From the NCBI RefSeq assembly GCF_003334385.1, contig NZ_QOWN01000113.1: a stretch of DNA of 1,431 nucleotides. One strand, given 5' to 3'. The position numbers and the translations under genes were made by a program. How positions within the stretch are numbered: position 1 is the first letter of the stretch; every line of letters begins with the position of its first letter. The DNA is from Escherichia coli (lineage in GTDB: Bacteria > Pseudomonadota > Gammaproteobacteria > Enterobacterales > Enterobacteriaceae). The notes below the pieces were generated by a model, which was not told the origin of the DNA, did no database searches, and worked only from the letters and a program-made list of their open reading frames with translations. This document shows positions 1 to 1,431 of this stretch, in pieces.

Positions 1-122
1 CGCTCAAGCAACAGCGCATTCTGGCGCATGATCCGGTAAACACGTTTGGCATTGATCGCAGGCATACCATCAAGTTCGGCCTGTCTGCGAAGCAGCGCCC
101 ATACCCGACGATAACCATACGT
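1..122 (-). pseudogene. insD: Internal fragment of IS2 (IS3 family) transposase orfB/insD; 5' end and insC missing, continues past window start
   Basis: Minus-strand translation of 1-119 reads [40 protein letters not shown], which matches the IS2 InsD protein as I remember it (around residues 46-85). The frame upstream of this ([20 protein letters not shown]) is not InsD, so homology breaks near nt 122/123. No start codon or insC is present. This ORF is not in the supplied track because it runs off the window edge. Confidence 0.75.
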
Positions 123-144
123 GTCACGAACGGTGCAATAGTGA

Positions 145-169
145 TTCTTCCGCAACTTGGGTGGAAGAA
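145..169. repeat. Imperfect inverted repeat / hairpin (TTCTTCCGC-aacttgg-GTGGAAGAA)
   Basis: 145-151 TTCTTCC is the exact reverse complement of 163-169 GGAAGAA. The stem extends to 9 bp with one G-T pair (152/162) and a C-G pair (153/161), around a 7-nt loop. It lies 22 bp right of the IS2 junction and 47 bp upstream of the ORF start. No T-run follows on either strand, so it is not an intrinsic terminator. Confidence 0.4.
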
Positions 170-216
170 AATGGATGAAACTTTCTGGTGAACAAAGATC
201 TAAGCTGTTTTAAGTC

Positions 217-1359
217 ATGGGCAACTCAATGCACTCTCTTAAGACACTTCTACAGTTACCTTGCGGATGGCGATGCAGTCGACAAATTATTAGCTCTGAC
301 GGTATAACCCTCCATCTCCACGGAAAACGCAACACAGCACAATGTCCTGAATGCTTTAAGCGTAGCGACTCTGTTCATAGTTGTCGTCGGCGCCGGATAC
401 AGCATCTACCCTGCTCAGGACATACGCTATGGCTTGTATTTTCCGTCCGCCACTGGTACTGCCGTAACCCGGCTTGTTCACGTAAAATTTTTGCCGAGTC
501 GCTTGCTCCCTTCGCCGGTTCACACCAACAGTCTTCACTGGCGTTACAAAATTTACAACGTCAACTGGGATTAATCGCCGGAGGTGAGGCCGGGAAACGG
601 GTAGCAACGGCAGTGGGTCTCCGTTGCAGTGCTGATACTCTCCTTCGCAGGGTTATCAATACCCCGGAGACGAAACAGTCAGGCGCGCCTCATGTCGGTA
701 TTGATGAGTGGGCGTGGCATCGGGGCCACCGTTACGGTACGTTAATCGTCAATCTTGATACTCACCGTCCCCTCGTCCTGCTTCCCGGCCGTGATCAGCG
801 TACGCTGGCGACCTGGTTCAGAAAATATCCGGAAATACAGATTGTCTCGCGTGATCGCAGTGGAGTCTATGCGACAGCAGCACGTGAAGGTGCACCTCAG
901 GCCAGACAGGTGGCCGATCGATGGCATCTGCTAAAAAATATTGGCGATGCGCCTGAACGAATGATGTACAGACATATACCTCTGATACGTCTTGTTGCCA
1001 GTGAGTTGTCACCAAAGAAATCACCTGATCCAGAACCATCTGTGCCTGCAGCATCGCTCCGTCGTTCGGAACGCCTAAAACAACAAACCCGCAAAAAACG
1101 GCATCAGCGTTGGACAGAGGTTATGGCCCTGCATAACAAGGGATGTAGTTTCAGGGAAATATCCCGTATTACAGGCCTGTCGCGTGTGACAGTCAGTCGC
1201 TGGGGGCGTTCAGGAACATTCCCTGAAATGTCAACCCGGCCTCCAAAGCTAGGGCTTCTGGCCCCATGGAGGGAGTGGTTAAAAGAGCAACGAGAAAGTG
1301 GTAATTATAACGCTAGCCGGATATGGCGGGAAATGGTGGCCCGGGGATTTACAGCATAA
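217..1359 (+). CDS. ISL3-family-like transposase with atypical C-terminus (possibly inactive, chimeric or domesticated)
   Basis: 380-aa ORF with ATG at 217, an in-frame TAA at 211-213 just upstream, and stop TAA at 1360-1362. The N-terminus (LLQLP...CPECFKRSDSVHS...RRIQHLPCSGHTLWLVFSVRHWYCRNPACSRKIFAE) fits the zf-ISL3 pattern. An HTH-like stretch covers aa ~108-146. DDE-core motifs are present: GIDEWAW (Asp at nt 703-705), VSRDRSG (Asp at nt 853-855) and VADRWHLLKN (nt 916-918), comparable to the WDE / MDM / DRFH motifs of ISL3 transposases such as IS1167. No obvious Shine-Dalgarno sequence precedes the ATG. Confidence 0.8.
   Translation: MGNSMHSLKTLLQLPCGWRCSRQIISSDGITLHLHGKRNTAQCPECFKRSDSVHSCRRRRIQHLPCSGHTLWLVFSVRHWYCRNPACSRKIFAESLAPFAGSHQQSSLALQNLQRQLGLIAGGEAGKRVATAVGLRCSADTLLRRVINTPETKQSGAPHVGIDEWAWHRGHRYGTLIVNLDTHRPLVLLPGRDQRTLATWFRKYPEIQIVSRDRSGVYATAAREGAPQARQVADRWHLLKNIGDAPERMMYRHIPLIRLVASELSPKKSPDPEPSVPAASLRRSERLKQQTRKKRHQRWTEVMALHNKGCSFREISRITGLSRVTVSRWGRSGTFPEMSTRPPKLGLLAPWREWLKEQRESGNYNASRIWREMVARGFTA
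343..477 (+). other. Zinc-finger region (CxxC ... CxxxxC) of the ISL3-type N-terminal domain
   Basis: Cys43/Cys46 (CPEC) and Cys82/Cys87 (YCRNPAC) are spaced as in ISL3 transposase zinc fingers, with the conserved HLP..G..L.L....R.W.C block between them. Confidence 0.6.
1108..1206 (+). other. Second, C-terminal helix-turn-helix motif within the transposase-like ORF
   Basis: aa 298-330, RWTEVMALHNKGCSFREISRITGLSRVTVSRWG, has the classic L...G.S.REI....G.SR.TVSRW HTH signature. It is followed by RPPKLGLLAPWREWLKEQRESGNYNASRIWREMVARGF, which resembles the segment after the HTH in IS21 IstA and IS481-type transposases. Confidence 0.55.
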
Positions 1360-1431
1360 GCGCTAACTTAAGGGTTGTGGTATTACGCCTGATATGATTT
1401 AACGTGCCGATGAATTACTCTCACGATAACT

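Follow-up and report, generated by a model that had tools for sequence, protein, structure and literature searches.

The window analysed here, that is, the whole stretch of 1,431 nucleotides of Escherichia coli contig NZ_QOWN01000113.1, consists of an internal piece of IS2 joined directly to the outer left terminus of the ISL3-family element ISEc38, which is in turn interrupted by IS421. It is highly likely that ISEc38 inserted into IS2 and that a later deletion of about 2 kb took the reciprocal junction. The original prediction had proposed a nested or mosaic IS arrangement in accessory DNA, and the position of the junction exactly at the outer terminus of ISEc38, as insertion into IS2 predicts, agrees with nesting.

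An exact look-up of the chimeric 380-aa protein encoded in the window recovered nine contigs, eight of which contain the whole window exactly. The recovered contigs come from several gut-metagenome assemblies and from two E. coli assemblies at NCBI, in which the contigs measure 131 kb and 210 kb; the layout is identical in all complete contigs. The exact protein is present on 45 contigs, labelled E. coli. The features of the window and of the source contig L007 are listed in Table 1; a window coordinate equals the L007 coordinate minus 9784.

Table 1. Features of the window and of the corresponding part of source contig L007
Feature	Window	Strand	L007	Description and evidence
IS2 insD (orfB) internal fragment	1..121	-		IS2 nt 728-608, InsD residues about 65-104; 99-100% identity to IS2 copies
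Hybrid open frame	1..155	-		TTG at 155-153 in the ISEc38 left repeat, in frame across the junction into insD'; minus-strand translation
ATACG, IS2 bases adjoining the ISEc38 terminus	117..121	.		Predicted left copy of the ISEc38 target-site duplication, right copy lost
ISEc38, left 1233 bp	122..1354	+		Left repeat, leader and first 379 of 539 transposase codons; 99.1% over 1234 nt to the intact copy L003
ISEc38 left inverted repeat	122..165	+		About 44 bp, imperfect; aligns with ISEc38 right ends in reverse complement
Truncated ISEc38 transposase ORF, 380 aa	217..1359	+		Last codon and TAA stop from the IS421 left end; ORF list
GGATTTACAG	1345..1354	.		Left copy of the 10-bp IS421 target-site duplication
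IS421 left end (IS4 family, IS186-like)	1355..1431	+		23-bp left repeat CATAAGCGCTAACTTAAGGGTTG at 1355-1377, transposase ATG at 1410
IS2 nt 1331-608			9182-9905	
ISEc38 nt 1-1233			9906-11138	
Complete 1339-bp IS421			11139-12477	GGATTTACAG at both sides
Rest of ISEc38			12477-12997	
N-terminally truncated IS66-family tnpC			12998 onward	Carries nested IS110-family ISEc45

The IS2 remnant and its breakpoint

Positions 1-123 of the window match IS2 with 99.2% identity to the intact 1331-bp copy in L001, on which the IS2 coordinates used here are based, and with 100% identity to an IS2 fragment in L002 (E-values of about 1e-59 to 1e-60). The minus-strand translation of positions 1 to ~123 yields 41 residues in the insD reading frame. 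At the break, IS2 reads ...CCATACGTG/GGCAGCTC, while the window reads ...CCATACGTG/TCACGAAC. The identity with IS2 runs to position 123; since the TG at 122-123 also constitutes the first bases of ISEc38, the true breakpoint lies at 121/122, and the last IS2 base kept is nt 608. The TG is common to IS2 and ISEc38 by chance. An insD fragment on the minus strand with an abrupt end at about 122 had been predicted from the letters of the window, together with a proposal to align positions 1-130 to the IS2 reference; the fragment was found as predicted (99-100% identity, ending at 121-123), and the alignment revealed no IS2 homology past 123. The near-exact match to InsD also stood, but its numbering did not: the Met at window 63-65 corresponds to position 84 of 301 in the NCBIfam IS2 TnpB profile, so the window encodes InsD residues about 65-104 and not ~46-85, a shift of about 19 residues.

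Leftward of the window, the remnant goes on in the source contigs to a total of 724 bp (IS2 nt 608-1331) and ends with an intact right inverted repeat, located at L007 9182. The ORF of the remnant matches the NCBIfam profile NF006918 ('IS2 transposase TnpB') over profile positions 84-301 (E=3e-149, 496.5 bits), which identifies it as InsD (orfB) with the DDE/rve core; truncation of the protein accounts for a score under the full-length cut-off of 597 bits. The left 607 bp, comprising the left repeat, insC, the frameshift site and the first 64 insD codons, are missing from the remnant, and neither the IS2 left repeat nor IS2 nt 1-605 was found within 10 kb on either side in the source contig. 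With one terminal repeat and with neither insC nor the frameshift site, IS2 is represented here by a remnant and not by a complete mobile element.

The whole aligned remnant (726 nt) is 95.6% identical to canonical IS2. The 32 mismatches among these 726 positions (L007 9182-9907) are unevenly spread, with one in nt 606-732, which is the part within the window, and 31 over nt 733-1331. Beyond the window, the remnant thus diverges from canonical IS2 by about 5%. This distribution suggests an IS2 variant or a recombinant copy. The hybrid minus-strand frame that crosses the junction is called as a 248-aa gene in L010 and L011 and as a gene of 218 aa in L007. It is probably not functional, and nothing indicates that it matters. 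No functional role is expected for the IS2 segment, which is ordinary mobile-element debris.

ISEc38, its termini and the IS421 insertion

The gene to the right of the junction is annotated in RefSeq as 'ISL3-like element ISEc38 family transposase', and the Pfam domain DDE_Tnp_ISL3 is recorded on it. The 380-aa ORF matches the NCBIfam ISL3 transposase profile NF033550 with 260.8 bits (cut-off 180) over profile positions 1-251 of 370. The sequence between IS2 and this ORF had been taken for an unrelated spacer, but positions 122-216 are the left inverted repeat and the leader of ISEc38, and identity to other copies of the element begins at 121/122. Two parts make up the left repeat, namely a 21-nt outer tip at 122-142 (TGTCACGAACGGTGCAATAGT) and an ISL3-type inner repeat (GATTCTTCCGCAACTTGGGTGGA). 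The copy shares with intact ISEc38 the left terminus, the N-terminus of the transposase and 99.1% identity; it differs in being split by IS421 after codon 379 and in the absence of the last 21 bp of the right end, as seen in the source contig.

The termini of ISEc38 were set empirically from genomic copies and not from a curated ISfinder reference. The literature on ISEc38 consists mostly of surveys of isolate genomes; in one such survey the element is listed by name and its ends are not described. In nine different sequence contexts the flanks diverge directly outside TGTCA...TGACA, and the base preceding TGTCA differs between copies. The window is matched by 7562 records; in the listed E. 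coli genome matches to ISEc38, the first matching position is 118, 121 or 122. Direct repeats of 5 bp flank four clean insertions (CCATG in L003, TTTGT in L017, AGTAC in L020 and ATTAC in L022, where the insertion splits a zinc-ribbon gene), and a fifth insertion (L021) is flanked by the 6-bp repeat CCTCTG. The 5-bp repeats outside TGTCA...TGACA indicate a mobile unit of 1764 bp that makes a 5-bp duplication and starts at window position 122, so that the terminus of the element lies at the junction itself. The ISL3 family usually makes 8-bp duplications, and 5 bp is unusual. An 8-bp duplication had been expected for the ISL3-like element in the original prediction, but none of the five insertions examined has one; the copies show 5 bp and, in one case, 6 bp. 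A shorter unit of 1722 bp bounded by the inner GGCTCTTCC ends was also considered and was dropped, as the 5-bp repeats flank the outer TGTCA...TGACA in the copies examined. By analogy with the four clean insertions, ATACG at the end of the IS2 piece is predicted to be the left copy of the duplication; no second copy of ATACG was found in the source contigs.

The outer 21-nt tips occur as two sequence types, A (TGTCACGAACGGTGCAATAGT) and B (TGTCAACGACGGATGAAAAGT), whose positions with respect to the transposase gene are exchanged between copies. The window, L003, L017, L018 and L021 have A on the left and B on the right; in L001/L015/L019, L020 and L022 the arrangement is reversed. The inner repeat keeps its own side, both arrangements are accompanied by 5-bp duplications, and copies with swapped tips are otherwise near-identical. 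It is conceivable, though improbable, that the swapping results from site-specific inversion of the core.

Homology to ISEc38 ends at 1354, and the junction with IS421 lies at 1354/1355. The IS421 end present in the window is 96.7-97.8% identical to annotated IS421 copies on plasmids. In the source contig the element is complete, 99.9% identical to the IS421 reference and bounded by perfect 23-bp terminal repeats; its transposase matches the NCBIfam profile NF033592 with 133.3 bits (cut-off 115). The 10-bp sequence preceding IS421 recurs after its right end in L007, where ISEc38 resumes at nt 1224. The terminal repeat, the IS4-family transposase and the duplication of ~10 bp place the element in the IS421/IS186 group, with which it shares the 23-bp repeat, the 10-bp duplication and a run of G-rich sequence directly before the insertion point, and from which it differs in nothing notable. 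The bases upstream of IS421 (CCCGGGGATTTACAG/) resemble IS421 flanks in unrelated plasmids (GGCGGGGATGCATAG/ and GGCGGGGATTTACCC/), a likeness that fits a G-rich target preference. In metagenome contig L012 (2984-3050), conjugation/ICE-type genes take the place of the remaining ISEc38 sequence after the IS421 right end, and there is no matching duplication; either the assembly is chimeric across IS421 or IS421 has mediated a rearrangement. Only IS421 appears to be intact in the nest. IS2 and ISEc38 are immobile here, as each has one usable end and a broken transposase gene.

The right-hand junction and the history of the block

The original prediction had proposed, as proof of insertion, a search for the missing left part of IS2 downstream of position 1431. 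It is absent there: IS421, the rest of ISEc38 and then tnpC of an IS66-family element follow, with no target duplication. The right end of ISEc38 breaks off 21 bp before the outer tip, where it is joined to an internal part of tnpC (L007 12975-13010). The fusion reads ...GCGGAAGAGCC/CTGAAAGTG, whereas intact ISEc38 copies read ...GAGCC/ACTTTT...TGACA and the IS66-family parent reads ...AGTGCC/CTGAAAGTG, the tnpC side of the fusion being ...CTGAAAGTGATCCGC. The 3-bp microhomology GCC is common to both parents at the crossover, which is a signature of illegitimate deletion and not of transposition. The cut in ISEc38 falls exactly on the boundary of the inner ISL3-type repeat (...GCGGAAGAGCC/), a coincidence that may be due to chance. 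As the right end stops exactly at the inner end (...GGAAGAGCC/), ISEc38 might alternatively be regarded as an element with two tiers of ends, namely the outer 21-nt tips and the inner ISL3-type GG(T/C)TCTTCC, and its fusion to the IS66-family element as an inner-end event made by the transposase rather than a random microhomology deletion; we consider this improbable.

The 49 bp to the left of the IS2 right repeat (L007 9133-9181) are the left end of an IS66-family element (GTAAGCGTAAAC...GGTAA; GTAAGCGTAAACCGACC...GAATTGGTAA). The sequence after ISEc38 has the order and orientation of tnpC of the same IS66-family element in plasmids L023 and L016, which carry this element intact. That this element flanks the block left and right with unchanged order and orientation supports nesting over a random mosaic. 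The IS66-family element is annotated as ISEc23-like in the matches; it brackets the block (L007 9133-9181 and 12998-15600) and carries ISEc45. The same IS66::ISEc45 nest occurs on the IncK2/Z plasmids L016 and L023, where an intact IS2 lies about 0.85 kb upstream of it. In the IS66 and IS2 parts that they have in common with the block, these plasmids are only 93-95% identical to it; they provide models of the ancestral arrangement rather than ancestors. Another IS3-family element, 98% identical to one on plasmid L023, occupies L007 7636-8862, with the dispersin gene on one side and the left end of the IS66-family element on the other.

The order of events that we infer is the following. IS2 would have inserted 49 bp inside the left end of the IS66-family element in an E. 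coli accessory region, and ISEc38 would then have transposed into insD between IS2 nt 607 and 608, producing the junction at window 121/122. A later illegitimate deletion of ~2 kb may have joined a point 21 bp within the right tip of ISEc38 to nt ~1384 of the IS66-family element by way of the GCC microhomology; lost with it would be the right tip of ISEc38 and the reciprocal junction, nt 1-607 of IS2 and, from the IS66-family element, tnpA and tnpB together with the first part of tnpC. The insertions of IS421, into the ISEc38 transposase gene with a 10-bp duplication, and of ISEc45 would be separate events. From the exact coincidence of the left junction with the ISEc38 terminus we infer its origin by transposition. 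The identity of every piece, the positions of the breakpoints, the duplication at IS421 and the like-oriented IS66-family flanks are read directly from the sequences.

A junction exactly at the terminus is likewise predicted if a nearby ISEc38 copy transposed intramolecularly, its left end attacking IS2 with an adjacent deletion or inversion, and the fact that neither a reciprocal junction nor a second ATACG was found is compatible with such an event. It needs an extra step, however, as the right end is not at the ISEc38 terminus and a separate deletion is still required, whereas simple nesting and one deletion suffice to explain IS66-family flanks on both sides in the same order and orientation. 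An intramolecular origin of the junction is therefore unlikely. It is also conceivable that IS2 was cut by a deletion or illegitimate recombination that ended at the left end of ISEc38 without transposition, the two to three common bases at 121-123 serving as microhomology. GTG/TG at these positions is indeed common to IS2 and to the ISEc38 end of the window, and on its right side the same block ends in a microhomology deletion. Yet the break coincides with base 1 of an element of 1764 bp, for which the random odds are roughly 1 in 1000 or less, and two shared bases arise by chance once in 16; such a cut is very improbable. An assembly chimera caused by repeats would agree with the layout of L012, which differs after IS421 as repeat collapse would give, but the IS2/ISEc38 junction is identical in eight independently assembled contigs, including the two isolate assemblies (131 kb and 210 kb), and the probability of an artefact is negligible. 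Insertion of ISEc38 into IS2 followed by deletion is the most economical history and the best reading of the block, all of which is bracketed by the IS66-family element. The original prediction had offered insertion and deletion or recombination as exclusive options; each of them seems to have taken place, insertion first and then the deletion of IS2 nt 1-607, and only their exclusivity did not hold.

The expected reciprocal junction would consist of the ISEc38 right tip, ATACG and IS2 from nt 607 down to nt 1 (TGACA-ATACG-TGGGCAGCTCTCC, with TGGGCAGCTCTCC reading from IS2 nt 606 downward). No record among 5426 complete E. coli genomes covers at least 80% of a synthetic junction of the ISEc38 right end, ATACG and IS2, and the pattern had no matches in JGI metagenome contigs. 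An apparent 15-nt extension of IS2 matches into the ISEc38 tip, obtained with the synthetic query, is weak similarity only. As no reciprocal junction was found, the ISEc38 insertion step is deduced from one junction only. In a search with the whole window, neither of its own junctions (IS2/ISEc38 and ISEc38/IS421) was found in one piece in the 5426 complete E. coli genomes or in PLSDB, and the exact 30-mer of the left junction had no matches in a set of one genome per species. The top two-piece matches (H1-H9; L001, L015) are unrelated plasmids with an intact IS2 within about 1 kb of an ISEc38 copy. L002, which carries an IS2 piece and a 75-bp ISEc38 end fragment, was considered as a case of the same junction and rejected, as the order is different.

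Genomic surroundings and significance

The neighbouring genes (L007 2200-7600 and 15636-21143) encode a dispersin-family protein, an FtsX/ABC Aat-like exporter, an AraC-family regulator and chaperone-usher fimbrial proteins; the AraC-family gene comes after the IS66-family element. Some members of the dispersin family are named 'dispersin Aap' by NCBI, and a match to the Pfam Dispersin family was recorded, as were PapD/PapC. No near nucleotide match to the region with the aat-like exporter and dispersin genes was found in the 5426 complete E. coli genomes. In PLSDB, no close nucleotide match to the AraC-family gene was obtained, and the identity of its protein to any entry is at most 45%. The pAA plasmid of enteroaggregative E. 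coli was considered as the context and was dropped, as the genes here are not AggR and aap/aat genes of the classical type and only the kinds of genes are shared. The surroundings resemble the AggR regulon of enteroaggregative E. coli in kind and not in the classical genes; this is a divergent AggR-regulon-like cluster. The cluster is present on dozens to hundreds of draft and metagenome contigs.

The block is comparable with the nested IS arrays of virulence plasmids and islands of E. coli and Shigella, where several IS families are likewise nested, secondary deletions occur and genes of adhesins and regulators adjoin. It differs from these arrays in its neighbourhood, where the cluster of dispersin, Aat-like, AraC and fimbrial genes departs from the classical pAA/AggR set. 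IS2, ISEc38 and IS421 are all known elements, arrays of nested and decayed IS elements are commonplace in the accessory DNA of E. coli, and the finding is in this respect ordinary. Its value lies mainly in annotation: the segment can be labelled as an IS2 remnant (nt 608-1331) in a four-level nest, IS66-family > IS2 > ISEc38 > IS421. The measured ends of ISEc38 and its 5-bp duplication may help IS annotation. Both junctions of the window recur in drafts of isolates and in gut metagenomes and could serve as lineage markers for this accessory region.

Follow-up and report, generated by a model that had tools for sequence, protein, structure and literature searches.

A spacer before a truncated ISEc38 transposase gene joins an IS100 end to the left end of ISEc38 and points to an apparent link between two insertion sequence families

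We analysed a 1431-nt stretch of Escherichia coli DNA, called the window from here on, in which 94 nt (123-216) lie between a fragment of IS2 and the open reading frame (ORF) of an ISL3-type transposase. This apparent spacer is not one leader; it is an end of IS100 joined to the left end of ISEc38 and thus belongs to two insertion sequences (IS). The window contains the following features:

1-121, minus strand: internal fragment of IS2 (IS3 family), with its transposase gene antisense; megablast matches are annotated 'IS3-like element IS2 family transposase'.
122-142, plus strand: outermost 21 nt of the IS100 left end, TGTCACGAACGGTGCAATAGT (tip X), most of one IstA-type repeat (L1).
143-165, plus strand: core of the ISEc38 left inverted repeat (IRL), GATTCTTCCGCAACTTGGGTGGA, agreeing at 21/23 positions with the right inverted repeat (IRR) of intact copies.
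145-169, without strand: palindrome or hairpin of 9 pairs, TTCTTCCGC / GTGGAAGAA, inside the IRL and reaching 4 nt past the IRL core.
166-216, plus strand: conserved subterminal region of ISEc38 and 5' UTR of the transposase gene, of which 170-216 is the part past the hairpin.
217-1359, plus strand: truncated ISEc38 transposase ORF, 380 of 539 codons, with a match to NF033550.
1123-1353, plus strand: partial IstA-like tandem helix-turn-helix (HTH) module within DDE_Tnp_ISL3, residues 303-379 of the window protein, with a match to NF033546.
1355-1431, plus strand: terminal inverted repeat and first bases of an IS186/IS421-type element (IS4 family), whose ends are annotated 'IS4-like element IS421 family transposase'.

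A megablast search of complete E. coli genomes showed that window 121/122-1354 corresponds, with 98.7-99.1% identity, to the element annotated 'ISL3-like element ISEc38 family transposase', and comparison with the ISEc38 copies of E. coli M8 gave 11 mismatches in 1212 positions. On the left side, a junction query made of window 82-161 was identical to IS2 over its positions 1-42, corresponding to window 82-123; identity possibly reaches 123 because TG is common to IS2 and the adjoining tip. On the right side, megablast homology to ISEc38 stops at 1354, and the stop codon TAA (1357-1359) is contributed by the inserted IS186/IS421-type end. The ORF begins at ATG 217, the start that PGAP assigns in intact copies, and lacks the C-terminal half of its DDE domain. 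In the contig from which the window comes (L024), the remaining ISEc38 picks up again after about 1.35 kb. The ISEc38 copy of the window is therefore defective, having GA in place of the terminal GG and a gene interrupted at codon 380. Its left and right flanks derive from different contexts, and the junction of IS2 with the tip was not found in 5426 complete E. coli genomes and occurs in the metagenome contig OAWU01000802.1. Taken on its own, the window is a dead nested IS relic on which little hangs.

We gathered relatives of ISEc38 by a metagenome scan and by a protein-based genome scan; 120 metagenome loci with the repeat core, together with E. coli loci, yielded 19 distinct complete contexts, while an exact-pattern scan for the repeat core returned no match in the genome-contig or viral-contig collections. 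Results showed that the ISEc38 terminus reads GG[T/C]TCTTCCGCAAC[T/C]TGGGTGGA and lies 21 nt inward of the tip edge at both ends. GG(G/T/C)TCTTCCGCAAC is kept at both ends in 16 relatives, and in the M8 locus L001 the IRR, found at 3222-3244, is an inverted match to the IRL at 21/23 positions. The initial annotation had suggested that the 94 bp may hold an element terminus, had noted a loose resemblance of GATTCTTCCGCAAC at 143-156 to ISL3 termini and had proposed to look downstream for an inverted copy as the right repeat. The terminus is indeed there, as the ISEc38 IRL, and GATTCTTCCGCAAC is its beginning; the inverted copy exists in related intact copies and is absent from the window because the IS186/IS421-type element cuts ISEc38 at 1355. 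Terminal repeats of ISL3 type starting with GG (about 15-39 bp) are thus present in intact copies, whereas the window holds the IRL only, starting with GA, a tip that among the 215 loci fetched was seen only in the window's own contig. What did not stand is the reading of the whole stretch as an ISL3 left end from its start, as 122-142 are the first 21 nt of IS100.

The hairpin noted at 145-169 also proved real. It has the form TTCTTCCGC-AACTTGG-GTGGAAGAA, with a 9-pair stem (8 Watson-Crick pairs and one G·T) and a 7-nt loop; folded alone with ViennaRNA it reaches -10.9 kcal/mol, and it is present in the centroid structure of 123-216. Among dinucleotide shuffles of the 94 nt, a stem of at least 9 pairs appeared in 1.5% (P about 0.015) and one of at least 8 in 5%. 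The hairpin is the sole one of such size across the window, and the 94 nt taken together fold with an unremarkable energy (z = -0.21). It is therefore modestly unusual. As to its position between the IS2 breakpoint and the ORF, the two borders hold (about 121-123 and ATG 217), but the hairpin is not a separate feature of that interval, since it sits within the IRL.

We then considered its conservation in A1, an alignment of 17 ISEc38-type left ends from 12 genera. Across A1 the arms of the stem hardly change, and the loop takes several forms (AACTTGG, AACCTGG, AACCTAG, AAGTTAG). We saw no covariation in the stem in A1, and the few changes are not compensatory: a 1-nt deletion in L131, L140 and L142 abolishes the outer three pairs with no compensating change, and in L130 two stem positions are altered. 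The IRR retains just 5 pairs, TCCGC/GTGGA, so that the inner 5 pairs belong to the core common to both ends and the outer ones are found at the left end only. The hairpin gave no match to an Rfam family at E up to 1, and no T-tract follows it and no terminator was called. These results identify the hairpin as an internal palindrome of the ISEc38 IRL. Considering that its arms lie in or next to a putative protein-binding repeat, 48 nt before the ATG and with no T-tract, we read it as a binding-site palindrome, presumably part of a double-stranded site for the transposase with no structural role of its own. Invariant arms, a variable loop and a P of about 0.015 are also the pattern expected of a functional stem-loop, and a structural role may exist.

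The part past the hairpin, 170-216, has 91% mean column identity in A1, while the proteins are 74-91% identical, and it includes a conserved GATC at 198-201. This conservation suggests that the region may hold binding sites or take part in regulation. A consensus scan called no sigma-70 -35/-10 pair and no terminator, and no AGGAG-like Shine-Dalgarno motif precedes ATG 217, in agreement with the weak expression signals of the initial annotation. Because a consensus promoter and ribosome-binding site are absent, transposase expression from 166-216 is probably weak. By eye only, a weak -35/-10 candidate can be proposed, namely TGAACA (189-194) and TAAGTC (211-216) with a 16-nt spacer. In three relatives of A1 the position of ATG 217 is occupied by AGG or AGC; therefore, ATG 229 may be the true start.

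The 21 nt that precede the IRL were compared with IS100 of the Yersinia pestis plasmid pPCP1 (L129), which starts TGTAACGAACGGTGCAATAGTGATCCAC, finishes GGATCACTTTTCATCCGTCGTTGACA and is bordered by a 5-bp duplication, CCCTG. Window 122-142 (X) matches its nt 1-21 at 20/21 positions, and the partner tip Y, TGTCAACGACGGATGAAAAGT, matches as reverse complement its last 21 nt at 21/21. X therefore represents the first 21 nt of IS100, and Y, once reverse-complemented, the last 21 nt. Moreover, 122-142 agrees at 21/21 positions with the tip located behind the ISEc38 unit of L087, and differs at one position (AATAGT in X, AAAAGT there) from the intact E. coli IS100 of L214. The same 21 nt also border ISEc38 in L001, L002, L006 and L210. 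After 122-142 the window contains no istA, no istB and no IS100 interior, and about one of the two terminal repeats remains per end; the segment is a remnant of IS100 and not a copy of it. When L001, L002 and L003, which come from unrelated contexts, were compared, identity began at TGTCA.. and finished at ..TGACA, being exact at TGTCAC.. between L001 and L002. In some copies X and Y are swapped relative to the body, and the inner single-base differences travel with the body. The idea that the outer 21 nt form, with the IRL, a long imperfect ISL3 repeat was rejected on account of these swapped arms, of the identity to IS100 and of the 8-bp duplication in L087.

We also used X joined to the reverse complement of Y as a query, and found, in 514 genomes, a 47-bp element with 5-bp repeats CTGTC that lies within an IS3-family gene; a 47-nt mini-IS100 in L007 likewise starts with the 21 nt of X. 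Its composition, IS100 nt 1-22 plus the last 25 nt joined at an AGTG microhomology, shows that the 47-mer is an internally deleted IS100, and its interpretation as an excision footprint of ISEc38 was rejected.

Inside the tips, the unit running from GG to CC measures 1722 bp in 13 contexts out of 19; five others have 1721-1723 bp, and the remaining locus, L027, is internally deleted. This unit also occurs bare. In L087 it is a simple insertion into the left inverted repeat of IS100, with an 8-bp duplication, ACTATTGC, corresponding to IS100 nt 14-21. Among bare units from other phyla, the distant relative L166 also shows 8 bp at its GG ends (CAATTATC) and L159 shows 6 bp; in most ISEc38 copies the GG ends lack a duplication, and one of 5-6 bp is found outside the IS100 tips instead. 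At the other side of IS100, L214 (E. coli SMBL) contains intact IS100 nt 1-1941, with istA and istB, followed directly by GGTTCTTCC, and a related right-end junction occurs in about ten more genomes. This mirror junction at the right end had been predicted beforehand and was then found in L214. In L015 the unit lies directly after IS100 nt 46, which is the end of the second terminal repeat. Finally, the right end of the window's ISEc38 copy adjoins an IS66 tnpC gene at ..CTGAAAGT|GATCCGCAC; we rejected this flank as an IS21-type end, since it is a site in tnpC that mimics the motif of the IS100 repeat. The four independent sites read:

Landing site 1: GTGCAATAGT|GATCCAC
Landing site 2: ATGAAAAGT|GATCCAC
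Landing site 3: CTGAAATCA|GATCCAG
Landing site 4 (IS66 tnpC): CTGAAAGT|GATCCGC

They have in common TG[AC]AA..|GATCC, a motif resting on three or four bare-unit junctions. The bare unit joins just before GATCC, which in IS100 means 21 nt from the tip.

In most of the 19 contexts the unit has an outward-facing 21-nt tip on each side, in the combinations X/Y', Y/X', Y/Y' and X/X'. This sandwich recurs in most ISEc38-type elements, from Enterobacterales to Actinobacteria. Comparison of an empty allele (RM10042, L208) with the filled one (M8, L001) showed that the difference consists of the tips, the unit and a duplication, CCTCTG. Other duplications outside the tips are CCATG, AGTAC, GCTCC and GCAAG, with GGTGC, GTTTC and TGGTG in Serratia, Tenebrionibacter and Citrobacter; on the M8 plasmid, ATTAC and CCGGGA become visible after an inversion between two copies has been reversed. 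In Actinobacteria, where the transposases are 31-37% identical, a 21-nt TGTC.. tip (TGTCAACGACGCTCGAAAACT and TGTCGACGACACGTGAAAACT in Microtetraspora and Microbispora) again accompanies the GG repeat, with 5-bp duplications CGTGG, GACGA and GGAGT. At least 11 independent sandwiches thus have 5-6-bp duplications of IS100 type outside TGT../..ACA, and the sandwich is mobile as a unit.

E. coli M8 gave a closer view of this mobility. It carries four ISEc38 units with 0 mismatches in 1722 bp, and, with the X/Y tips as reference, both orientations are found among these identical copies. Two of the M8 sites were compared with related strains and plasmids, which have empty alleles only; no allele occupied by IS100 was found there. 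A search for the IS100 interior in M8, which covered the chromosome and all but the last 10 kb of the 160-kb plasmid, detected none. The only istAB of M8 is ISEc12-like and is itself disrupted by a sandwich. Recombination between A and B copies can yield the Y/Y' and X/X' combinations, while the A/B flip is left over by it. The 5-6-bp duplications and the TGT../..ACA ends point to IstAB as the mover of the sandwich; the mover may be either IS100 IstAB acting in trans or the ISEc38 transposase itself, which is chimeric.

The window ORF scores 260.8 bits with NF033550 (ISL3 family transposase), over profile positions 1-251 of 370, and an intact homologue 376.3 bits, the cut-off being 180. The intact protein, of 539 aa, contains the Pfam domains DDE_Tnp_ISL3 and Zn_ribbon_ISL3, and DDE_Tnp_ISL3 is interrupted, its two parts being 160-295 and 413-534; generic HTH matches fall between them. 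Residues 303-398 match NF033546 (IS21 family transposase) over profile positions 2-104 with E 1.6e-16; in the window protein the match covers profile 2-85 with E 6.7e-9, the module being cut by the IS186/IS421-type insertion. BLASTP aligned residues 301-386 with residues 9-98 of IS100 IstA (34% identity, E 3e-11), and the IS5376 IstA structures (PDB 8b4h/8q4d, residues 10-104) matched with E 1.4e-11. The inserted module, of about 100 aa, is therefore homologous to the N-terminal tandem HTH of IS21-family IstA. It was found in 10/10 distant relatives tested, and its first recognition helix is conserved (SRVTVSRW, ARNTVRRF, SRNTVKRY). In IstA, the tandem HTH serves to read the terminal repeats R1/R2 (PMC10122671). 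On the basis of homology and co-occurrence, we infer that the inserted module may bind IS100-type repeats and steer integration to their inner edge. The pairing of ISEc38 with IS100 is apparently so widespread because the ISEc38 enzyme carries the type of end-reading module that the IS100 enzyme uses.

Considering these results together, we regard as probable a model that combines the two-IS junction, HTH-guided targeting and the sandwich. The inserted HTH module would tether the ISEc38 transpososome to IS100-type terminal repeats, and the bare unit would integrate before the GATCC of the TG[AC]AA.. motif with the 8-bp duplication typical of the family. Insertion at both ends of IS100, followed by loss of the IS100 interior, would leave ISEc38 between two outward-facing 21-nt tips. 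Several observations count against this model. The identical M8 copies in both X/Y orientations can be covered by extra steps only. IS5376 IstA requires in vitro two complete repeats per end (PMC10122671), and each tip has about one, which by analogy would speak against a sandwich driven by IstAB. Moreover, M8 has four identical units yet no IS100 interior was detected in it, so the need for a sandwich helper also weighs against the model.

This last difficulty would disappear if the tips were the outer repeats of ISEc38 itself. ISEc38 would then be a chimeric autonomous IS with a bipartite end of 44 nt (IS21-type plus ISL3-type), whose own HTH reads the tip and which cuts at TGT../..ACA, producing 5-6-bp duplications with no IS100 helper; window 122-142 would be part of the element. 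In its favour, tip, GG repeat and 5-bp duplications go together from Enterobacterales to Actinobacteria, always with the HTH insert, and tip divergence roughly follows transposase divergence. It also fits the four identical M8 units, two of them checked against empty sites with no IS100 detected, and the lack of an IS100-occupied allele at those two sites. We nevertheless consider this explanation unlikely. The GG..CC unit also moves alone (8 bp in L087, 8 bp in L166, 6 bp in L159), and duplications of 8 bp and of 5 bp are not expected from one enzyme. The E. coli tips fit both asymmetric IS100 ends (20/21 and 21/21) even though the insert is about 30% identical to IS100 IstA, and identical bodies are found in both orientations relative to the X/Y tips. 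To our knowledge, in addition, all classical ISL3 repeats end at GG.

On the contrary, the sandwich might never move: a complete IS100 would have inserted with its 5-bp duplication, and ISEc38 would later have replaced its interior in situ. Such a history accounts for the IS100-identical tips, for both orientations, for the absence of intact IS100 in M8 and for the single-repeat problem, and intermediates exist (L087, L214, L215, L015). The relatives at the two tested M8 sites show empty alleles and never IS100, which argues against replacement of a resident IS100 at those sites, and every IS100 of a recent ancestor would have had to be replaced; we therefore find this scenario quite improbable. 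Even less credit can be given to the reading in which all 94 bp are the left end of an ISL3 element, with the hairpin as a regulatory structure between terminus and promoter, either a read-through attenuator or a stabiliser of the mRNA 5' end. An ISL3 terminus does fall in the 94 bp, and the hairpin is the strongest local structure, rarer than expected by chance at the P given above, with a conserved stem and a varying loop. Against it, 122-142 is IS100 sequence, and a hairpin that is part of the inverted repeat and lies 48 nt before the ATG could not occlude a ribosome-binding site. There is also no T-run, no called terminator, no Rfam match and no covariation; the outer 3 pairs are lost uncompensated in three lineages, and the right end keeps 5 pairs. 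The initial annotation is thus partly supported overall: its hairpin is ordinary, and the junction beside it exposes an apparently undescribed relation between two families.

Both partners are known elements. The window differs by about 1% from annotated copies of ISEc38, a GG..CC unit of 1722 bp that makes an 8-bp duplication in one clean case (L087); in comparison, the window copy has a GA tip, lacks the right 40% and is cut by the IS186/IS421-type element. The ISEc38 entry of ISfinder is presumably 1722 bp long and leaves out the 21-nt IS100 tips found with most copies. IS100, an IS21-family element with istA and istB present in Y. pestis and E. coli, shares with the sandwich its first 21 nt, its 5-bp duplications and the homology at IstA 9-98, whereas here istA, istB and the interior are missing and about one terminal repeat is left per end. 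What is apparently new is a systematic link between the two IS families.

Other mobile systems resemble parts of this picture. In transposons of the Tn21 family, the 38-bp inverted repeats are the homing site of IS4321/IS5075 (IS1111 family), which use a DEDD-type transposase and make no duplication. Like ISEc38, they place one mobile element at a fixed position in the terminal repeat of another; unlike them, ISEc38 has a DDE enzyme of the ISL3 family that seems to have gained the end-recognition domain of its victim, and both tips of the victim are retained in the product and travel with it. In the selectors of Tn7-like elements (TnsD, TniQ, CAST) and in the tandem HTH of MuA, TnsB and IstA, a DNA-binding module apart from the catalytic core sets where the element acts. 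In ISEc38, an IS with a single protein, the module instead interrupts the catalytic DDE domain, and its ligand would be the end of another IS. Finally, MITEs and cargo elements mobilised in trans likewise have the short repeats of an autonomous element around unrelated DNA, with the duplication length of that element; the sandwich is unlike them in that its cargo is itself an autonomous IS, mobilisation in trans being putative here.

Our searches on ISEc38, and on ISL3 together with IS100, IS21 or IstA, returned resistome surveys or unrelated papers only. In the literature covered (with ISfinder, TnPedia and subscription journals outside its scope), we found no account of an ISL3 transposase with an IstA end-reader in its DDE domain, of the landing motif or of the tip-flanked sandwich. 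We judge it an even call whether the following reading is both correct and undescribed: that the ISEc38 group, found in at least four bacterial phyla, consists of ISL3 hyperparasites of IS100-like elements acting through a captured IstA end-reader. As part of the same evenly balanced reading, they would home to TG[AC]AA..|GATCC, replace the interior and travel in the tips of the victim, driven by IstAB or by the chimeric enzyme.

Current annotations do not mark the 21-nt IS100 tips, and ignoring them leads to misread ISEc38 borders, duplications and copy numbers in surveys of the E. coli mobilome. A testable system is at hand in E. coli, consisting of IS100, IstAB and forms of ISEc38 that have or lack the insert. 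If the hyperparasite reading is true, ISEc38 would clearly illustrate how one IS exploits another, and how a transposase is naturally retargeted by domain insertion, which would bear on the origin of target-specific DDE transposases and on the engineering of programmable ones.

The features of the ISEc38 copies considered here are listed below, in window coordinates unless a fetched locus (L-number) is named.

Window 217-231: annotated start, ATG 217, and second methionine, ATG 229; ATG 217 occupies columns 75-77 of A1, the alignment of 17 ISEc38-type left ends from 12 genera
Window 1123-1353 (part) and L001 (E. coli M8) 2482-2832: insert of ~117 aa, residues 296-412, in the ISEc38 transposase
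Window 1355-1431: IS186/IS421-type (IS4 family) end, which breaks the transposase gene of ISEc38 at codon 380
L024 (the window's own contig) 4480-4530, downstream of the window's copy, and L216 2625-2660: junction of the ISEc38 right end with an IS66-family tnpC gene
L210 29864-31627 and L211 5962-7725: two tip-flanked ISEc38 copies on the E. coli M8 plasmid
L004 2501-4264: old pseudogenised ISEc38-like copy at ~1.94 Mb of the E. coli SCU-122 chromosome

The broken transposase gene of the window ends in a TAA stop (1357-1359) contributed by the IS186/IS421-type terminal repeat, CATAAGCGC..., and the remainder of ISEc38 picks up again ~1.35 kb further on in the contig. At its right end, the element meets the IS66-family tnpC in a junction reading ..GCC/CTGAAAGTGATCCGCAC, where the tnpC coding sequence is similar to the IS100 terminal repeat. 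Because its left flank belongs to a different insertion context from its right flank, this copy is a recombinant.

The two tip-flanked copies of the M8 plasmid have swapped flanks; the duplications ATTAC and CCGGGA are recovered once one inversion is undone. One of these two insertions splits the istA of an ISEc12-like IS21-family element. M8 carries four ISEc38 units (L001, L210, L211) that are identical across 1722 bp and are found both ways round with respect to the asymmetric tips X (IS100 nt 1-21) and Y (reverse complement of its last 21 nt), a flip for which no explaining step is known in either transposition pathway.

The SCU-122 copy, which has an internal stop and mismatches at 78 of 1722 positions, is likewise flanked by Y and X tips and adjoins a gamma-glutamyltransferase pseudogene. 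Spread-sampled matches with 98.5% identity to the Y-tip query fall mainly around 1.9-2.0 Mb of chromosomes, suggesting that this band (~2700 records), of which SCU-122 is the single example examined, represents one conserved locus. A 47-bp "mini-IS100" was found in E. coli SMS-3-5 (L007 2003-2049) and in 513 further genomes, at essentially one locus per genome and without annotation. It consists of nt 1-22 and the last 25 nt of IS100, fused at an AGTG microhomology, and is bordered by the 5-bp repeat CTGTC within an IS3-family orfA.

In A1, the relatives from Rouxiella, Serratia M24T3 and Rahnella have AGG or AGC in place of ATG 217, and the conserved transposase start may be ATG 229; a Shine-Dalgarno sequence is absent before both codons. 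Dam sites regulate transposase expression in IS10, IS50 and IS903, and the 5' UTR GATC of ISEc38 (window 198-201), a Dam site, is kept in 16 of the 17 left ends.

The insert splits the DDE_Tnp_ISL3 domain of the transposase and shares homology with the tandem HTH at the N-terminus of IS21-family IstA (IS100; IS5376 structures 8b4h/8q4d). Every tested relative, from the Proteobacteria to the Actinobacteria and Cyanobacteria, carries it.

At the right flanks of L139 and L133 (Rahnella, Budvicia), which read ..TGTTTTACATTGGCATCTGGGTC ATTTTTACATCGGTACTAACA, the ISL3 unit adjoins the inner (second) of the IS21-type repeats, and the victim end thereby keeps both. The ISEc38 repeat opens with GGTTC (GATTC at window 143-147), similar to the GATCC found after each terminal repeat of IS100 (IS100 nt 22-26 in the comparison with the window); therefore, over the first 26 nt of IS100, tip plus unit rebuilds 24-25. 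This rebuilt end could be relevant to IstA binding.

Follow-up and report, generated by a model that had tools for sequence, protein, structure and literature searches.

The analysed stretch of Escherichia coli DNA, referred to here as the window, comprises 1,431 nucleotides of contig NZ_QOWN01000113.1 (assembly GCF_003334385.1). Nt 121-1354 represent a non-functional, nested copy of ISEc38, a catalogued member of the ISL3 family; by megablast, 98.5-99.1% identity to annotated ISEc38 copies in complete E. coli genomes was determined. The following features were identified in the window:

1-120, minus strand: fragment of an IS3-family (IS2-like) transposase gene, adjoining the left end of ISEc38 (megablast annotations).
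121-165, plus strand: left terminal inverted repeat (IRL) of ISEc38 (window position 121 equals position 1501 of the intact copy L001).
217-1359, plus strand: truncated ISEc38 transposase ORF (ORF list, comparison with the intact protein, NCBIfam ISL3 score).
334-468, plus strand: ISL3 N-terminal zinc ribbon, aa 40-84 (Pfam PF14690, E 8e-7).
694-987, plus strand: N-terminal part of the ISL3 DDE/RNase H-like domain, aa 160-257, with D163 and D213 (Pfam PF01610, model positions 1-105, E 2.4e-18).
916-1008, plus strand: D-x-x-H motif (D234, H237) and the following helices, aa 235-264, containing the ATGATG at 961-966 (invariance, predicted helices, motif definition in PMC7780238).
1009-1062, plus strand: flexible Pro/Ser-rich tether, aa 265-282 (predicted coil with pLDDT ~51, low conservation, variable length).
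1063-1212, plus strand: conserved basic helix and IstA-like HTH-1, aa 283-332, including R323 (predicted helices, conservation, alignment with IstA).
1213-1260, plus strand: inter-HTH connector with a conserved 'FPE', aa 333-348 (predicted coil, aligning with IstA residues 40-54).
1261-1353, plus strand: IstA-like HTH-2, truncated, aa 349-379 of 349-393 (predicted helices of the intact protein; ISEc38 homology stops at nt 1354).
1355-1431, plus strand: end of an IS186/IS421 (IS4-family) element, which cuts off the ISEc38 gene (megablast).

Three IS elements are nested in the window, with an IS3-family fragment on the left, followed by ISEc38 and by the end of IS186/IS421 on the right. The megablast matches under nt 1-120 are annotated as IS3 family, IS2 family or DDE-type integrase pseudogene, and nt 121 is the first base of IRL. 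The intact ISEc38 reference copy, L001, is located on a plasmid of E. coli M8 and contains a single annotated gene of 539 codons. Its imperfect terminal inverted repeats consist of 45-nt arms at positions 1501-1545 and 3222-3266, which are 80% complementary. In the window only IRL is present, and the right repeat (IRR) is absent because IS186/IS421 cuts ISEc38. A target-site duplication of 8 bp was sought, and no clear direct repeat was evident in the flanks of the intact L001 copy; the window copy is devoid of its right end. With nt 1340-1431 of the window as query, megablast retrieved 2742 E. coli records with at least 80% coverage, and the best 8 of these 2742 records, annotated as IS4-like element IS421 family transposase, were matched with 100% coverage and 96.7-96.8% identity. 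The complete three-element arrangement was found in no E. coli record of the collection searched by megablast. ISEc38 is a catalogued element, for which the literature searched contained no more than entries in mobile-element inventories.

The ORF at nt 217-1359 consists of the first 379 of the 539 codons of the ISEc38 transposase, followed by one codon and a stop that derive from IS186/IS421, and its product shows nine residue differences from the intact reference protein. With the NCBIfam ISL3 model (NF033550; cutoff 180 bits), the window protein reached a score of 260.8 bits and the intact protein one of 376.3 bits. In alignment A2, the cysteines C43, C46, C82 and C87 are invariant, as are the catalytic residues D163 and D213. 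The intact copy contains the complete DDE triad, whereas in the window copy only D163 and D213 are present; the cut at codon 380 has removed E508 and with it any catalytic activity of this copy. It is also devoid of the third helix of HTH-2, with T383 and R386, and of the whole C-terminal part, and is non-functional. Although the copy is truncated and inactive, the element belongs to the ISL3 family, as judged from the profile score, the zinc ribbon, the DDE residues and the inverted repeat. With the ISL3 family (PF01610/PF14690; NF033550) it shares the zinc ribbon, the DDE core residues D163 and D213, the D-x-x-H motif and a left inverted repeat of the ISL3 type.

The intact protein revealed a feature that sets ISEc38 apart from canonical ISL3 transposases. 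Its match to Pfam DDE_Tnp_ISL3 is split into two stretches, aa 160-295 (model positions 1-135) and aa 413-534 (model positions 116-240), and NF033550 spans aa 31-535 with only 368 model positions. Therefore, ISL3 homology resumes after an insert, namely at aa 413 in intact copies of 539 aa, and about 150 aa, consisting of a tandem HTH module and two flexible tethers, are inserted inside the ISL3 catalytic domain. This resumption is invisible in the window because IS186/IS421 removed everything after codon 379. The ISL3 character described in the earlier note as lost downstream of the motif at nt 916-951 returns in intact copies. While the ISEc38 clade carries about 150 extra residues within the catalytic domain, the canonical ISL3 transposases are shorter (412-438 aa), and the segment was absent from IS1251 (430 aa), IS1165 (412 aa) and ISSau8 (438 aa) in an alignment with these three proteins from plasmid records. 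Their annotated genes were fetched using a short probe peptide purely as bait, and the insert-less comparators comprise these three proteins and the Pfam and NCBIfam models only. In alignment A2, generated by MAFFT, the canonical 'KRYWKLL' was set under the basic helix of ISEc38. This placement was rejected, and the motif was assigned instead to the 'RWLM/WLL' helix at aa 413-416, since this is where the second Pfam match starts (model position 116).

The structure of the intact protein was predicted by AlphaFold2 on the basis of a 37-sequence alignment, with a mean pLDDT of 91.2 and a pTM of 0.74. From the first tether onwards, the AlphaFold2 model consists of the following segments:

aa 265-282: predicted coil, pLDDT ~51.
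aa 283-307: predicted single long helix.
aa 312-319 and 323-332: predicted helices of HTH-1.
aa 333-348: predicted coil.
aa 349-360, 366-375 and 382-393: predicted helices of HTH-2 in the intact protein.
aa 394-408: predicted coil of lower confidence.
aa 409 onward: predicted helices up to the helix containing E508.

The region at nt 934-1107, for which a sharp break at nt 951 had been reported in the earlier note, covers the transition from the ISL3 domain to the insert. Nt 916-951 encode DRWHLLKNIGDA, corresponding to aa 234-245 of the ORF, and the peptide quoted as following directly after this motif was confirmed by translation. D234 and H237 are invariant, also in the canonical ISL3 proteins. 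In the window protein, the match to the Pfam ISL3 DDE model indeed stops shortly afterwards (aa 257, at position 105 of the 240 model positions), but a sharp break at nt 951 was not identified: an 'EALERxLxRxxxxL' conservation reaches about aa 258 (nt ~990) in 37 homologues that are 33-42% identical to ISEc38, and the helical prediction, with helices at aa 235-251 and 254-264 in the AlphaFold2 model, continues to aa 264 (nt 1008). By its position behind the motif, the segment of aa 235-264 appears to form the first helix of an alpha-helical insertion domain. P246, which directly follows 'GDA', is polymorphic within the ISEc38 group (60 of 100 cluster representatives), and L, V, I or M is found at this position in 37 of 37 wider homologues. 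P246 was considered as a helix-breaking mutation specific to the window, which was rejected since it is a common ISEc38 allele.

The composition behind these helices is in agreement with the description of a Pro-rich and basic linker. In intact L001, aa 259-281 contain 22% Pro and 22% Ser, and aa 282-301 contain 45% Lys and Arg compared to 17% in the whole protein; in these two stretches, P284S is the sole difference between the window protein and L001. However, the low complexity is not uniform: only aa 265-282 are unconserved and represent the true variable linker, whereas a long helix begins with the basic stretch, which is conserved. The stretch corresponding to aa 259-281 comprises 19-78 residues among homologues, with ISEc38 being among the shortest. 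Taken as the mean frequency of the top residue, conservation falls from 0.66 at aa 225-258 to 0.28 in the first tether (aa 259-281). It reaches 0.52-0.58 in the basic helix and both HTHs, drops to 0.23 in the second tether and returns to 0.51 at the point where ISL3 homology resumes. Within the clade, R295, V302, L305, G309, I315, R323, T325 and V326 are invariant or near-invariant, and P336 and E337 of the connector are nearly invariant. Nt 934-1107 lie within one ancestral gene and encode the end of the D-x-x-H helix, a second short helix, the tether and the basic start of the long helix.

A relationship of the insert to the IstA transposase of the IS21 family was identified by several approaches. 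The NCBIfam IS21 model (NF033546) matched with positions 2-104 of 294 only (E 1.6e-16), with a score of 60.7 bits compared to a cutoff of 160. ISEc38 aa 302-398 align with aa 10-107 of IS5376 IstA (PDB 8q4d, 8b4h) with an E-value of 1.6e-10, and a profile of 22 diverse inserts searched against the PDB retrieved IstA aa 9-104 with an E-value of 3.8e-26 and a single gap of one residue. The next PDB match was 8vd6, 'CAP REPEAT' (E 1.4e-11), which covers profile positions 12-49 only and in which no single stretch passes the threshold; it was followed by resolvase HTHs at 5e-4, matching the first HTH only. On the structural level, Foldseek aligned IstA (8b4h_A) over 101 columns at the tandem HTH, with an rmsd of 3.5 A. 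The partial IS21 match, limited to profile positions 2 to ~104-112, was obtained for six of six insert-bearing ISL3 proteins and for none of the three canonical ones (IS1251, IS1165, ISSau8).

For IstA it has been described that residues 1-39 form HTH-1 and residues 55-104 form HTH-2, joined by a minor-groove-binding linker, and that R31, K32, T92 and K95 read the DNA (PMC10122671). R31, T92 and K95 align with R323, T383 and R386 of ISEc38, while the residue opposite K32 is V324. The clade shows a nearly invariant R323 and, in its consensus, an Arg at the position equivalent to K95. Judged from these alignments, aa 283-393 represent a conserved, predicted tandem HTH module, with three helices on each side of a connecting coil, which is homologous to HTH-1, linker and HTH-2 of IstA and in which the inter-HTH connector is the counterpart of the minor-groove linker. 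The similarity to IstA of IS5376 (PDB 8b4h, 8q4d) is collinear over the whole module, with R31 and T92 kept and a conservative exchange of K95 to R386. In contrast to IstA, the module of ISEc38 is not N-terminal, but internal, and is embedded in an unrelated catalytic domain. No IstA DDE core, beta-barrel or istB was found in ISEc38, in which nothing matches past IstA residue ~107 and only one gene is annotated. With a profile score far below the cutoff and without IstA core, beta-barrel and istB, the element falls outside the IS21 family.

The distribution of this architecture was analysed in a search of 1.84 billion representative proteins with the insert (aa 259-412), which gave 3170 matches at E<=1e-3 and 549 at E<=1e-10. 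For the best 150 matches, 149 proteins were scanned with the three parts of ISEc38, the ISEc38 protein itself being left out. A collinear order of N-terminal half, insert and C-terminal half was identified in 51 proteins among the best 150 of the 3170 matches, including nearly all of those longer than 500 aa. The rest of the best 150 were fragments, and an IstA-type architecture was present in none of them. Every full-length protein among the best 150 shows this order, at 31-46% identity and across several phyla, and plasmid-borne relatives with the same architecture were found in Klebsiella (75% identity), Streptomyces, Rhizobium/Sinorhizobium, Komagataeibacter and Acaryochloris; on a Bacillus badius plasmid, it is present as a pseudogene. 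Relatives that contain the C-terminal part of ISEc38 in the absence of the insert were sought by tblastn of aa 413-539 against plasmids, which gave almost only the insert-bearing clade. Its weakest match, from Bacillus badius, also carries the insert. Proteins consisting of the insert only were considered as stand-alone genes; the two of these that were checked on their contigs both turned out to be pieces of decayed insert-bearing ISL3 genes.

In the earlier note, the region was proposed as a recombination junction between two different transposase genes or, alternatively, as a natural interdomain linker. A recent in-frame fusion at about nt 951 of an ISL3 gene with an IS21-like gene, with the ATGATG as the old start of the latter, would be in line with the profile libraries, which assign aa 31-257 to ISL3 and aa 303-379 to the N-terminus of IS21 without any return of ISL3 similarity within the window. 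The expectation that the two parts match different IS families was correct insofar as the downstream part matches the N-terminal tandem HTH of IS21 IstA, but this part is an old internal insertion flanked on both sides by ISL3 sequence and not one half of an end-to-end fusion, as is evident from the return of ISL3 homology at aa 413. Both sides are collinear in one gene in all full-length proteins among the best 150 matches, and in Streptomyces, rhizobia, Acaryochloris, Klebsiella and Bacillus; they consistently occur together, the observation named in the earlier note as refuting a fusion, which identifies an old single gene rather than a recent chimera. Further, conservation crosses nt 951, and the comparison of codon usage suggested in the earlier note showed no difference between the parts, with a GC3 of 0.453 for the insert and 0.448 for the core and similar synonymous codon usage (permutation p = 0.29). 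The ATGATG at 961-966 is present and encodes aa 249-250, but a role as a former start codon is not supported: V/L/F and L occupy these positions in the wider clade, both codons lie inside a predicted helix with no Shine-Dalgarno-like sequence ahead of them, and the IstA-like part begins about 50 codons further on. On this evidence, a recent fusion is refuted, and the natural interdomain linker was the correct proposal.

The same two methionines might be used as an internal start for a shorter protein, consisting of the HTH tandem and the C-terminal part, which would act as a regulator of transposition like the Inh protein of Tn5. For other transposases, inhibitors with a shortened N-terminus are known, and of 120 close ISEc38 homologues (at least 83% identity), the 100 that match the search motif all contain Met-Met. 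However, inspection of the sequence revealed GAACGA before the ATG and no Shine-Dalgarno-like sequence upstream, Met occupies these positions in only 2 of 37 and 1 of 37 wider homologues, M249 and M250 lie in the middle of a helix in the model, and a separate ORF is annotated in no record seen. An internal start is thus very improbable, although not quite as much as the fusion, and M249 and M250 are ordinary hydrophobic positions of a helix. With high probability, nt 934-1107 represent a natural linker region within one ISEc38 transposase gene, in which an IstA-homologous tandem HTH is inserted in the ISL3 catalytic domain.

The position of the insert can be compared to other transposases. The C/DxxH motif was described to mark alpha-helical insertion domains within RNase H-like cores, and other domains of this kind were reported to contain, relative to the minimal one, additional material between the first and second helices (PMC7780238, the ISCth4 paper). 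The best Foldseek matches of the ISEc38 model were the IS256-family transposase ISCth4, as the top match, and Hermes. In ISEc38, the insert would be located between the first helix of the alpha-helical sub-domain and the 'WLL' helix, at which ISL3 homology resumes. Since it follows the first helices after D-x-x-H, it appears to occupy a permissive inter-helix site, and the order of secondary structure elements and the position of the motif point to an insertion between helices 1 and 2 of the insertion domain. ISEc38 would share with ISCth4/IS256, Hermes/hAT, the P element and Transib/RAG1 a C/DxxH motif at the start of the sub-domain and extra material after the first helix. The extra material in those proteins, however, is no IstA-type tandem HTH, and the helices are putatively equivalent.

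With its two flexible tethers, the tandem HTH could serve as an additional sequence-specific DNA-binding arm, either for the transposon ends or for target DNA, and it may also contribute to oligomerisation or to the assembly of the synaptic complex, as in IstA. A module that acts mainly in protein-protein contacts during oligomerisation and synapsis, or as a clamp for target DNA, and not as a reader of the ends, is considered rather unlikely. It would conform to the alpha-helical insertion domains of other transposases, which help to bind target or flanking DNA (PMC7780238), and to the fact that ISEc38 retains an N-terminal zinc ribbon and a three-helix domain of its own as possible readers of the ends. 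On the other side, the near-invariant R323, equivalent to the base-contacting R31, and the basic Arg at the position of K95 are consistent with retained DNA binding, whichever DNA is bound. Longer inverted repeats would be predicted for insert-bearing elements, but the four elements compared did not bear this out, with 45 nt for ISEc38, 25 for IS1251, 24 for ISSau8 and about 20 for an insert-bearing Streptomyces element; the length of the repeats gave no clear correlate of the insert.

The module probably stems from an IS21-like transposase and was acquired long ago. By parsimony, a transfer from IS21 to ISL3 would be the direction, because the module is N-terminal in the IS21 family profile and yet occurs in only part of ISL3. 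That a large and old ISL3 subgroup captured a complete bipartite DNA-binding module of the IS21 type, at the inter-helix site used by the insertions of hAT, P-element and Transib/RAG1, is put forward tentatively, at slightly below an even chance.

The region at nt 934-1107 belongs to the normal make-up of a catalogued insertion sequence and is not to be reported as a gene fusion, while the internal IstA-like module of the family is a modestly interesting architecture. No description of an IstA-like module inside ISL3 transposases was found in the literature searched, and InterPro, PROSITE, with its 'HTH IS21-type' profile, or ISfinder may already flag it for WP_075262665.1 / ISEc38. Since the profile libraries model ISL3 without the segment of about 150 residues, automated annotation misses the IstA-like module in hundreds of protein clusters. 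If the architecture is undescribed, it would represent a distinct ISL3 subgroup with a different recognition of ends or targets, and it would clearly exemplify how unrelated IS families exchange domains. This raises the question of how insert-bearing elements recognise their ends or targets in comparison to canonical ISL3 elements such as IS1251.

The helical region following the D-x-x-H motif (D234/H237) was identified as a match to the NCBIfam model NF049919 ('DesA/ISL3 alpha bundle tail') in the ISL3 loci L004-L007 and in the homologous proteins P0143 and P0195, and such matches were found in canonical and insert-bearing ISL3 proteins alike. In the insert-bearing proteins, profile positions were matched from about 30-58, which corresponds to the part C-terminal to the IstA-like insert. 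A match that begins only past the insert fits a placement of the insert near the start of the alpha bundle.

The 1.4 kb of the window consist of three insertion sequences, nested or abutting:

window 1-120: IS3-family (IS2-like) remnant
window 121-1354: left part of ISEc38
window 1355-1431: IS186/IS421 end

This exact arrangement was absent from the complete E. coli genomes in the collection, and the best E. coli records covered only nt 1-1354, split in two pieces. For the intact ISEc38 copy in the reference locus L001, no obvious 8-bp target duplication was identified in the flanks (1471-1500 and 3267-3300). The inverted repeats of this copy may be 2 nt ('AT'/'AT') longer than the arms that the repeat-finding software delimited.

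Among ISEc38 copies, proline versus leucine at codon 246 (window 952-954) is a common polymorphism: of 100 cluster representatives, 60 have proline and 40 have leucine. Residue 246 lies within a predicted helix, at a site where all wider-clade homologues have a hydrophobic residue. The coding region of HTH-1 contains a 19-nt inverted repeat (arms at window 1140-1158 and 1219-1237, or 2520-2538 and 2599-2617 in L001), the arms of which are 79% complementary and 60 nt apart; it may be due to chance. An apparent tandem duplication of HTH-2 was seen in one homologue, P0141 (columns ~443-560 of the homologue alignment), where the pattern 'SILDPYK..GCWNG..LGF.GSQP' is present twice, back to back.

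An insert of the same kind, shorter and more divergent, has also been identified on a plasmid of Streptomyces sp. ADI95-16:

L007 427-1908: ISL3 transposase of 494 aa

This protein matched the IS21 profile with an E-value of 1.5e-6, its first tether is nearly missing, and the inverted repeats of the element comprise only ~20 nt. The Streptomyces insert may represent an intermediate or a reduced form.

What the first reader, a model, noticed from the sequence alone, without database searches (positions are those of the whole stretch)
1108..1359. C-terminal HTH module resembling the N-terminal DNA-binding module of IS21 IstA / IS481-type transposases, cut short by a stop
aa 298-377 (HTH, then RPPKLGLLAPWREWLKEQRESGNYNASRIWREMVARGF) follow the pattern seen at the N-terminus of IS21 IstA: HTH, then a K.KL.PF..YI..RL.E...N...I..EI...GY.G block. 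The ORF stops right after GFTA, with two in-frame TAA codons at 1360-1362 and 1369-1371, and the other frames do not continue an IstA-like sequence. The ORF therefore ends with a DNA-binding module and no catalytic domain behind it. In ISL3 proteins the HTH normally sits between the zinc finger and the DDE domain, so this protein would carry two HTH modules.
Basis: partly seen in the sequence, partly recalled or inferred. Interest (0 to 1): 0.45.

Follow-up and report, generated by a model that had tools for sequence, protein, structure and literature searches.

The report
ISEc38 transposase cut by IS186
The IS21-like DNA-binding module is real, but it only looks C-terminal because a second jumping gene (IS186/IS421) landed inside an ISEc38 transposase gene. 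In intact copies the module sits in the middle of the catalytic domain, an architecture I found described nowhere, shared by a large group of ISL3-type elements that also have unusual ends.

Summary
Residues 298-379 of the 380-aa ORF (217-1359) are an HTH followed by a second HTH. Together they are homologous to the N-terminal HTH-1/HTH-2 tandem of IS21 IstA (NCBIfam IS21 model positions 2-104, E=1.4e-17; IS5376 IstA, PDB 8B4H/8Q4D residues 9-104, profile E=4e-24). IS481 likeness is not supported.

The reading 'C-terminal module, no catalytic domain' is an artefact. The window is three nested insertion sequences:
- 1-121 is IS2.
- 122-1354 is the left 1233 bp of ISEc38 (ISL3 family).
- 1355-1431 is the left end of IS186/IS421, whose terminal repeat supplies both TAA stops.

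Intact ISEc38 transposase is 539 aa. The IstA-like tandem lies inside its DDE domain, between D213 and E508, on flexible linkers. A pan-bacterial ISL3 subclade shares this architecture (at least 569 loci in species-representative genomes).

That subclade also has bipartite ends of about 43 bp. The canonical ISL3 repeat lies 21 nt inside a TGT...ACA tip. Target duplications are about 5 bp (4-7 bp at 11 sites). Module-less ISKox3 makes 8 bp.

I infer, without proof, that the tandem HTH binds the outer 21-nt box. The window itself is ordinary IS debris. The family architecture is a new variant of a known kind.

The parts
1..121 (-). Fragment of IS2 (IS3 family) transposase gene orfB. This is the DNA into which ISEc38 inserted. 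The last 5 bp (117-121, ATACG) are the expected target duplication.
   Evidence: 100% identical over all 121 nt to multi-copy 'IS3 family transposase' DNA in 4249 E. coli genomes. Features under the match include 'IS3-like element IS2 family transposase'. My own reading of the minus strand gives [40 protein letters not shown].
122..1354 (+). Left 1233 bp of ISEc38 (ISL3 family; intact element 1764 bp, TGTCA...TGACA).
   Evidence: 98.5-99.1% identity to annotated ISEc38 copies, with the match ending at 1354 in every record. Element boundaries come from 8 copies plus an empty site.
122..142 (+). Outer 21-nt terminal box of ISEc38 (TGTCACGAACGGTGCAATAGT, 'A' type) with the 5'-TGT tip.
   Evidence: Present at both ends of all full copies. 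Target duplications abut it. TGT sits 21 nt outside the inner repeat in 24 of 87 ends across phyla, against about 1.4 expected by chance.
143..166 (+). Inner inverted repeat of canonical ISL3 type (GATTCTTCCGCAACTTGGGTGGAA; GGYTCTTCCGCAAC in other copies).
   Evidence: Paired with the right-end copy in intact elements. Same motif class as the tip of module-less ISKox3, GGGTCTTCC.
217..1359 (+). Truncated ISEc38 transposase ORF (379 native residues, then Ala, then stop). It has 8 non-synonymous and 2 synonymous differences from the reference copy.
   Evidence: NCBIfam transpos_ISL3 scores 260.8 bits (cut-off 180) over model positions 1-251 of 370.
334..657 (+). Usual ISL3 N-terminal DNA-binding region: Zn ribbon (aa 40-84) and three-helix HTH (aa 108-147).
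   Evidence: Pfam Zn_ribbon_ISL3 E=8e-7. Helices 108-120, 123-132 and 139-147 in the AlphaFold model. Conserved CPxC and GGEAG...DTLLR motifs.
691..1008 (+). First half of the DDE catalytic domain (RNase H-like strands and helices, aa 159-264), with D163 (703-705) and D213 (853-855).
   Evidence: Pfam DDE_Tnp_ISL3 model 1-105 at aa 160-257. D163 and D213 are invariant in 24 homologues. Secondary structure.
1063..1353 (+). IstA-like tandem HTH module, truncated. It comprises a lead-in helix (aa 283-301), HTH-1 (aa 302-332; nt 1120-1212), a linker (aa 333-348) and the first two helices of HTH-2 (aa 349-379; nt 1261-1353). The HTH-2 recognition helix (aa 382-393) is missing.
   Evidence: Residue mapping to IstA from the alignment and PMC10122671.
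1355..1431 (+). Left end of IS186/IS421 (IS4 family): 23-bp terminal repeat CATAAGCGCTAACTTAAGGGTTG (1355-1377) and the start of its transposase gene (ATG 1410-1412, MNYSHDN...).
   Evidence: 94-97% identity to DNA annotated 'IS4-like element IS421 family transposase'. The repeat and the 55-nt distance to the CDS start match the copy in yeaR.
1357..1359 (+). Stop codon TAA that ends the ORF. It lies inside the IS186/IS421 terminal repeat. The second in-frame TAA (1369-1371) lies there too.

Best explanation
The window is a nest of insertion sequences. An ISEc38 element (ISL3 family) inserted into IS2. Later an IS186/IS421 element inserted into the ISEc38 transposase gene after codon 379. The 'C-terminal HTH module cut short by a stop' is therefore the middle of a 539-aa transposase. 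This copy is dead: it lacks the HTH-2 recognition helix, the all-alpha domain and the catalytic glutamate E508.

In intact ISEc38 the module is a genuine homologue of the IS21 IstA HTH-1/linker/HTH-2 tandem. It is inserted on flexible linkers inside the ISL3 DDE domain, after the RNase H-like core (D163, D213) and before the alpha-helical domain and the E508 helix. All of this is shown.

Also shown: the architecture defines a large, old, pan-bacterial subclade of ISL3 transposases. Elements of that subclade have bipartite ends in which the canonical ISL3 repeat lies 21 nt inside a TGT...ACA tip. They make target duplications of about 5 bp instead of the family's usual 8 bp.

Inferred (about 45% confidence): the captured IstA-type tandem binds the extra outer 21-nt box, as IstA binds its ~23-bp terminal repeats. 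The ancestral Zn-ribbon/HTH would hold the inner repeat. The tandem would thereby place the new TGT tip, two helical turns further out, in the active site.
For: Truncation: homology to ISEc38 stops at 1354 in all records, and 1355 onward is the IS186/IS421 end. The intact gene is 1620 nt / 539 aa.

Internal position: Pfam DDE_Tnp_ISL3 is split, with model 1-135 at aa 160-295 and model 116-240 at aa 413-534. The AlphaFold model (pLDDT 87.7) shows the order: core, disordered 265-282, helices 283-393, disordered 394-408, alpha domain, E508 helix.

Homology to IstA: E=1.4e-17, 1.5e-11, 4.3e-24, and Foldseek 3.7e-4. Other transposase models match far more weakly and over HTH-1 only (IS630 1.4e-4; IS1 5e-4). 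The IstA DNA-contact residues R31 and K95 (PMC10122671) correspond to R323 (23 of 24 sequences conserved) and R386 (16 of 24).

Distribution: 3126 library hits to the module at E<=1e-3. Nearly all of the top 150 are collinear ISL3 proteins of 530-590 aa or their fragments. At least 569 loci in species-representative genomes span at least 10 phyla.

Ends: TGT lies 21 nt outside the inner repeat in 24 of 87 ends, and 36 of 87 fall within -19 to -22, against about 1.4 per offset expected by chance. Left-right identity over the outer 21 nt is 42%, against 27% further out.

Target duplications at the TGT...ACA boundary: CCATG, AGTAC, CAAAC, CCTCTG; GCTCC, TACGCT, ACCTC, CTGC, CGGCC, GGCCAGG, CGTGG. 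An empty site for the L001 copy confirms the boundary.

Control: module-less ISKox3 has GGGTCTTCC tips and an 8-bp duplication, proven by a 100% empty-site match. [quoted passage not shown]
Against: No experiment or protein-DNA model links the module to the outer box, so the coupling is a phyletic co-occurrence. Only 36 of 87 surveyed ends show the TGT at the expected offset. Some elements have other tips (CTGGAC, TGATC, TGCAAAAT). Two copies (L013, L022) looked at first like canonical ends. Module-less controls with proven ends number only two closely related elements plus one literature case. A rough NJ tree did not group elements by end type. I could not consult ISfinder, so the ends, the duplication length or the domain may already be recorded there.
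Confidence: 0.85

Rival explanations
1. One reading: a naturally short protein that ends with a DNA-binding module and has no catalytic domain, such as a transposase-derived regulator or inhibitor.
For: The ORF as it stands retains the Zn ribbon, the first HTH, HTH-1 and two of three catalytic residues. In other IS families, truncated transposases can act as inhibitors (from general knowledge).
Against: The stop is supplied by a foreign IS end. No record in 5426 E. coli genomes or 72,556 plasmids carries this junction, so it is a single event, not a conserved gene form. The HTH-2 recognition helix is cut off. The 8 non-synonymous to 2 synonymous changes include L246P, V330G and D349A in conserved positions.
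Confidence: 0.03
2. The segment is the N-terminus of an ordinary IS21- or IS481-type transposase fused to, or overlapping, an ISL3 gene fragment.
For: There is sequence homology to IstA residues 9-104.
Against: In intact copies the module is followed in frame by the second half of DDE_Tnp_ISL3, not by an rve domain. The IS21 model scores 60.7 bits against a 160-bit cut-off and matches only positions 2-104. The 1764-bp element has no istB. The same collinear architecture is conserved at 30-45% identity across phyla. No IS481 model hit appears.
Confidence: 0.01
3. The internal IstA-like tandem is real but does not read the outer 21-nt box. It could instead mediate oligomerisation (IstA HTH-1 sits at the core of the IstA tetramer), autoregulate transcription, or bind target DNA. 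The outer box would then be read by another part of the protein or by a host factor.
For: In IstA, HTH-1 and HTH-2 make extensive protein-protein contacts in the tetramer (PMC10122671). T383, the equivalent of IstA T92, is variable. The outer box is only moderately conserved between left and right ends (42%). No internal extra copies of the box exist.
Against: The base-contacting arginine R323 is nearly invariant and R386 is mostly conserved. Module and outer box co-occur across at least 10 phyla and are both absent from ISKox3. The 21-nt box length is close to the 23-bp spacing of IstA's terminal repeats.
Confidence: 0.3
4. The outer boxes are not part of the IS proper. A canonical ISL3 element sits inside a short palindromic 'shell' (a MITE-like element or preferred target) that is moved by some other means.
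For: The two box types A and B are found in either orientation relative to the transposase gene, as expected if a core could sit either way round in a shell.
Against: There is no 8-bp duplication at the core/shell junction (GCAATAGT vs ACTTTTCA). The empty site lacks the whole 1764 bp and keeps one copy of CCATG. The box at a fixed 21-nt offset is conserved from Proteobacteria to Actinobacteria and Bacteroidetes, which fits co-evolution with the transposase.
Confidence: 0.05
5. The ISEc38/IS186 junction is an assembly chimera rather than a real insertion.
For: Both elements are multi-copy repeats, and the junction is in no searched record.
Against: The break falls exactly at the first base of the IS186/IS421 terminal repeat. 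The site, CCCGGGGATTTACAG, closely resembles a genuine IS421 target in yeaR, CCCGGGGGTTTACCC.
Confidence: 0.03

Closest known systems
ISEc38 (ISL3 family insertion sequence of Escherichia coli; transposase WP_075262665.1)
   Same: Window 122-1354 is 98.5-99.1% identical to its left 1233 bp. The ORF is its transposase through codon 379.
   Different: This copy is interrupted by IS186/IS421, sits in IS2 and carries 8 amino-acid changes. It cannot encode an active enzyme.
IS21-family transposase IstA, N-terminal HTH-1 / minor-groove linker / HTH-2 tandem (IS5376; PDB 8B4H, 8Q4D; PMC10122671)
   Same: Homologous over IstA residues 9-104 (E=4e-24 with a profile). It has the same helix order. Arginines are conserved at the positions of the DNA-contacting R31 and K95. 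Tips are TG...CA and duplications are short.
   Different: The tandem lies in the middle of an ISL3-type DDE domain, not at the N-terminus of an rve-type one. There is no IstB helper and there are no repeated L1/L2-type copies of the box. The IS21 model scores far below its cut-off.
Canonical ISL3 elements without the module (ISKox3, ISCfr12, ISEc53, IS1165; CLJ-ISL3 in PMC7643977)
   Same: They share the Zn ribbon, HTH, DDE_Tnp_ISL3 catalytic domain and a GGNTCTTCC-type inverted repeat. All are single-ORF elements.
   Different: Their transposases are 400-412 aa, not 515-590 aa. Their repeat is at the very tip. They make 8-bp duplications (ISKox3 proven with an empty site; ISCfr12; CLJ-ISL3). 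ISEc38-group elements add about 115-140 aa inside the DDE domain and 21 nt outside each repeat, and they make duplications of about 5 bp.
IS256-family ISCth4 transposase and hAT transposase Hermes (solved structures)
   Same: These are the best whole-chain fold matches (ISCth4 6xg8_A E=2.7e-5; Hermes 8edg_A E=3.7e-3). They have an RNase H-like core with an alpha-helical domain between the second Asp and the Glu.
   Different: Identity is 10-12% and TM-scores are low (0.2-0.3) because of domain arrangement. Neither carries an IstA-type tandem at this position.
IS186 / IS421 (IS4 family)
   Same: Window 1355-1431 matches its terminal repeat and the first 7 codons of its transposase. The insertion is into a G/C-rich GGGG-containing site.
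   Different: Only 77 nt are in the window, so the far junction and the target duplication cannot be seen.

Membership tests
ISL3 family (transposase) | N-terminal zinc ribbon (Pfam Zn_ribbon_ISL3) | tested here: met
   E=8.1e-7 at aa 41-84 of the window ORF. The CPxC motif is invariant in 24 homologues.
ISL3 family (transposase) | DDE_Tnp_ISL3 catalytic domain with D, D, E | tested here: met
   Intact ISEc38 matches in two pieces, E=1.2e-19 and 1.5e-13, split by about 117 aa. D163, D213 and E508 are invariant. The window ORF holds only the first half.
ISL3 family (transposase) | NCBIfam NF033550 transpos_ISL3 above the curated cut-off (180 bits) | tested here: met
   376.3 bits for the intact protein and 260.8 bits for the window ORF.
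ISL3 family (element) | Terminal inverted repeats beginning GG(C/G/T)TCTT... at the very tips | tested here: not met
   The motif is present but lies 21 nt inside the true tips (TGTCA...TGACA), as shown by 8 copies, an empty site and the cross-phylum survey.
ISL3 family (element) | 8-bp target site duplication | tested here: not met
   ISEc38 gives 5, 5, 5 and 6 bp. Relatives give 4-7 bp, mode 5. ISKox3 control gives 8 bp. The 8-bp norm is cited from PMC7643977.
IS21 family | IstA transposase with rve-type DDE domain; whole-protein match to NF033546 (cut-off 160 bits) | tested here: not met
   60.7 bits, matching model positions 2-104 only. The catalytic domain is ISL3-type.
IS21 family | Second gene istB (AAA+ helper) | tested here: not met
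   The 1764-bp element has a single annotated CDS of 1620 nt.
IS21 family | N-terminal HTH-1/HTH-2 end-binding tandem | tested here: met
   Homologous to IstA residues 9-104, E=4.3e-24, but located internally.
IS21 family | 5'-TG...CA-3' tips with several repeated binding sites per end (L1/L2, R1/R2) | tested here: inconclusive
   TGT...ACA tips are met. Only one outer box per end was found, with no further copies at up to 8 mismatches.
IS481 family | Similarity of the segment to the IS481 N-terminal DNA-binding region | tested here: not met
   No IS481 model appears among NCBIfam hits at E<=1 for the module, the intact protein or the window ORF.
IS186/IS421 (IS4 family), for nt 1355-1431 | 23-bp terminal repeat CATAAGCGCTAACTTAAGGGTTG and transposase start 55 nt inside | tested here: met
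   Identical to the copy in yeaR, whose two ends form the inverted repeat and are flanked by an 11-bp duplication.
IS186/IS421 (IS4 family), for nt 1355-1431 | Target duplication of about 10-12 bp at both junctions | not testable with these tools
   The window ends 77 nt into the element, and no database record holds this junction.

The most novel reading that the evidence does not exclude
ISEc38-group elements are functional hybrids of two IS families. An ISL3 catalytic core captured the end-binding tandem HTH of an IS21-type IstA together with an IstA-style terminal site (a 21-nt box ending in TG...CA). The capture moved the cleavage point two helical turns outward from the ancestral ISL3 repeat and changed the target duplication from 8 to about 5 bp. 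If so, end recognition, tip sequence and staggered-cut spacing of a DDE transposase were re-specified by one domain insertion. Catalogued boundaries of such elements would be 21 bp short wherever they were drawn at the canonical repeat; I could not check any catalogue entry.
Probability: 0.4. Interest if true: 0.65.

Novelty: new variant of a known kind. Interest (0 to 1): 0.42.

Why it matters
For the window itself it matters little. It is a dead, twice-nested insertion sequence of a common, catalogued type, and the apparent 'C-terminal DNA-binding protein' should not be annotated as a gene product with a function.

The family behind it is more interesting. A very widespread group of ISL3-type elements, including ISEc38, which matched DNA in 3962 of 5426 complete E. 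coli genomes, carries another family's end-binding module in the middle of its catalytic domain. The same group has ends and target duplications that break the ISL3 rules.

There are two consequences:
- Practical: tools or curators that place ISL3 boundaries at the GGCTCTTCC repeat and expect 8-bp duplications would mis-call the ends of these elements by 21 bp per side and miss their 5-bp duplications.
- Mechanistic: it is a natural experiment on how DDE transposases couple end recognition to the cleavage position and to the spacing of the target cuts. The closely related module-less ISKox3 in the same hosts is a ready control.

Tried and rejected
1. I first thought the 21-nt outer box was an ISEc38 peculiarity, then that it was absent from some module-bearing relatives (L013 with an apparent 6-bp duplication, L022 with an apparent 8-bp one). 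On re-inspection L022's right end carries TGTCAAGCGCATCTGAAATTT, and its 'duplication' AAATTTCA lies in a palindrome. The 80-locus survey settled the matter in favour of a family-wide box.

2. The 'canonical IS nested in a palindromic shell' model was rejected. There is no 8-bp duplication at the inner junction, and the empty site lacks all 1764 bp.

3. The word-indexed protein search with the module returned only short fragments and said nothing about architecture. The exhaustive search was needed.

4. The search for related loci with the module-only alignment failed for lack of a conserved 7-10-column stretch. The full-length alignment worked.

5. A scan for extra internal copies of the outer boxes (IS21-style multiple repeats) found none.

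6. A rough NJ tree did not separate elements by end type and is not informative.

7. Ends of ISEc53, IS1165, ISAtc1 and two other module-less copies could not be defined from single loci. The module-less control therefore rests on ISKox3, ISCfr12 and the literature.

8. Literature searches for ISEc38, for ISL3 with IS21/HTH/insertion domain, and for ISL3 domain architecture found only surveillance lists and no description of the module or the ends.

9. IS481 likeness was rejected, with no model hit.
Full report
**1. The observation.** The window has one long ORF, 217-1359 on the + strand, of 380 aa.

Pfam gives only generic helix-turn-helix matches at aa 293-331 (HTH_7 E=7e-4, HTH_38 E=2.5e-3). 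The specific claim of likeness to IS21 IstA holds up strongly:
- The module of the intact homologue matches NCBIfam NF033546 (transpos_IS21) at model positions 2-104 of 294 with E=1.4e-17.
- The window's own truncated ORF matches it at aa 303-379 with E=6.7e-9.
- Against all PDB sequences the module hits IS5376 IstA (8Q4D, 8B4H) residues 10-106 at E=1.5e-11.
- A 24-sequence profile of the module hits IstA residues 9-104 at E=4.3e-24.

The next-best transposase models (IS630, IS1, IS3) are 13 or more orders of magnitude weaker. No IS481 model appears.

There is one slip. The first stop is TAA at 1357-1359, not 1360-1362. The second TAA at 1369-1371 is right.

**2. What the window is.** A megablast against 5426 complete E. 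coli genomes shows that 122-1354 is the left part of ISEc38. NCBI annotates this element as 'ISL3-like element ISEc38 family transposase'. Identity is 98.5-99.1%, and in every record the match stops at 1354.

From 1355 on, the sequence is the left end of IS186/IS421:
- It has the 23-bp terminal repeat CATAAGCGCTAACTTAAGGGTTG.
- The transposase start codon lies 55 nt inside (1410-1412).
- Both features match a copy in yeaR, whose two ends form the inverted repeat and are flanked by an 11-bp duplication.

Both TAA codons lie in that repeat. The insertion site in ISEc38 (CCCGGGGATTTACAG) closely resembles the yeaR site (CCCGGGGGTTTACCC), which argues for a real transposition event.

Positions 1-121 are 100% identical to multi-copy IS2 (IS3-family) transposase DNA, read on the minus strand. 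The order of events is therefore IS2, then ISEc38 into IS2, then IS186/IS421 into ISEc38. No searched record holds either junction.

**3. The intact protein.** Intact ISEc38 copies encode 539 aa. Pfam splits the catalytic domain: DDE_Tnp_ISL3 model 1-135 matches aa 160-295, and model 116-240 matches aa 413-534.

An AlphaFold2 model built on 24 homologues (mean pLDDT 87.7) shows this order:
- an RNase H-like core (strands 159-233, with D163 and D213);
- helix 235-264;
- a disordered stretch, 265-282;
- a long helix plus HTH-1 (283-332);
- a linker (333-348);
- HTH-2 (349-393);
- a second disordered stretch (394-408);
- an all-alpha domain (409-499);
- the helix carrying E508.

D163, D213 and E508 are invariant. 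Foldseek against the PDB returns ISCth4 (IS256 family), IstA (through the tandem only, 26% identity) and Hermes.

So the module is an insertion inside the D-to-E spacer of the catalytic domain, tethered by two flexible linkers. The window ORF stops at residue 379. It therefore loses the HTH-2 recognition helix (382-393), the alpha domain and E508. It also carries 8 non-synonymous against 2 synonymous changes relative to the reference, including L246P, V330G and D349A at conserved positions. It is a dead copy.

**4. Relation to IstA.** In the IS5376 IstA-DNA structure, HTH-1 (aa 1-39) and HTH-2 (aa 55-104) each read a GC-rich box of a terminal repeat. [quoted passage not shown] R31, K32, T92 and K95 make major-groove contacts, and the terminal repeats are spaced 23 bp apart (PMC10122671).

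By the alignment, R31 corresponds to R323, conserved in 23 of 24 homologues. K95 corresponds to R386, conserved in 16 of 24. T92 corresponds to T383, which is variable.

**5. Distribution.** An exhaustive phmmer search with the module against 1.84 billion cluster representatives gave 3126 hits at E<=1e-3 and 500 at E<=1e-10. Nearly all of the best 150 are proteins of 530-590 aa, or fragments of them, that align collinearly with the whole ISEc38 transposase at 33-45% identity.

The best 80 all contain the module. They come from Proteobacteria, Chloroflexi, Planctomycetes, Firmicutes, Actinobacteria, Cyanobacteria, Bacteroidetes, Acidobacteria, Myxococcota and Deinococcota.

Module-less ISL3 transposases of 400-412 aa (ISKox3, ISEc53, ISCfr12, IS1165) occur in the same hosts. 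They align across the deletion point in a single piece. The module is thus an old, defining feature of a large ISL3 subclade, not a recent chimera.

**6. Ends and target duplications.** Eight ISEc38 copies and one empty site show that the element is 1764 bp, TGTCA...TGACA. The ISL3-type repeat GGYTCTTCCGCAAC starts 21 nt inside each tip.

Target duplications at four ISEc38 sites are CCATG, AGTAC, CAAAC and CCTCTG.

I then surveyed the 80 genome loci plus the earlier ones:
- 45 elements had a paired inner repeat.
- Among 87 ends, TGT starts exactly 21 nt outside the inner repeat in 24, and within -19 to -22 in 36. Chance alone predicts about 1.4 per offset, and most other offsets held 0-2.
- Left-right identity over the outer 21 nt is 42%, against 27% further out.
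- The consensus end is TGTCAacaaCggttgAAAAgT|GGtTCTTCCGCAatTT.gGTG.
- Of 12 elements with TGT at both ends, 8 have a direct repeat at that exact boundary. Apart from ISEc38 itself these are GCTCC, TACGCT, ACCTC, CTGC, CGGCC, GGCCAGG and CGTGG, from Escherichia albertii, a Phycisphaerae MAG, Azospirillum, an Anaerolinea MAG, Salinispora, Longitalea and Microtetraspora.

As a control, ISKox3 has GGGTCTTCC at the very tip and an 8-bp duplication. A reconstructed empty site matches many plasmids at 100% over 316 nt. ISCfr12 behaves the same way. Eight bp is called the classical ISL3 length in PMC7643977.

**7. Mechanism.**

Shown:
- the truncation by IS186/IS421;
- the internal position of the module and its homology to IstA;
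- its wide distribution;
- the bipartite ends with TGT tips;
- the short duplications;
- the contrast with ISKox3.

Inferred: that the tandem HTH reads the outer 21-nt box and so presents a tip two helical turns beyond the ancestral repeat to the active site, while the Zn-ribbon/HTH reads the inner repeat. The supports are co-occurrence of module and box, the conserved contact arginines and the matching site length. I put this at about 45%.

The main rival is that the module serves oligomerisation or regulation. It is not excluded, because IstA's HTH domains also build the tetramer core.

**8. Comparison and novelty.** By sequence the protein is a member of the ISL3 family (376 bits against a 180-bit cut-off). 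It departs from the family's element-level hallmarks of tip sequence and 8-bp duplication. It is not a member of the IS21 family: it has no rve domain and no istB, and it scores below the cut-off. It shares with that family the end-binding tandem, TG...CA tips and short duplications. The IS21 range of 4-8 bp is from my memory of ISfinder and was not tested here.

ISEc38 itself is catalogued and routinely reported in surveillance papers. I found no paper describing the internal IstA-like module or the extended ends. I file the family architecture as a new variant of a known kind, and the window's feature as an artefact of nested insertion.

**9. Dead ends.** See Tried and rejected. In brief: a premature call of canonical ends in two relatives, a nested-shell model, an uninformative word-indexed protein search, a failed module-only locus search, and undefined ends for several module-less copies.

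Noticed in passing
window 122-142; L001:2502-2522 and 4245-4265; L006, L007, L010, L011 ends: The two outer-box variants of ISEc38 are A (TGTCACGAACGGTGCAATAGT) and B (TGTCAACGACGGATGAAAAGT). They lie A-left/B-right relative to the transposase gene in the window, L001, L008 and L012, but B-left/A-right in L006, L007, L010 and L011. The swapped copy L010 still has a clean 5-bp duplication, so both arrangements transpose. Inversion of the core between the inner repeats would explain this, but it was not tested.
   Followed up: partly
L001:4260-4265 joined to 2502-2522 (equivalent to window 122-142): If the two ends were abutted with a 5-bp spacer, as in a circle or tandem junction, the right tip TTGACA and TGCAAT in the left outer box would form a -35/17-bp/-10 promoter pointing into the transposase gene. 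This resembles the junction promoters of IS21, IS30 and IS3-family elements. It is purely a sequence observation.
   Followed up: no
window 1340-1354 vs L002:1704-1716: The IS186/IS421 insertion site in ISEc38 (CCCGGGGATTTACAG) is nearly the same as the IS421 site in yeaR (CCCGGGGGTTTACCC, 11-bp duplication GGGGTTTACCC). ISEc38 therefore carries a good IS186-type target inside its HTH-2 coding region.
   Followed up: partly
window 217-1353: Against the M8 reference copy the window's ISEc38 gene has 8 non-synonymous and 2 synonymous differences: K39N, Q108L, A129V, L246P, P284S, V330G, R345L and D349A. Several fall at conserved positions, consistent with decay of an inactive copy.
   Followed up: yes
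L019:289-301 and 1618-1630; L105:289-301 and 1618-1630: Module-less ISKox3 and ISCfr12 both sit in targets of the form ACTGT-N8-ACAG(T/G), with the N8 duplicated (TTATGGAT; TTATATAT). This may be a palindromic target preference. The flanking TGT lies 11 nt from the tip, one helical turn less than the 21-nt box of the ISEc38 group.
   Followed up: partly
L016 (NZ_CP024193.1 38224-40641) and rows H97-H113: A relative 75% identical to ISEc38, with TGT-tipped ends, is frameshifted into two ORFs. Many Klebsiella pneumoniae plasmids list it at the same coordinates (38624-40241), so it appears to be a fixed pseudogene copy on a common plasmid backbone.
   Followed up: no
L022:1-320 (Mycetohabitans endofungorum plasmid): An IS21-like element (istB ends at 263) lies directly against the left end of an ISEc38-group element whose left outer box is missing or replaced, while the right box is intact. 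The apparent 8-bp duplication AAATTTCA there is ambiguous because TGAAATTTCA is a palindrome.
   Followed up: partly
protein P0238 (417 aa): One library protein matches the HTH-1 part of the module in seven successive stretches, so it appears to be an array of repeated HTH units. It is unrelated to transposase architecture and was not examined.
   Followed up: no
L094:1282-1385 and about 3100-3203 (Myxococcus sp. CA023): The best inverted repeat around this copy is 104 bp long and runs into coding-like sequence. This suggests two partial copies tail to tail rather than simple ends.
   Followed up: no

Follow-up and report, generated by a model that had tools for sequence, protein, structure and literature searches.

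The locus examined here raises a simple question: what is the DNA that follows a transposase-like open reading frame (ORF) beyond its tandem in-frame stops, and is this ORF a stranded gene fragment or part of a mobile element? The window, by which we mean the entire 1,431-nucleotide stretch analysed (Escherichia coli, contig NZ_QOWN01000113.1), closes with 72 bases (positions 1360-1431) that an earlier note, whose quoted letters agree with the window sequence, had described as a flank without a recognisable inverted repeat or IS2 continuation. Our comparisons give a different answer. Positions 1355-1431 are almost certainly the left end of a complete IS186/IS421 element (IS4 family), which transposed into the transposase gene of an ISEc38 element (ISL3 family), and this ISEc38 copy abuts a fragment of IS2 on its left.

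Sequence composition of the window

The first 123 bases of the window (1-123, reverse strand) are an internal fragment of IS2, part of its transposase reading frame. They share 99.2% identity over 123 bp with positions 2501-2623 of sequence L003, a region lying within a coding sequence annotated as 'IS3-like element IS2 family transposase'. In a base-by-base comparison with L003, IS2 identity in the window was limited to positions 1-123, and the same fragment is 726 bp long in the contigs that contain the window. Bases 121-123 (GTG) may be part of IS2 or of ISEc38. Plasmids in which IS2 and ISEc38 are neighbours (H16 and H20) were considered as carriers of the same left junction and rejected, since they have other sequence between the IS2 piece and ISEc38 and their ISEc38 match starts at window position 137.

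Positions 121-1354 (forward strand) correspond to the left 1234 bp of ISEc38, with gapless 99.1% identity to positions 1501-2734 of L002, which are annotated as 'ISL3-like element ISEc38 family transposase'. This identity ends exactly at 1354. The suggestion that the ORF belongs to a longer element was borne out, as intact ISEc38 is 1766 bp long and encodes a 539-aa transposase. The left terminal inverted repeat of ISEc38 is imperfect and about 46 bp long (121-166, forward strand), with 36 of 46 positions matching the reverse complement of the intact ISEc38 right end; window positions 122-165 are 88.6% identical over 44 bp, in inverted orientation, to the right ends in L003 and L004. The outermost ~16 bp vary among ISEc38 copies (L016 4779-4822; L003 ~5198-5241; L002 1501-1546 and 3221-3266). 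The L016 copy has at its left tip the type that L002 has at its right end, and the L003 copy has at its right tip the type that L002 has at its left end; judging from these alignments, two tip variants appear to have been exchanged between copies.

The truncated ISEc38 transposase ORF (217-1359, forward strand) consists of 379 native codons, a junction codon GCA (Ala) and a TAA supplied by IS186, and this TAA, located inside the IS186 terminal repeat, is its first in-frame stop. With 380 aa against the 539 aa of the intact protein, the product is an ISEc38 transposase cut after codon 379 and not a full-length ISL3-family transposase. It matches the NCBIfam ISL3 transposase model NF033550 with 260.8 bits (cutoff 180), covering profile positions 1-251 of 370 only. 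In the ISEc38 transposase, a segment corresponding to window 1123-1356 (residues 303-379 here and 303-398 of the intact protein) gives a match to the helix-turn-helix region at the N terminus of IS21-family transposases (NF033546), with E = 1.6e-16 in the intact transposase. This IS21-like segment sits within the ISL3 core, and the IS186 insertion falls in the same segment; its presence there would explain the length of the 539-aa protein. No RNA family was found when the window was scanned against Rfam.

The sequence does change near the tandem stops, as had been noted, and the break proved to lie at 1354/1355 and not at 1359/1360, with the foreign segment starting at 1355. The first 77 bp of IS186/IS421 (1355-1431, forward strand), which include the 72-bp flank, are identical base for base (77/77) to positions 1796-1872 of L001, an annotated IS421 copy, and 100% identical to thousands of other annotated copies. 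IS421 and IS186 are two names for essentially the same element. A search of complete E. coli genomes with the 72 bases 1360-1431 alone, as the earlier note had proposed, found 8457 places in 2188 of 5426 genomes; 2749 of the 2758 matched records showed at least 99% identity, and all matches were annotated as 'IS4-like element IS421 family transposase'. The L001 copy begins with CATAAGCGCTAACTTAAGGGTTG and ends with its perfect reverse complement, and the same 23-bp left terminal inverted repeat, CATAAGCGCTAACTTAAGGGTTG, occupies window positions 1355-1377 (forward strand), matching the other element end perfectly in inverted orientation in both L001 and L006. This repeat carries TAA stops at 1357, 1364 and 1369, and the IS186 end as a whole (1355-1409) has stops in all three frames. 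The two tandem in-frame stops (TAA 1357-1359 and TAA 1369-1371) fall within the IS186 terminal repeat and come from the foreign segment, not from the ISEc38 gene. The single IS4-type DDE transposase gene of IS186 starts at 1410 (1410-1431, forward strand; M N Y S H D N...), its first seven codons being in the window and the rest read in L006. The annotated coding sequence start at L001 1851 maps to window position 1410, as does the start of the called gene at L005 11194.

Two earlier observations on the flank were correct in themselves. No inverted copy of the left spacer is present, with zero reverse-complement 5-, 6-, 7- or 8-mers common to 1360-1431 and 123-170, and a comparison with the longer spacer 123-216 yielded one common reverse-complement 6-mer (TTAAGT). 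The zero 6-mer count says little, because shuffling the 72 bases 20,000 times gave zero in 58.6% of cases. The test did have power to detect a real repeat, since the true right end of intact ISEc38 has nine reverse-complement 6-mers in common with 123-170. Likewise, the flank does not continue IS2: a short-word BLAST search against the full IS2 region returned only chance matches of 7-8 bases (E >= 1.2).

The IS186 insertion and the state of the ISEc38 copy

Only 77 of the 1339 bp of IS186 are within the window, which stops at 1431, and whether IS186 is complete in the source of the window is judged from contigs with the exact window. The exact 380-aa protein occurs on at least 24 contigs (91 index blocks) with E. 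coli as source name, including two NCBI isolate assemblies, and a metagenome scan with the 35-base junction also found matches. The entire 1431-bp window is present exactly in nine of the contigs read. The exact ISEc38/IS186 junction was not found in complete RefSeq E. coli genomes, PLSDB plasmids, a set with one genome per species, or viral contigs; the sequences carrying it are draft assemblies and metagenome contigs.

Contig L006 contains the exact window at an offset of +9784. Its IS186 copy extends over window-equivalent positions 1355 to 2693 (1339 bp) and is 99.85% identical to L001, with perfect terminal repeats (23/23; right repeat at L006 12455-12477). The transposase is an intact 370-aa protein with zero differences from WP_001300563.1, which carries Pfam DDE_Tnp_1 and matches the IS4 model NF033592 with 133.3 bits (cutoff 115). 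The right repeat is directly followed by GGATTTACAG, after which ISEc38 continues from base 1235 onward. IS186 is thus flanked on both sides by the 10-bp direct repeat GGATTTACAG, the left copy at window positions 1345-1354 and the second at window-equivalent 2694-2703. The complete IS186, the perfect 23-bp repeats, the 10-bp duplication and the resumed ISEc38 were found together in eight of the nine exact-window contigs, and over the 2.2 kb that follow these eight show 0-2 mismatches. Gene calls across the locus gave a 380-aa ISL3 fragment, a 370-aa IS4 transposase and a 164-aa ISL3 C-terminal fragment, and the two ISL3 fragments cover positions 1-251 and 238-368 of one family model.

Alleles with an empty site are also available. 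Both intact ISEc38 (L002) and the pAA plasmid L016 read GGCCCGGGGATTTACAGGCAGTG without interruption, and in both of them GGATTTACAG is single-copy. The 10-bp target duplication and the empty-site alleles, which are the usual proof of such an event, show that IS186 entered the ISEc38 transposase gene by ordinary simple transposition. IS186 cut the target after ISEc38 base 1234, duplicating 10 bp (GGATTTACAG). The insertion split the 539-codon transposase gene after codon 379, with the IS186 repeat supplying the TAA, and displaced the rest of ISEc38 by 1339 bp to the right. With its perfect ends and intact reading frame, the IS186 copy is probably still active.

The right boundary of ISEc38, which the earlier note could not locate, is not in the window, and the remainder of the element lies beyond IS186. 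The rightward extension that the earlier note had called for was carried out on the window-containing contigs. Of the two things to be looked for there, IS2 sequence did not appear: L006 has no IS2 continuation past ISEc38, and the 21-kb locus contains no more IS2 sequence anywhere. ISEc38 itself resumes after IS186 and runs to coordinate 1744 of 1766, where it meets an IS66-family tnpC fragment. What follows position 1431 is therefore not a clear right inverted repeat with a target duplication but the rest of IS186 and then a right-truncated ISEc38 set against an IS66 fragment. The ISEc38 copy has its left terminal repeat (121-166) and an incomplete right one, which is absent from the window and lacks its outer 22 bp in the window-containing contigs. 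Target-site duplications of the ISL3 family are 8 bp in size; with the right tip deleted and IS66 tnpC sequence past the break, no such duplication is readable here.

The same junction between ISEc38 coordinate 1744 and IS66 tnpC is found at L006 12997/12998 and at 6521/6522 of the pAA plasmid L016. Because L016 has this identical junction without IS186, the right truncation of ISEc38 is, on this comparison, older than the IS186 insertion. As its transposase is without the last third of the core, the ISEc38 copy is predicted to make no working transposase and to be inactive, and with the right tip missing it would be immobile even if transposase were supplied in trans. Of the two fates suggested earlier, domestication or a remnant, the latter fits the split gene and a right terminal repeat that has lost its outer 22 bp, and nothing supports the former: the ISEc38 copy is a dead remnant.

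Alternative explanations of the junction

It is conceivable, though improbable, that the 1354/1355 junction arose by recombination or deletion at an IS186 copy, so that the IS186 right end in the source abuts unrelated DNA and the 3' part of ISEc38 is absent. Contig L011 has such a structure, with the exact window and a full IS186 followed by unrelated conjugation-type sequence and no 10-bp repeat; the other eight exact-window contigs, with their duplication and resumed ISEc38, argue against this reading. L011 moreover comes from a metagenome, where a repeat of 1.3 kb can make the assembler change paths. Even under a scenario of the L011 type, the 72 bp would still be the IS186 left end and the original event would still be an insertion at that site. 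From L011 position 3007 onward (window-equivalent 2694 onward), genes of the TraG-D_C, DtrJ-like and Plasmid_RAQPRD types stand in place of ISEc38, and their arrangement points to recombination mediated by IS186 or to a switch at the repeat during metagenome assembly. An assembly error might also be invoked for the junction itself, as a chimera of ISEc38 and IS186 read paths, because IS elements are classic points of breakage and mis-joining and two contigs (L013 and L014) end inside IS186 just past the junction. This is scarcely credible, as two NCBI assemblies of independent isolates and several metagenomes of different studies have the identical junction, and as a matching 10-bp duplication, a repeat that an artefact would not create, is found at the far end of IS186.

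A very unlikely alternative treats the ORF as an ISL3 transposase gene that was stranded or domesticated and has no element ends, with 1360-1431 as ordinary host or unidentified flanking DNA. It could draw on the lack of an inverted repeat and of an IS2 continuation in 1360-1431, and on an ISEc38 copy without a complete right end. The ISEc38 left terminal repeat is nevertheless present, and a flank that is 100% IS186 is not host or unassigned DNA. Domestication is further contradicted by an ORF that stops inside the IS186 repeat while the rest of the gene lies 1.34 kb downstream, beyond IS186, and by the 99.1% identity to mobile ISEc38 copies, whereas a gene domesticated long ago should have diverged. 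As stated, this reading is already refuted by the identity of 1355-1431 to IS186 together with the empty-site comparison. Transposition of IS186 into the ISEc38 transposase gene thus remains the preferred explanation, and the structure is an ordinary nested insertion of an already known kind.

Target site, surrounding locus and annotation

The element in the window agrees with IS186/IS421 of E. coli in the identical 23-bp repeat and transposase start at the window end and, in the contigs, in the 1339-bp length, perfect repeats, identical 370-aa transposase and duplication geometry. The last is alike here and in the reference copy L001, where the duplication GGAATGATCC lies within GGGGAATGATCCCC: in both cases it comprises GG, a 6-bp core and two more bases. 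The difference lies in the target. The published IS186 target is GGGG(N6/N7)CCCC (PMC5009759), whereas the site used here (window 1345-1358; intact ISEc38 1221-1238) is GGGG-ATTTAC-AGGC, in which only the GGGG half of the published motif is present and the other half is AGGC. The full GGGG(N6/N7)CCCC motif is absent from the whole of ISEc38. This motif describes a target preference and is not a criterion of element identity. The GGGG-only site is a minor curiosity. Two conjectures can be attached to it and to the ORF, both of them doubtful: IS186 might be able to use a half-site, one GGGG half being enough for target capture, and the 380-aa N-terminal ISEc38 fragment (zinc ribbon and part of the core) might be produced and hamper intact ISEc38 transposases of the same cell.

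Compared with intact ISEc38, the window copy keeps the left terminal repeat and the N-terminal 379 transposase codons, but it is interrupted after base 1234 and its right repeat is incomplete, so that it is neither intact nor mobile. The pAA plasmid L016, with the same ISEc38/IS66 junction and no IS186, represents the pre-insertion state. To the left of ISEc38, L016 and the window differ: the former, a canonical AAF/I pAA plasmid, has a fragment of the IS21 family, and the latter has IS2. The IS66-like part shows only 82% identity between L016 and the window's locus. A common ISEc38/IS66 junction with different left flanks implies recombination within ISEc38 between lineages.

The window's locus is like the nested IS clusters of pAA and similar E. 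coli virulence plasmids in that it piles up pieces of IS2, other IS3-family elements, ISL3, IS4, IS66 and IS110. This IS cluster is located within a locus resembling the adherence regulon of enteroaggregative E. coli (EAEC) (L006 3446-7529 and 15636-21143), and the same genes are present in L005, L007-L010 and L012. They include a 122-aa gene of the Pfam Dispersin family, FtsX/ABC (Aat-like) genes, an AraC-type regulator and chaperone-usher genes. The locus is unlike canonical pAA in that its dispersin-like protein has 44% identity to Aap of strain 042 and its AraC-type regulator at most 45% identity to any PLSDB plasmid match. A pAA plasmid of the canonical EAEC type was accordingly rejected as the host replicon, the AraC-type regulator and the Aat/dispersin-like genes being without a close match in complete genomes or plasmids. 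Against 5,426 complete E. coli genomes, megablast found essentially nothing that matches a 5.4-kb stretch with the dispersin-like and transporter genes. The locus may be an uncharacterised adherence island, so far seen only in draft genomes and gut metagenomes.

The importance of these results beyond a corrected annotation is small. The annotation of the window should show three insertion sequences, nested or abutting: a piece of IS2, an ISEc38 copy that IS186 interrupts, and the left end of IS186. The appropriate label for the 380-aa ORF is a disrupted transposase pseudogene and not a candidate domesticated gene. A transposase ORF that ends in tandem stops and is followed by an unrelated flank is a typical signature of a second insertion sequence inside a first.
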